Shown here one piece after another: positions 1 through 38,055 of a stretch of DNA of 38,055 nt (the first letter of the stretch is position 1; every line of letters starts with the position of its first letter). The DNA lies in UHGV virus genome UHGV-0022456. The stretch is one strand, 5' to 3'. The stretch is from a virus. The notes beneath the pieces are model-generated. The model searched no databases. It had not been told where the DNA came from and saw only the letters and a list, made by a program, of their open reading frames with translations. Position numbers and translations under genes: made by a program.

Positions 1-20
1 ACCCGCTTCGGCGGGTTTTT
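1..20 (+). terminator. Rho-independent terminator-like hairpin at window edge
   Basis: ACCCGC(1-6)-TTCG-GCGGGT(11-16) stem-loop followed by TTTTTCATCTTTT; the gene it would terminate lies outside the window. Confidence 0.45.
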
Positions 21-47
21 CATCTTTTACGCAATCTGTTACAATTC

Positions 48-61
48 CTGGAATATTCCAG
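48..61. promoter_or_regulatory. Perfect 14-bp palindrome CTGGAATATTCCAG, candidate operator
   Basis: 48-61 equals its own reverse complement; located between the hairpin at 1-20 and the SD/ATG at 115. Confidence 0.35.
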
Positions 62-114
62 TTATTCACTCAAAGACAGGCGTGTACCCTATAGTAGGAA
101 GAAAGGGGGTGCAT

Positions 115-432
115 ATGCCAAACAGGATGAACATGTCTACACTCGAAGAGCGACTGACGAAAGTTGAGACTAATCTTGCGAACCTTGCAGATGCACAAAG
201 GGATGTGGGCCAGGCTCTAAATCGGGTGTCGGAGTCTATCCACGCCATCCAGATAAGCATTGAGCGACAAAACTCCAGCATTCAGAAGATAGTTGAATTG
301 CGACGTGACGTTGATGAAATGTCGAAGGATGTAGAGAAGCTAAAAGGGAAGGTGTGGTGGCTAGGCGGCGTGACTGCCGCCTGTACGTTCATTATTGTGA
401 ACTTCTCGCGCCTGAAAGACTTCTTTCACTGA
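115..432 (+). CDS. Hypothetical coiled-coil protein with C-terminal transmembrane segment
   Basis: Track ORF 82-432 trimmed to ATG 115 preceded by AAGGGGG; heptad-rich N-terminus; hydrophobic C-terminus VWWLGGVTAACTFIIVNF. Confidence 0.5.
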   Translation: MPNRMNMSTLEERLTKVETNLANLADAQRDVGQALNRVSESIHAIQISIERQNSSIQKIVELRRDVDEMSKDVEKLKGKVWWLGGVTAACTFIIVNFSRLKDFFH

Positions 433-555
433 TGCGGATTATATCCATATCGCGCATGGTTGTATGACGCGCGCGGGCGAAGTAGTAGCGAGCAAAGCAA
501 ACCCCTCTGCGTCGAAGTCCATTGCTAAAATACCACCTCTCAATCAGCCACCATC

Positions 556-687
556 TCATTTCGCTCTCCCCAGGTAGAAACATATCCCAGCAGCACTAAG
601 GTACACGGCCGCAGATATGTCGCGGTTGATAGCTGCCGAGAATATTGCTGACAGCACCAGGAATAGCATTGGCATCCATTTAATCAT
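556..687 (-). CDS. Small hydrophobic peptide (43 aa, two predicted membrane segments), absent from supplied ORF track
   Basis: Minus-strand ATG at 687 with GAGGGG 6 nt upstream; translation MIKWMPMLFLVLSAIFSAAINRDISAAVYLSAAGICFYLGRAK; lies in a 350-bp gap with no + strand ORF. Confidence 0.3.
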   Translation of the reverse strand: MIKWMPMLFLVLSAIFSAAINRDISAAVYLSAAGICFYLGRAK

Positions 688-730
688 TTTTGCCCCTCAT
701 CATATTTCGCCTCAAATCCACTTATTGTGG

Positions 731-758
731 TTGACATTACAATGATACATGGTAATCT
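731..758 (+). promoter_or_regulatory. Sigma70-like promoter within GGTTGACAT motif
   Basis: -35 TTGACA 731-736, 16-nt spacer, -10 TAATCT 753-758, then GGGAGG SD and ATG at 784. Confidence 0.5.
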
Positions 759-783
759 GACTCATATCAACACGGGAGGTAGT

Positions 784-900
784 ATGAATCAGCAGAAATT
801 TGAATCAGCGCAACGGGCGGCAAGACTGGCAGTTAAGTGCAGAAGCAAAGGCGCATGGAAAGAGGCGATGCGCCTTCTTAGGGAGGCAATCAATGCTTGA
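784..900 (+). CDS. Small hypothetical protein (38 aa)
   Basis: ATG 784 with GGGAGG SD at 774-779; MNQQKFESAQRAARLAVKCRSKGAWKEAMRLLREAINA; stop overlaps next start (ATGCTTGA). Confidence 0.4.
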   Translation: MNQQKFESAQRAARLAVKCRSKGAWKEAMRLLREAINA

Positions 901-1039
901 CCGTCATTGTCCCATCGATCGAGACGAGCGCATCTACGCCGACAACTGGCAGGATGAGCCAACAGAGGAAGACATCGAGCGTCAGCGCTCAATCATCGAA
1001 GCACAGGCAGATTTAGAGGAGTTATATAATGGCTGGTGA
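893..1039 (+). CDS. Small hypothetical acidic protein (48 aa)
   Basis: ATG 893 preceded by GGGAGG; same frame as track ORF 800-1039 but with a real SD; MLDRHCPIDRDERIYADNWQDEPTEEDIERQRSIIEAQADLEELYNGW. Confidence 0.4.
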   Translation: MLDRHCPIDRDERIYADNWQDEPTEEDIERQRSIIEAQADLEELYNGW

Positions 1040-1202
1040 GTTTGCAGTTTACACATCGGTAGCTGTCGGCGGGAAGAGTGGCCGACAAACAAAGCAAGAA
1101 ACACGCGAGCAGGTCATTGCTCGCAATAGTTTCCCTGGTCCAGACCAGAATCGTTACATTGATAAATTTTTAGCGGAGCAGAAGAAAAATGAAGGAGCAT
1201 AA
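1029..1202 (+). CDS. Small hypothetical protein (57 aa)
   Basis: ATG 1029 preceded by GAGGAG; overlaps previous stop and the methyltransferase start; not in ORF track. Confidence 0.35.
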   Translation: MAGEFAVYTSVAVGGKSGRQTKQETREQVIARNSFPGPDQNRYIDKFLAEQKKNEGA

Positions 1203-2022
1203 CAACAGGAAAAAGGCAGATTCATTGGCAGAGTTCATAACCTCAAAGTCACTAAGGAAATTAGTGGCTAGCAAGGTTCATGAATACATTGGAGACAGGC
1301 CGGTCACTGTATTCGATGGGGCCGTTGGTTCTGGTCAGCTTGAGGAGTTTATAAAATTAAAGCACTTAGTTGGCATTGATATACAACAGGAGTCAATTGA
1401 TGCGCTGACACATAACTTTGGAGGCAGGTGCACGGGGATTGTTGGTGATTTCTTTAATGTTGTGAATGGTGTTGATGGTTTTTTTGATTGCGTTGTAATG
1501 AACCCACCATTTTCACTAAAGTGCACTAAGTCGATAGATTCCATGCCTTACACCAAAAAAACCGGCGTTCTGGACGAGTGTTTCTATGTGCTGGCAAGTA
1601 TGAAAGCAAGACTTTCGTTCTTTATTTGCTTTCCTGGTGTCGGTTATCGAAGGACAGAACAAAAAATGAGGAATTATTTTGGCAATAATGTTGCTGAAAT
1701 AATAACGGTATCTTCAGCATTTGAAGATACATCAATTGATGTGCTTCTTGTGGTGATAGATAAAAATAAGAAGTCGCCGCAAGTGTCTGTTTCTTTGTAT
1801 TCATGCAAGGATGATGAATACAAGGTGCATCCGCATGAAGAGAATCTCGACATAACCAACTGGAACAAGGCAGTAATAGAAATCGAGCGCGAAAAAATAG
1901 ACATCATCTCCCTAACCAATGAGGTAAATGAGCTATCACGTAAAAATCGCAATGCACTTGATTCATTTGATGAACTAGTTAGATCAATGATGACTGACGA
2001 GCAGCTTAAGCAAATTAAGTAA
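1189..2022 (+). CDS. N6-adenine DNA methyltransferase (orphan)
   Basis: SAM-binding motif I-like VFDGAVGSGQL followed by catalytic motif IV VVMNPPFS (NPPF); visibly AT-richer than flanks; no restriction endonuclease candidate adjacent. Confidence 0.65.
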   Translation: MKEHNNRKKADSLAEFITSKSLRKLVASKVHEYIGDRPVTVFDGAVGSGQLEEFIKLKHLVGIDIQQESIDALTHNFGGRCTGIVGDFFNVVNGVDGFFDCVVMNPPFSLKCTKSIDSMPYTKKTGVLDECFYVLASMKARLSFFICFPGVGYRRTEQKMRNYFGNNVAEIITVSSAFEDTSIDVLLVVIDKNKKSPQVSVSLYSCKDDEYKVHPHEENLDITNWNKAVIEIEREKIDIISLTNEVNELSRKNRNALDSFDELVRSMMTDEQLKQIK

Positions 2023-2126
2023 TTCAGCGAAGGATAAAGCAAATGAGCAACTGGCATAACGAACATATCATGCAGTGGTATCGCCGTCGCATTAAGGCAA
2101 TCATTAACACTTATGAGGTTTAAGAA

Positions 2127-2405
2127 ATGGCAAAGACTACATGTAGTCGAGAAGAGCTTGAGCGTCAACTATCAGAATCACGACGCGAGTTCTGGGCAGC
2201 AGATGCGACAATTAACAATCTTGAACTGAAGCTCGCAGACATGGCGGCACAGCTCGCTAACGCAGAGAACAAGTGCAGGGAGCTGGCTGCTGAATTGAGA
2301 GCCGCCAAACTTAGCCAGAATGCCAACAGTGGCATGCTTCAGGATTCCGAACCAGTAACGGATAACACGAATCAGCAATTCGAAAGATTGGCTAAAAGCA
2401 AATAG
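2127..2405 (+). CDS. Hypothetical coiled-coil protein (92 aa)
   Basis: GAGG SD upstream of ATG 2127; heptad-like LELKLADMAAQLANAENKCRELAAELRAAKL. Confidence 0.5.
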   Translation: MAKTTCSREELERQLSESRREFWAADATINNLELKLADMAAQLANAENKCRELAAELRAAKLSQNANSGMLQDSEPVTDNTNQQFERLAKSK

Positions 2406-2467
2406 CACCCGTTCATATTAATTGTCAGTGCGCTCTATGTGGCGCACGCTTTAGTGGAGATGTACGT

Positions 2468-2701
2468 ATGAGCAATAGATATATTTACCATTACCATGCA
2501 ATAACAAAAGGCGGATCGGCTTCAATGTCAGGTATTGCTCAGCTTAACTTCAGGATTAAATCACAAGAAGACCTTGATGTGTTGAAGGGGATGATTAATC
2601 GTGATGGATTCATAGCCCATGCAGTTACGTCTCTCTCATGTCTCGGTCGTGAGAATGACGACGAAGAAACAGAAACACTAACTAGCAATTCGAATCACTA
2701 A
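2468..2701 (+). CDS. Hypothetical protein (77 aa)
   Basis: GGAG SD upstream of ATG 2468; acidic C-terminus. Confidence 0.45.
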   Translation: MSNRYIYHYHAITKGGSASMSGIAQLNFRIKSQEDLDVLKGMINRDGFIAHAVTSLSCLGRENDDEETETLTSNSNH

Positions 2702-2714
2702 GCAGAGGTGATAA

Positions 2715-3119
2715 ATGAACAGACAAATAGCACTGCGCGACATCATAAAGGCCATTGTTATTCTTAAGCCAGGGGTGACGATGGCAGTAATTCAGCGGAT
2801 GATATGGACCAAAACACCAAGCGCAACAATTGGGACCGCGCTGCACTGCATTGTTGCGCAGGGACTATTCACGACACGAAGGGTAGGCAACAAAGGTCAA
2901 CCAGGGTTTAAGTGTAATGCCTACTATCCGACGAAGAAGCTACTGGACTCGTTCACGGTTACTAGCGAGATGCGGGAGTATCTTGGGCTGACGGATGTTG
3001 ACCTGAACCCAGGGAAGGCGAAGCGCAAGTGCAACACTGTCTTTGAGTCATGTAAACAAAGCCCGGCAACGAAACGCATCCTTTGGTTTTATGGGCAGGG
3101 TGAGCTGCCAGCTATATGA
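2715..3119 (+). CDS. Hypothetical protein (134 aa)
   Basis: AGAGGTG SD upstream of ATG 2715; followed by terminator hairpin 3124-3148. Confidence 0.5.
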   Translation: MNRQIALRDIIKAIVILKPGVTMAVIQRMIWTKTPSATIGTALHCIVAQGLFTTRRVGNKGQPGFKCNAYYPTKKLLDSFTVTSEMREYLGLTDVDLNPGKAKRKCNTVFESCKQSPATKRILWFYGQGELPAI

Positions 3120-3123
3120 AATA

Positions 3124-3148
3124 AGGCCCGTAATGGGCCTTTTCTTTT
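3124..3148 (+). terminator. Rho-independent terminator between convergent early genes and terL
   Basis: AGGCCC(3124-3129)-GTAAT-GGGCCT(3135-3140) followed by TTTTCTTTT; may also serve the minus-strand packaging operon. Confidence 0.6.
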
Positions 3149-4553
3149 ACCAGGCGGAAAGGTTGTAGCCGGTGTTGAGTTGAGGCGAGAATGCACAAAC
3201 AAGGGAGTCGGCAAGGTTGTGTGATGGTATTCCGCGCTTCTTGAGTGATTCCTTGCCCTCAACCTTAATCTTACCGTTGGAGTATTCCCGGTTTGGTGCG
3301 GATAGCTCTCCCTTAAGTTTATTCAGTACCTCAGGCGCAATACAGGATGAGTCAATGCTGATGATATTATCCATGTCCACCTCTTTTCCTTCCACGACCG
3401 CCTTGTAGGTATTATGGAACCGGTCGCGCAGATACCACCAGCCCATTGCCTTCATGTTAAGGAAGTGCTGCCCATTGGTGCGCCCTGGCATGTATTCGGA
3501 GTCTGGATTGCATGGTGATTCACTGGCGGTGAATTCAGAGAACGGTACAATTTGACCATGCTGCCCTTTGGACCTCATATCGGTTTCAATCTCGCGGAAT
3601 TTACCCTTAACACCAGCGCCGACGCCGATGTTGTCGTAAATAACGTGCGATATTCCATCCTGAATGGCCTCAGCATAAACACGCTCACCAACAGCAACCG
3701 GGTCGCGGTCCTTCCATTCATCAAGCTGATAGACAATCTGCCCGTCACGGTAGCACCTGGCGTTAAAGTCTTCGCCCTCATCCATCGGGTCAAGGCCGCA
3801 GAACCTGTTTCCGGTGCGTGTTATGCCCAGCTTAAGGTGTGCGTCGATTGCTGCCTCTATCCATGAAGGTTTGATGATTGAAAGCGCGGAGTTAGCGACC
3901 GGCATCCCCAGATAGACGTGCTGGTAAAGCTCGGGGTCGTCATTCTTCATTAGCTCCATATCGATACGCAACTCCTCCGGGAATCGCGGGTTAGCGTCGT
4001 AGTTTATGCAGCGCACGATGCAGTATGGCTTGCCCTTGATGGTATCAGGGTACTTCCGGTTAGTCACGAATCGCTGATAGGTGTCATCCAGTGGCGACTC
4101 TGGGTTAAAGCTAACCCATATCTCTGAGCCTTTTTTACGCAGCGTAGGGATGAGCAGCTTCCAGGAATCTTTTGTTACCTTCGCGGCCTCCTCCACCCAT
4201 GCAGCGTCGAACCCGGCGTACCCCTTCACCTTCTGCTGGTTGCGATGCAGGCCGTCAAATTTAATGATGCCCGTTCCGCGTTTTGCCCTTATTTCAGTTT
4301 TCAGGACGTCAACCATGTCATGCAGGTTTCGGCGCTCAATCTCTTCGATAAACTCCTGGTATACGGAGTCCTCGATAGATTTCATGATTTCACGGAAGCA
4401 GACAAGGCGCCACCCGTGCCAGATGACGTTATTGAGCAGGATGGTTATGAATGTGCGGGTCTTTGCAGAGCCACGCCCACCGTATGCAACCTTGAACCTG
4501 GCTGGCTGCAAAAAGTCACGGTAGGCGCGGAAGATTTCACAGGTTTCACTCAT
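3147..4553 (-). CDS. terL: Terminase large subunit (PBSX/Terminase_3-like)
   Basis: 468 aa; N-terminal P-loop KVAYGGRGSAKT; directly downstream of and overlapping the small-subunit gene. Confidence 0.85.
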   Translation of the reverse strand: MSETCEIFRAYRDFLQPARFKVAYGGRGSAKTRTFITILLNNVIWHGWRLVCFREIMKSIEDSVYQEFIEEIERRNLHDMVDVLKTEIRAKRGTGIIKFDGLHRNQQKVKGYAGFDAAWVEEAAKVTKDSWKLLIPTLRKKGSEIWVSFNPESPLDDTYQRFVTNRKYPDTIKGKPYCIVRCINYDANPRFPEELRIDMELMKNDDPELYQHVYLGMPVANSALSIIKPSWIEAAIDAHLKLGITRTGNRFCGLDPMDEGEDFNARCYRDGQIVYQLDEWKDRDPVAVGERVYAEAIQDGISHVIYDNIGVGAGVKGKFREIETDMRSKGQHGQIVPFSEFTASESPCNPDSEYMPGRTNGQHFLNMKAMGWWYLRDRFHNTYKAVVEGKEVDMDNIISIDSSCIAPEVLNKLKGELSAPNREYSNGKIKVEGKESLKKRGIPSHNLADSLVCAFSPQLNTGYNLSAW

Positions 4554-5151
4554 CAGCGATTTTATATACTGGCGCCTGAGGAGTCATTGAGCCATCCTCA
4601 GACACATGGTTAACGGTTTCCTTGTACCCACCCAGCATCTTGATGAGCATGTCCTGCGCCTTCTGCTGGTCGGCCATTTCAAACTTCGGCCCCATCTTCG
4701 TGAAGGTGATACCTTTGATGAGTCCGCGAATTTCTTCGGGAACCTCGTCAGAGCTCATCTTCACGACCGGAACAGTCATTTCGCCAATCACCTCACCGTC
4801 ATCGTTCACCATCGGGCGCGGCTCCCAACCGATGAACTGAGTCACGTCAGCGAATGCCTGCGCCTGAATCCTGGATGCAATTTCGTCCAGGCTCATGAGT
4901 TTTGACTTGGCAATGAGTCGGCGAGCCTCACGGACGTAGGGTCCGACTTTAGGGTGGGTTAACAATTTGCATCCGGCAACTACGGCAGACTTATATGCCA
5001 CTTCTTCGCCATAGGCATGGAGATATGCTCTAGTTGCGTTACCATTAGCAATATAATGATTAGCAAATGTTAAATGGTCTTTACTCAGTTGAGCCGCCAT
5101 TTCCTCAAGCTCAGGCGTGAAGAAAGGCAGGTTGTCGTCTGCCTCTGCCAT
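4546..5151 (-). CDS. terS: Terminase small subunit
   Basis: 201 aa; N-terminal FANHYIANGNATRAYLHAYG resembles Terminase_2-type small subunits; 8-nt overlap with terL. Confidence 0.75.
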   Translation of the reverse strand: MAEADDNLPFFTPELEEMAAQLSKDHLTFANHYIANGNATRAYLHAYGEEVAYKSAVVAGCKLLTHPKVGPYVREARRLIAKSKLMSLDEIASRIQAQAFADVTQFIGWEPRPMVNDDGEVIGEMTVPVVKMSSDEVPEEIRGLIKGITFTKMGPKFEMADQQKAQDMLIKMLGGYKETVNHVSEDGSMTPQAPVYKIADE

Positions 5152-5152
5152 A

Positions 5153-5353
5153 TCAATCCTCCTCCACCAGCACCAGCTTAAACCGTGAGCGAGCGACTTT
5201 CTCGCCGTAGTTATGGATGGCGCGTGGGTTTGGTGTGTTTAAACTCTTACTGCGGCCGGGAGTAATGAATACATCCTCGCCATTAGCCGCAGCGTCCATT
5301 GCTTCTTTCATGCCGTTACGGATAAAGTCACGCGGGGTAAATTGTTTCATCAT
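5153..5353 (-). CDS. Hypothetical protein (66 aa) in packaging operon
   Basis: ORF ending 1 nt before terS start. Confidence 0.45.
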   Translation of the reverse strand: MMKQFTPRDFIRNGMKEAMDAAANGEDVFITPGRSKSLNTPNPRAIHNYGEKVARSRFKLVLVEED

Positions 5354-5401
5354 TAATCCTTTCCGTTGTTTCCCCTATTATCGCCCCGTAATGAAACAGT
5401 G

Positions 5402-5902
5402 TCAACCTCGGTAAGATTTGATCTCACTGCGCACCCAGTTGCGTGGGATGGAGAATGTGCCCATTTTCTTTCCGGACTCGGACGCCTCTTTGCACATCAG
5501 GCGACCGTCTGAAGGGCGATACTCTGCGTTATTCACCACATCCCGCAGCCAGAAATCGCCGTTCACTTTATGGGTGAATGTACGGACATGCCCATCCACT
5601 TCAACCTCCACTGTCATCTGCACGTTGCGCAGGATGTTCACCACCGTTGCCCAGCTCTTGAACCCGTACTTTTTCATCAGGTCGGTGACGGGTATCAGCT
5701 CCGGGTCAATTTCATGGGCTTTGGCAATAAATGGGGCCATGTCGATTACTGGTGACGCGTCGACTGGTGAGGCATCAGAAGTCTGTGATTTCTTTCCAGA
5801 CTTAAGCGCCTTCACCTGCAGTTTAAGCTCTTTCACTTCGGCGATGAGTTTTTCAACCTGTGCGGCAAGATTATTGTAGTGCGGGGATGGTTTGCGTTTC
5901 AT
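5402..5902 (-). CDS. Hypothetical protein (166 aa), first gene of packaging operon
   Basis: ATG 5902 preceded by AGGAG SD; N-terminal coiled coil; Ser/Asp/Pro-rich linker. Confidence 0.5.
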   Translation of the reverse strand: MKRKPSPHYNNLAAQVEKLIAEVKELKLQVKALKSGKKSQTSDASPVDASPVIDMAPFIAKAHEIDPELIPVTDLMKKYGFKSWATVVNILRNVQMTVEVEVDGHVRTFTHKVNGDFWLRDVVNNAEYRPSDGRLMCKEASESGKKMGTFSIPRNWVRSEIKSYRG

Positions 5903-5935
5903 TTTGGCTTCTCCTGTTGTGTCAAACTTAAGGAG

Positions 5936-5964
5936 AATTTAAAGGTGGAAATGGGGTTTGTCAA
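5936..5964 (-). promoter_or_regulatory. Sigma70-like promoter for the minus-strand packaging operon
   Basis: Minus strand -35 TTGACA (plus 5959-5964), 17-nt spacer, -10 TAAATT (plus 5936-5941), then AGGAG SD and ATG 5902. Confidence 0.55.
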
Positions 5965-6126
5965 TATGCCTATGATTGATTCTCACTCCCTGTAGGATGA
6001 TAGGGGTGGATGGGTGACTACCGTTGACACTCCCGCACCCCCTTCACCTTAACAGGGTGTGAGTTTATCATATTATTTTTATAAAGTCAATAGATGAAAG
6101 GCAAAAACAAAAGATTAAAGTCGTGG

Positions 6127-6155
6127 TTGACATAATCACACCAGGCGGGTAGATT
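6127..6155 (+). promoter_or_regulatory. Sigma70-like early promoter within GGTTGACAT motif
   Basis: -35 TTGACA 6127-6132, 17-nt spacer, -10 TAGATT 6150-6155, AGGAG SD, ATG 6181. Confidence 0.55.
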
Positions 6156-6180
6156 TGTTGGAAACAACAGGAGAAACGAA

Positions 6181-6429
6181 ATGACCGAATTAACCAACGA
6201 ATCAATGACAGAGTACGAAGAAATGCAGCAGCGTCTTATGGATGAGTTCATTAACAACATCTCTCCGTGGATTGACTGGGTTGGCATGTCTGGATTTGAA
6301 GAAAAAATGGCACGATCGGCAGTTCGCAGCCTCATCAGCCTTTCGTATTATGAAGGCACGATGAATGGCATTCGTGTGATGCAGGAGAACATGAAGGAGT
6401 TCCATGATGACGCAGCGCGTGACATTTGA
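6181..6429 (+). CDS. Hypothetical small acidic protein (82 aa), first early gene
   Basis: About 16 Asp/Glu versus 7 basic residues; AGGAG SD. Confidence 0.5.
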   Translation: MTELTNESMTEYEEMQQRLMDEFINNISPWIDWVGMSGFEEKMARSAVRSLISLSYYEGTMNGIRVMQENMKEFHDDAARDI

Positions 6430-6440
6430 GGTGTGAAGCT

Positions 6441-6623
6441 ATGAGGCTTTATCAGTGCTATCGCTGCGGAGAATCTAAAGACTGGTATCGCTTCAATCCC
6501 GGGCAGAAGTATTGGGCAAGGCAGTGCATCAGATGCGAAATGACGCCAGCCGGGATGATGCCAGTCCCGCAAGAAAGCGAACACAGGTTCAGGTGTAAAA
6601 AGATTATGAGGGCGTGCAAATGA
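6441..6623 (+). CDS. Small zinc-ribbon protein
   Basis: Track ORF 6426-6623 trimmed to ATG 6441 with GAGGTG SD; CxxC (CYRCG) and CxxC (CIRCE) pairs. Confidence 0.4.
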   Translation: MRLYQCYRCGESKDWYRFNPGQKYWARQCIRCEMTPAGMMPVPQESEHRFRCKKIMRACK

Positions 6624-6892
6624 AAAGCAGCAGAGAGCAGTTTGAAGAGTGGTATTCAAAGGCTTCCGGTCTTTGCGATATGGACCTTGAAAGCGAGTTC
6701 AACGTTGACGATAACGGAGAATATATTTACTCGGGCGCTAGAGATGCGTGGGAAGCATGGCAGGCCAGCCGTGCGGCGATTGAGATTGAATTGCCATCAA
6801 GGGAAGATCCGGCAAATTTCTTCTGTGAAGTTTATGACTGTGAGCTGGTTCATGAATCGCTGGCGAATTGCGGACTAAAGGTAAAAGCATGA
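6620..6892 (+). CDS. Hypothetical acidic protein
   Basis: ATG 6620 overlapping previous stop (ATGA); acidic composition. Confidence 0.5.
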   Translation: MKSSREQFEEWYSKASGLCDMDLESEFNVDDNGEYIYSGARDAWEAWQASRAAIEIELPSREDPANFFCEVYDCELVHESLANCGLKVKA

Positions 6893-7125
6893 ACATCTTC
6901 AGCATCATCAACATGGCGCAGGCGGCTAATCCGAAAGCCGACGTCACTATCCGAAGCGGTGGGCATGACCAAATACTAATCATCTGGCATTGGGAGGGTC
7001 ATTATCTGAACCGTCGCTATTGCAAGGCTCGCATGACCGGGCATCACTACGGCGAATATGAGGCATGGCGAATTGCATTCCATGCAGCCGCTCAGATTAT
7101 GGGCGTAGTGGAGTGCGCGAAATGA
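6889..7125 (+). CDS. Hypothetical protein
   Basis: ATG 6889 overlapping previous stop (ATGA); in frame with track ORF 6868-7125. Confidence 0.45.
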   Translation: MNIFSIINMAQAANPKADVTIRSGGHDQILIIWHWEGHYLNRRYCKARMTGHHYGEYEAWRIAFHAAAQIMGVVECAK

Positions 7126-7778
7126 TTATCTGGTCACTATTTGACGGTTCAGGAATTATGGGACAGCCGTGGGCGGAAGCCGGTCACACGGTTTATTGCT
7201 TCAACTACGACGGTGCTGACCACGGTGTATACGAAATGCGCGTGGAGCACGAAAACATCGTATATGTGAATAAGTTCATCACACCTGATTCCTGTTTCTC
7301 CGACTTCCCGGAACCGGATATTATTTTCGCATTCCCTAGTTGCACAGACTTAGCTGGATGCGGTGAGAAACACCAAAGGCAACAACCTGCAGTAAATACC
7401 GCTGTTGCCACCGCTAAGGTTGCTGAACGGTTAGGCAACGTGTACGGGGTTCCGTGGATGGTAGAAAACCCGGTAGGTAAGCTGTCCACGTTGTGGCGTA
7501 AGCCTGACCACTATTTCCACCCATTCGAATATGGTGGATATATGTCTGGAGAAGAAAATACATTTCACCCACGCATGCCTGCGCGTGACGCATACACGAA
7601 GAAAACTTGCCTGTGGACAGGAAACGGTTTTGTCATGCCTGAGCCTAAGCCGGTTCCGCACATCGGTAAGTTTTGGGGATGGGCTTATCTTGGTGGGAAG
7701 TCAGAAAAAACCAAGCAGTTACGAAGCCTGACCCCGCGAGGATTTGCACGCGCAGTATTTGAGGCCAACAAAGGTTGA
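7122..7778 (+). CDS. DNA (cytosine-5)-methyltransferase-like protein (short, orphan)
   Basis: Track ORF 7065-7778 trimmed to ATG 7122 (ATGA overlap); motif I-like LFDGSG, PC-like AFPSCTDLAG, ENV-like MVENPVG; no obvious target-recognition domain. Confidence 0.5.
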   Translation: MIIWSLFDGSGIMGQPWAEAGHTVYCFNYDGADHGVYEMRVEHENIVYVNKFITPDSCFSDFPEPDIIFAFPSCTDLAGCGEKHQRQQPAVNTAVATAKVAERLGNVYGVPWMVENPVGKLSTLWRKPDHYFHPFEYGGYMSGEENTFHPRMPARDAYTKKTCLWTGNGFVMPEPKPVPHIGKFWGWAYLGGKSEKTKQLRSLTPRGFARAVFEANKG

Positions 7779-7833
7779 CCCATCGATAACGGGGCGGGAT
7801 GATAGCCGCCCCATTCACCTGGAATAAATCATC

Positions 7834-9438
7834 ATGGCAGAAGAACAAATAAACAGCCTCGTTAACCTGGCGGCTGAGCAATCACTTATCGGCGGCGTGC
7901 TGCTACTCGGATTCGATGCGGATTTTCGCGAGCGTACGGACTACGTTTTCCAGAATGTACGGGAATCTGATTTCTATTCTTCCGCACATAAAATCATCTG
8001 GCGTGAAATCTGTGCGATGACCGACAAGGCGAAGTCGGTGGATGTAATTACCCTGTTCGACATTATCGAAAGCAAGGGGATGGGTGAAAAGATAGGCGGG
8101 TTCGCATACCTGTCAGAGATAGCAAAAGGCACACCAAGCGCCGCAAACATCAACGCCTATGCTGATATTGTGGTCGAGCGCTCAAATGCGCGTGAGGTTC
8201 TGCGCCGGATGAATGCCGCCCGTGAAATCATCACCAAAGAGGATGGTCGGTCGCTGGCTATCCGCCTGGCAGAAGCGAGTGACATTACCGCAGGCATCGA
8301 CCAGATATCAGCGGGCCGTATGCTGTTTAATCCTGTCGATGTGATCACCTCGCAGCTGGAGACCATTGATGAAGACTATTCCCTTATCGAGAAGATTTTC
8401 AATGAATGTATTAAGCACAAAGATATTACTCTGCTTACTGGCGCTGGCGGTACGGGTAAATCCTGGCTCACCATCAAACTTGGCATTTCTGTCGCGCTCG
8501 GGCGTCCCGCACTTGGCGGGAAATACAATTTCCTCACTCCCGTGGAGCAGGGGGTAGTTGTCTTCCTGATTGGCGAGGATAGCGTTGATGACTACCGGCA
8601 TCGCCTGGATAAGCTGATTAAGGCGGCGGGCATGACCCGTGATGAAAAGGCGCAGATTCTTTCGTCAATCCTGTTCGTTCCTTTGCGTGATAAGGATATT
8701 CGCCTGATTAAGCGTGAGCGTGGGGGCGACCTGGAGCAGACCGGGGTTATCCGCAATCTTGCCGCATCACTGAAGGCGTGTAACTGCCGCCTCGCCATTC
8801 TGGACCCGATGAACAAATTTGCCAGCGGTGAGGAGAACAGTAACAACGAGGCAAACGTATTTATCAACGCTGTACGGCGCGTGGTTGATTTATCCGGCTC
8901 GGCGGTGCTGATGGTCCACCACTCATCAAAAAACGACCCAGGAGGCTCGCGCGGGGCTTCTGCGCTGGTGGATGGGGCGCGTTGTCATCTAGCACTGGCA
9001 ACCATGTCGCAGCTTAAAGGCGAGAAGGCAGAACAAGGGGATGATGATGTTATCCGCCTGACCATGCCGAAGCATAACAACTTTAAAGGATGGGATGGCC
9101 CGGTGTGGCTCAAGCGAAGTGACGCTGGCGACATGCTGACGATTGACCCACCAGAGATGATTGGTACAGGAGCTATCGCCAAGCGCTTTCATGTGGATAC
9201 AACGCGCGTTAAATCGCTCATTATTGAATGCATCCGCAGCAACTCCAGACCGACAAGCACCAGCGAGTTTATTAACGCCTTCATCGAAGGGCCAGGCAAA
9301 GAGCTGTGCCCTAACTATGGTAAGGCAAAGGACATCATCGGCGAAATGCTTAACGACGGCATTCTGGAAGAAGGCACGATGTTCAATCGCAAGGTGTTGC
9401 TGGTGGCTGAGCGCGAGAGTGATAATTTCACCTGGTGA
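7834..9438 (+). CDS. Replication protein with DnaB-like N-terminal domain and RecA/RepA-like P-loop ATPase
   Basis: 534 aa; N-terminal region resembles DnaB helicase N-domain; Walker A LLTGAGGTGKS. Confidence 0.65.
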   Translation: MAEEQINSLVNLAAEQSLIGGVLLLGFDADFRERTDYVFQNVRESDFYSSAHKIIWREICAMTDKAKSVDVITLFDIIESKGMGEKIGGFAYLSEIAKGTPSAANINAYADIVVERSNAREVLRRMNAAREIITKEDGRSLAIRLAEASDITAGIDQISAGRMLFNPVDVITSQLETIDEDYSLIEKIFNECIKHKDITLLTGAGGTGKSWLTIKLGISVALGRPALGGKYNFLTPVEQGVVVFLIGEDSVDDYRHRLDKLIKAAGMTRDEKAQILSSILFVPLRDKDIRLIKRERGGDLEQTGVIRNLAASLKACNCRLAILDPMNKFASGEENSNNEANVFINAVRRVVDLSGSAVLMVHHSSKNDPGGSRGASALVDGARCHLALATMSQLKGEKAEQGDDDVIRLTMPKHNNFKGWDGPVWLKRSDAGDMLTIDPPEMIGTGAIAKRFHVDTTRVKSLIIECIRSNSRPTSTSEFINAFIEGPGKELCPNYGKAKDIIGEMLNDGILEEGTMFNRKVLLVAERESDNFTW

Positions 9439-9444
9439 TTGTGG

Positions 9445-9472
9445 TTGACATTATTAAGTAAAGTGGTAAGGT
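9445..9472 (+). promoter_or_regulatory. Promoter-like element within GGTTGACAT motif upstream of helicase gene
   Basis: -35 TTGACA 9445-9450, 16-nt spacer, -10-like TAAGGT 9467-9472; GGGAG SD, ATG 9503. Confidence 0.35.
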
Positions 9473-9502
9473 TTGAACGGATTTTTAGCGGGAGCAAAAG
9501 AA

Positions 9503-11251
9503 ATGAAACAGCCACGCCCATATCAACAGGAAGCCATTAACTCCACTATCGAGGAGATTAAAAAATATGCCAAGCAGGGGAAATCAGCCCACCTGATTAT
9601 TGATGCAGGGCCTGGAGCGGGGAAGACATTGCTTATGGCTTTTTTGGCTAAGCATGTATTTGAGAGAGGTGGCCGTGTTGTGCAACTGGCTCGCCAGCCG
9701 ATACTGGCAAAGCAGAACTATGACGAGATGTACGAGTGCGGCATACCAGCCGCGCTTTACGCAGCAAAGTTCAACCGCCGTCAGGTTGCGCAGGTTACTG
9801 TTGCAACGGAGGGCACAATAGCCAATTCTCTGCATGACATGAATAAGCCGGTGGATCTTCTACTTTTGGATGAGTGTCACACTCTTAGTCCGGATGATGA
9901 AGATACGCAGATGAACACTATCATTCGACACCTGGATGATGTGACTACAAAAGCCGGCAGAAAGATGCACGTTGTCGGCCTCACGGGAAGCCCGTTCCGT
10001 GGGGTTACTCCATTAACCAGTTTCGATTTCTGGCACGATACGGTATTCAATATTGGCACTGATAAGCTGACGGAACTGGGTTACTTGTCAGTTCCTGTTT
10101 TCGGGTTCGCCGATGCCGATGATGATGCCCTGGACTTCTCCGGCGTAAACACTCGCAGCGGCTCATGGGAGTTCAGCGAGAAGGAACTCGACGAAATCGC
10201 CATGTCCGACGCAGGCAAGAAAAAACTTGTCCGCATTCTGATGCAGGTCATTGAAAAGACCAAAGACCGAAATCAGCGGATAGTCTTTGCATCTACCAAG
10301 CGACACGCCAGGGAGATTCGCCGCATCCTGATTGCCCTGGGCATCGACAAAAGCAAGATTGGCCTTGTCACTGACGATTCCAGCGAGGCAGAGAAAGACC
10401 GCGTTATCAAGCTGTCGAAGGAAGGCAAATTAGACTGGCTGATTAACGTGTCGGTGCTGACCACTGGCTTTAACTCGCCCCTGATTGACGTGGTGGTGTA
10501 CCTGCGCCCGATTGGTTCACTGGTGTTGCTGATTCAGTCAATGGGGCGAGGTGCTCGCCTGCTGGAAGACTGGATGAAAGAGGCTGGATTCCACAAAGAG
10601 AACTATCTGGTGCTGGACTATGCCGGGGTATTCGACCGGCTGGGGCATTTGCTGGATGACCCGACTACCGGCGAGGCGCTTGCTCAGCGTGATAAGTCTC
10701 GCGGAGAAGATAAACCATGCCCGCGCTGCCATGAGATGAACAGCAAGGCGGCTCGTCGCTGCCGGGCAAGGGATGAGTCTGAGCCTGATAAACGCTGTTC
10801 ATTTTTTTGGACGTCACAGATTTGCCCCGACTGCCAGACTGAAAATGACATTGCAGCTACTGAATGCCGTAATCCGTCATGCAGGCGAGAACTAAGGGAC
10901 TCAAATAAGGCTCTGCTGCATCATCCGTATTCAGATGAGGAAATGGTTGGCGTTAAGAAGATGGACGTGCTGAATACGAAAGGAGGTGCGCTAATGGTGC
11001 GCTTCACCCTGGAAGGCGACGAGCGACAACCGTACCTGATATTCCCGATGGGTGGCGATTTATCGAGGCGCATTCTGAAAAAGGAATTTGTCGATGTGTA
11101 CGTACAACCTGGCTGGCGCGGAAGGGTGGCGTCCATGAAAACAGCCGAGCAGATTGTGAAGATGGCGGGCGCATTCATGACGCCGAAGGCTATCGCATAC
11201 CGCATCAACGGCAATAACAAATATGTAGTTGGTCGCAGGAAATTCTCATGA
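9503..11251 (+). CDS. SF2 DEAH-box DNA helicase with C-terminal zinc-ribbon region
   Basis: Track ORF 9473-11251 trimmed to ATG 9503; Walker A GPGAGKT; box II LLLLDECH; C-terminal CPRCH...CRARD and CPDCQ...CRNPSC. Confidence 0.75.
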   Translation: MKQPRPYQQEAINSTIEEIKKYAKQGKSAHLIIDAGPGAGKTLLMAFLAKHVFERGGRVVQLARQPILAKQNYDEMYECGIPAALYAAKFNRRQVAQVTVATEGTIANSLHDMNKPVDLLLLDECHTLSPDDEDTQMNTIIRHLDDVTTKAGRKMHVVGLTGSPFRGVTPLTSFDFWHDTVFNIGTDKLTELGYLSVPVFGFADADDDALDFSGVNTRSGSWEFSEKELDEIAMSDAGKKKLVRILMQVIEKTKDRNQRIVFASTKRHAREIRRILIALGIDKSKIGLVTDDSSEAEKDRVIKLSKEGKLDWLINVSVLTTGFNSPLIDVVVYLRPIGSLVLLIQSMGRGARLLEDWMKEAGFHKENYLVLDYAGVFDRLGHLLDDPTTGEALAQRDKSRGEDKPCPRCHEMNSKAARRCRARDESEPDKRCSFFWTSQICPDCQTENDIAATECRNPSCRRELRDSNKALLHHPYSDEEMVGVKKMDVLNTKGGALMVRFTLEGDERQPYLIFPMGGDLSRRILKKEFVDVYVQPGWRGRVASMKTAEQIVKMAGAFMTPKAIAYRINGNNKYVVGRRKFS

Positions 11252-11736
11252 TTACTCAAGAAGAGCTAAAGAAGGCATTGAATTACGATCCATTAACTGG
11301 AATTTTCACCAGGAATATGAGGGCATCAAATCAAGTTCCTGGACAAGTTGTTGGCTCTAAAGATAGCGGTGGTTACTTGGTTGCAATGATTAACGGGAAA
11401 AGGTACTCACTACACAGGATGGCCTGGCTTTATTTTTATGGAAGGATACCAGTTGGAGATATAGACCACATAAACGGCGTTAGGGACGATAACCGAATTG
11501 TAAACCTCAGGGAATGCAGCCGTAGCAAGAATTGCATGAACAAAAAGATAAATAAAAACAACATGTCAGGAGTTAAAGGGGTTGGCTGGCATAAGCAAAG
11601 CGGCAAGTGGAGAGCAAGGATAATGATAGACGGAGAGTCTATTCATATCGGTGAATTTAAATCAATAGGTGATGCCGAGTCAGCAATATCAGAAGCAAGA
11701 GATAAAATACATAAGCAATTCGCGAGGCATTCATGA
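11248..11736 (+). CDS. HNH endonuclease with AP2-like DNA-binding domain (paralog 1)
   Basis: HRMAWLYFYG...DHINGVRDDNRIVNLR HNH core followed by SGVKGVGWHKQSGKWRARI AP2-like segment; AT-rich; ATGA overlap with helicase stop. Confidence 0.7.
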   Translation: MITQEELKKALNYDPLTGIFTRNMRASNQVPGQVVGSKDSGGYLVAMINGKRYSLHRMAWLYFYGRIPVGDIDHINGVRDDNRIVNLRECSRSKNCMNKKINKNNMSGVKGVGWHKQSGKWRARIMIDGESIHIGEFKSIGDAESAISEARDKIHKQFARHS

Positions 11737-12149
11737 TAAGGAAAAATCAAAGCCATGACGGTTATTTTATTTACTGGGATGATGAGGCAAAGGGAGATTG
11801 CCGACTTGAGGTATCAGAGCAGATTGACGCTATGGCATGGCTGAAGGAGTTTTACCCGGATGCCAGGAAGGTGACTTTTCATGTACCGAACGAGAGCGAT
11901 TCTAAGCCTCAGTACAGGGCATCTCTTCAGCAGCAAGGGGTAACGTCAGGCGTTAGCGATATCGTTACGCTGTGGGGAACTGGTGCGGTTTTTGAGATGA
12001 AGCGGGCCATCAAGTCGAAGTCATCCGTTAGCAAAGAGCAGCGGGAGTTTCTGAGGCTGTCCCATCAGCAAGGGAAGTTTGCCGCATTGTGCTACGGAGC
12101 TTCAGCTTTTAAGCAGGCATGGGTTGACTATCTCGCCACTTTTAATTAA
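11733..12149 (+). CDS. VRR-NUC domain nuclease
   Basis: 138 aa; PD-(D/E)xK-like GVSDIVTLWGTGAVFEMKRAIK; ATGA overlap with upstream HNH gene. Confidence 0.6.
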   Translation: MIRKNQSHDGYFIYWDDEAKGDCRLEVSEQIDAMAWLKEFYPDARKVTFHVPNESDSKPQYRASLQQQGVTSGVSDIVTLWGTGAVFEMKRAIKSKSSVSKEQREFLRLSHQQGKFAALCYGASAFKQAWVDYLATFN

Positions 12150-12177
12150 GGTTGACATAATACAAGGAGGGAACACA

Positions 12178-12387
12178 ATGAACCGCGAAGAATTTATTCA
12201 GAAAAATATCAAGAAGATTTTAATCAGCGAAGGCTTCAGCCATGAGGCGGCTGAGGTTGGCGCAGATGCTGCGCTGGATTTGTACCTGAGAAAGTCAGAC
12301 TTTCCGAACGGAAAGGCTTTCGACTTCTGCCTGATGAATGCACGCCGTGAAGCCAAGATGAAGCAGTCAGCAATGAGGATTAAGTAA
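12178..12387 (+). CDS. Hypothetical protein (69 aa)
   Basis: Track ORF 12079-12387 trimmed to ATG 12178 with AGGAGG SD at 12165-12170. Confidence 0.45.
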   Translation: MNREEFIQKNIKKILISEGFSHEAAEVGADAALDLYLRKSDFPNGKAFDFCLMNARREAKMKQSAMRIK

Positions 12388-12451
12388 TGACTTTACCTTG
12401 CTCAACTTGTGGCCTAAGATTAATTTTTAAAAAGCAGATTGAGGATAATTT

Positions 12452-12958
12452 ATGTTTCACCCAACAGGTCTAAGTCACGATGAAATATGTAGTCTTTTTG
12501 ACTACGACCCAGAGACAGGAGAAATAAAGAGAAAGTTCAAGGTTAGAGGCTCAAGATCTGATGGTAAAACAGGGGGAATGGGCGGACACAAGTACATAAG
12601 GATAGGATTCAGAGGTTTTAGGATTTACGCGCACAGGCTTGCATGGTTCATCTATCACGGTCATCTGGACCGGGACATTGAAATAGACCACCTGAATGGA
12701 AATGGATATGACAACAGAATTTGCAACTTAAGGCTTGCCACTAGCCAGCAAAATTCATTCAACATAAAAAAACATGCAGATAATCAATCTGGTTATAAGT
12801 GGGTTTACTTTGACAAAAGAAGGCAGAAGTTTTCTTCAAGGGTTTCAGTTAACGGAAGGTCAATGTTTCTTGGTTACTACATAAACCCAGAGGATGCACA
12901 TATGGCGGCGCTAAAGGTAGCCATGGCAGTGCACAAAGAATTTTTCAGGAGCAAATAG
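12452..12958 (+). CDS. HNH endonuclease with AP2-like domain (paralog 2)
   Basis: HRLAWFIYHG...DHLNGNGYDNRICNLR then SGYKWVYFDKRRQKFSSRV; AT-rich; GAGG SD. Confidence 0.7.
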   Translation: MFHPTGLSHDEICSLFDYDPETGEIKRKFKVRGSRSDGKTGGMGGHKYIRIGFRGFRIYAHRLAWFIYHGHLDRDIEIDHLNGNGYDNRICNLRLATSQQNSFNIKKHADNQSGYKWVYFDKRRQKFSSRVSVNGRSMFLGYYINPEDAHMAALKVAMAVHKEFFRSK

Positions 12959-12959
12959 C

Positions 12960-13901
12960 ATGAACTACTTACCAGCACTAAAACCAGCACATGATTTGAT
13001 TCTTTCACAAGAAAGTTCATTCATGTCGATACTTTCTGATGAAAAAATTAATTTTCATAAGGAAATGAATTTTGCAATGCAGCAGCTTTCAGGAAATGAC
13101 TTCTTGCTTAAAGTGGCAATGCAAAACCCACAATCACTAAAGGATGCAATATTAAACCTTGCAGCATTCGGTCTAAGTCTTAATCCTGCACTTAAGCATG
13201 CTTATCTGGTTCCAAGAAAAGGTAAGATATGCCTTGATGTTGGTTATCTTGGCATGGAATACATAGCCATAGACTCAGGAAGCGTGCTATGGGTTCAAAG
13301 CAAGATTGTTTATTCAAATGATACATATGAGTCAATGGGGATAGACAAGGCTCCAGAGCACAGATATAGCGCGTTCGGAAGTAGAGGCTCAATTGTAGGG
13401 GCTTATTGCGTTGCAAAGGTTCACGATGGCTCATTCCTTACCGAAGAGATGAATATAGAGGAAATATATAAAATAAGGTCTCGTTCTGAATCGTTCTCAA
13501 AGGGAAGCATGTCTCCTTGGAAAACTGACGAAGGCGAGATGATAAAGAAGACAGTTATAAAGAGAGCAAGCAAAGGGTGGCCGAAGTGCGACCGACTGCA
13601 AAGTGTTATTAGTTTCGCCAATGAGAATGAGGGCATTGACTTCCAGCGTGAGCGAGCACCAGTGCGCGAGAAGGCTATCAGCCCGGCAACGGAAGAGCAG
13701 GTTAAGACAATCCGTGAAGGCCTGGAGTTTATCAGCCGACCGGAAGAGGCCTTCCTGAAATACTTCTCTGGCAGCATAGCCAAGCGCGTTATTGAGTCCA
13801 TTGAGGAGCTGACCGAGGAGGAGGCAATCAAGGCTATCAGCACCATCCAGAGCATCATGGATAAGCAGGCAGAGAAGCAATCAAATAGAGAGGTATTCTG
13901 A
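12960..13901 (+). CDS. recT: RecT-family single-strand annealing protein
   Basis: 313 aa; pairs with downstream YqaJ-type exonuclease; 5' two-thirds AT-rich, 3' third GC-normal. Confidence 0.65.
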   Translation: MNYLPALKPAHDLILSQESSFMSILSDEKINFHKEMNFAMQQLSGNDFLLKVAMQNPQSLKDAILNLAAFGLSLNPALKHAYLVPRKGKICLDVGYLGMEYIAIDSGSVLWVQSKIVYSNDTYESMGIDKAPEHRYSAFGSRGSIVGAYCVAKVHDGSFLTEEMNIEEIYKIRSRSESFSKGSMSPWKTDEGEMIKKTVIKRASKGWPKCDRLQSVISFANENEGIDFQRERAPVREKAISPATEEQVKTIREGLEFISRPEEAFLKYFSGSIAKRVIESIEELTEEEAIKAISTIQSIMDKQAEKQSNREVF

Positions 13902-14434
13902 TGGGAAGGAGACCTTCTGACATAGATGATGACATGGTTTCTGAGCTTAGAGACAGATTAAATTATGACCCTAATACAGGAATTCTTACATGGAAGAAAG
14001 TCAGAAAAAGAAAACTGATAGGTTCCGAGGCTGGGTTCATGATGAATTCTGGATACATGGCCCTCAAGATTGGGACAAGAAGGATTCAATGCCATAGGGT
14101 TGCCTATGCAATAGTTAACGGAGCAATAGGTGATGGGGTAGAAATCGACCACATTAATGGTGTTAAGCATGATAATAGGATTTTAAATCTTCGTGCATGC
14201 TCTGCATCTCAAAACAGAATGAACGTAGCACTGATGAAAAATAACACATCAGGTGTTAAAGGCGTAAGTTTTTGCAGATCGAGCGGTAAATACAGGGCAG
14301 AAATAATGGTTAATTATAAATCTTACTATCTAGGAGAGTTTTCTAGCATAGATGAGGCATCAAAAGCTGTCTCATCAGTTAGAGCCAATATTCATAAAGA
14401 ATACTCTAATCATGGGGAATTCAAAAAATGCTGA
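13901..14434 (+). CDS. HNH endonuclease with AP2-like domain (paralog 3)
   Basis: HRVAYAIVNG...DHINGVKHDNRILNLR then SGVKGVSFCRSSGKYRAEI; AT-rich; overlaps recT stop by 1 nt and exonuclease start by 7 nt. Confidence 0.7.
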   Translation: MGRRPSDIDDDMVSELRDRLNYDPNTGILTWKKVRKRKLIGSEAGFMMNSGYMALKIGTRRIQCHRVAYAIVNGAIGDGVEIDHINGVKHDNRILNLRACSASQNRMNVALMKNNTSGVKGVSFCRSSGKYRAEIMVNYKSYYLGEFSSIDEASKAVSSVRANIHKEYSNHGEFKKC

Positions 14435-15111
14435 TTGATGACTTGAGGGCTAGGCTTTCTGCATTCAATGATGTTTTCAACCATGACATGCTAACAGTTC
14501 AGCAGCGTGATTATATGTGGTTTAAGTGTCGTCTTGGTGTGATCACCGCATCAAGCATATCAGGCGTACTGGCAAAGACAGGAAGCGCTGCCCGTGATGG
14601 AATAATGGCTGAGTTAATCGCAGAGATTGCCACAGGATCTCCTGGTGAGCCGGTAAGCGCTAAGGCATTGCAGCATGGTATCGACAACGAACCATTCGCC
14701 ATAGAATCATACTCCTTTGCGACCGGTGAAATCGTCAACCAGATACCTTTCGTTTACCGTGATGAAACGATGCGATGCGGATGCTCCCCGGACGGCGTAA
14801 CAGAAAAGAAAACCATTGAGTGCAAAGCTCCGTGGAATACCAGGTATCACATCGAGGCCATTGTTGATGGTAGAATTAAGAAGGAGTACCAGGAACAGGT
14901 TCAGTTCCAGATGTGGGTGTGCGGCACGGAGTCGGTGGACTTCGTTTCATTCGACCCGCGCATGTTGAAGCATAACTTCTTTATGACGACAGTCGAACGC
15001 TCAGACGCGTTCATGAAGAGGTTCGACGACGCCATCCCGCAATTCATCAAGGAAATGGATGCCAAACTGGAACGGCTTGGCTTCAGGTTCGGTGAGCAAT
15101 TCAAAGTATGA
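14428..15111 (+). CDS. YqaJ-like (lambda Exo-type) recombination exonuclease
   Basis: 227 aa; N-terminal WFKCRLGVITASSISGV typical of YqaJ; partner of RecT. Confidence 0.7.
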   Translation: MLIDDLRARLSAFNDVFNHDMLTVQQRDYMWFKCRLGVITASSISGVLAKTGSAARDGIMAELIAEIATGSPGEPVSAKALQHGIDNEPFAIESYSFATGEIVNQIPFVYRDETMRCGCSPDGVTEKKTIECKAPWNTRYHIEAIVDGRIKKEYQEQVQFQMWVCGTESVDFVSFDPRMLKHNFFMTTVERSDAFMKRFDDAIPQFIKEMDAKLERLGFRFGEQFKV

Positions 15112-15114
15112 GAA

Positions 15115-15132
15115 AGGGGCCGATTGGCCCCT
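15115..15132. terminator. Bidirectional terminator between convergent early and tail operons
   Basis: AGGGGCC(15115-15121)-GATT-GGCCCCT(15126-15132); T-rich on both flanks. Confidence 0.6.
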
Positions 15133-15136
15133 CTAT

Positions 15137-15613
15137 TCATTCTGCTGGAGCGGAAGGCCAACTAACATGCTCAGGGTCGGTTGTTACATCAACAGCTTTA
15201 ACCTCGTTTTTGTAGGCCAGCCACGCAGACAGCTTCGACTTGTTGTCGTCGCTGATTTCACCAAGCATCAGTTCTGTTCGCCAATCCAGCATAACAGAGT
15301 CGGCATTGGACAGTAGTTGCTGACGAACCTGCTCTGCGGCAGAAATCAACTCATCCCGTGTGGGTGGTGGAATATCCACCCACGCTGGCATCCCATCAGA
15401 ACCCACGCCAATAGTTTTTCCTTCCGGTGGCTGCCCGGTAAATTCTGCTGATACCTCATCAGAAACATCGATACCATCTTCCGGCCACATGCCACTTTCC
15501 TGATATTCTGTTTTAAGGGCATAAGACAGCAGGCGCACATTCTTTACATCCCAGATAAAACCATGAATGCGGGGCGGTTCCGGAAGAGTCTTATCTTCAT
15601 TTTTAGTCGTCAT
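15137..15613 (-). CDS. Tail fibre assembly protein (Tfa-like)
   Basis: 158 aa immediately downstream of tail fibre gene; C-terminal LSAWLAYKNEVKAVDVTTDPEHVSWPSAP resembles Tfa chaperones. Confidence 0.65.
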   Translation of the reverse strand: MTTKNEDKTLPEPPRIHGFIWDVKNVRLLSYALKTEYQESGMWPEDGIDVSDEVSAEFTGQPPEGKTIGVGSDGMPAWVDIPPPTRDELISAAEQVRQQLLSNADSVMLDWRTELMLGEISDDNKSKLSAWLAYKNEVKAVDVTTDPEHVSWPSAPAE

Positions 15614-15615
15614 GA

Positions 15616-16266
15616 TTAATATCCAATAGCCAGAAAAAAAACATCAGAAAGATTAGAGTCATGACTTGTGCCGGATGTCAGGCACGTCACAGCGTCAAAC
15701 CCAGTATTTGTTACGCTCTCACAAGACGTAACAATCTGTGCAAATGTCAACTTAGTGGCAAATACTCCCCAAACACCAGTCGGAAATGGTGTCGGATAGG
15801 TGACAGGGATTGTTGTCGGTATGCCAATTAATGTTGAGTTAGATAGCCTACGCCGAAAGACCTGGGTAATTAAACCATTTGGAAGTTTAGCTAACAGATT
15901 GTCAGTGCCTTTCCCTGTAAGCTGGAAATAACTCATATCAGGTATTTCAAGCGATTGAGTATTACCGACATCACGGCCAGATGCTGTCCCGAGATCTCCC
16001 AAACCAAGATTCTCGAGAGCCTTAGCGATTGCTGCCGGACCATCAGCTTTAATGTCTCCGAATGGGTCTGTTCTTTGTAGCTTATTTGAATACAGCCATT
16101 GAGATTTCAGGTCTGATAAATTTTGCAGATAACTGAAGTCATTTTTAGTTGGGGGGGTTGCCCCAACAAATTCCCAACCCTTTGCATAGTTAACATCACC
16201 GATTGGCGTCAATCCACCAGTGGCGGTAGAACCGAAAATCTTGCTGAAATCTGCTGGCAGAGCCAT
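15616..16266 (-). CDS. Tail fibre protein (short)
   Basis: 216 aa; Gly/Thr/Ser-rich; position between baseplate genes and tfa. Confidence 0.5.
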   Translation of the reverse strand: MALPADFSKIFGSTATGGLTPIGDVNYAKGWEFVGATPPTKNDFSYLQNLSDLKSQWLYSNKLQRTDPFGDIKADGPAAIAKALENLGLGDLGTASGRDVGNTQSLEIPDMSYFQLTGKGTDNLLAKLPNGLITQVFRRRLSNSTLIGIPTTIPVTYPTPFPTGVWGVFATKLTFAQIVTSCESVTNTGFDAVTCLTSGTSHDSNLSDVFFLAIGY

Positions 16267-16277
16267 GCGATCACCTC

Positions 16278-16928
16278 TTAGTTAATAAAATGCCCGACAC
16301 CAAAACCTTTCATTCCAGGCTGGTCTGCAAATCCGAAGATGTTGCCGTCACCACTGAAGAACAGGTTAACCTTTACGCCAGCAGCTCTTGGTATGATGTC
16401 CGACCCGTTCAGTATAGACTTAATGTTATCACTAACCAGGCCGATGATGTAGACATTGAACTCTGCTGTTCCACCCTGGTAAACCAGAACCTGGTCTGCC
16501 TGAGTCATATTCAACACTGATGTTGCAACGCCGACTTCTGAAACATCACCATAGTTTCTGGCTATCTGCCCAATGATAACCACGCGGTAATCATCATCAT
16601 TAAGAACGGATGATGCCGTGGTCTTATCATCCAGCTCCCTAAATCTTGCCTGTCCGAATCCAGTCGTATTAGGCTGGTCATCGAAGCCGAAGAATACTGG
16701 CTGAATCTCCTTCTCGAAAACCCGGCTTACACCAACAATATCGCCAATGAGATCAAGCCAAACGCCGCGAGCATTGAGGATATTAATGTTTTTGGCGATG
16801 TAATCATAGATATCGCTGGCCTCATCAAAGTCCTCAGCCAGCAAGCGAATAACCTCGATGTAGTTAGGTGACTCGCGCAACTGGTTTTCAATCAGCTGTA
16901 GCGATGATTTCTGATAAAACGTACTCAT
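16278..16928 (-). CDS. Baseplate protein (gpI-like by position)
   Basis: 216 aa; synteny after J-like gene. Confidence 0.45.
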   Translation of the reverse strand: MSTFYQKSSLQLIENQLRESPNYIEVIRLLAEDFDEASDIYDYIAKNINILNARGVWLDLIGDIVGVSRVFEKEIQPVFFGFDDQPNTTGFGQARFRELDDKTTASSVLNDDDYRVVIIGQIARNYGDVSEVGVATSVLNMTQADQVLVYQGGTAEFNVYIIGLVSDNIKSILNGSDIIPRAAGVKVNLFFSGDGNIFGFADQPGMKGFGVGHFIN

Positions 16929-18091
16929 GGCGTCACCGTGATAGTGATGTCTGCATCAGTAATATTCAGGCGTTGATATGCTGTCAGGCCAATGCGGTCT
17001 GTCCCATTAATCGTTAACGAGTTTATATCGACACCGGCGACAAGGTTGACGGGCGTATAAAGTCGGCTGGCATAAAGCAGCTTGCCAATCGGCCAGGAAT
17101 TAACGAATTTGACCACCTCATCCTTGATAAGCTGCTGCCCATCGGTGGGGAAGTTTGCATCCGTGCTGATGTTGATTGCAATTGTCGCCGTGGTGTTTGT
17201 TGGTCTTACAAACCAGACCATCACCGGTTGTCCATTTGCAGGGTTAACTACCGAAACGCTTTCCCACGTTGCCGCCGGTATGTCTGAAGACGTAGTAAAC
17301 TGGATTCCTGCGGCGCGCGTCTCAAGAATGGCAATCGCTACTTCATTGTCATCGCCACCGTCTACCACCGGCATTATTGAGTGCGGAGGCATTCCGGCGT
17401 CATTAGTTGTGTCGGTGAAGTTCTCCAGCACCGACGCATATGTCACGCCATCCACCTGACTGATTGCAGTGTAAATCCCTTCAGGTGTGCCACTGGCTGC
17501 TGATGATGTCTGAAGCATGCGGAATCGCAGCTGAGCGTCTGTCTCACGCGCACGTCCCAGCGTCCCATCGTTTGGGTTTGTGACCGATACGACACCATAC
17601 ACGCCAGACTCAATAACCGTGATAGTTCCGGCAGCAGGTTTGTAATCGCTGGCCTCAATAGCTTCAGCCAGCACCACTCCTGACCCATTTGGCGCAATGA
17701 TTAGCCGCTGAGTGGTGGCGAACTTTTTGGTACGGTCCAGCGATGAAGAAACAATGGTGCCATCAGGAACATCTGCCCCATTCAGGTCTGCGTTAAATTG
17801 CAGCGTTACCTGGCTGTAGATGCGTGGCAGGCGACGCTTGTTCATCAATGGCGCAAGATTTGATAGCTGCGCACCGATGGCAGTGAACGGGCTGAATGAG
17901 TTAAGGATATACTCAGCCTTTGCGTTCAGGTTGTCATGGATTGCTGACTGGATGGAGATGATGCGCCCTGCAACTCGCGGAGTGCTGGTGTCCATGTCAG
18001 GGAATGAGTCATTCCAGCGCTTGGCGTTTTCCTCGCGCACATCCTGATACCTGTCTCGCTGGAAGCCAGTTTCATCAATAGTCGTTGCCAT
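16925..18091 (-). CDS. Baseplate J-like protein
   Basis: 388 aa; size and position in baseplate block. Confidence 0.5.
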   Translation of the reverse strand: MATTIDETGFQRDRYQDVREENAKRWNDSFPDMDTSTPRVAGRIISIQSAIHDNLNAKAEYILNSFSPFTAIGAQLSNLAPLMNKRRLPRIYSQVTLQFNADLNGADVPDGTIVSSSLDRTKKFATTQRLIIAPNGSGVVLAEAIEASDYKPAAGTITVIESGVYGVVSVTNPNDGTLGRARETDAQLRFRMLQTSSAASGTPEGIYTAISQVDGVTYASVLENFTDTTNDAGMPPHSIMPVVDGGDDNEVAIAILETRAAGIQFTTSSDIPAATWESVSVVNPANGQPVMVWFVRPTNTTATIAINISTDANFPTDGQQLIKDEVVKFVNSWPIGKLLYASRLYTPVNLVAGVDINSLTINGTDRIGLTAYQRLNITDADITITVTP

Positions 18092-18120
18092 GCATCCCCC
18101 GATAATTTTTGTTCATTATA

Positions 18121-18480
18121 TCACGTCCCTATTGATGAGCCGAAAATCTCACCGTTATCGGTGACGCCTTCAAATTCACAGGTGGCAATAGCTGAATCAG
18201 TATCAACTGCAACCTCGACCCTGGTAAGCTCAATGGCCCCAGGGGTGCTCATAATCACATCCCGAATGATCTGCTTCTTGGCAGCAATGCTAACCTGTGG
18301 GCTTACCATATCGGTCAACCACGGCATTCCTATTCTGTTGTCGTCGAACACCTCACCCTGGATAAGCTGAAGTGAAAATTTGCTGTCCTGGGACGTCATG
18401 GCGGCATTTTCAACGATGCCAATATCATCGGTGATGACCAGGTCCCATGAATTGCTATCAAGTAATAAATCGCTTCTCAT
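18121..18480 (-). CDS. Small baseplate protein (gpW/gp25-like by position)
   Basis: 119 aa between spike-like and J-like genes. Confidence 0.4.
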   Translation of the reverse strand: MRSDLLLDSNSWDLVITDDIGIVENAAMTSQDSKFSLQLIQGEVFDDNRIGMPWLTDMVSPQVSIAAKKQIIRDVIMSTPGAIELTRVEVAVDTDSAIATCEFEGVTDNGEIFGSSIGT

Positions 18481-19175
18481 GAAGTCGGTCCTCCTGATGT
18501 TCCGCCTCCGGTCTCTACGCCGGTATGTTTATGCGTGTCGAACGGAATGCCGTTAATCGTCGCGCCATTTGGCATGGTGACAGGTACGCCGAAGTTTACA
18601 CCTGAAGCCGTTGCAGTCATGGTGTTAGTCCCGCCAACAGACAGTGAGTAATTAGATGCCGTCATGGTGTGGGTAGAATCACCAACCTTTGCCGTGATGG
18701 ATGACGCATTTACATGCAGGCTTACAGAGCCATCAAGCGATCGAACATCAATGCCATCCTGCACCCCGCCCACAGCATCAGGAAACGCATTCAGGCCGAA
18801 GTAGGCCACGGCATCATTCATGTTATGGTGCTGGGTGCTTTTCGGGTCAACGATGCCGCCGGTTAGCTTCCATTTAGAGATGTTGCGGTCGCTTATCAGC
18901 AGCATACAGACATCACCAGGGGAAGGATTATGGGTTATGACGAACCCACCAGCCTGATAGAATCCTACCGGCACATCTTTTATCGGCGGGATGTTGCTGA
19001 CATTGCCGTCAATGTTGGTCTGCAGTAACGGCTGTACGGTGACGCAGTTTCGCCCCGCATCAAATGAAACGCATTCTGCGAGCATCATTGTACGCAGGGT
19101 TAGCGCGTTCTGATCCATTGAGTACAGGAGAGATTCGTCGCTCTCCATCTCGTGCATTGAGGTATCAAGTAGCAT
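18477..19175 (-). CDS. Baseplate spike-like protein (gpV-like by position)
   Basis: 232 aa; Gly-rich C-terminus GVETGGGTSGGPTS. Confidence 0.4.
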   Translation of the reverse strand: MLLDTSMHEMESDESLLYSMDQNALTLRTMMLAECVSFDAGRNCVTVQPLLQTNIDGNVSNIPPIKDVPVGFYQAGGFVITHNPSPGDVCMLLISDRNISKWKLTGGIVDPKSTQHHNMNDAVAYFGLNAFPDAVGGVQDGIDVRSLDGSVSLHVNASSITAKVGDSTHTMTASNYSLSVGGTNTMTATASGVNFGVPVTMPNGATINGIPFDTHKHTGVETGGGTSGGPTS

Positions 19176-20115
19176 CTGGTAACTCTATCGTTTCAAGCCT
19201 GCATTCAAATGGGCCGCCAGCGTTATTACCAACGAATTGCACTGACTGGCAGATATAAAATCCATTATAATCTTTGCCGCGCTCTACAGGGTAAGTCTTT
19301 TCCTTTTGCACCTGCTGAGTCTTTCCACTCTTTTTATCTTTCTTTACCTGCGTGCCATCCATCACGCCAGTGCCACCGGAATCAACGGTCCACGATGAAG
19401 ATTCAAGTTTCACCACCTTGCCCGGCCTCAAATCGGGGTGAAGCTGACAACGTATATTTACACCCTTCTCCGACACCGAAGGTGCTTCCAGTAGGCCGGA
19501 TGATGAATCCAGTACGATAGCCTCGCCATCAATCGGCTTAGTAATTGGTGTAACCTGTAATTCGTTATCCTGAATAGACCACTCCCCACCGGCATTCCTG
19601 ACAACCTGGTCAAGTGCTAGCTGCGACTTACCATGCAGGGTGATTGAACCATCAAGTAACCCTTTGAGGATATTGGCTGACTCTTTCAGGGCAATACCCA
19701 TATCACGCGCCGTCTGCTCAACTATAGTCCTGATTGGCGTTCCTGCTGCGTAGTTCCTGCTGGTAATAGACTGGCTGAATGAGCGGAAGCCATCCCCGGC
19801 TTTAATCTCGGTCTTCCAGTCAACATCCTCTTTCACCGTCGAAACGAATACGACATCACCCACGAAGATGAGCTTGTTATCGCCATTGTAACCCGCGTAC
19901 AGCCGAACGGATTTGGCATCACGCTCAATGCGCCTGCGGTCTGTTTCCGCCAGGTTATAAATCGCAATGACTCCCTGATTTGGCGTCTTGCTGCGACTCA
20001 TCTTTATATCGAAATCAACCTGCAACATGCGTCCGGCGTCATTCTTCTGGTCGTAAACGACAGCCTCGTTTTCGTAGATGACCTCTAGATATGCCTCGCC
20101 CTTGAAATACCTCAT
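19165..20115 (-). CDS. Baseplate hub / gpD-like tail protein
   Basis: 316 aa; position downstream of tape measure block. Confidence 0.4.
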   Translation of the reverse strand: MRYFKGEAYLEVIYENEAVVYDQKNDAGRMLQVDFDIKMSRSKTPNQGVIAIYNLAETDRRRIERDAKSVRLYAGYNGDNKLIFVGDVVFVSTVKEDVDWKTEIKAGDGFRSFSQSITSRNYAAGTPIRTIVEQTARDMGIALKESANILKGLLDGSITLHGKSQLALDQVVRNAGGEWSIQDNELQVTPITKPIDGEAIVLDSSSGLLEAPSVSEKGVNIRCQLHPDLRPGKVVKLESSSWTVDSGGTGVMDGTQVKKDKKSGKTQQVQKEKTYPVERGKDYNGFYICQSVQFVGNNAGGPFECRLETIELPDAT

Positions 20116-20501
20116 CGCGCGTACCCAATATCATGAACAAATTCATCGTAGTTGACTTTTGGCACGTACAGCAGCAGATGATCAACGCCGAACGACTCAA
20201 ACGTTAACTCCTTTTGCTCTGGCGTTACCGGGACGAGAAACATGCCACCAAGCGATGCCTGAGCGTGAGGCTCAAGAATGTCGCACCCGCCTGTGATGAC
20301 GATGCCGTAAGCCTCAAATTCATCGTTTGAGATGTCCATATTCCAGCAGCCTTCCGGAACCCAACCATCATCAGCGGCGAGAGCTGAAAGGCTTTCATCG
20401 AAATCAGACCAGTACAGGCGAATGGTTGTCGGCTTTCCGTCCAGGTCCATGCGCATAGTCTGGTCCGGGTACTGCTCAATTGGGATAAGGATATTGTCCA
20501 T
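20112..20501 (-). CDS. Hypothetical tail protein (129 aa)
   Basis: Overlapping reading frames within tail operon. Confidence 0.35.
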   Translation of the reverse strand: MDNILIPIEQYPDQTMRMDLDGKPTTIRLYWSDFDESLSALAADDGWVPEGCWNMDISNDEFEAYGIVITGGCDILEPHAQASLGGMFLVPVTPEQKELTFESFGVDHLLLYVPKVNYDEFVHDIGYAR

Positions 20502-21190
20502 CAGTTAAGCCACCCATTAATTTTTTTGGCGCCCCACTCTCCGGATTGCAGAAGCCATGATTTCGACTTCTCTGGCGTAGCAGCGCCGACCTTCTTCCCA
20601 GCTGCGTTAATCTGGCCTGCGGTATTCGATTTCTTGCCAACATCCTTTTTCGGAGCCATTTTCTTCGACCCGCCGTTTTTGTTGTCGCTCATTGCGCTGG
20701 CAGGAACCTGCGTGGTTCGTGCTGAGATGATATTGATGCCGGTTAGCGTGGCAGTGAAGAAAAGCGCATCACTGGTCGTCAGGTCACGATTAACGGTGAT
20801 AGGCCCGTCGAAGAACATGTTTTTGTAAGTGCCGAGCGATGTCACCAGTGTAAACGGCTCGCGCATCTTGCGAATCTCATGCAGCTTGGCGAGCTTGTCT
20901 TCCCATGTGCTCATGGTGGACGGGGTAAACCCGTCATCCAGCGCTGACTGAACAAGTTCAATTCCCTTATTCAGTAGTGACTGGTCAGTGAAAATTCCCT
21001 GAATGGTCACACTGTCAGGCTCAATCAGGATATTATCTGAGATTGTCGCCCCGTCCTGCACTGGTTTACGGGTGATGGTGTGGTTAAACGTATGCGTTTC
21101 AACCTGAGTCACATCAATCGGGATGACTGAAATCTGGTTGTAGTCGCTGCCAAACAGCTTGCGCAGTACGCCTGGTTCGAAGATAAGCAT
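20501..21190 (-). CDS. Hypothetical tail protein (229 aa)
   Basis: Immediately downstream of tape measure gene; Lys/Gly-rich C-terminus. Confidence 0.35.
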   Translation of the reverse strand: MLIFEPGVLRKLFGSDYNQISVIPIDVTQVETHTFNHTITRKPVQDGATISDNILIEPDSVTIQGIFTDQSLLNKGIELVQSALDDGFTPSTMSTWEDKLAKLHEIRKMREPFTLVTSLGTYKNMFFDGPITVNRDLTTSDALFFTATLTGINIISARTTQVPASAMSDNKNGGSKKMAPKKDVGKKSNTAGQINAAGKKVGAATPEKSKSWLLQSGEWGAKKINGWLN

Positions 21191-22794
21191 CAGTATTTAA
21201 CCCCCGTATCAGTCCCCTTCGTTCTTAAGGCGTTGTCTCTTCGTAGCTCCTGCCGTATAGCCTGCGCGGTTGCCACCGGATTTTCAGCGCCATTGACAAT
21301 AATCTCGCCAACTGTAGTGTTCCCGCTGTTGGTGGTAATAACATTTCCCCGACCAGCATTAGCCTGAGCCATGCCCTGCGCCATTGTCGGAGGGGCGGTT
21401 ACGGTTATGCGTGGAGGAACAAGAACCTGCGGCGCAGTAATGCCATGACCAGGAATTTCAGGTTGCCTGTTTTCACCTTTTACTATTTCTGCGTAACCCG
21501 GGATGCGCTCATGACCTGGAATGTCATGCTGTAGATTACTTTGCGTTTTGGGATTCCTGTTTGGGTTGTACGACCCGCCAGAAGCAAACGTCATAAGTTT
21601 CTGCGCCCATTCAGGCATGGCGTTGTAAATGGCTTTGTCTATCCTTCCCAGTGCATCGATGATGTAATTTACAAGCCCGTCCCATATTCCCCTGATGCTG
21701 GTGTCCATTCCTTTAAAACTTTCAATGATGCGACCTGTAACCGAGTCGCCACCAGTGAAGTAGGTATATACATCCTGAATGGCAAGAATGAGCGCGCCAA
21801 TTGCAAGCCCTACCAGTGCAGGGCCAGCAGCCGCAGCCGCCCACGCCAGCAGAGCGCCAACCCGCATTGTGGCAAACGCTGTTGTTAGCGCATTGGTTAG
21901 CGCGATTAGTTTGGCCCATGACGCTATTGCGGCAGATCCGATCAGGTAAGGCATGGCAATAGCTGCGGCTATGCCCAGGTATTTGATGGAGGCAATGAGT
22001 CCATTAATAGCAGCGGTAAGGCCGTTAACTATCTCATCGCCGTGAAGGTCGAAAAACTCCTTCATCTGGCGAGTTATTCGCGTGAATATCGGCAGCAGGT
22101 TGGAGGCGACGATATTCCACAGGCCTTTAATGCGAGCCTGCAGGGAATCCATCTCGCGGGTATATTCCCGCGCCATGTCGAGATTCTCCTGGCTAATTAC
22201 CAGCCCGGACTCTCTCGCCTGCTTCTGAAGTTCCGCGATTTTTTCGGATGTCTGCGCGAAAAATTCACCGCCAACATCTGCAAGCCCACCGCCGAAAAGG
22301 GCATCAGCAAGGAATTGCCGTTTGCCCTGCTCTTTAACCTCGCTCAGCTTATTCCTGACAAGCCTAAAAAGCCCTTCGATATTGTTTCCGTACTGTTTAA
22401 CCTGGGCCTGCGTGATGCCGATTTCGCCAAACGCATCCGCATTAGCCTTCCCGTCCAGCGCAAACTCGCCAGCCCGCATCGACAACTCTTTCATGCCGTC
22501 TGCAAGCTGGTCTTGTTCAATACCAAATGATTTTGCGGCGAATGCCGTGGCCTGAAACGCCTCAGCATTGACGTTCAGGCGCTTGGTTAGCTGGTCAATC
22601 TCTGTTGCGGTATTGGCGAAGTCGTTAACCATCGCATAAGCCGCACCGGTGACCGCTGTAGCCGCCGATGCTGCAATGGTGATAAGGCCAGCCATGACCT
22701 TAGTAACGTCCTTAACGGACTGCTCAGCTTCGTTAAATGAGGCATCATCAACATCGAGGCCGATGTAACCCAAAAGCTCAGTAACAAATGCCAT
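21190..22794 (-). CDS. Tail tape measure protein
   Basis: 534 aa; helical N-terminal half, central hydrophobic Ala/Gly/Leu-rich segments; directly follows chaperone frameshift. Confidence 0.7.
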   Translation of the reverse strand: MAFVTELLGYIGLDVDDASFNEAEQSVKDVTKVMAGLITIAASAATAVTGAAYAMVNDFANTATEIDQLTKRLNVNAEAFQATAFAAKSFGIEQDQLADGMKELSMRAGEFALDGKANADAFGEIGITQAQVKQYGNNIEGLFRLVRNKLSEVKEQGKRQFLADALFGGGLADVGGEFFAQTSEKIAELQKQARESGLVISQENLDMAREYTREMDSLQARIKGLWNIVASNLLPIFTRITRQMKEFFDLHGDEIVNGLTAAINGLIASIKYLGIAAAIAMPYLIGSAAIASWAKLIALTNALTTAFATMRVGALLAWAAAAAGPALVGLAIGALILAIQDVYTYFTGGDSVTGRIIESFKGMDTSIRGIWDGLVNYIIDALGRIDKAIYNAMPEWAQKLMTFASGGSYNPNRNPKTQSNLQHDIPGHERIPGYAEIVKGENRQPEIPGHGITAPQVLVPPRITVTAPPTMAQGMAQANAGRGNVITTNSGNTTVGEIIVNGAENPVATAQAIRQELRRDNALRTKGTDTGVKY

Positions 22795-23060
22795 TAGTCG
22801 GCCTCATAAAGTGACTCGTTGATTCTGCGGTTAATCTCAGCCTCGACGTGAAGTGATTCACAGCAGTCCAGGAACATATGGTACGACCATTTATTCAGCA
22901 CGTCATCCGGGCTGGAGTAATATGCTTTTGCTACGCGCATCACTGCCGCCATCTCATCAGAGTATGACGGCTGGATGTCACGCGTGTAAATCAGCTTTCC
23001 GCCGACACGGAGTTCTCCGCCATCTTGCGTTGAAACATAGCGGTCGCCTTCCCCAAAAAA
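22794..23060 (-). CDS. -1 frame extension of tail assembly chaperone (G-T type fusion)
   Basis: -1 frame open for 88 codons from slippery heptamer T_TTT_TTG (plus 23054-23060) to TAA overlapping tape measure ATG (TAATG). Confidence 0.55.
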   Translation of the reverse strand, partial: FFGEGDRYVSTQDGGELRVGGKLIYTRDIQPSYSDEMAAVMRVAKAYYSSPDDVLNKWSYHMFLDCCESLHVEAEINRRINESLYEAD

Positions 23061-23335
23061 CTCGGGTACATCTCCTTAACGTAAGCAAAGAAAACGGTAT
23101 CGGCGAGGTCAATCTGGCCTTCGAAGAACTTGTCGAAATCAAGCGGCTGATTATCGACTTCCGCACCGTTCAGCATGGATTTCAGCAGGTCGTATTGCTC
23201 ATCACCTTGCAGCTTGCCCTGATAGGTCAGCGCCGCGATGTTCATGAGCTTGGCCTGGATGCGAAAGCCTTCGCGGGTGGTTGGCATGACTACGCTGAAA
23301 GTGTGTTCGCCTGCTTTGATGTCTTTGAGTTGCAT
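22991..23335 (-). CDS. Tail assembly chaperone (zero-frame product)
   Basis: 114 aa immediately upstream of tape measure; GGAG SD; contains slippery site at codons 92-94. Confidence 0.6.
   Translation of the reverse strand: MQLKDIKAGEHTFSVVMPTTREGFRIQAKLMNIAALTYQGKLQGDEQYDLLKSMLNGAEVDNQPLDFDKFFEGQIDLADTVFFAYVKEMYPSFLGKATAMFQRKMAENSVSAES
23054..23060 (-). other. Programmed -1 ribosomal frameshift slippery heptamer TTTTTTG
   Basis: X_XXY_YYZ = T_TTT_TTG in zero frame (AGT TTT TTG); downstream -1 frame open to tape measure start. Confidence 0.55.
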
Positions 23336-23362
23336 GATTGGTCTCCGTGTTTGGTTGACATA

Positions 23363-23368
23363 ATTATA
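23363..23368 (-). promoter_or_regulatory. Consensus -10 TATAAT (minus strand) upstream of chaperone gene
   Basis: Minus strand GTTATAATTATGTC, then ACGGAGA SD and ATG 23335; -35 weak (TTTTCA) and overlaps terminator T-run. Confidence 0.4.
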
Positions 23369-23387
23369 ACACGGAGGGAGTGGAATG

Positions 23388-23407
23388 AAAAAAGCCCCGT
23401 GAGGGGC
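23388..23407 (-). terminator. Rho-independent terminator closing the moron cassette
   Basis: Minus strand GCCCC-TCAC-GGGGC followed by TTTTTT immediately after DUF551-like stop. Confidence 0.65.
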
Positions 23408-23608
23408 CTATTCTGTTGGTGGTGCTGGCGTATCAAACCACATTGCAACTTCACCTACATACTGATGCTTTGTTTGATGGTAACTAGCCAGTAACCACGA
23501 GCCTTGGTGGTTTAATCTACCAATCCACTGCCTACCATCAGAAAGAAGAACGGGTACGTCTCTGTATTTTTCCGGCAACCGATCACTGCATTTAATCCAT
23601 TCGCTCAT
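23408..23608 (-). CDS. DUF551-like small phage protein
   Basis: Track ORF 23408-23611; MSEWIKCSDRLPE...VPVLL...WIGR N-terminus characteristic of DUF551. Confidence 0.5.
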   Translation of the reverse strand: MSEWIKCSDRLPEKYRDVPVLLSDGRQWIGRLNHQGSWLLASYHQTKHQYVGEVAMWFDTPAPPTE

Positions 23609-23611
23609 CAC

Positions 23612-23740
23612 TCAATCCTCATCTTCATAATCAGAAAAACACTTAGCAGAAAGGTTATCCCCATCGCAAAGCGTTGCTTTTCCGTACATCTCAAATATCC
23701 ATTTTGCAAAATCCAGCGTAACTTTGTCATATGCTGTCAT
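23612..23740 (-). CDS. Small acidic ORF (42 aa), not in ORF track
   Basis: ATG overlaps stop of upstream TM2-like gene (ATGA); MTAYDKVTLDFAKWIFEMYGKATLCDGDNLSAKCFSDYEDED. Confidence 0.3.
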   Translation of the reverse strand: MTAYDKVTLDFAKWIFEMYGKATLCDGDNLSAKCFSDYEDED

Positions 23741-24036
23741 TTCTTCACCCCATATTTCCGGTTGATTTCCTGCTCACTGGTACATAGCAGGATAATGAAC
23801 TCGATAAACGCCACGAAAAAGTTAATACCAGTCCAGCAGAACAGAATGTACATTACGCCTGAAAACGGGCGCCCCAAGTAGAAGCGGTGGATGCCAATGA
23901 ATCCGAAGAAGAAGCACAGCAGCACGGCGGTAACTTTGCTCTTTGTGTAAACCTGTTGCTTAGAGCCACAGTTAGGGCAGCTGGTGGCTGATTCGTGGAT
24001 TTGCGCTCCGCAGGCGCGGCAGTAGATGTTGCTCAT
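23737..24036 (-). CDS. Zinc-ribbon / TM2-domain-like membrane protein
   Basis: Track ORF 23737-24060 trimmed to ATG 24036 with AAGGAGAG SD; CRACG...CPNCG zinc ribbon then two hydrophobic helices with GIHRFYLGRP. Confidence 0.55.
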   Translation of the reverse strand: MSNIYCRACGAQIHESATSCPNCGSKQQVYTKSKVTAVLLCFFFGFIGIHRFYLGRPFSGVMYILFCWTGINFFVAFIEFIILLCTSEQEINRKYGVKK

Positions 24037-24046
24037 TTCTCTCTCC

Positions 24047-24214
24047 TTATCGCGCAGCAATCATTGCTTGCCAGATGAACACGACGGCATCCTGCAATTG
24101 CTCGTCATCTAATCCATCCTCCAATCCCGGAACGTCCTCCAGTAACTGCTTAATGCCAGCTTGAATTTGTTCATCTGTTGGCTGGAGTGCCACTTCAAAT
24201 TTAGGTAATGACAT
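24047..24214 (-). CDS. Small acidic protein (55 aa), not in ORF track
   Basis: ATG at 24214 with GAGAGGAAA SD; MSLPKFEVALQPTDEQIQAGIKQLLEDVPGLEDGLDDEQLQDAVVFIWQAMIAAR. Confidence 0.4.
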   Translation of the reverse strand: MSLPKFEVALQPTDEQIQAGIKQLLEDVPGLEDGLDDEQLQDAVVFIWQAMIAAR

Positions 24215-24407
24215 TTCAATTTCCTCTCTGTGGTGTTATTGGTGGGGTGGCGTGCTTCGTCGGTAGCCTCGGTTCAGTAACCGCACTAGCGTTCTCCGTT
24301 TCCGGTAGTGTGTGCGTTCTGGCCTCACGGTTGGGAATCCTGACACTACGATCAAGCCCCTGCGTTGCTCCTCTCCTGCTGCATCCTGCCGCCTCCCTAT
24401 GTGTTGA

Positions 24408-24435
24408 ACTATACACTCTATTTATATTGTGTCAA
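24408..24435 (-). promoter_or_regulatory. Strong sigma70-like promoter driving the moron cassette
   Basis: Minus strand -35 TTGACA (plus 24430-24435) inside GGTTGACAC, 16-nt spacer, -10 TATAGT (plus 24408-24413); leader of about 186 nt to ATG 24214. Confidence 0.55.
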
Positions 24436-24446
24436 CCATTAGGCGC

Positions 24447-24469
24447 GTAAAAAAGGGGCCGAAGCCCCT
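24447..24469 (-). terminator. Rho-independent terminator after tail tube gene
   Basis: Minus strand AGGGGC-TTCG-GCCCCT followed by TTTTTT. Confidence 0.65.
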
Positions 24470-24474
24470 ATTAA

Positions 24475-24888
24475 TTAATCCAGTGCTTGCCCGGTATGGA
24501 TAATGTAACCCTTAACGAACTTAAATGTGTACTGGACAATGGTCAATTCCTGGGTCTTCACTAGCGCAGGAGGTCGTGCCAGCATGGCCTCTTTCGCACC
24601 AGCAACTTCGCCTGTGCTGTTTCTGTCCAGTAAAAGCAATGGCAGCGGTTTGCCAGCCTCATACAATGCCTGCCATGCGGCTTTTGTTGGGCTTACGTCC
24701 TGCAGAGAAACGACGCACGTCCCAGATTCATCCAGCGAGCGAATGAACGCACCGCCAGACTTAATGGAAGGATAAGTATTCCAGATATCATTGTTAAATG
24801 TGAAATTGAACATTTCACCATTAGCAACTGCGCGAGCTGCAACCCCACCCCAGGAAAGGGTAACTTTATTCGGATCGTAAATTGGCAC
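24475..24888 (-). CDS. Tail tube protein (by position)
   Basis: 137 aa immediately downstream of sheath-sized gene. Confidence 0.5.
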   Translation of the reverse strand: MPIYDPNKVTLSWGGVAARAVANGEMFNFTFNNDIWNTYPSIKSGGAFIRSLDESGTCVVSLQDVSPTKAAWQALYEAGKPLPLLLLDRNSTGEVAGAKEAMLARPPALVKTQELTIVQYTFKFVKGYIIHTGQALD

Positions 24889-24890
24889 GA

Positions 24891-26363
24891 TTAGATACCC
24901 CCAATTGACCAGGTACCGCGAACAACCCAGCCATCAATGGCGGAGTTCAGCGTTGCCTGATATACGTCGTTGAATGTTGCCTGCCCGGATTTACGCACAG
25001 ATGCAGGAATGCTGTCAGGGTCTGGAAGTGACACGGTGTAATCTTCCAGGATAACCCGGCGGTCTACCGCTCGCTCCAGCCACTCACGAATCAGCGCCTC
25101 AACATCCGTGAACGTTTCCTCATCGAATGCCATCAGCGGCGTGCGGAATGCGTAATTCGCCAGGCTTGCTTGCAGATTGTTATCCACCCAGTCTGCACCC
25201 CACTGAATACGGATTTCACGGTCGGTACAGGTGCGACCCTTATACAGGTGCGTAAACGTTGTGTTCGTGAATGTTTCCACGAAGTTGTAACCCTTAGCAC
25301 GAAGGTTATTCTGCTCTGTTGGGCTTAAGCCTGAGTCGCTGGCAGTGGTCAGGGTTTTATAATCCCACTGCTGCGCGCCCGGGTCAGTCCAGAGCATTCG
25401 CCCAAGAATTGCAGCATCAGGACGCTGACCTGTCATGTCTACACCATTAACCACACCGGTAGGATGATAGATAGCTGACGACCGCTCCATGCTGGTATTG
25501 CGCAACTGATAGCCGATGTCACTCGTTGCAGTATTAAGGACAGCATTCGGGTCGGTAGTCATGAACATGGCCTGAGCCTTGTTCTCCGCGCTCGACTGAA
25601 CCCATTCCGCGATTGTTTTCTGGTCCGCAATAGCACCAGCATTTACGCCAGCGTAGGCATAGAAATAAGCGTTGCCGCCTCGAGCGTAGAAATCATTCAT
25701 TACATCAGGGAATGACTCGCCAATGGTTTGAGCGGTTCCGGCAGTTGACGCCGAGCCAGCAGATGTCGCCAGTTTCATCGCCTGTGACAGATCGGTATCA
25801 CCGCCAGTGATGATGACGCTTGATGTGCTGCCAGTTGTCGCTGAGGTTACGATAAACTGCGCTGTTCCTGCCGCCCATGCAACGGTGGCCACAGGCGTGG
25901 TCTTGTTGTTCAGTTCGGTGGCAACATCATCCATAGAAGCGACACTGGAAAGGTCAACTCCAGTAATGGCCTTTGGCGTGCCGTCGATGGTCAGGCTCAT
26001 AGCGCCATCACTAATGCCGGTGAACTTTGCCAGCTCCTGCTCTTCAGAAGAAAGCACGCCGCCGGTGAGTTTGCCAGCAGTGGCCGGAGTATTGACGGCA
26101 GTCTTGTTCCAGTAAATCACTGCAACGTCAGCAGGTGCGCCACCTTCCTGCGAGAAGTGGGTCTGCAGCCACTTGAACTCAACAGGATGCGACACCGCAT
26201 CAACCTCGTCAGCATAGGAATCAGGAGTGAGGATGCGATAACGCTCACCGCTGAATAAGTCATTGGTTGTGATAAAGCCTGCGCGGTTCAGCACATCGAC
26301 AGTGGCTACTTTATCGTTCAGCAGCGTATCGACCGCGAAACGGCGGCGAATCGGAGTAGGCAT
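24891..26363 (-). CDS. Tail sheath protein (by size and position)
   Basis: 490 aa, Thr/Ala/Gly-rich; sheath-tube-chaperone-tape measure order. Confidence 0.5.
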   Translation of the reverse strand: MPTPIRRRFAVDTLLNDKVATVDVLNRAGFITTNDLFSGERYRILTPDSYADEVDAVSHPVEFKWLQTHFSQEGGAPADVAVIYWNKTAVNTPATAGKLTGGVLSSEEQELAKFTGISDGAMSLTIDGTPKAITGVDLSSVASMDDVATELNNKTTPVATVAWAAGTAQFIVTSATTGSTSSVIITGGDTDLSQAMKLATSAGSASTAGTAQTIGESFPDVMNDFYARGGNAYFYAYAGVNAGAIADQKTIAEWVQSSAENKAQAMFMTTDPNAVLNTATSDIGYQLRNTSMERSSAIYHPTGVVNGVDMTGQRPDAAILGRMLWTDPGAQQWDYKTLTTASDSGLSPTEQNNLRAKGYNFVETFTNTTFTHLYKGRTCTDREIRIQWGADWVDNNLQASLANYAFRTPLMAFDEETFTDVEALIREWLERAVDRRVILEDYTVSLPDPDSIPASVRKSGQATFNDVYQATLNSAIDGWVVRGTWSIGGI

Positions 26364-26413
26364 GTTTAAATCCTCGTTTTGGCAAGTACTTGCCTGGTAA
26401 TAATATCACAGCC

Positions 26414-26941
26414 TCAAGGCGCTGGCGAAACCGGCGCTACTGTTTCAATAGTAAGCACATCGTCAGTTGATACCCACTGCCCTGTGACGTAAAACTGGCG
26501 CAGTCGGTAATCGTCAAATTCCGTCATTGGCGAGATATGGAAAACAACGTCTGACTGCCAGCGGGTGCGGTAAGCCTCATCGCCTAACTCGGAAAGATTT
26601 CTGGCCTGACCGATGGTGATTAGCGCCATGCCTTCAGCCGCTAGTGCGCCGCGCGCCTCATAATAGTTTTTTAGTCCATGAAGCCCCATCAGCAAAGAGT
26701 GCCCGCCGGGGCCATAAGCATTGACGCTAACGGTTAGCTCTGAGTGGAACCAGTTTGTTTCCGTGAATGTCTCGTTATCTGACTGCAACACTCGCTTCTT
26801 CATCGGGCTGCGCTGCGGGATGATCGCCATTGGCTGAAACGTCATGTATACGCCAGTTGGACGCGGACCGTTGTATGGCGCTTGCTTAACGACAGGAGTG
26901 AGGCGCTTAAGGAGTGCAGTCAATGCTGATTCAATGCTCAC
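26414..26941 (-). CDS. Neck / tail completion protein (hypothetical)
   Basis: 175 aa between capsid and sheath genes. Confidence 0.35.
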   Translation of the reverse strand: MSIESALTALLKRLTPVVKQAPYNGPRPTGVYMTFQPMAIIPQRSPMKKRVLQSDNETFTETNWFHSELTVSVNAYGPGGHSLLMGLHGLKNYYEARGALAAEGMALITIGQARNLSELGDEAYRTRWQSDVVFHISPMTEFDDYRLRQFYVTGQWVSTDDVLTIETVAPVSPAP

Positions 26942-27330
26942 ACGTCCCCCTGAATTTTTCGCACGGTGGCCTTGTAATAGTTGCCGAGGATGTCGCGGGT
27001 TTCCACCTTGATAACCTCGTATTCCTGACCTTCAAACTGGAAGCGGTCAGCATTAACCTCATCAGTCCTGACGCGAACCGGAAAGGAGGTATAAATCTTC
27101 TGGATGTCCTGAATCTTCTGCCCGTCCGTGAACTGCATCAGCTCCTTTTCATTCAGTGGCTGCGGCGGCATTCCCTGGATTGTTTGCGTGGTCGATGTGC
27201 CGGGAACGTAAACCCCTTCGGCATTATCAGCCCCGGCAGAATATCTGATAAGGGTGTAATCAATAAACTGATCGCCCCATACCTGATTAAAATCAAATAG
27301 CATTATTCCTCCGGCTTGACGTATGCCCAT
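26938..27330 (-). CDS. Neck / head-tail joining protein (hypothetical)
   Basis: 130 aa; overlapping frames in structural operon. Confidence 0.35.
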   Translation of the reverse strand: MGIRQAGGIMLFDFNQVWGDQFIDYTLIRYSAGADNAEGVYVPGTSTTQTIQGMPPQPLNEKELMQFTDGQKIQDIQKIYTSFPVRVRTDEVNADRFQFEGQEYEVIKVETRDILGNYYKATVRKIQGDV

Positions 27331-27833
27331 CGAATTGAGCTGACCAGTTGACCGGTGTCAACCAGTGGGTTATCTGATTTCTTCTTCTCAATGGTGCTTT
27401 GTGCGTTTGGCGGTGACTTCAGTTGCACGATTGCCTGCTGAACATCCTGTTGCGCAACCTCGCCAAGCCTGCCCATTGCCTGCCGCAGGTTATAATTCTC
27501 TTCATTCATCACGCGAGCGGTAATCTTGCCGAGAATCTGGATGTACTTCACTTTCTCTTTCGCAAATGTCGGTCTCAGCGTCGGGCGCTCAGGAATACGC
27601 GATGTGCCGAACTCGTTCCACCAGTACACCTCTGCGACCGTTTCCCCCGTGGCATGTCCCTGCTCATCCTTGTGCGCTCCAGCGTCACTATGAACCCCAA
27701 CAGCTACAGCGTGCGCGCCAATGCGGCGCTGAATATCACGTATGGCGTTAGGATTGCGGATCACCAGCCTATTTCTAGCAGCCATACAGATTCGCCGATT
27801 GAGTGAGGTACGGACCAGCGCCAAAGATGGCAA
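27303..27833 (-). CDS. Head-tail connector-like protein (hypothetical)
   Basis: 176 aa; structural operon position. Confidence 0.35.
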   Translation of the reverse strand: MPSLALVRTSLNRRICMAARNRLVIRNPNAIRDIQRRIGAHAVAVGVHSDAGAHKDEQGHATGETVAEVYWWNEFGTSRIPERPTLRPTFAKEKVKYIQILGKITARVMNEENYNLRQAMGRLGEVAQQDVQQAIVQLKSPPNAQSTIEKKKSDNPLVDTGQLVSSIRWAYVKPEE

Positions 27834-28164
27834 TCAGGTTTTTGAACATCTGCCCGTAGGTTGTGCCATCCCACATTGAGCCGTCCGAGCCAACGCCAAT
27901 TGCCTGCCCTGATACGCTGACGTCACCAACCGATCGCCCGGTAGTGACTACTGTTACTGCTCCGCCACCAGACTGACCAGTGGTCAGGTTGTAATTTGTC
28001 GCCAGCATGTGCGCCACATAGTAACCCTGCAGCGCGTCGTAATATTCACCATAGAATCCGGTATATAAAACCGTGAACTCAGCAAGGTATCGCTGAATCA
28101 CTGCATCCGGTACGTTAACAAATTCGGGGTATGAAGCCCGGAATTGCGCAAGGTCTAGTGCCAT
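27775..28164 (-). CDS. Head completion protein (hypothetical)
   Basis: 129 aa; structural operon position. Confidence 0.35.
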   Translation of the reverse strand: MALDLAQFRASYPEFVNVPDAVIQRYLAEFTVLYTGFYGEYYDALQGYYVAHMLATNYNLTTGQSGGGAVTVVTTGRSVGDVSVSGQAIGVGSDGSMWDGTTYGQMFKNLIAIFGAGPYLTQSANLYGC

Positions 28165-28221
28165 ATTCCACCTGTAAAAAAGGGACGCCGCAGCATCCCT
28201 TTATTTTAACACGTCACCGGA

Positions 28222-28404
28222 TTATTTCTTAATCACGATGTGACCGGCATCAACGAGGTGCTTTTCGTTGCTTTCGATGAACGCCAGTTGCTCGGCAGTC
28301 ACTTCGGTTTCAACGCCAGGAAGCAGGCGCAGGTCGCCGGAATAGTGAATGTTTGCGCGCTGGTTGGTAACGGTCACTTTCTTGGTTGCTTTTACTTCAG
28401 CCAT
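28222..28404 (-). CDS. Small structural protein (60 aa)
   Basis: Immediately downstream of major capsid gene. Confidence 0.4.
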   Translation of the reverse strand: MAEVKATKKVTVTNQRANIHYSGDLRLLPGVETEVTAEQLAFIESNEKHLVDAGHIVIKK

Positions 28405-28406
28405 GA

Positions 28407-29435
28407 TTAAATCCCTTTGGTTACAGTCACGGACAGCGGGAAGTATACCACAACGCCAGCGGTTGCCAGGTAGCCATCCACCACGGTTGCCAGGTTGCGA
28501 GCTTCTGGCGGCATCATGGTAAACGGTTTTGGAACCTCAACGCCGAGTTTCTCGGAATCGTTGCGATAGTGAATCATCGCGCTGGTAGTCTGGCCAGTTC
28601 CCTTCGGCCCTAACCACTCCACGGTTTCAACCGTGATTTCCGGATAGGATTTCTTGAAGCGCTCCATCGCATTCTCGCCGGTGTTATCGGTGAAGAATGT
28701 GGTGCGGGCACGCTCATAGCTCGCAGAGGTCATGACGACGGTATCAGGACGCTCAGCGCCAAGTGTGTCTGTCGCCTGCTGGGTGATTGGGTAAACCAGG
28801 TCAGCATAGATTTCTTCCGCAGTTTTATCCGCCCAGGTCGATTTAGTAGACGCGCCGTTTGGTGCGGTGCGAGTGGTAACGTTCGGAGCGTTATACAGGC
28901 CGGTCAGGCCAGTTTCAGCATCACCAACCCAGATAATCTGGTCCAGCTTCTGCTCTGCTGCATTTCGGATCGCCATACCCTTACGGTCAACGATATTCAT
29001 GCCGGCAACGGTCGCTTTGGCGATTTCAAATACGCTGTAAATAATCGAGCCACCAAATGCACGGATGTTTACAACCATCTTCTCGCCAGTAACCTCGATG
29101 TTTGGCAGGTCGTCGGCGTAGTTGGTGATGTGCTCCAGCATACCAACGCGGTCAGCGACAACGTAGGCAAACTCTTCAGCACCGAATGGAGCTTCGTTCT
29201 GCATAGGCAGCAGGTTTTTACCCTTGAATTGCGGGTATGCCTTCTCGCGGATGCGGTTGGACATCGCCTGAAGCTGTTGTGCAAAGATGACACCGGTTGC
29301 GGCATCAGCACGGAAGCCAAGCTGTTGCACATCCAGTGCCTTAGATACCAGGTTCGCCAGCATGGTAGGGGTGGTTTCCCAGCCCGCATCCAGCTTCACG
29401 CCCTTAAGATGGTCCAGTCGTAAATTGATATTCAT
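28407..29435 (-). CDS. Major capsid protein
   Basis: 342 aa; follows scaffold and small structural gene, precedes neck genes; family not verified. Confidence 0.7.
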   Translation of the reverse strand: MNINLRLDHLKGVKLDAGWETTPTMLANLVSKALDVQQLGFRADAATGVIFAQQLQAMSNRIREKAYPQFKGKNLLPMQNEAPFGAEEFAYVVADRVGMLEHITNYADDLPNIEVTGEKMVVNIRAFGGSIIYSVFEIAKATVAGMNIVDRKGMAIRNAAEQKLDQIIWVGDAETGLTGLYNAPNVTTRTAPNGASTKSTWADKTAEEIYADLVYPITQQATDTLGAERPDTVVMTSASYERARTTFFTDNTGENAMERFKKSYPEITVETVEWLGPKGTGQTTSAMIHYRNDSEKLGVEVPKPFTMMPPEARNLATVVDGYLATAGVVVYFPLSVTVTKGI

Positions 29436-29447
29436 TATTATCCCCTG

Positions 29448-29918
29448 TTAGGCAGCTGGTGTGGTGGCAGGTTTCAGGTTGACAATCGCAACGCCTGCAC
29501 CAGTAGTGGAGGTGTCGAAGATGCCGACCGGACGCGTTGCTGCTGAGGCTGCAACATTGGTGAAGCCAGTGCCATTGGTGAGAGCGTAGGCCAGTTCACC
29601 CTGCTTCACGGCAACAGTTACCGGAACCCACACCGGGCCATCGGTCACGACAGAAACGTCTTTGCCGATTGCGTGAACCTGCTCTGTTGCGCCATCAGCG
29701 GCAACCCAGGTGGCTTCCCAGCGAACCACGCCGATAACCACATCGTCGGCAGCAGATACCGGTTTAACTTTGTGGTCGTTGTTATCACGCACAGCGGCCT
29801 GACCTGCGTTGATAGCAGCAGATGCGATGCGGCTGACTGTCTGCGTCAATCGTGCGTCCGCAACCATGCCAGGGGCATACGGCTGTGGAGTTAAGGAGTA
29901 GGTGTTATTGAGCGCCAT
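29448..29918 (-). CDS. Capsid-associated structural protein (decoration-like, hypothetical)
   Basis: 156 aa Ala/Val/Thr-rich, between scaffold and capsid genes. Confidence 0.4.
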   Translation of the reverse strand: MALNNTYSLTPQPYAPGMVADARLTQTVSRIASAAINAGQAAVRDNNDHKVKPVSAADDVVIGVVRWEATWVAADGATEQVHAIGKDVSVVTDGPVWVPVTVAVKQGELAYALTNGTGFTNVAASAATRPVGIFDTSTTGAGVAIVNLKPATTPAA

Positions 29919-31183
29919 TATGCTTTCCCCGCGTAGAATTTAGCGTTGTATGCGGCCTGTCCAGACTCTTCGCGAGAGTTGAACACACCATCAAGATTCA
30001 GACCCTGGCGCTGAGTGCGCAGGCTATCGGTGCGATTCTTCAGGCCATCTACTGCGGCATCGAATCGACCGCTGATATAGGCATCGGACTTGCCATCAGC
30101 ATTGAAGCCGGATTTTGCGGCAATGAGCGCTTCAACCTGAATTTCGCGAGCGGTTTTCACGCGCTTGCCATCCATGTGGCTGATTCCAGGTTTCAGTTTT
30201 TTGGCATCCTCGATGATTCGCAGCATTTTGCTGAGGGAGTCGGTTTTCTGCTCCGGGTCGGTGTCTTCATCCACCTTGTCCGGGTCTTCTTCATCCATTA
30301 AGGAATCAGGAGTGTCGCCGTTTACCGCGTCAGCCAGTTCATCAAGCTGAGCCTGGAGGGTGTCTACCGCTTCGGAAACGCTGGCTACTGCGTTCTCAAC
30401 CGCAGGAACATCGACTTCTACCACTTCTTTGTTCTCGTCGTCGGCATCTTTAATGATGTCGTCAGCGTCTAGCTTAAGTTTCGGAGCGATGGCTTTGACC
30501 AGCTTTTTAAGTTGACCTGTAGCGGAATCAAGGCGCTTGCCCTGCTTCGCCAGCGCCGCGTTGATGGTCGCTGCTGTAGCTGCGTCTGCAACTTCAACAG
30601 TGCCGCCGCCGGGCAGTTTGATTTGAGTCATTGATTTATCCTCGTTATTCGGCACATTTGCGCCATCAAAACGCAGTGAACAGATTGAGCCTCCTCGCGC
30701 GGCATCCACGATGGCCTGATGGTTATAACGCCGATTGCGCTGAACACGGTCATACTTCTGGCCCTGCCATTCACCCGGCGTCTCATCGAGGTCAACGGAA
30801 TAACCCGGAGAAAGCTCACATACACCGTCGTATTCTACCGCATGTAAAGCCTCGTTGCCAATTACCAGCATTGACGCGACAAGATTGTCACCGTCACGCT
30901 TTGGCATCCCGTTAACGCTGCCCTGTGAATACTCTTTGTAATTGGATGGCGTAATCATTACGGGAGGGTGCTGCAAAGTCACCGGAGCGCCAGCCAAGGA
31001 CTTTAGCGATTCCTCATCAAACAACGTTTCCTCTGGCACAAATTCACGGATAATCGTGCCATCTTCTTCCATATATTCAAGAATGCCGACATGCGCCACC
31101 ACGCCATCAATGCGCAGGTATCCGTTTTCGTCAATCTTTGAGGTTATGCGACCGCCCTTGTCGATGCGATAATCTTTTCTCAT
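29918..31183 (-). CDS. Capsid scaffolding / maturation protein (DUF2213-like N-terminus)
   Basis: 421 aa; highly acidic coiled-coil C-terminal half (DEEDPDKVDEDTDPEQ); upstream of capsid gene. Confidence 0.55.
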   Translation of the reverse strand: MRKDYRIDKGGRITSKIDENGYLRIDGVVAHVGILEYMEEDGTIIREFVPEETLFDEESLKSLAGAPVTLQHPPVMITPSNYKEYSQGSVNGMPKRDGDNLVASMLVIGNEALHAVEYDGVCELSPGYSVDLDETPGEWQGQKYDRVQRNRRYNHQAIVDAARGGSICSLRFDGANVPNNEDKSMTQIKLPGGGTVEVADAATAATINAALAKQGKRLDSATGQLKKLVKAIAPKLKLDADDIIKDADDENKEVVEVDVPAVENAVASVSEAVDTLQAQLDELADAVNGDTPDSLMDEEDPDKVDEDTDPEQKTDSLSKMLRIIEDAKKLKPGISHMDGKRVKTAREIQVEALIAAKSGFNADGKSDAYISGRFDAAVDGLKNRTDSLRTQRQGLNLDGVFNSREESGQAAYNAKFYAGKA

Positions 31184-31195
31184 TTAAATTTCTCT

Positions 31196-32041
31196 TTAAA
31201 ATTCAATGACGTTAGCAGCGTAACACCTGCAGTTTATTGCCTGCCCAGGGAATTTGTCGCGAGCACCAGCACCATCAGACCAGTTGTACGTCTTGCCGTT
31301 ACGCGCATAATGCGACGGCTTAGCTTTCGGGTAAAGCCCTGACGGATTTCCTCGCACCCGCTGGTCTTCCATCGTGCGCCAGACGAATTGTTTGATTTCC
31401 AGGTCTGCCGCACGTTGCTTCGTGACCTGCATATTCATGGTGGCAACCTGGTCGCGGGCAATCAGGTCGGCGCGTCGTTTCGCAACCCCGGTTTCGGCCC
31501 GAATGTTTTTGCTGATGTCACGCCATGACAGGCCATCACGGAATCCTGAGTTAACGGCAGTTGTAATCTTGCTCAAATAACTTTGCGTCAGATTAGTAAT
31601 CAACGCCGTGTTTTCCTCAGCCCATGCGTCAATGTTGGCGCTCATGTCGGTTCCGGGCAGTGCCACGTTGACACCGATAGCTTGGTTGATCGCTTTCTGC
31701 CAGTTTCCGTCAATTGCTGAACGAATAGAGTCGCCAATGTTGCGCACGAATGACAGTCCCGGAATATTACCCGTAGCCAGAGAGCGAATAGCCCGCAGAA
31801 CCGCCGACAGGTCATCAGCCCGATAACCATCCTTACGCGCCGCAATCTCTGCTTTTAATTCATCAGCAATGCGGGTTTTTAGTTCGGCATTAATGCCATC
31901 AATGATGCCGCGCAGCATCTTCGCGTACTGCTGTTCAATCCGTACAGGGTGACGGGCTGGCAGCAGGACTTTACGCTTCCGCTTGTCCGGCTTCAGTGCT
32001 TCCAGTTGTTTCTGAAATTCCGTTCGTGCCATTTTCGCCAC
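31196..32041 (-). CDS. Head morphogenesis protein (Mu F / SPP1 gp7 family)
   Basis: 281 aa; conserved C-terminal HYARNGKTYNWSDG...QAINCRCY; directly downstream of portal. Confidence 0.75.
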   Translation of the reverse strand: MAKMARTEFQKQLEALKPDKRKRKVLLPARHPVRIEQQYAKMLRGIIDGINAELKTRIADELKAEIAARKDGYRADDLSAVLRAIRSLATGNIPGLSFVRNIGDSIRSAIDGNWQKAINQAIGVNVALPGTDMSANIDAWAEENTALITNLTQSYLSKITTAVNSGFRDGLSWRDISKNIRAETGVAKRRADLIARDQVATMNMQVTKQRAADLEIKQFVWRTMEDQRVRGNPSGLYPKAKPSHYARNGKTYNWSDGAGARDKFPGQAINCRCYAANVIEF

Positions 32042-33359
32042 CGAGTAAGTTAAGACCTAACAGGTCATCATTCGAATTGCCATCATCTTCCGGCAACTCT
32101 TCCAGAGAGAACAGGCCTGAGTCGTTAGCCAGGTTGCGCACCTCGTTAGGCGTGAGCGCCGCAGATTGCTCAAGCGTTGAAATTGCCGTCGCAACCGATG
32201 CCATCGACGTTGCTTTCTTGTCTGGTGACATAGCACTAAGCTCTGCCCACTTCCAGTCAAAGTCCAGTCCAGTCTGCATCTTCACGTTATCAATACATGA
32301 CTGCACCAGCGCAGACGGATCCCCTTCCTGAATCGCGGCAATCTTGTCGTAGTAAACCGACAGGATTTCTTCCTGGCTGGCGTTGAGGCCTGCCGGAGAT
32401 TTGCCGAACAGCATCATCTCAGAAAGGCCGGTCGCGCCAGCTACCGCAGTGGCAAAGCGGTCAACGAAGTCGGGGATGCCCTGGAGTGAGCGGTTAACGA
32501 ACTCGAACTTCTCTTCTTTGTCGACAACCGCCGCCCGGTAGATGGACTTGCCCTGATTGAAGGCGTTTGCACGGTTCATGACCGCCTGAGATGCCGTCAT
32601 GCCCATTGATTGTGCCGCTGTCAGGTTTGGCACGGAAAGGATGCCAACCCCTGACTCTTTCAGCAGGAATGATGCATCCTGCAGTGTCTCGTTATATGCG
32701 GCAATTGCCGACCATGCCATCGCTACATATGAGCCACCCCATCCCTGCAATTCAATCTGGGTATCGTATGGAACCGGGCAGCCATAGAAAGGCGCAATGC
32801 GGTCACGGTGATACGTCACGCCGTTGCGAGCCACATAATTAAGCGCGCGCCCATAATGCGGGGATTCAGGGTCAAGGTCGATTTCATCAACGCTTAATGA
32901 CCAGCGGTCTAGCGGTACCAGGTCGATGATGGCCGCTGTTTCTGATGGAGGTGATTCTGGCGGGCGAGAATCGTCATAAACCTTCAGCACACCAGCGCCA
33001 CCGAACAGGCGGGACCAGGCGATACCCTTTCGCACGGATGCACGCAGTCCCATCTCGTCCAGCATGGACTCGATGCGCTTTTTGTCCTCGCCATCCACCC
33101 CTGTTATTTCGATAAACTTACGGGTGGCGTCCTCAGCGGGAAGGTCACAGATTTTACGCGCCAGCCAGTCAGACAGATAGATATTAGTCAGCACCTGCTG
33201 ATTGTTATGCAGCAAATGCGAGAATGCAGGTGACAGAACCTGCCCGAGGCTCTTATCGATGCCCGGCATACCCTGCCCGGAGATGGGGTTAGCCCACGCA
33301 TCCACGCGGTACGACAGACTGCCGTCATTGTGCAGCTTTAGGTGAGGCTTCTTGGCCAT
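31971..33359 (-). CDS. Portal protein
   Basis: 462 aa with acidic C-terminal tail (EELPEDDGNSNDD); immediately upstream of MuF-like gene; overlaps MuF-like ORF by about 70 nt. Confidence 0.7.
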   Translation of the reverse strand: MAKKPHLKLHNDGSLSYRVDAWANPISGQGMPGIDKSLGQVLSPAFSHLLHNNQQVLTNIYLSDWLARKICDLPAEDATRKFIEITGVDGEDKKRIESMLDEMGLRASVRKGIAWSRLFGGAGVLKVYDDSRPPESPPSETAAIIDLVPLDRWSLSVDEIDLDPESPHYGRALNYVARNGVTYHRDRIAPFYGCPVPYDTQIELQGWGGSYVAMAWSAIAAYNETLQDASFLLKESGVGILSVPNLTAAQSMGMTASQAVMNRANAFNQGKSIYRAAVVDKEEKFEFVNRSLQGIPDFVDRFATAVAGATGLSEMMLFGKSPAGLNASQEEILSVYYDKIAAIQEGDPSALVQSCIDNVKMQTGLDFDWKWAELSAMSPDKKATSMASVATAISTLEQSAALTPNEVRNLANDSGLFSLEELPEDDGNSNDDLLGLNLLGGENGTNGISETTGSTEAGQAEA

Positions 33360-33410
33360 TATGAATCCCTCATGAAGTTAAAGTCAGTATATCACGGAGG
33401 ATTGGATAAG

Positions 33411-33431
33411 AAAAAACCCGCCGGAGCGGGT
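33411..33431 (-). terminator. Rho-independent terminator after tRNA-like gene
   Basis: Minus strand ACCCGC-TCCG-GCGGG followed by TTTTTT. Confidence 0.6.
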
Positions 33432-33440
33432 CTTATGATT

Positions 33441-33515
33441 TGGCGGGAAGGCATGGACTCGAACCATGATAAAAGAGTTAACAGCTCTCCGTAATAACCT
33501 TTATACGACCTACCC
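33441..33515 (-). tRNA. tRNA-Asn (anticodon GTT) candidate, phage-encoded
   Basis: Hand-folded cloverleaf: acceptor GGGTAGG/CCTTCCC (one U-U mismatch), D-loop with GG, anticodon stem GAGAG/CTCTT, loop CTGTTAA, T-arm CATGG-TTCGAGT-CCATG, discriminator G, encoded CCA. Confidence 0.55.
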
Positions 33516-33545
33516 GTTGCTGGTTTAAGCATTGCCAGCATGCTT

Positions 33546-33626
33546 CTTAATATCCAGCCCCGTAATCCCTGCATACCCCTACACATGATTGCGGAAAATT
33601 GTTTTCAATTAATGCTGGATATTAAG
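33546..33626. repeat. Perfect 13-bp inverted repeat flanking a 55-bp spacer
   Basis: CTTAATATCCAGC (33546-33558) and GCTGGATATTAAG (33614-33626); noncoding stretch upstream of tRNA. Confidence 0.5.
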
Positions 33627-33735
33627 TGTTGTGTGCCGGTCTTTCCCGTCTGTCATTTACACCACAACGGGGTCAGCGTTGCTTTGAGGCTATCCAATGC
33701 TAGCAAGGTTAGTATTGCCAAATCGTGGAGCTATG

Positions 33736-34011
33736 TCAATCTATTGGTTTCCCCAGTGCGTGCATATCCCCGGATGATTTCGATAATATATCAGCCAGCC
33801 TTCCGAGCTGCCCAGCTATGTCAGATAGATTTTCATTTATCTGCTGTATTTCCTCTTTCAGTGTTGAGCCGCCACCGTAAGGAGTCATGCCAAGCTGCAT
33901 GGCTATAGCCTCAAGAAACTTCGGGGTGTCGTCGCTATCGGTAACACCAAGCCCGCGAGAAATCACGGACACCAATGAATGCAGGTCTTCATTTGTTGTT
34001 TTGTTTTTCAT
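33736..34011 (-). CDS. Hypothetical protein (91 aa)
   Basis: ORF downstream of Arc-like ORF; acidic, Gly-rich centre. Confidence 0.45.
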   Translation of the reverse strand: MKNKTTNEDLHSLVSVISRGLGVTDSDDTPKFLEAIAMQLGMTPYGGGSTLKEEIQQINENLSDIAGQLGRLADILSKSSGDMHALGKPID

Positions 34012-34153
34012 TTTTTCTTTCCATTCTGATGATGTAGTCTGTCACTATGATGTCAAGCATAGAAGGGGCAGACCTGTTATCTTCAGCTGCAAGCCTTCTA
34101 ATCTTGTCCAGCGTCGTTCTTCTGATTGTCATTGAAGCGAAGTTTGGATGCAT
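33989..34153 (-). CDS. Arc-like ribbon-helix-helix DNA-binding protein (54 aa), not in ORF track
   Basis: ATG at 34153 with GGTGA SD; MTIRRTTLDKIRRLAAEDNRSAPSMLDIIVTDYI parallels P22 Arc (LDLVRKVAEENGRSVNSEIYQRV). Confidence 0.45.
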   Translation of the reverse strand: MHPNFASMTIRRTTLDKIRRLAAEDNRSAPSMLDIIVTDYIIRMERKNEKQNNK

Positions 34154-34158
34154 TGCTG

Positions 34159-34356
34159 TCACCACTGCTTCAGCATGGCAATGGCAACCCTCAGGCGGAG
34201 TATCGCAAGCGGCTCAAACCTGAAAGTCCTGACGTGGTAATATCTGGCGCAAGAGTTTAGCTCATCCCTGGTGTTTAACTTAGGCTTTCTGTCAGCGGGA
34301 ATTTGCTTCTGAACCATTTCTGCAAATTCACAGATTAAATCTTTGTTGGCACCCAT
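34159..34356 (-). CDS. Hypothetical protein (65 aa)
   Basis: ORF just downstream of palindrome-rich region 34382-34464. Confidence 0.4.
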   Translation of the reverse strand: MGANKDLICEFAEMVQKQIPADRKPKLNTRDELNSCARYYHVRTFRFEPLAILRLRVAIAMLKQW

Positions 34357-34381
34357 TGTGGTAATGTCTCACTATTTGATT

Positions 34382-34464
34382 AAAAATAACGCCGATGTTG
34401 GCAGCACCGGCGAATGTTTAAAACGTTTTGGCATTCAATTCTTTTGGTGTTACTAGCACCAAAA
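34382..34464 (-). promoter_or_regulatory. Palindrome-rich control region (candidate operators and weak terminator)
   Basis: 10-bp palindrome AAAACGTTTT (34420-34429); inverted repeat TTTTGGTG-7nt-CACCAAAA (34442-34464); minus-strand hairpin CGCCG..CGGCG (34390-34412) plus TTATTTTT. Confidence 0.4.
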
Positions 34465-34480
34465 TAAAAGGAGTATGGTT

Positions 34481-34511
34481 ATTGTTATGTATGCCACTGG
34501 CAATGTCAACC
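34481..34511 (-). promoter_or_regulatory. Promoter-like GGTTGACAT copy at 3' end of lysis cassette
   Basis: Minus strand GGTTGACAT (plus 34503-34511); -35 TTGACA, 17-nt spacer, weak -10 AACAAT. Confidence 0.3.
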
Positions 34512-34736
34512 TTTACTGTCTGGCATTTTGTCGCCGTTACACTTTTTCTTCCATGTTTCGTTGTGGGCCAGAATCTGGCGCAGCGTGCCATCGGTCATGT
34601 GGTCGATTTCACCGGCATCCATCCAGATTGGGCGAACCCAGTAGCAAGACGTGTCAATTACCTGGACGGGTCCATTCGTCGCGCAGCTTGTCGCGGACAG
34701 AGCCAGGATTGCTGCGCATAACTTCATCTTTAACAT
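34506..34736 (-). CDS. o-spanin (Rz1-like lipoprotein) overlapping i-spanin gene
   Basis: Internal start in track ORF 34506-34868; MLKMKLCAAILALSATSCATNGP signal/lipobox-like with Cys; different frame overlapping 3' end of Rz-like gene. Confidence 0.45.
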   Translation of the reverse strand: MLKMKLCAAILALSATSCATNGPVQVIDTSCYWVRPIWMDAGEIDHMTDGTLRQILAHNETWKKKCNGDKMPDSKG

Positions 34737-34917
34737 CGTTTGCCACCTTAACGGATTCTGTGCGGGCTTTCTCTTGCTCCACGGATTGCTGCGCCTGCTG
34801 GATATCGGATTTAGCTTTCTGCTCGGACTTGCCGCGAGACTTGCCACCGAACCACAGCCCGACAGCACCGATGATTAGCGCGGTGATTGCGCCGATGATT
34901 GTGCTGAGGGTTATCAT
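34654..34917 (-). CDS. i-spanin (Rz-like)
   Basis: 87 aa; N-terminal TM helix ITLSTIIGAITALIIGAVGLWF then charged coiled coil; follows holin. Confidence 0.55.
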   Translation of the reverse strand: MITLSTIIGAITALIIGAVGLWFGGKSRGKSEQKAKSDIQQAQQSVEQEKARTESVKVANDVKDEVMRSNPGSVRDKLRDEWTRPGN

Positions 34918-34950
34918 TTATCAGCCTCCTGAAGCCATGCTGCCTGCCAG

Positions 34951-35175
34951 TTATCCAGAGGTCGAATCATCTTTCTTTTCCCTCACCGCAATCAGCTTAT
35001 TGACAGAGTTGCCAGCCACGACGACGGCGAGATAGATGCCGAACATCTCGGTCGTCAGTGTGTTCTGATATGCCTGCCAGACGATGACGCCTGACGCAAT
35101 CACTACGCCGATGAACTGGCACGTTTTTGACAGAGAGAAGTCGCCGACGGGCGAGGTGAGCAGGTCTTTAATCAT
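34951..35175 (-). CDS. Holin-like small membrane protein
   Basis: Track ORF 34951-35196 (TTG start) trimmed to ATG 35175 with GGGGAA SD; two hydrophobic helices; charged C-terminus; between endolysin and spanins. Confidence 0.5.
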   Translation of the reverse strand: MIKDLLTSPVGDFSLSKTCQFIGVVIASGVIVWQAYQNTLTTEMFGIYLAVVVAGNSVNKLIAVREKKDDSTSG

Positions 35176-35243
35176 CGGTTCCCCAGAATAGCGCAAGCAG
35201 TATGACCACTACTGTAGCACCAATGCAGATCTCGACCAAACAA

Positions 35244-35792
35244 TCATAGGGAAATGCGATTGGCAATCCAGCCATAAGCGAAAGCCTCGTTCTTCTGGTT
35301 GGCCTCTGCCAGCTCGATATACCGCGCACCCTGAAGGCAGTTCAGCGCCTTGAGCATCACGGTTTCACCTTGCTTGCCACGCGCACCAAGATAGCTTTTC
35401 AGTGCTGATGCAGTAGCCGGCCCGACCTTTCCATCGACAGCAATATCAGCGTATGCCTTGCCCTGGTTGTTAAAGGCGTTCAGGCATCGCTGAAGGAACT
35501 TTCCCGCCACAGATGGCCCCATGTTCACGCCGGTATCAATCACCTCGGCAGCGATGGATTCAGACAGCGGTAGCAGCAGGTCAAACTTCGGTTTCGAAAC
35601 GTATTGAGTGTAGTAGATGTTTTCGGCAAGTGAGATAGGCAGGTCTTTCATTGCCCCGGTGTAGCCATTGGAAACAGCTACCGCTTTGGTAATGCCGTAC
35701 ATCGTTTCGCCGCCGGAGTCATTTGGGTTATTTGAGTAACCACCTTCGGCTTTGATGATGTCATCAATAATTGACTTTACAGCCGGGGTCAT
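35244..35792 (-). CDS. Endolysin, GH108-type N-acetylmuramidase with C-terminal peptidoglycan-binding region
   Basis: Track ORF 35244-35870 (GTG) trimmed to ATG 35792 with GAGG SD; hallmark EGGYSNNPNDSGGETMYGIT. Confidence 0.75.
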   Translation of the reverse strand: MTPAVKSIIDDIIKAEGGYSNNPNDSGGETMYGITKAVAVSNGYTGAMKDLPISLAENIYYTQYVSKPKFDLLLPLSESIAAEVIDTGVNMGPSVAGKFLQRCLNAFNNQGKAYADIAVDGKVGPATASALKSYLGARGKQGETVMLKALNCLQGARYIELAEANQKNEAFAYGWIANRISL

Positions 35793-35894
35793 AAAAACCT
35801 CATTATTAAGTTTTGGCTCGATTCGCAACCAGTGGGCCGCCGAGGCATACTTGCCTGTCGGCGTTGCCACGCTGCCACCCTTGGAAGCGTAGCC

Positions 35895-35923
35895 AATTTA
35901 ACATATAAAAAAGCAAAAGTCAA
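35895..35923 (-). promoter_or_regulatory. Sigma70-like promoter for lysis cassette
   Basis: Minus strand -35 TTGACT (plus 35918-35923), 17-nt spacer, -10 TAAATT (plus 35895-35900). Confidence 0.5.
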
Positions 35924-35970
35924 AAGAGAGAGCACAAAATGACACTGGTGAAAATAGATTGATATAGTGG

Positions 35971-35998
35971 TTGACATTAGGTGTGGGTGAGGTAAGAT
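35971..35998 (+). promoter_or_regulatory. Sigma70-like promoter within GGTTGACAT motif for right-end + strand genes
   Basis: -35 TTGACA 35971-35976, 16-nt spacer, -10 TAAGAT 35993-35998, GAGAGGAGAAAG SD, ATG 36029. Confidence 0.5.
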
Positions 35999-36028
35999 TT
36001 AGCCATCAACAGCGAGAGGAGAAAGAAG

Positions 36029-36364
36029 ATGAAAGAGTTTAAAGGTACGCGGGGGCCGTGGGTAGCAGATATTCGAGGTGGTTGCGCAGCCATTTACCCA
36101 TCTTGTCGGTCTGATGATACGCCAGGTTGTCATTGTGACGATGAAAGAAATATAGCCTTCTCTAGCAAGGGCGCTAAATACAACGGCATGCATTGGGAAA
36201 TTGATGGCAGCGTTGAACATGACTTCAATTTAATGTCCGCAGCGCCTGAGTTGCTGGAGGCTTTGCAGGAAACAATCAATGAAGCTGGGATTTGGCTTTC
36301 AACACAGAAACCAGAACTGAAGGAAAAAATTGAATCAGCAATCAACAAAGCGCTGGGAGAATAA
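36029..36364 (+). CDS. Hypothetical protein (111 aa)
   Basis: Strong SD; Cys/His-containing N-terminus (CAAIYPSC, CHCDDE). Confidence 0.5.
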   Translation: MKEFKGTRGPWVADIRGGCAAIYPSCRSDDTPGCHCDDERNIAFSSKGAKYNGMHWEIDGSVEHDFNLMSAAPELLEALQETINEAGIWLSTQKPELKEKIESAINKALGE

Positions 36365-36365
36365 A

Positions 36366-36524
36366 GTGCAATGCAAAAACTGCGGTGAGCCAATGGAAGG
36401 CGACGGATATACAGACGTAATCCACTGCCCTAATATCGCGTTACCGGCATTGGCTACGAGCCTGATGCAAACCCTGTTTACTGTGAAGAGGAAGAAGAAT
36501 GAAACTTATCGACTTACTGGTTAA
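36366..36524 (+). CDS. Small zinc-ribbon protein (GTG start, tentative)
   Basis: In frame with track ORF 36330-36524; GTG 36366 directly after previous stop with GGGAG upstream; CKNCG...HCPN. Confidence 0.35.
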   Translation: MQCKNCGEPMEGDGYTDVIHCPNIALPALATSLMQTLFTVKRKKNETYRLTG

Positions 36525-37245
36525 AGAATTGCCGAAGCGTGGTGGATGGCCTGATGGTGCGCTAAATGCCACGCAAGATAAAGATGGCCAGGTGTGCTTT
36601 TCTGCCGGTGCAGTCCCTGAATTTGGCTACGTTGCCTGGGAGGGCGGCGACTGGCTCGGGAATGAGTTTTACGCCACTAGGGCAAGCGACTACGCATATG
36701 CCATCATCACCTGCGAACAATACGAATCAGCACTGGCAGCCAGCAAAGCCGTTGTTGGCCATGACGGCTGGATTCAATGGCATGGCGGTGAGTGCCCTGT
36801 TGATAGTGACGCAATTGTTGAGGTCAAATTCCGAAATCAGAACCGGGACAAAATCAATAGTGACAGAGCCGGAGATTTTTACTGGCCGCATGATGGCCTT
36901 GGATATGACATCATCGCCTACCGGCTGCAACAGCAGACGAAATCAGAACAGGCTTGCGATGACGCTGCGGAAGCTGATGACGAAGCCGACCTGAATGAGT
37001 GCATTGGTCATGATTTTGACGTAGTTAACCATCCATCTCACTACACACAAGGCAGTATAGAGTGTATCGACGCTATTAAAGCTGCGCTAGGTGAAGAGCA
37101 ATATGAGGGGTACTTACGCGGCGCTTGCATTAAGTACCTGTGGCGATATAAAATGAAATCTGGAGTTGAGTCATTGAAAAAATCAGAGTGGTATCTGAAA
37201 AGGTTAATCGAACTTAATGAAGAGATTGAATCCAGAAACAAATAG
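36499..37245 (+). CDS. DUF3310-like phage protein
   Basis: 248 aa; C-terminal HYTQGSIECIDAIKAALGEEQYEGYLRGACIKYLWRYKMKSGVESLKKSEWYLKRLIE matches the remembered DUF3310 signature; GAGGAAG SD. Confidence 0.5.
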   Translation: MKLIDLLVKELPKRGGWPDGALNATQDKDGQVCFSAGAVPEFGYVAWEGGDWLGNEFYATRASDYAYAIITCEQYESALAASKAVVGHDGWIQWHGGECPVDSDAIVEVKFRNQNRDKINSDRAGDFYWPHDGLGYDIIAYRLQQQTKSEQACDDAAEADDEADLNECIGHDFDVVNHPSHYTQGSIECIDAIKAALGEEQYEGYLRGACIKYLWRYKMKSGVESLKKSEWYLKRLIELNEEIESRNK

Positions 37246-37930
37246 ACCTTACGTTTTGGGCGAGTACAACCCGGACACGGGGTTGTACTTCAGAGCATAT
37301 GTAAAAACCATCGTCAAATCTGATGGGTACTTTAAAGAAGCGTGGTTATCCCATGATGCTCTCGAAAGATTCATAGCTCGACAAAGGTTATCTGCCAGAA
37401 AATGTCAAATCAGGCGTAATGAGGAGAATCGTAAATGGATTAACGACTATAAAATATCAAAAGGGTGTAGCGTTTGTGGATATAAATCTCACGCTGCTGC
37501 ATTAGATTTTGACCATTTGGAAAGATCAGATAAAAAATTCACGATTGGGAGACGTTTGGGTGGATTGTCGAAAGAGAGGCTGCTTGCTGAAATTGAGAAA
37601 TGCAGAATACTCTGCGCCAATTGTCACAGGGTGAAAACTTTCGAGAATAATGAGCACGGAAGAATAAGAAATGATAATTTACTGGAGAGTGCAATAATCG
37701 AGAGTCGAATAGAAAAATCAAGACAAATAAATAAGTTCAGAAGTAAATTCTACACGACGAAAACGAAAAGTAGACTGAAAAATGTATACCTTTCAAAATC
37801 GGGATTGTACTTCGTGAGAAAACAAATCGGACGGGTAAGAACGTGCGCAGGGTGCTTTGACAACATATTCGATGCGGCATGCTGTCTGATTGGGGAGCAT
37901 CAACTGAAACCGTTATGCGATGGTGAGTGA
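37217..37930 (+). CDS. HNH endonuclease (distinct family from the HNH-AP2 paralogs)
   Basis: CSVCGYKSHAAALDFDHLERSD...CRILCANCHRVKTFEN; AT-rich; 5' end overlaps DUF3310-like gene by 29 nt. Confidence 0.65.
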   Translation: MKRLNPETNRPYVLGEYNPDTGLYFRAYVKTIVKSDGYFKEAWLSHDALERFIARQRLSARKCQIRRNEENRKWINDYKISKGCSVCGYKSHAAALDFDHLERSDKKFTIGRRLGGLSKERLLAEIEKCRILCANCHRVKTFENNEHGRIRNDNLLESAIIESRIEKSRQINKFRSKFYTTKTKSRLKNVYLSKSGLYFVRKQIGRVRTCAGCFDNIFDAACCLIGEHQLKPLCDGE

Positions 37931-37957
37931 TGAGCGGCTTAAACAATTCAACACTAC

Positions 37958-38036
37958 TTAATTGCCTACGTGAAAAGGGTGTAGAAAGGCTAAGTGGTAT
38001 CTCAACAAATTAATCTCTGAACTGGAGTCAAAATAA
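37958..38036 (+). pseudogene. Degenerate 3' remnant of a second DUF3310-like gene
   Basis: Frame A ...NCLREKGVERL, then after an apparent 1-nt loss KAKWYLNKLISELESK-stop, paralleling ...KSGVESLKKSEWYLKRLIELNEE of the intact gene; shared GTGGTATCT core. Confidence 0.35.
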
Positions 38037-38055
38037 TGGCAAGTCGTGGCGTTAA
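38037..38055 (+). CDS. 5' end of an ORF truncated by window boundary
   Basis: ATG 38037 directly after TAA with GGAG upstream; only 6 codons visible. Confidence 0.3.

Follow-up and report, generated by a model that had tools for sequence, protein, structure and literature searches.

Phage tRNA genes have long been seen as remedies for codon bias, and recent work shows that some of them are spare parts that defeat tRNA-cutting immunity. [quoted passage not shown] With tRNA-Lys, substitution of U39 abolishes the cleavage and substitution at position 41 inhibits it (PMC12409363). The tRNA-Lys, tRNA-Thr and tRNA-Asn of phage T5 jointly neutralise PARIS, and in the one system studied the bypass needs tRNA-Lys and tRNA-Thr (PMC12409363). 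Thr(UGU) is a prime target of AriB (PMC12409363) and of P2 Old, and against the latter a single phage-encoded Thr(UGU) gene is enough to rescue a phage.

Lambdoid phages have a tRNA ('moron') slot in the late leader, downstream of Q, pR' and tR', which holds Asn plus Thr or solitary Asn cassettes. The Stx phage 933W carries ileZ-argN-argO in this lambdoid late leader. Stable RNAs of other kinds are also co-located with phage tRNA genes, as are the species 1 and 2 RNAs of T4. The annotation of T5 (NC_005859) lists RNAI, RNAIII, RNA1, RNA2 and RNA3 among the tRNA genes, several of them described as 'stable' or 'tRNA-like' and with function not known. In prophages, anti-sRNAs of the AgvB type, encoded 3' of pR', imitate CACAACA, the target motif of GcvB (Tree et al. 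2014, PMC4104026).

The window, by which we mean the whole stretch of 38,055 bp analysed here, is an essentially complete myovirus genome of ~38 kb. It shows ~90% identity to Escherichia phage BUCT618 (38,270 bp) across 79% aligned of nt 13100–38055. Its structural genes encode terminase, portal, protease, major head protein, sheath, tube, baseplate, tape measure and tail fibre; a RecT/exonuclease pair, a helicase-primase, two DNA methyltransferases and four HNH endonucleases are also encoded. The phage is a small virulent myovirus of the E. coli type. A literature search found no paper on BUCT618, and the tRNA region goes unmentioned in the seszw genome-reduction paper.

ARAGORN calls a tRNA-Asn with anticodon GTT at nt 33441–33515 of the minus strand, the sole tRNA in the window. 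The initial annotation had folded this gene by hand and proposed ARAGORN as a check; the program returned identical coordinates. Rfam family RF00005 matches nt 33444–33515 (minus strand) over its full length, model positions 1–71, with 54.4 bits against a gathering score of 29 and E = 3.7e-9 for the window (Infernal). The 75-nt gene forms a cloverleaf with stems of 7, 4, 5 and 5 bp and has the anticodon at nt 33480–33482 (tRNA positions 34–36, minus strand), as placed by both ARAGORN and Rfam. The anticodon loop is CTGTTAA, the T-arm is CATGG-TTCGAGT-CCATG (GGTTCGAGTCC), the D-loop contains GG, the discriminator is G, and the CCA is encoded. The acceptor stem has one mismatch, U4·U69, and the D-stem consists of three Watson-Crick pairs plus U13·U22. 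Every detail described from the hand folding, the U-U mismatch and the weak D-stem included, is present in the sequence. The single-sequence fold gives z = −0.55 against shuffles, a measure that is not informative for tRNAs. The identity elements of E. coli AsnRS are reportedly G34, U35, U36 and the discriminator G73 (Li, Pelka and Schulman 1993), and all four are found in the window tRNA. On these features, together with the copy in the relatives L015 and L165 and the covariation of the lineage described below, nt 33441–33515 (minus strand) is an intact, functional-type phage-encoded tRNA-Asn(GUU) gene.

The gene downstream of the tRNA is the portal gene, as had been noted. The regulatory module that was thought to border the other side is not there; a lysis cassette lies upstream in its place, on the same strand, and comprises an endolysin (nt 35244–35870), a membrane protein, an Rz-like spanin (nt 34654–34917) and small ORFs. 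Between the lysis genes and the tRNA, a consensus scan predicts a sigma-70-type promoter, TTGACA-17 nt-AATACT, at nt 33711–33739 (minus strand) with 10 of 12 matches. The relative L015 has TTGACA-17-AATACT and BUCT618 has TTGACA-17-GATACT; the hexamers TTGACA and (G/A)ATACT are kept in the relatives and the spacer has diverged. An intrinsic terminator with a 9-bp stem, the loop TCCG and T6 follows the tRNA at nt 33405–33434 (minus strand). The stem, nt 33434–33413, precedes the T6 and folds at −14.7 kcal/mol (z = −5.2), so the terminator that had been placed at nt 33411–33431 is real and strong. It is common to the relatives regardless of the cargo in front of it. The tRNA-Asn is thus the payload of a small noncoding unit of its own, made up of the putative promoter, a leader of ~190 nt and the terminator.

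The ~190-nt leader between promoter and tRNA folds at −60.4 kcal/mol, with z = −3.66 against shuffles. It ends in a conserved structured element of ~110 nt, here called P1, at nt 33519–33626 (minus strand). The window copy of P1 folds at −37.7 kcal/mol (z = −4.4). Its outer helix of 13 bp pairs nt 33626–33614 with nt 33558–33546 and encloses inner hairpins; a 3' hairpin is formed by GCTGG (nt 33539–33535) and CCAGC (nt 33523–33519). P1 ends 3 nt 5' of tRNA position +1 with the terminal sequence …AAACCAGCA. The element is present in 140 GenBank phage records, 77–92% identical, and in ~30 IMG/VR contigs. Its carriers are mostly Salmonella or Escherichia siphoviruses of 45–48 kb (Skatevirus, Segzyvirus, Deseoctovirus and BASEL Bas77–81), which have no other DNA in common with the window.

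P1 is more conserved than its flanking sequence. The RNAalifold structure contains four helices with 30 pairs, and 98.9% of the cells are paired over 25 distinct sequences. Both sides have changed at three pairs (U-A to C-G in 9 sequences, G-C to U-A, and A-U to G-C), and none of 500 shuffles equals the covariation score. The one-sided changes nearly all yield G·U, which would be A·C on the opposite strand; therefore the structure belongs to the tRNA-sense strand. A 15-nt indel in P1 is a small hairpin of its own. No promoter was found inside P1 by scanning, the sole candidate, TTGAAA, being removed by this indel.

P1 is a distinct structured motif absent from Rfam. No family of Rfam 15 matches nt 33517–33750 even at E ≤ 10, and tRNAs alone passed in scans of the whole window at the gathering threshold, of nt 33350–33750 at E ≤ 10 and of 18 related loci, lambda among them. 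Sub-threshold matches to isrK, SpF41 and tmRNA-like domains were dismissed, as they reflect terminator or T-arm-like hairpins. A self-cleaving ribozyme (HDV-like/theta or hammerhead) or a Y-RNA leader gave no Rfam signal, and a theta ribozyme would have to lie on the other side of the tRNA from the leader element. A search of 5,426 complete E. coli genomes gave no match to P1 or the leader, the tRNA part of the query alone being matched. Among 185,579 species genomes P1 is essentially absent, the exceptions being a phage-like scaffold of Pantoea and a 20-mer matched by chance. A covariance-model search of other phage loci totalling ~1.3 Mb, among them lambda and the tRNA region of T5, returned only a partial match to helix 4 in one locus (L130).

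What lies between the P1 end and the terminator varies. Over 38 loci, the space is empty in 15, where P1 ends at the terminator. An Ile2-like tRNA with anticodon CAT stands alone in 11, and the Ile2-like scaffold bears the anticodon AAT in 3 loci and TAT in 2. Three further loci hold tRNA-Ser(GCT) plus tRNA-Arg(TCT), two hold tRNA(CAT) plus tRNA-Arg(TCT), and two, the window and L015, hold tRNA-Asn(GTT). In unrelated siphoviruses the leader thus precedes 0–2 other tRNAs. The close relatives of the window, defined by a portal 95–97% identical or, for BUCT618, by ~90% DNA identity, have the same slot flanks and an identical terminator. Their cargo is tRNA-Asn in the window and L165, and tRNA-Ile(TAT) in BUCT618 and L164. 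L166 lacks P1 as well as a tRNA, and its slot holds an 84-aa ORF with a Thoeris anti-defence Tad2-like domain (PF11195, E = 4e-26). Since the flanks are the same and the cargo differs, a Tad2-like gene included, the slot is an accessory-gene hot spot able to hold known anti-defence cargo.

The 5' part of the leader (nt 33627–33705, minus strand) was interpreted by comparison with relatives, in which P1 is preceded by at least one long helix built as CACAACAGGTAAGAGCATTG-[variable insert]-CAGTGCTCTTTCCGTTGTG. The inserts of these stem modules are 40–110 nt long and highly variable, and many hold T-arm-like GGTTCGAnTCC hairpins. The helix occurs in compensatory versions, AATGGCA/TGCCATT, AAGAATA/TATTCTT and AAGGGCA/TGCCCTT. 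A full module is present in L015, L009, BUCT618 and L166. The 3' helix strand was found in over 120 IMG/VR contigs, and many of these are lambdoid prophages. Lambda itself carries the stem module immediately after tR', a place that is the tRNA site in other lambdoid phages. The lambda-type module, CACAACAGGTAAGAGCA...TGCTCTTTCCGTTGTG with a ~19-bp helix capping a variable insert, was not found in the window, where the AGGTAAGAGCA arms are missing. The window retains GTTGTG (nt 33668–33663) and CACACAACAC (nt 33635–33626); this looks like a shortened remnant, GTTGTG plus CACACAAC, and would be consistent with a deletion between CACAAC repeats. Comparison of the leader with MG1655 GcvB by RNAduplex, a method uninformative for long RNAs, was not better than with shuffles. 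There is an 8-nt leader:GcvB match, ACACAACA:UGUUGUGU.

The window tRNA-Asn is ~60% identical to E. coli asnT, and the alignment with the MG1655 gene shows little in common beyond the T-loop. The copy in L015 and L165 is identical to that of the window, and the tRNA-Asn genes of Erwinia and Serratia jumbo phages are 93% identical. Of 5,426 complete E. coli genomes, 369 contain a tRNA-Asn that is 85% identical. In the E. coli 165 prophage and in lambdoid IMG/VR contigs this tRNA lies directly after pR'/tR', solitary or with tRNA-Thr(UGU). The neighbour in these prophages, tRNA-Thr(UGU), is a target of AriB and P2 Old, and its presence was counted for the defence link. In lambdoid and jumbo phages the lineage occurs without P1.

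Scanning IMG/VR with the D-arm of the lineage gave 43 contigs with 21 distinct sequences, of which 20 were analysed; the invariance of the D-arm in this set is built in by the search pattern. The cloverleaf has 93.1% of cells paired over the 20 variants, against 27–54% when the partners are slid. Twelve of the 21 pairs have changed on both sides, and the covariation score was reached by 0 of 500 shuffles. Only two non-pairs occur, U4·U69 in 9 of the 20 variants and U13·U22 in all 20; in the remaining variants position 4/69 is U·G, C-G or U-A.

At the AriB site, the window tRNA-Asn reads U36-A-A-C39-U40-C41 (nt 33480–33475, minus strand), so that the equivalent of the cut site is UAACU|C. Positions 39–41 (nt 33475–33477, minus strand) are C39 U40 C41, compared with U39 C40 C41 in the host asnT. 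The tRNA is cognate to a cleaved host tRNA, tRNA-Asn(GUU), and carries substitutions, C39 and U40, within the U36AAU39-C40|N41 site. The T5 tRNA-Asn, which belongs to another lineage, has UAAGUU with G39 and U40. In the lambdoid Asn plus Thr cassette, the tRNA-Asn reads UAACCU, changed at position 39, and the tRNA-Thr(UGU) reads UAAGC|G, changed at positions 39 and 41. On the other side, half of the lineage, in large environmental tRNA arrays, keeps U39. The pair G31-C39 replaces A31-U39 of the host, which could be neutral stem variation. The tRNA-Lys and tRNA-Thr partners for PARIS bypass are not in the window, where ARAGORN finds one tRNA in total. The seven-base anticodon loop is identical to that of the host, so that a nuclease cutting the loop would not be evaded.

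The gene, its structure and conservation, the architecture of the cassette and the substitutions at the site are features of the DNA, and a path of transcription, processing, charging and nuclease resistance can be proposed for the unit. The structured leader, the exchange of cargo and the changes at the AriB site had escaped the initial annotation. Host RNA polymerase would start at the TTGACA-17-AATACT promoter (nt 33739–33711) and make a transcript of the ~190-nt leader, its last ~110 nt folded into several helices, then the tRNA, stopping at the terminator (nt 33434–33405). RNase P would cut at tRNA position +1, and exonucleases would remove the 9-nt trailer up to the encoded CCA. Host AsnRS would charge the product through G34, U35, U36 and G73. 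The tRNA could then sustain the decoding of AAC and AAU when a defence of the PARIS/AriB type depletes host tRNA-Asn, as the phage tRNA body is unlike that of the host and its AriB site is C39-U40|C41 rather than U39-C40|C41. We regard the whole statement, a functional tRNA-Asn that is the swappable payload of a noncoding unit and serves as a nuclease-resistant spare tRNA carried as accessory cargo, as moderately probable. That the gene is a functional tRNA gene in its own unit is held more firmly, and the counter-defence benefit, suggested by the site comparison, is tentative and falls slightly short of an even chance.

Three other explanations were weighed against this one. The initial annotation had allowed that the tRNA is either a diverged functional or a decaying one, and a pseudogene in decay, or what is left of an attachment site derived from a tRNA, would agree with the U·U mismatch in the acceptor stem, the 3-bp D-stem and a single-sequence fold not above shuffles (z = −0.55). 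But both mismatches recur in independent variants that show compensatory changes elsewhere, which makes them traits of the lineage and of the functional type, and not of decay; the Rfam score is far beyond threshold, and the gene has its own promoter and terminator. The attP reading, which had already been called unlikely, fails, as the identity to the host tRNA is not extended and no integrase family matched any of the ~40 ORFs scanned, which are all those of at least 130 aa not nested in a larger gene. A CDS annotated 'integrase' in BUCT618 was set aside, as it is without a Pfam domain and sits at the tail-fibre position. The tRNA is thus of the diverged functional type, and the reading as a pseudogene or attachment-site remnant is largely refuted and most improbable. 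Codon supply is the more familiar explanation; the tRNA would raise Asn decoding for Asn-rich proteins, such as the AT-rich HNH and methyltransferase products, with no link to defence. The Asn codons (AAC plus AAT) number 49.5 per 1000 in 48 window genes, a modest excess over about 39 in E. coli, and reach 59–79 per 1000 in three of the four HNH genes and in MTase1 (54 in HNH2). The enrichment claimed earlier for the HNH genes and for one methyltransferase gene is therefore present. The other tRNAs of the slot read AUA and AGA, which are genuinely rare codons: the window has 11.4 AUA and 6.4 AGA per 1000, 2–3 times enriched over the E. coli figures of about 4–5 and about 2–3, and the Asn excess is much smaller. 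Of these three, the codon argument is weakest for Asn, as the E. coli genome contains four asn tRNA genes. Moreover, BUCT618 has a similar Asn usage (46.9 per 1000), less AUA (8.0) and 5.5 AGA, yet carries tRNA-Ile(TAT), and the window with its higher AUA carries tRNA-Asn; thus the cargo does not follow codon use. In a third relative, L166, the gene of an anti-defence protein takes its place. The rationale of codon supply is accordingly weakly supported and, as the explanation of this gene, unlikely.

The remaining explanation turns the unit around, with the leader RNA as the functional product and the tRNA mainly as a handle for processing or stabilisation, the RNase P cut setting the 3' end of the leader RNA. 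It would then resemble the sRNAs released from tRNA precursors, e.g. 3'ETS-leuZ. The conservation of P1 above its surroundings, its covariation with strand-specific G·U pairs and the 15 tRNA-less loci among the 38, in which P1 ends at the terminator, speak for such a product, as do the several 'stable' and 'tRNA-like' RNAs annotated among the T5 tRNA genes. But clear structural selection acts on the tRNA lineage too, which is found without P1 in lambdoid and jumbo phages; L166 is missing both P1 and the tRNA, and no target or function was found for P1. We therefore consider a leader made for its own sake distinctly improbable. Accessory cargo in a swap slot is better supported than the codon rationale, and the tRNA-Asn is probably a nuclease-resistant spare.

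The window offers an unusually clean and testable case, as a single tRNA lies in a 38-kb virulent phage whose sister phages have other cargo in the same slot, and this tRNA departs from that of the host at two bases adjoining the published AriB cut site. Two uncatalogued noncoding elements also come to light, namely the P1 leader and the lambda-type stem modules, for which no described function was found as far as the searches went. The tRNA-Asn belongs to a known class of phage tRNA, and the surrounding RNA modules could be the part that is new. A wider and rather unlikely speculation is that the whole is a portable 'RNA cassette operon', running from promoter to terminator and common to the late leader of lambda and to unrelated sipho- and myoviruses that are virulent. 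Such an operon would combine the CACAAC/GTTGTG helices, P1 and a tRNA or anti-defence payload into an RNA-based island for host takeover or anti-defence, and its non-tRNA modules might act as nuclease decoys or as sponges for host sRNAs such as GcvB, through CACAACA.

Compared with T5, whose tRNA-Asn takes part in PARIS bypass (PMC11464382), the window likewise has a coliphage-type tRNA cognate to an AriB target, with substitutions at positions 39 and 40 (UAAGU|U in T5, UAACU|C in the window, UAAUC|C in the host). However, the two tRNAs are of separate lineages with different D-arms and acceptor stems, and the window has a single tRNA in 38 kb, with no Lys or Thr partner, in place of the T5 array of about 25. 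P1 resembles the stable RNAs of T5 and T4 in being a structured non-tRNA or tRNA-like RNA beside and co-oriented with phage tRNA genes, but the covariance-model search showed no similarity in sequence or structure to the T5 region.

The AgvB-type RNAs share with the leader and its lambda-type relatives a conserved CACAAC(A) in the same general lambdoid region. They differ in being 51–60 nt long, with their own promoters and convergent with pR' (PMC4104026), whereas CACAAC(A) is here mostly paired with GTTGTG in a long helix. The lambdoid late-leader slot has the same tRNA-Asn lineage (85% identity, with U4·U69 and compensatory stem changes), a tRNA followed by its own terminator, and the CACAAC...GTTGTG stem module that the relatives of the window have upstream. 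The window unit is set apart from it by a sigma-70 promoter of its own, by its place in a virulent myovirus, with the lysis genes on one side and the portal gene on the other, and by P1, which precedes the window tRNA and was not found in the lambdoid loci.

The swappable stretch between the conserved leader (the P1 element) and the shared terminator carries different cargo in the relatives. One Ile2-like tRNA scaffold recurs behind the P1 element; its anticodon is mostly CAT, with AAT at 3 loci and TAT at 2. The CAT and AAT forms are found in L008, L011-L014, L018, L020-L025, L028, L029, L032 and L037, and the TAT form in L001 (3944-4020) and L009. These variants represent anticodon switching inside one tRNA. 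Such a switch would free the reading of AUA from lysidine modification, or redirect the tRNA to AUU/AUC. In L166, a close relative whose portal is 95% identical to that of the window, the P1 element and the tRNA are replaced by a Tad2-like Thoeris anti-defence ORF (2675-2929; PF11195, E = 4e-26), which is located upstream of a terminator identical to that of the window.

All the tRNAs seen in the slot loci or in lambdoid cassettes decode ANN codons: AAY (Asn), AUA/AUH (Ile), AGY (Ser), AGA (Arg) and ACA (Thr). They fall in the U36-A37 class of tRNAs, in which U36AAU, the motif of the PARIS nuclease AriB, is found.

The 38-kb genome harbors four HNH endonuclease genes (11248-11736, 12452-12958, 13901-14434 and 37217-37930), three of which are PHROG 99 paralogues interleaved with RecT/exonuclease genes. 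The HNH genes are AT-rich, with 26-56 AUA and 12-63 AGA per 1000 codons.

The sister phage BUCT618 has a CDS annotated as 'integrase' (12033-12809), with a gene for tail-fibre assembly on one side and a baseplate gene on the other. The CDS contains no Pfam domain, and its counterpart in the window, 15616-16266, matches tail-fibre families. The label is probably wrong.

Another shared stretch is located after the tail-tube terminator on the minus strand. There, a promoter-like site matching the consensus, TTGACA-16-TATAGT (24435-24408), is separated from a small ORF (24214-24047) by a purine-rich untranslated stretch of ~190 nt (24231-24416). The stretch is 84–97% identical in many unrelated phages, including Jilinvirus PT1, Bas97, Arya and swan01-like phages, where its counterparts are mostly without annotation. 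It gave no Rfam match in the scan of the whole window and no folding signal (z = +0.08), and the ORFs overlapping it belong to no PHROG family. It appears to be another noncoding module shared horizontally.

The P1 element is kept in all the listed genome-reduced derivatives of Salmonella phage seszw (GenBank MZ375295-MZ375354), down to ~37 kb, and the paper on that genome reduction does not mention the region. The retention may reflect essentiality of the element, or merely essential genes on its flanks.

A hairpin with homology to P1 helix 4, GCTGGCTCTGCTCAAACCAGCA, was found in L130, a 70-kb phage contig, within 10348-10530. It lies ~500 nt downstream of a six-tRNA array (9203-9861), one tRNA of which bears the anticodon CTA of an amber suppressor and was called Pyl by ARAGORN. 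The hairpin is joined directly to a CACAAC stem module. Such a module has a helix of ~19 bp, formed by CACAACAGGTAAGAGCATTG and CAGTGCTCTTTCCGTTGTG, that closes off a hypervariable insert, and many of these inserts include T-arm-like hairpins. The module matched no Rfam family in the scans of related loci and lambda, and no described function was found for it; compensatory variants of the helix exist. The same helix is present in more than 120 viral contigs (L045-L162 among the loci) besides phage lambda, where it is located directly after tR' at about 44,789-44,863 of NC_001416 (L163 990-1065).

Follow-up and report, generated by a model that had tools for sequence, protein, structure and literature searches.

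Downstream of its lysis genes, this phage carries what we interpret, at about even chances, as a self-contained, non-essential accessory cassette (a 'moron') on the minus strand, which would be driven by the promoter-like sequence P1 and autoregulated by its middle gene, herein B. The window, that is, the whole 38,055-nucleotide stretch analyzed, apparently comes from a ~38-kb uncultured enterobacterial (E. coli-type) phage without lysogeny genes; a scan of 10 candidate ORFs of the window turned up neither an integrase nor a CI-type repressor, in line with what a sequence-only reading of the same DNA had stated. The cassette contains its own -10, a leader, and three genes (A, B, and C), and lies directly downstream of an endolysin / holin-like / spanin cassette, with the tRNA/portal genes on its other side. 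The features on which the argument rests are as follows.

34481..34509, minus strand: P1, sigma70-type promoter-like TTGACA-17-AACAAT (promoter scan)
34442..34464: 8-7-8 inverted repeat TTTTGGTG-CTAGTAA-CACCAAAA, about +8 to +30 from the predicted P1 start
34420..34429: 10-bp palindrome AAAACGTTTT, chance-level
34380..34412, minus strand: terminator-like hairpin CGCCGGTG-CTGCCAA-CATCGGCG followed by TTATTTTTAA (terminator scan, centroid fold)
34159..34356, minus strand: gene A, 65 aa, basic, three helices predicted
33989..34153, minus strand: gene B, 54 aa, reading MHPNFASMTIRRTTLDKIRRLAAEDNRSAPSMLDIIVTDYI..., or 58 aa from a GTG start at 34165
33736..34011, minus strand: gene C, 91 aa, the N-terminal domain only of a 159-162-aa protein
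33740..34503, minus strand: accessory cassette, 764 bp
33711..33739, minus strand: P2, TTGACA-17-AATACT (promoter scan), overlapping the gene C stop codon
33441..33515, minus strand: tRNA-Asn (GTT) (ARAGORN, Rfam), the downstream neighbor, outside the cassette
33413-33434: terminator after tRNA-Asn (terminator scan)

Extent and coding status of the cassette

The borders of the cassette are formed by a direct repeat, GGTTGACAT (34503-34511) and GATTGACAT (33733-33741), such that both flanks carry G[G/A]TTGACAT, a duplicated promoter-type motif. The nearest isolate, phage BUCT618, lacks the three-gene cassette: homology to BUCT618 ends at 34504, and the DNA after gene C aligns to the BUCT618 stretch directly 3' of its o-spanin stop. 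Because BUCT618 is ~90% identical over the aligned parts of the genome and is without the whole cassette, the latter appears dispensable. The DNA of the region itself had no match among cultured phages and complete E. coli genomes.

The sequence-only reading had placed a 54-aa ORF (33989-34153) between a 65-aa (34159-34356) and a 91-aa ORF (33736-34011) downstream of the lysis cassette, and this layout was borne out. All three ORFs are co-directional, with neighbors overlapping or abutting, and their order, overlaps, and integrity were kept in 12 related metagenome loci, all of which lie in phage structural and lysis gene contexts. Variable sites fell mainly at third codon positions in A (3/6/20 by codon position, dN/dS 0.12) and in B (2/2/12, dN/dS 0.17), and dN/dS across the 12 loci was 0.12-0.26 for A, B, and C. 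The third-position bias, the dN/dS values, and the related loci together indicate that A, B, and C are real coding genes, and the gene calling behind the source contig had missed A and B. ORFs on the plus strand of the same region (122, 82, 58, and 97 aa) were dropped, since the substitutions fit the minus-strand frames and since the minus-strand ORFs stay intact in all relatives. The discrete cassette absent from the closest isolate, the terminator-like hairpin in the leader, and the origin of C by deletion (see below) went unmentioned in the sequence-only reading.

Gene B and its ribbon-helix-helix signature

Gene B is laid out as a strand (approximately FASMTIRR), helix A (TTLDKIRRLAAEDN), a turn (RS), and helix B (APSMLDIIVTDYI). 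The sequence-only reading had called it an Arc-like ribbon-helix-helix (RHH) protein and had suggested a profile check, the outcome of which was divided: no family matched B in Pfam (0 families at E<=1), PHROGs (E<=0.01), or NCBIfam (E<=10), whereas hhalign aligned the B-family profile in register with known RHH proteins. PADLOC and a phmmer search of the PDB likewise gave nothing meaningful for B. The strongest alignment was with CopG (score 27.5, P=3e-5, 39 columns, 18% identity) and spanned the whole beta-alpha-alpha unit, followed by Arc (score 22.5, P=5.5e-4, 25 columns) and Aca14 (score 22.3, P=9e-4, 8% identity, probability 22%). Shuffled targets had a mean score of 9 +/- 2 and a maximum of 18, with 0/200 attaining the observed RHH scores, and seven non-RHH proteins used as controls scored 8-14, below CopG, Arc, and Aca14. 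The Arc and CopG sequences used in hhalign were checked against the PDB. In a profile search of the PDB with B, pArc was the sole match (E=0.021, over 20 residues), and this match was lost when remote B homologs were added to the profile.

Remote homologs of B provided additional links to the fold. P0073 matched Pfam RHH_5 at E=8.4e-4 (19.5 bits versus a cutoff of 26) and P0075 had a precomputed RHH_5 (PF07878) match; these two were the only members to touch RHH family models, B itself being below threshold. Two further homologs, P0071 and P0074, occupied the Cro position, that is, they were divergent from CI-like repressors and beside serine integrases, in temperate phages. P0072 headed an early-type (RecT) gene block and P0070 came after a small acidic protein. 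Histidine kinases of 478 aa in the 90% cluster of B were set aside as a clustering artifact. The AlphaFold monomer model of B contained no ribbon. In the RHH fold, an N-terminal beta-strand makes an antiparallel ribbon between the subunits of a dimer, with two helices after it. From the CopG, Arc, and Aca14 profiles, the RHH_5 homologs, and the Cro position of relatives, B is most likely a ribbon-helix-helix DNA-binding protein. The RHH part of the earlier claim therefore holds as likely; the Arc-family part does not, given no Pfam Arc or RHH match and a better, CopG-like best match.

Compared with CopG / RHH_5-type repressors (MetJ/Arc superfamily; solved structures 1b01 and 2cpg), B is alike in length and in its N-terminal strand of alternating hydrophobic and basic residues, and helix A, an N/G-x-S turn, and helix B are common to both. 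However, identity is 18%, B falls below every family-model threshold, and its C-terminal tail is rich in lysine and glutamate. The CopG operator is a 13-bp element overlapping the -35, in contrast to the 8-7-8 candidate of B, which is downstream of the -10. P22 Arc is likewise a small phage RHH protein and shares the motif RxxLDxhRxxAxExxRS (helix A and turn) in register, but the Pfam Arc model gave no match and only 25 columns aligned. Aca14, an anti-CRISPR-associated RHH regulator (bioRxiv 10.64898/2026.07.27.740549) that is likewise encoded inside a small phage accessory operon, resembles B at the level of the fold, identity being only 8%.

Promoters and leader elements

The -35 box of P1 lies inside GGTTGACAT (34503-34511) and overlaps the o-spanin stop codon TGA; -35 and -10 were kept in all related loci, while the spacer varied. 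G[G/A]TTGACAT occurred at 8 sites in the window versus 0.9 expected, and four of these precede plus-strand early-type genes, 16-17 nt from TAnnnT hexamers. The motif resembles the -35 box of a promoter family spread over the phage genome, and the other GGTTGACAT promoters had no extra motif in common with P1. At the opposite end of the cassette, P2 is homologous to a BUCT618 promoter (TTGACA-17-GATACT) and is the resident promoter, which probably drives the downstream leader and tRNA. A TTTAAT (34384-34379) was rejected as a promoter between the terminator-like hairpin and A, since neither an adequate -35 nor a TG extension accompanies it.

From the predicted P1 start, the leader is 118 nt long and almost invariant, and the 90 nt upstream of the gene A ATG were more conserved than the synonymous sites of the flanking genes. 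The three sites that the sequence-only reading had listed as operator candidates are all present (AAAACGTTTT at 34420-34429, TTTTGGTG-N7-CACCAAAA at 34442-34464, and GGTTGACAT at 34503-34511), and of these only the 8-7-8 repeat, which is unique and conserved, retained its standing. Allowing <=2 mismatches, the repeat was found once in the window versus 0.03 expected (3/100 shuffles), with no second genome copy. It was kept in 11/12 related loci, i.e., all that cover it (L003 covers its 3' part only), with 1-nt variants only (one U-G-compatible change, one mismatch). Its arms are 15 bp apart center to center and lie 14-36 nt downstream of the predicted -10, and the leader's centroid fold shows it as a hairpin. 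We take the repeat to be either a candidate operator on which B would act or a hairpin near the 5' end of the RNA, and its variants do not tell these two apart.

The palindrome AAAACGTTTT, by comparison, occurred with <=1 mismatch at least once in 74/100 shuffles and was kept in 2/9 distinct relatives (L012 and L013), most others having AAAACGTTTGA, AAAACC-TTGA, or AAAACA-TTGA at the site; it is probably not functional as a palindrome. GGTTGACAT, in turn, looks like a genome-wide promoter box and is not specific to the module. An operator common to B and its Cro-position homologs was also considered, given (A/G)GTAAC repeats at L014 and an AGTAAC in the loop of the window's repeat, and rejected; the likeness appears coincidental because L016, which encodes a protein with the same ribbon residues, has different repeats.

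The terminator-like hairpin is inside the leader, about 24 nt upstream of the gene A start codon. Its 5-bp GC core and T-tract were invariant in all loci and only loop-proximal positions varied. Overall, the leader fold was no more stable than shuffles (z = -0.4), and no Rfam family matched the leader.

Control of the operon and its payload

In the reading we favor, and hold at the even chances given above, P1, a host-type promoter of the phage's GGTTGACAT family, would start a transcript, possibly early, with the 118-nt leader carrying the 5' inverted repeat/hairpin and the terminator-like hairpin. Transcripts that pass the latter would express the closely packed A, B, and C, with translational coupling being probable. 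A dimer or tetramer of B would bind the 8-7-8 repeat just downstream of the P1 start and hold expression of its own operon low, i.e., negative autoregulation, while A and C would be the payload. Aca14 provides a precedent for an RHH autoregulator of a small phage accessory operon (bioRxiv 10.64898/2026.07.27.740549), and the concept of autorepression limiting a strong promoter is the same as that proposed for B. Like the cassette, the Aca14 operon has a conserved inverted repeat in its promoter or leader. However, the Aca14 repeat overlaps the -10 (bioRxiv 10.64898/2026.07.27.740549), versus +8 to +30 in the cassette, and Aca14 is the last gene of its operon, whereas B is the middle one; a regulator of the Aca14 type would also share its operon with a known anti-defense gene, whereas neither A nor C had a match in Pfam, PHROGs, NCBIfam, or PADLOC. 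The geometry of the repeat (arms 15 bp apart, downstream of the -10) is atypical for Arc/Aca14-type RHH operators and counts against autoregulation.

Control may instead be at the RNA level, because the terminator-like hairpin between P1 and A may stop most P1 transcripts. Here P1 and the hairpin would yield a ~95-nt small RNA or an attenuator, the 8-7-8 repeat would be a 5' stem-loop serving as an mRNA stabilizer or protein-binding hairpin and not a DNA operator, and read-through into A-B-C would be under the control of B, of C, or of some factor from the phage or the host. The order of promoter, 5' hairpin, single-stranded stretch, GC hairpin, and U-tract is a classic sRNA/attenuator layout, and the conservation of the 90 nt before the ATG beyond flanking synonymous sites fits it, as does the lack of a good alternative promoter after the hairpin and before gene A. 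At stem position 6, either G or A still pairs with U, the A-to-G variant of the repeat creates a U-G pair, and Aca regulators have been reported to bind 5'-UTR hairpins (bioRxiv 10.64898/2026.07.27.740549). Yet the fold stability of the leader equaled that of shuffles, compensatory double changes were absent, two loop-proximal stem positions varied uncompensated, the Rfam search was empty, and RHH proteins are DNA binders; on balance, we regard control by RNA as possible and rather doubtful.

The remaining readings concern what B, or a pair that includes it, would do. The Cro position of P0071 and P0074, opposite CI-like repressors, and the place of P0072 at the head of a RecT early-type block suggest a Cro-like general temporal regulator that would silence early promoters at other genome positions and not act locally. 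This is distinctly unlikely for a cassette that is dispensable and absent from the ~90% identical BUCT618, with a repeat that has no second genome copy even at 2 mismatches and a promoter that shares no extra motif with the other GGTTGACAT promoters. The sequence-only reading had instead seen a likeness to the P22 immI switch, in which an Arc-type repressor would control an antirepressor-like effector among the neighboring ORFs. B is indeed in register with Arc helix A and turn (pArc E=0.021, hhalign P=5.5e-4) and is a small gene in an operon with small uncharacterized proteins. Nevertheless, gene content largely refutes this proposal, leaving it very improbable: P22 immI has arc, ant, mnt, and sar, whereas the cassette has no Ant-like antirepressor, no second RHH gene of the Mnt type, no sar, no divergent promoter pair, and no TAGA-type operator. 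A and C had no family match, Ant/KilA-type included, in Pfam, PHROGs, NCBIfam, or PADLOC, C in relatives is an N-domain with an HTH_17 domain, and B had no Pfam Arc match and matched CopG better than Arc. P22 is, moreover, temperate, whereas no lysogeny genes were found in the present phage, and, with neither an integrase nor a CI-type repressor among the ORFs scanned, an antirepressor would be without an obvious target here. A type II toxin-antitoxin or abortive-infection pair (A-B or B-C) with an RHH antitoxin is scarcely likely either. RHH antitoxins commonly autoregulate, the genes are small and overlapping, one is RHH, and a repeat is near the promoter; against this, no toxin family was found for A or C in Pfam, NCBIfam, PADLOC, or PDB (a few weak, unrelated matches), C is of a DNA-binding type in relatives, the 65-aa A is unlike known upstream toxins such as HicA (sequence inspection by eye), and all 12 loci are in phage structural/lysis contexts.

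The history of C also bears on the autoregulation by B that we prefer. Relatives of C have 159-162 aa and join a conserved N-domain to a C-terminal domain that can be swapped, HTH_17, which is a DNA-binding domain of the excisionase/AlpA/MerR-like kind (Pfam E=0.002-0.02; PF12728 precomputed for 3 relatives). The window's 91-aa C keeps the N-domain only because an in-frame deletion of ~204 nt, with its junction at about 33755-33760 (BLAST to L002, L003, and L005; protein alignment), removed the HTH_17 domain. Two contigs carry the exact 91-aa protein, and 3 others carry a 91-aa variant. The HTH domain is present as deeply diverged alleles (dS 1.4 versus 0.1-0.27), and it is deleted in the window while the leader is unchanged. 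With a leader and a B that hardly vary, and an HTH of C that is diverged or deleted, B and not C is the probable partner of the leader elements.

When A, B, C, and P0071 were searched against cultured phages with tblastn, the sole, weak match was gp59 of Pseudomonas phage MR14, a stand-alone homolog of the C N-domain (E=0.01) that shares the motif LE[AG]IAMxLGMTxYGxxST..EEI. In MR14, an HTH_17 'regulatory protein' (gp58) is followed by the 79-aa hypothetical protein gp59, upstream of the primase. The pair corresponds to the two modules joined in full-length C, but MR14 encodes them separately and with the order reversed (HTH first), and they head a replication operon. Gene A had no homologs outside the cassette in Pfam, PHROGs, NCBIfam, PADLOC, PDB, the cultured-phage collection, or IMG/VR, and scans of IMG/VR, JGI metagenomes, and GTDB genomes for A or C were empty. 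A single-sequence AlphaFold2 model of A had a pLDDT of 59, which was too low for use in a fold search.

We regard the payload genes A and C as candidates for host-takeover or anti-defense functions. An unlikely extension of this idea is that the cassette is a new type of early counter-defense or inter-phage-competition operon, in which A would be a new inhibitor, B an Aca-like RHH regulator outside current models that acts via a dual DNA/RNA element (repeat/hairpin plus attenuator), and C a modular effector, its N-domain aimed at different DNA by the swappable HTH_17, with HTH-less variants as a functional state.

As such, the result is a routine refinement of annotation and no surprise. If the model is right, B would represent a small RHH regulator family missed by Pfam, PHROGs, and NCBIfam, and one not seen among about 50,000 genomes of cultured phages or in IMG/VR. 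The family would then have two uses, as a regulator at the Cro position in temperate phages and, in the present phage, for which no lysogeny genes were found, as the regulator of an add-on cassette. The cassette would also be a compact case of the insertion of add-on genes at promoter boxes (the duplicated GGTTGACAT), of their insulation by a leader terminator, and of the swapping or loss of DNA-binding specificity domains.

The lysis-to-portal interval and its three small genes

UHGV-0022456 is a complete-looking phage contig of 38,055 bp, metagenomic in origin (ENA ERZ27287279 k141_237837) and present in four samples. Among cultured phages it is closest to Escherichia phage BUCT618 (OM735461, 38.3 kb), with ~90% identity across the aligned parts. 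Read 5' to 3' on the minus strand, the interval of interest runs from the lysis genes through a leader and three small genes, here A, B, and C, to the portal gene.

Features between the endolysin and portal genes
35870-35244, minus strand, GH108 endolysin
35196-34951, minus strand, DUF2644 holin-like protein
34917-34654, minus strand, Rz-like i-spanin
34868-34506, minus strand, o-spanin, embedded in the i-spanin
Between o-spanin and gene A, minus strand, intergenic leader of 149 nt
34356-34159, minus strand, gene A, 65 aa
34153-33989, minus strand, gene B, 54 aa from the ATG at 34153 (58 aa from the GTG at 34165)
34011-33736, minus strand, gene C, 91 aa
Between gene C and tRNA-Asn, minus strand, structured non-coding stretch
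33515-33441, minus strand, tRNA-Asn, followed by a terminator
33359-31971, minus strand, portal gene, after the terminator

Homology to BUCT618 ends at 34504, just inside GGTTGACAT, and restarts at 33631. The gene C stop codon is followed by GATTGACAT, 17 nt, and AATACT, then ACAACG...CCGGCACACAACA, and this sequence aligns with the stretch directly after the o-spanin stop codon of BUCT618 (GGTTGACAC, 17 nt, GATACT). The homology break and this alignment together indicate that 34503-33740 is a cassette acquired by insertion or replacement; a duplicated promoter box flanks it, and within it lie its own -10, the leader, and genes A, B, and C. Since BUCT618 does without it, the cassette is not essential. 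It was absent from the 50,697 cultured phage records, the complete E. coli genomes, IMG/VR, and the JGI metagenome collection that were searched; homologs of B and C came only from metagenome and Logan assemblies.

Genes A, B, and C are intact in 12 related metagenome loci (L002 to L013), with the same order, overlaps, and location between the lysis genes and the portal gene. Variable sites were concentrated at third codon positions in A and B, which, with the low dN/dS values, shows that all three are real protein-coding genes under purifying selection. The B residues ahead of MHPNF differ among loci and overlap the end of A, making the 54-aa product from 34153 the conservative call.

Coding signatures of the three genes (codon-position counts from seven distinct DNA versions; dN/dS from six versions, window included)
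Gene A: variable sites at codon positions 1/2/3, 3/6/20; dN/dS 0.12
Gene B: variable sites at codon positions 1/2/3, 2/2/12; dN/dS 0.17
Gene C, N-domain: codon positions not separated; dN/dS 0.26
Gene C, HTH domain: codon positions not separated; dN/dS 0.13

In the related loci, gene C encodes 159-162 aa, comprising a conserved N-domain of ~80 aa, a variable linker, and a C-terminal HTH_17 domain of the excisionase/AlpA type (Pfam E=0.002-0.02, with precomputed PF12728 matches in three). The window carries an in-frame deletion of ~204 nt (junction 33760/33755 versus 2740/2949 in L002) that removed the linker and HTH domain and kept the final six codons. An identical 91-aa C was found on two contigs and a 91-aa variant on three more, so this is a circulating form and not an assembly error. 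The N-domain is also homologous to a stand-alone 79-aa protein, gp59 of Pseudomonas phage MR14, encoded after an HTH_17 'regulatory protein' and before the primase, which gives an N-domain-only C a natural precedent. For the HTH domain itself there are two or more highly divergent alleles (dS ~1.4; A, B, and the N-domain have 0.1-0.27), each under purifying selection, indicating modular exchange. In L005 (1153-1640) gene C is frameshifted into ORFs of 50 and 108 aa, which, like the window deletion, suggests that gene C is often damaged or dispensable. Gene A had no detectable homolog outside the cassette and no family match; its protein is basic, with residues 7-65 almost invariant, and its AlphaFold model has three helices at low confidence (pLDDT 59).

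At the same locus and between homologous flanks, the window has tRNA-Asn (GTT; 33441-33515) and BUCT618 an annotated tRNA-Ile (30390-30463); the tRNA, too, appears to be an exchangeable cassette. Immediately 5' of it, 117 nt of the minus strand (33516-33632) are strongly structured (MFE -37.7 kcal/mol, z = -4.8, 0/200 shuffles), with no match to an Rfam family. About 77-105 nt of this stretch are 92-94% identical in otherwise unrelated phages (Salmonella Segz_1 and SEzh_1; Escherichia Bas77-79 and ASO78B), and the Bas77 copy lies upstream of the major tail gene at a site annotated as a 33-aa hypothetical protein. Possible identities are a mobile RNA element and a leader for tRNA processing.

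Gene B and the ribbon-helix-helix fold

The sequence-only reading took B for an Arc-like ribbon-helix-helix (RHH) repressor. Searched directly, B had no RHH match in Pfam (E<=1), PHROGs, or NCBIfam, and phmmer against the PDB returned pArc alone (E=0.6), improving to E=0.021 with a profile of near-identical homologs. Searching 1.84 billion representatives exhaustively with HMMER yielded four remote homologs (E=3e-5 to 1e-3), and a profile search added two. All share an alternating hydrophobic/basic strand, TT, a helix, (N/R)RS, and a second helix; one (P0073) matches Pfam RHH_5 at E=8.4e-4, under the curated cutoff, and another (P0075) has a precomputed RHH_5 match.

Alignment by hhalign of a 13-sequence B-family profile to single sequences (Arc and CopG verified against the PDB; remaining sequences approximate)
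CopG: score 27.5, P 3e-5, 39 columns, entire beta-alpha-alpha unit
Arc: score 22.5, P 5.5e-4, 25 columns, in register
Aca14: score 22.3, P 9e-4, 36 columns, in register
Mnt: score 15.3, 36 columns, in register
NikR: score 14.7, 20 columns, in register
ParD and MetJ: score ~10, background
Seven non-RHH controls: score 8-14, background

Across 200 shuffles each of Arc and CopG, the mean score was 9 +/- 2 and the highest 18. On this evidence, B is very likely a member of the RHH superfamily, an assignment supported by indirect profile evidence and not by direct model matches or the structure model. The fold proposed from sequence is thus probable, but B appears nearer to CopG/RHH_5 than to Arc, in a small family without a curated model. 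Histidine kinases of 478 aa and Firmicute type (P0056, P0059, and others), unrelated to B, share the 90%-identity cluster of the 54-aa protein (33992-34153); this reflects an artefact of database clustering and not a fusion.

Two of the remote homologs (P0071 and P0074, on contigs of ~30-40 kb) occupy the Cro position: a repressor of the HTH_3/CI type is transcribed divergently from them, a serine integrase lies alongside, and replication genes follow. P0072 has lysis genes on one side and, on the other, a block of early-type genes that includes RecT; P0070 forms a two-gene unit with a small acidic protein of 86 aa encoded ahead of it. A small transcriptional regulator fits each of these four settings. 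Around the P0071 promoter there are five (A/G)GTAAC(G) repeats (4880-5010 of its contig), and the loop of the inverted repeat in the window leader also reads AGTAAC (34453-34448). A protein with the same ribbon residues on another contig (L016) is accompanied by different repeats (GATAGCAA), so the AGTAAC likeness is probably coincidence.

Leader elements and their partner

All sequence features listed by the sequence-only reading were found where it had placed them, and part of them exceeded chance. The GGTTGACAT copy, listed there with the operator candidates, belongs to a genome-wide set: G[G/A]TTGACAT occurs at eight sites in the window versus 0.9 expected (0/100 shuffles), on the plus strand at 729, 6125, 9443, 12150, 23353, and 35969 and on the minus strand at 33741 and 34511. 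Four of the plus-strand sites (729, 6125, 9443, and 35969) have TAATCT, TAGATT, TAAGGT, or TAAGAT 16-17 nt further on, ahead of a plus-strand gene with its ribosome-binding site and start codon. GGTTGACAT thus looks like the -35 box of a sigma70-type promoter family used throughout the phage rather than a module-specific operator. At 12150 and 23353 the SD and ATG lie only 11-16 nt past the motif, which cannot be the -35 for that ORF. The 10-bp palindrome AAAACGTTTT, a second proposed operator, was at chance level (74/100 shuffles match at <=1 mismatch) and, with all 12 loci covered, is retained in L012 and L013 only.

The 8-7-8 inverted repeat (34442-34464) withstood both comparisons. It occurs once in the window even at two mismatches (0.03 expected; 3/100 shuffles contain one), and TTTTGGTG-CTAGTAA-CACCAAAA is conserved across the 11 of 12 loci in which it is covered, differing by one substitution in L006/L007 (T to C in one arm) and in L004 and L008-L011 (A to G in the opposite arm). 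The TTGACA and AACAAT hexamers of the promoter-like site upstream are likewise conserved, around a variable 17-nt spacer. There is almost no variation among loci in the ~90 nt upstream of the gene A start codon, which include a terminator-like hairpin covered in 12/12, CGCCGGTG-CTGCCAA-CATCGGCG followed by TTATTTTTAA (34412-34380). A terminator scan called this hairpin, and the centroid fold contains it together with one other.

The repeat may be a DNA operator, with the hairpin merely attenuating or insulating, or the leader may be an RNA device, an sRNA or attenuator. Counted from the predicted start at ~34474, the repeat spans about +8 to +30. The gene A start codon lies ~24 nt beyond the end of the terminator-like hairpin, with no credible promoter between the two. 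The leader as a whole is not unusually stable (z = -0.4) and matched no Rfam family. Neither the leader nor B changes between loci that carry different C alleles, or in the HTH-less variant, from which we infer that B, not C, would be the partner of the leader elements.

An accessory cassette between lysis and portal genes

The proposal of a P22 immI-like switch fails on gene content and layout: immI has Ant, Mnt, divergent promoters, and an Arc-type operator, none of which is in the cassette. The accompanying claim that integrase and CI-type repressor are missing held for the ten candidate ORFs tested. The 'integrase' CDS of BUCT618 (12033-12809) sits between a tail-fibre assembly gene and a baseplate gene; the product of its counterpart in the window (15616-16266) has a tail-fibre domain, Gp53-like_C, which makes 'integrase' a probable mis-annotation. 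A toxin-antitoxin module was without support in Pfam, NCBIfam, and PADLOC searches. By analogy, the closest functional counterpart would be the accessory operon described for Aca14 (bioRxiv 10.64898/2026.07.27.740549), which is autoregulated through a small RHH protein, although B and Aca14 are alike at the fold only (8% identity) and the position of the repeat differs.

No comparable terminator follows the spanin genes of BUCT618, and the window has one at 34380-34412; transcription that runs on past the lysis genes toward the tRNA and portal gene may therefore be altered in cassette-bearing phages. We conclude that the three genes form a conserved accessory cassette whose leader is structured and carries a terminator-like hairpin. 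Autoregulation by B is most likely, and A and C would be two payload proteins, the latter here without its DNA-binding domain.

Follow-up and report, generated by a model that had tools for sequence, protein, structure and literature searches.

Near its right-hand end, the genome of virus UHGV-0022456 (38,055 nucleotides were analyzed, here called the window) carries a DUF3310 gene whose 3' half, together with an adjoining HNH endonuclease gene, appears to have been imported as one block. This block of ~940 nt (~37048 to 37985) consists of a foreign DUF3310 3' half, an HNH open reading frame (ORF) that starts in the DUF3310 stop region, and a spacer; in the window and in about a quarter of its relatives, it stands in place of the native sequence that ran from the conserved HPSHYT/IECIDAI codons to the ...SVRK codons. 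Downstream of the block, the final ~21 native codons persist as a relic. Most probably, the block is a homing-endonuclease cassette of the free-standing HNH type that carries its own DUF3310 allele along with it and overwrote the 3' half of the resident gene. The features involved are listed in Table 1; for the DUF3310 gene, the HNH ORF, and the downstream copy, the coordinates and reading frames are as given in a preliminary description of this DNA.

Table 1. Positions in the window of the DUF3310-HNH block and of the sequences around it
Feature	Position	Strand	Details
DUF3310 host gene	36499..37245	+	248 aa; ORF list, Pfam PF11753, homologs
DUF3310+HNH module common to another backbone	37018..37890	+	93-95% nucleotide identity, IMG/VR contig L008
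Imported 3' half of DUF3310 domain	37048..37245	+	...TQGSIECIDAIKAALGEEQYEGYLRGACIKYLWRYKMKSGVESLKKSEWYLKRLIELNEEIESRNK-stop
TACCTGTGGCG (codons YLWR)	37135..37145	+	Identity island common to native and cassette alleles
HNH endonuclease ORF	37217..37930	+	237 aa; ATG inside DUF3310 ORF, other frame
Spacer	37894..37972	+	Constant in all HNH-bearing members of this phage group
Relic of native DUF3310 3' end	37973..38036	+	...E-V-(frameshift)-KAKWYLNKLISELESK-stop; BUCT618 match, HMM
SSB gene start (MASRGV...)	38036..38055	+	Cut by window end

The host gene consists of a variable N-terminal domain with a C-terminal DUF3310 domain fused behind it (aa 176 to 234), and its more than 100 full-length homologs (57 to 100% identity) fall into two allele types plus chimeras; homologous alleles number at least 2,285 in all. 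It had been described as DUF3310-like and ending at 37245, and both points hold: the ORF closes with ...KSGVESLKKSEWYLKRLIELNEEIESRNK and a stop codon at 37243 to 37245, and Pfam PF11753 matches it over the full model (positions 1 to 60; E = 8e-18; 64.7 bits, cut-off of 24). PHROG "nucleotide kinase" families match it as well (E = 1e-21 to 1e-28). DUF3310 is the C-terminal domain of the T7 gp1.7 nucleotide kinase and is present also in lactococcal SaV.

This gene is now a hybrid, native up to ~37047 and of the cassette type from ~37048 to its stop codon. In a sliding identity profile, nucleotide identity steps from 45 to 90% up to 96 to 100% at ~37050, and GC content drops from ~0.50 to 0.34 to 0.42 at the cassette overall (0.41 to 0.42 over the imported 3' half). 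The imported 3' half is 97% identical to the stand-alone DUF3310 gene of the unrelated contig L008. Native alleles make up 69 and cassette alleles 26 of 99 homologous metagenomic alleles. The cassette tail is nearly invariant in these 26 alleles (mean identity, 98.4%; 7 distinct sequences among 22), compared with 88.6% identity and 48 distinct sequences among 68 for native tails, and it occurs across 8 of the 10 divergent N-domain subtypes of the host gene. The imported segment does bring a 3' end, as had been proposed, but it is larger than that: the whole block is linked to the HNH gene.

The HNH ORF overlaps the DUF3310 gene by 29 nt, and its earlier assignment to the HNH endonucleases stands. 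PHROG HNH families match it (E = 7e-31 and 2e-25), and its core, CxxC...DFDH...CANCH, is invariant in 32 homologs, in which residues C84-x2-C87, D97-F-D-H100, and N135 within C133-x2-C136-H137 are invariant or nearly so. The protein is therefore a predicted member of the HNH/beta-beta-alpha-Me nuclease superfamily, whose conserved core it carries. Pfam HNH (PF01844) stayed below threshold on this ORF (15.4 versus 21.4 bits; E = 0.022; aa 126 to 141 only), with no match at an E value of 0.01, Pfam gave no match above threshold on a second HNH protein (L018), and a PDB sequence search with the ORF returned no true match and one spurious match to MIS12. The nuclease core (~aa 57 to 150) is followed by a linker and then by aa 190 to 225, a putative AP2-like domain of three strands plus a helix; a combined HNH and AP2-like architecture has already been described for phage homing endonuclease genes (HEGs) (PMC10448857). 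Sequence comparison detected neither Pfam HNH_3 nor AP2. The dN/dS ratio of 0.05 to 0.25 indicates that the HNH gene is under purifying selection. Some copies are decaying, with a stop codon in L008 and a shortened C terminus in L011, so in some carriers the element may have lost its activity. The other HNH ORFs of the window are not paralogs of this one.

The presence of the HNH gene follows the allele type. All seven cassette-type loci that were compared (the window, L010, L011, L012, L014, L015, and L016) carry the HNH gene, the relic, and the SSB gene, and this HNH gene is found in none of the three native-ended loci at the same site (BUCT618, L013, and L017). In the same genome pairs, dS is 0.07 to 0.09 for the HNH gene versus 0.35 to 0.36 for the adjacent N-domain, a roughly fivefold difference. 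Mosaic nucleotide alignments show chimeric alleles that switch type at 37135 to 37145 (L013/P0078) and at ~37085 (L017), and these mark crossover points. Within the phage group, the cassette appears to have spread horizontally and recently.

The module also occurs in other phage backbones. The overlap between the DUF3310 end and the HNH start recurs in at least five of them, with a conserved motif (...WYLxRL..NE... and a stop codon, overlapped by MKR(L/I)NP(E/K)T); the loci bearing it are phiA1122 and EFA-2 (T7-like), KP34-like phages, L007, L008/L019, L020/L021, and L024. A DUF3310 gene precedes the HNH relatives of at least 45% identity, which occur in T7-like and KP34-like phages and in L007, L008/L019, L020/L021, L023, and L024. 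A 37% identical relative (L022) lies in a terminase gene instead, between that gene and a terminase C-terminal fragment. Short HNH relatives (phiA1122, KP34, and L020) are without the AP2-like domain. In L023, a second DUF3310 end lies in frame at the close of the HNH gene (KYRLRAGDKGDAMQDIAKAKWYQDRVRKL-stop versus KYRLRAGEKGDVIRDILKANWYRDRLNSHV-stop), and in L024 the HNH gene ends ...IDEIVAKWYQEKAI..., both of which point to relics that recur elsewhere. The loci of phiA1122, KP34, L007, L019, and L020 are relic free, and the relic is thus not an obligatory part of the system. Overall, the cassette is sporadically present or absent at one fixed site among close relatives, its flanks are mosaic with a co-conversion tract less diverged than the backbone, and one nuclease lineage is tied to one conserved target gene across unrelated genomes, all of which characterize HEGs.

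For the homing cassette, we propose the following course of events, in which nuclease activity and target site are predictions. In a mixed infection, the HNH protein would be directed by its AP2-like DNA-binding tail to DUF3310 alleles that have no cassette and would cut or nick them, probably around YLWRY-EEKGG in sequence specific to native alleles, a target region conjectured from the bases that differ between alleles. Repair would then copy the cassette from the donor phage, with the conserved 5' half of the DUF3310 domain serving as the left homology arm and the relic plus the SSB gene serving as the right arm. Carriers would be immune because the cassette copy of DUF3310 and the mutilated relic are both without the target, and the host gene would stay functional because the cassette supplies a complete 3' end. 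When the cassette first entered this phage group, repair was probably one-sided or illegitimate, which would explain why a duplicated 3' end exists at all. Both elements of this proposal have precedents: in T4, homing has been shown to be one-sided in some cases, with illegitimate repair at microhomologies (reviewed in PMC2988022), and co-conversion of flanking markers is documented for free-standing HEGs (PMC2988022, PMC2790892).

Alternatively, the block may be one of two old allelic cassettes that are exchanged by general phage recombination, with the HNH gene as a passenger that does not drive the spread. The linked block could indeed spread by ordinary homologous recombination among co-infecting phages, with no endonuclease involved. 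Phage genomes are highly mosaic, chimeric alleles exist at this very locus, and the host gene also shows shuffling of its N-terminal domain among subtypes; in addition, the nuclease activity is a prediction, and some HNH copies are damaged. However, with its low dS and its near-invariance across eight subtypes, the block looks more like the product of a recent sweep than like an old balanced polymorphism. Purifying selection acts on the HNH gene, and in at least six unrelated backbones the same HNH lineage occupies a single codon-level position in DUF3310 genes, a signature of site-specific homing. We therefore regard passive exchange as rather unlikely. Under passive exchange, the HNH protein could be inactive, could nick DNA for replication or packaging, or could attack competitor or host DNA.

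The identity of the relic bears on how the cassette arrived. Phage BUCT618 has a single DUF3310 gene that ends with ...KAQWYLNKLISELESK and a stop codon and runs through TAATG straight into the SSB gene, with no HNH gene present, and L017 has the same native arrangement, also without HNH. The native-ended chimera L013 is likewise without HNH and has a 41-aa ORF between the DUF3310 and SSB genes. Comparison with these relatives shows that, in the ancestral state of this phage group, there was one DUF3310 gene, and its stop codon overlapped the SSB start. The preliminary description had left two possibilities, that the HNH gene had replaced most of a second, tandem DUF3310 gene and left its 3' end or that it had inserted near the 3' end of the host gene with a replacement end and left the original as a relic. 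The tandem arrangement would account for a second partial copy downstream of the HNH gene, and DUF3310 genes are common and variable in phages. Nevertheless, we consider it very improbable: two DUF3310 genes occur in none of ~100 related alleles or 10 related loci, and it is the upstream copy rather than the relic that looks foreign, given its low GC content, its near-invariance, and its occurrence in unrelated backbones. The last codons and the TAATG/SSB junction of the HNH-less relatives, the 69 native alleles included, are the relic sequence, so the relic is the native 3' end and not a second paralog, and the insertion reading is the one borne out.

The downstream copy had been placed at 37958 to 38036. 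Its right-hand part, from ~37973, matches the DUF3310 3' end of BUCT618 at 57 of 63 nt (reached by 0 of 2,000 shuffles), and a purpose-built DUF3310 HMM matches its frame-2 piece (positions 53 to 69; E = 3e-5); homology to the DUF3310 C-terminal helix (KAxWYLxxLI), by which we assigned the relic, is thus present. Its left-hand part is another matter, as the REKGVERL half alone is not significant (1,388 of 5,000 shuffles; p of ~0.1 against native alleles). These tests leave ~37973 to 38036 as the securely homologous relic and 37958 to 37972 as only plausibly collinear. Within the window, the similarity between the two gene ends is modest, with a best nucleotide alignment of 19/23 around AGTGGTATCT (reached by 9 of 2,000 shuffles) and a peptide-versus-peptide score reached by 4 to 5 of 5,000 shuffles. 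Self-BLAST of 36900 to 38055 against the window found no internal repeat, and Pfam found no match on the relic peptides (35 to 36 aa); the two copies are too diverged in DNA for self-BLAST, and relatives were needed to reveal the relic. Relative to BUCT618, the relic is missing ~12 to 13 nt in the EKGG-LESVRK region, and its polymorphisms (GCGCAG, GCTAAG, and GCCAAG; AACAAATTA and AATAAACTA) mirror those of native alleles. An exact-pattern scan of IMG/VR for the relic/SSB junction found none, and a megablast search gave no match in E. coli genomes, indicating no prophage counterpart there.

The HNH ORF ends within the spacer, which takes in its final 12 codons and its stop codon, and a short leftover ORF (GTG/ATG at 37927) starts there. 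The spacer is identical or nearly so in L010, L011, L014, L015, and L016 and absent from L008 and L019, and it shows a weak collinear match to native alleles (p of ~0.1); it may be an older, decayed portion of the relic. The original insertion point can thus be placed only approximately, because no derivation from the native gene could be demonstrated for the leftmost 80 nt of the relic region.

The relic is now split between two frames, the first (37927 to 38013) reading MMSGLNNSTLLNCLREKGVERLSGISTN to a stop and the second (37974 to 38033) reading KGCRKAKWYLNKLISELESK with a stop at 38034 to 38036. As had been described, it abuts the next gene, the A of its stop being the A of the following ATG (38036 to 38038, TAATG). 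The 5' end of that gene is identical in L005, L010, L011, and L016, where the 174-aa product carries the SSB domain PF00436, and the same gene is annotated as SSB in BUCT618. To judge from its frames, the relic would be untranslatable as part of DUF3310 and noncoding; it appears to serve now only as the leader of the SSB gene, for which it still provides the putative GGAG Shine-Dalgarno sequence and the TAATG junction. This stretch is a 5' untranslated region only in HNH-bearing genomes and is coding sequence in HNH-less ones, which answers the earlier concern that it might be the normal leader of the downstream gene.

A split gene, in which the HNH ORF would lie in an intron- or intein-like insert and the downstream piece would be the true last DUF3310 exon, joined by splicing or recoding, has some precedent, since phage group I introns often house HNH genes and the distant relative in L022 interrupts a terminase gene. 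It is nonetheless extremely improbable here: the DUF3310 domain is already complete in the upstream copy, which ends with a stop codon of its own, the downstream piece duplicates rather than completes it, and that piece is frameshifted in 5 of 7 carriers. No Rfam intron or structured RNA was found in 36400 to 38055 at E values up to 1, apart from one chance snoRNA-like match. A group I or II intron with an HNH ORF was rejected, as there was no Rfam intron family and the upstream ORF was complete. A fault of assembly or sequencing in one genome is scarcely credible as the source of the relic or of its frameshift, even though the frameshift sits in a short A-run (37985 to 37987, one base shorter than in L011), because the same arrangement and the same GAAAGG recur in four further, independent assemblies of different samples (L010, SRR12217736; L014, GCA_008540635.1; L015, SRR8099011; L016, ERR4228776) and the in-frame GAAAAGG occurs in two others (L011 and L012). 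Judged against the in-frame version in L011, the 1-nt frameshift is a later change.

The closest known anatomy is that of fungal mitochondrial mORFs, which carry a foreign gene C terminus in Allomyces macrogynus (atp6) and in Glomus sp. (atp6, atp9, cox2, and nad3) (PMC3630166). As in the window, a gene core is followed by a foreign in-frame C-terminal segment, an endonuclease ORF, and a native C*-terminal relic; of the two gene ends, the relic resembles the gene in relatives and the inserted one is divergent; and the inferred mechanism is cleavage of ORF-less alleles followed by repair from the donor (PMC3630166). Here, correspondingly, the relic is close to BUCT618 (57/63 nt), and the upstream copy matches the relic at 19/23 nt and L008 at 97%. 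However, mORFs encode LAGLIDADG or GIY-YIG enzymes in organelle genomes, in contrast to an HNH (plus AP2-like) protein in a tailed-phage genome, and the window differs further in that the ORF, rather than being an in-frame fusion, begins in a different frame within the last codons of the host gene and in that the relic is co-opted as the ribosome-binding leader of the next gene.

The free-standing HEGs of T-even phages (SegF, SegG, SegE, and MobE), known for "intronless homing" and marker exclusion (PMC2988022, PMC2790892), are similar in that the nuclease gene lies between or beside conserved genes, is sporadic in close relatives, and spreads by double-strand-break repair. Flanking host sequence is co-converted, so the 3' part of the neighboring gene becomes donor sequence; in T4, both flanks are homologous, and hence no duplicated gene end is left, unlike in the window. 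The window HNH belongs to a different, uncharacterized HNH lineage, and its activity is predicted from sequence, whereas that of the T4 HEGs is proven. HNH-AP2 homing endonucleases occur in phages, cyanobacteria, and protists, for example, the "IPA-HNH" proteins gp59 and gp209 of ICP1, and lie at recombination-tract boundaries near conserved genes (PMC10448857). They combine an N-terminal HNH nuclease with a C-terminal AP2-type DNA-binding domain; the C-terminal domain of the window protein is putatively AP2-like, and its HNH core is of the CxxC...DFDH...CxxCH type (Endo VII-like, zinc binding). The closest annotated relatives are in the gene 1.7 region of phiA1122 (NP_848270, "nucleotide kinase," and NP_848271, "HNH endonuclease"), where the HNH protein is 48% identical over aa 1 to 147 and its start likewise overlaps the DUF3310 stop, but where the HNH is short, without the C-terminal domain. 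In phiA1122, the module has taken the place of the entire T7-type gene 1.7, its junctions coinciding with the borders of that gene, and hence no relic remains. KP34 gp36 is annotated from a downstream start, and such HNH genes are mostly labeled "hypothetical."

The locus gives a clear example in a phage of a gene layout otherwise described mainly in fungal mitochondria. The kind of element is not new, and its arrangement reveals no new mechanism. In the open-access literature on DUF3310 with HNH, phiA1122 gene 1.7, and gene-end duplications by HEGs, we found no account of this arrangement in phages, which is weak evidence. Tentatively, and with more doubt than confidence, we also raise the possibility that phages compete by means of a two-gene "allele-replacement drive" made up of the DUF3310 allele and its HNH partner. 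If so, the nuclease would recognize rival DUF3310/gp1.7 alleles of co-infecting phages in several families, and the tightly coupled partner allele would be the immunity determinant. The start-inside-stop overlap (MKRLNP.. read out of frame from ..NEEIESRNK-stop) would tie the nuclease dose to the expression of the protected allele, and the relic would be both the right-hand homology arm for homing into new genomes and a translational link, made by the TGATG and TAATG overlaps, to the essential SSB gene.

Overall, the locus offers a well-replicated natural snapshot of a probable homing endonuclease entering a compact phage genome without killing the gene in which it landed, with a fossil gene end and chimeric alleles from which the points of insertion and crossover can be placed within a few dozen bases. 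An HNH lineage that had no name and has no Pfam family is tied specifically to DUF3310/T7-gp1.7-type genes in at least six phage backbones, which should improve annotation; at the same time, imported 3' halves will confound DUF3310 phylogenies. Because ~100 sequenced alleles with and without the cassette are at hand, target-site mapping and homing crosses are directly testable.

The 237-aa HNH ORF, which overlaps the end of the DUF3310 gene in another frame, is followed by the remnant of a second DUF3310 3' end. The HNH stop lies 105 nt before the next gene, and the final 60 nt of this gap read in one frame as KGCRKAKWYLNKLISELESK and a stop codon whose A is also the A of the ATG at 38036. That gene is an SSB gene, as judged from its identity with relatives whose 174-aa product carries PF00436. 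Within the window, the two copies have little in common: they agree at 19 of 23 nt around AGTGGTATCT (reached by 9 of 2,000 shuffles), and their peptide match was reached by 4 to 5 of 5,000 shuffles. The only close relative among GenBank phages, Escherichia phage BUCT618 (91% identical across 85% of an 18-kb query), has no HNH gene, and its DUF3310 gene ends in LWRYEEKGGLESVRKAQWYLNKLISELESK and a stop, passing through TAATG into the SSB gene. The remnant matches this end at 57 of 63 nt, which none of 2,000 shuffles reached. This outside comparison is decisive; it confirms the second, diverged DUF3310 3' end proposed in the preliminary description and gives a secure relic at about 37973 to 38036; of the copy claimed there, the KGCRKAKWYLNKLISELESK half stands, whereas the "REKGVERL" half is not significant by itself. 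No intron family or terminator was seen in the region, nor any convincing internal promoter.

Features of the DUF3310-HNH locus and 3'-half types among 99 DUF3310-containing alleles
Feature	Position	Strand	Sequence	Remarks
DUF3310 gene, 248 aa	36499-37245	+		ORF; a full DUF3310 domain (Pfam E 8e-18) makes up the last 75 residues
HNH ORF, 237 aa	37217-37930	+		Starts 29 nt before the DUF3310 stop, different frame
Native allele type			IDSATVGKTGIEAVAVANIIKYLWRYEEKGGLESVRKAQWYLNKLISELESK	69 of 99
Cassette allele type			IKAALGEEQYEGYLRGACIKYLWRYKMKSGVESLKKSEWYLKRLIELNEEIESRNK	26 of 99
Chimeras or other ends				4 of 99

The remnant is in frame in two related loci, L011 and L012, which read GAAAAGG (MSDLNNLTLLNCLREKGVEKAKWYLNKLLSELESN, then a stop); the window and four other loci (L010, L014, L015, and L016) share GAAAGG, so the frameshift, for which a sequencing error had been considered, is real and inherited. 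Even in frame, the remnant has about 12 nt less than native alleles at EKGG-LESVRK, and no DUF3310 core precedes it; it is a relic in every carrier, the in-frame version included. Carriers differ in the right-hand part of the relic just as native alleles differ from one another (GCGCAG, GCTAAG, GCCAAG; AACAAATTA, AATAAACTA), and the spacer to its left is constant, which places the right-hand exchange point in the relic or beyond. The last 20 nt retain the GGAG and TAATG with which native genomes start SSB, and this accounts for their conservation while the remainder eroded. A short leftover ORF (37927-38013), whose ATG overlaps the HNH stop (GTGATGA), could be a translational coupler; in L011 (3892-4035) its stop falls on the SSB TAATG, so that DUF3310, HNH, the relic ORF, and SSB are each linked to the next by an overlapping stop and start, with no gap in the series. 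Beyond SSB, the sequence of another relative (L005:4015-4700) equals the start of the window (1-120), with a terminator-like acccgcttcggcgggttttt and then a 116-aa ORF. The window, which ends within SSB (38036-38055), is therefore a circularly permuted and nearly complete copy of a genome of about 38.6 kb, and only about 500 nt of SSB are missing.

Comparisons with relatives establish that the HNH gene inserted carrying a replacement end and left the native tail behind, as the preliminary description had offered. The 248-aa product had 2,285 homologs in a protein search, and the 99 DUF3310-containing alleles among the best 120 have two sharply distinct types of 3' half. Cassette tails hardly vary (98.4% mean identity, 7 distinct sequences of 22), native tails are diverse (88.6%, 48 distinct of 68), and of 10 divergent N-terminal-domain subtypes, 8 include cassette alleles alongside native ones. 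All seven cassette-type loci examined (the window, L010, L011, L012, L014, L015, and L016) have the same HNH, the same spacer, the relic, and SSB; the native-ended loci L001 (BUCT618), L013, and L017 have no HNH. Between the window and L010 or L011, dS is 0.07 to 0.09 in HNH and 0.35 to 0.36 in the N-terminal domain 200 nt upstream. Nucleotide identity jumps near 37050 from 45 to 90% to 96 to 100%, GC drops across 37000-37900 from about 0.50 to 0.34 to 0.42, and the marker Q of HPSHYTQ (37048-37050) goes with the cassette in 25 of 26 alleles. Two recombinant alleles fix the crossover points, as read from their sequences: P0078 on L013 is of cassette type up to the common TACCTGTGGCG (37135-37145), then native and without HNH, and P0068 on L017 switches near 37085.

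One cassette-bearing locus, L014 (GCA_008540635.1), comes from a Salmonella enterica serovar Cerro assembly, in which a 38,291-bp contig separate from the others of the bacterial isolate is a complete phage of the window's group with cassette, relic, and an intact HNH ORF lacking a gene call. The host gene itself has two architectures (window 36499-37017 versus L001:3009-3890 and L005:2932-3873): in the window and most relatives the N-terminal domain is joined directly to DUF3310 (230 to 256 aa), whereas BUCT618 and L005 encode a 288- to 313-aa protein with an additional domain of about 120 aa. A separate 74-aa DUF3310 gene comes next in BUCT618, and in L005 a small membrane ORF takes the place of DUF3310. 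The switch point is a repeated GAT(A/T)TTGA (..IGQDIDI.. / MDIDVV..).

The HNH ORF falls below the Pfam HNH threshold (15.4 versus 21.4 bits); PHROG HNH families match it (E 7e-31 and 2e-25), its CxxC...DFDH...CANCH core is invariant across 32 homologs, and its AlphaFold model (pLDDT 87) has a nuclease core and then a three-strand-plus-helix C-terminal domain. Purifying selection (dN/dS 0.05 to 0.25) argues that the protein has been functional. Some copies are damaged, with a nonsense codon in metagenomic contig L008 and a shortened C-terminus in L011, which fit the usual homing endonuclease gene (HEG) cycle of invasion and then decay. Three paralogous HNH_3-type ORFs (11248-11736, 12452-12958, and 13901-14434, + strand; 30 to 36% mutual identity; one with Pfam HNH_3 E 2e-13 and PHROG 99 E 1e-53) are scattered among plus-strand genes and unrelated to the HNH at 37217, with which they make at least four putative HEGs in the genome.

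In a tblastn search of 50,697 phage records, the best HNH relatives (45 to 48% identity over aa 1 to 147) directly follow a short gene of the DUF3310 or "gp1.7-like nucleotide kinase" type, in T7-like phages phiA1122, YpP-Y, and EFA-2 and KP34-like Klebsiella phages, among others. The junction is kept to the codon, with DUF3310 ending in WYLKRLEEANEKDKP and a stop and HNH starting MKRINPKTG in an overlapping frame. T7 and phiA1122 are 97% identical on both sides of gene 1.7, as far as its first codon and once more beginning with gene 1.8, but where T7 has the 196-aa gene 1.7, phiA1122 has a short DUF3310-plus-HNH module that replaces it entirely. The HNH therefore travels with its own DUF3310 allele, displacing resident ones. 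Metagenomic contigs add four backbones: L008/L019 (Mu-F/portal neighbors; cassette 93 to 97% identical to the window's), L007, L020/L021 (Thy1 neighbor), and L024. In KP34 (1499-2090), the annotated HNH gene gp36 begins at an internal ATG, its conserved N-terminus (L/M)KRINPKTGAPFRRGD being encoded upstream from a TTG overlapping the DUF3310 stop; after HNH, another frame reads WCRKQWEAAVERGDESAAKDYLEMYNLWVSRNQ and a stop, resembling T7 gp1.8. This suggests a transfer of the module between T7-like and KP34-like phages in which part of gene 1.8 went along. "Enterococcus phage EFA-2" (MT350293.1) belongs to the Studiervirinae, with a 1.6/1.7/HNH region almost identical to that of Yersinia phage phiA1122, and its listing under Enterococcus faecalis looks doubtful.

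Gene-end duplication recurs elsewhere. The clearest independent case is L023 (1066-2043), where a 94-aa DUF3310 gene and a 150-nt gap with a hairpin and T-run precede a 180-aa HNH whose last 29 residues repeat the DUF3310 C-terminus in frame (62% identical). The L024 HNH ORF ends in a shorter such copy, and the L008 end, LISELSEDK, is possibly another. A sister phage (L018:2235-2918, Logan SRR30505337 contig) has an HNH of a different family (227 aa, PHROG 374 E 7e-66, AP2-like tail) at the locus of window 37217-38036, apparently through a separate invasion of this gene end, which makes the DUF3310 3' end a nuclease insertion hot spot; its DUF3310 end is altered at WYLN|RLIEEL (WYLN|RLIEELSADVQNKTRR, then a stop), and the C-terminal IGEQESK of its HNH leads into the SSB ATG. 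In L013, a different HNH_3 ORF (2029-2514) directly precedes the DUF3310 gene and overlaps its start, and a 41-aa four-cysteine ORF (3232-3357) lies between DUF3310 and SSB; both ends of the host gene attract insertions. A 37%-identical HNH relative (L022:178-2403) has a large terminase gene (508 aa) on one side and, on the other, a 75-aa ORF that weakly matches Terminase_6C; this terminase gene was possibly split, or given a replacement end, like the DUF3310 gene.

The history read from these sequences is that of a single native gene in which about 110 nt were replaced by a foreign block of about 940 nt, the native tail being kept as the SSB leader. In co-infection, the HNH would cleave cassette-free alleles, and repair would copy the block, the homology arms being the relic/SSB on one side and, on the other, the 5' half of the DUF3310 domain, which is conserved. 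First entry into this phage group probably relied on homology at only one of the two ends, the other being joined illegitimately, as the duplicated gene end indicates; such one-sided events are demonstrated for T4 intron homing (PMC2988022). Fungal mitochondrial mORFs (Allomyces atp6; Glomus atp6, atp9, cox2, and nad3) have the same anatomy: foreign C-terminus, endonuclease ORF, and native C*-terminal relic (PMC3630166). The domain architecture of the HNH resembles that of phage HNH-AP2 HEGs (PMC10448857), and the cassette presumably shares the dynamics of free-standing T4 HEGs, co-conversion and marker exclusion (PMC2988022, PMC2790892). The part of the literature that could be searched held no description, for phages, of an HNH associated with DUF3310 or of such a relic. 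Unsurprising to a specialist, the cassette of this phage is a well-documented and experimentally tractable case.
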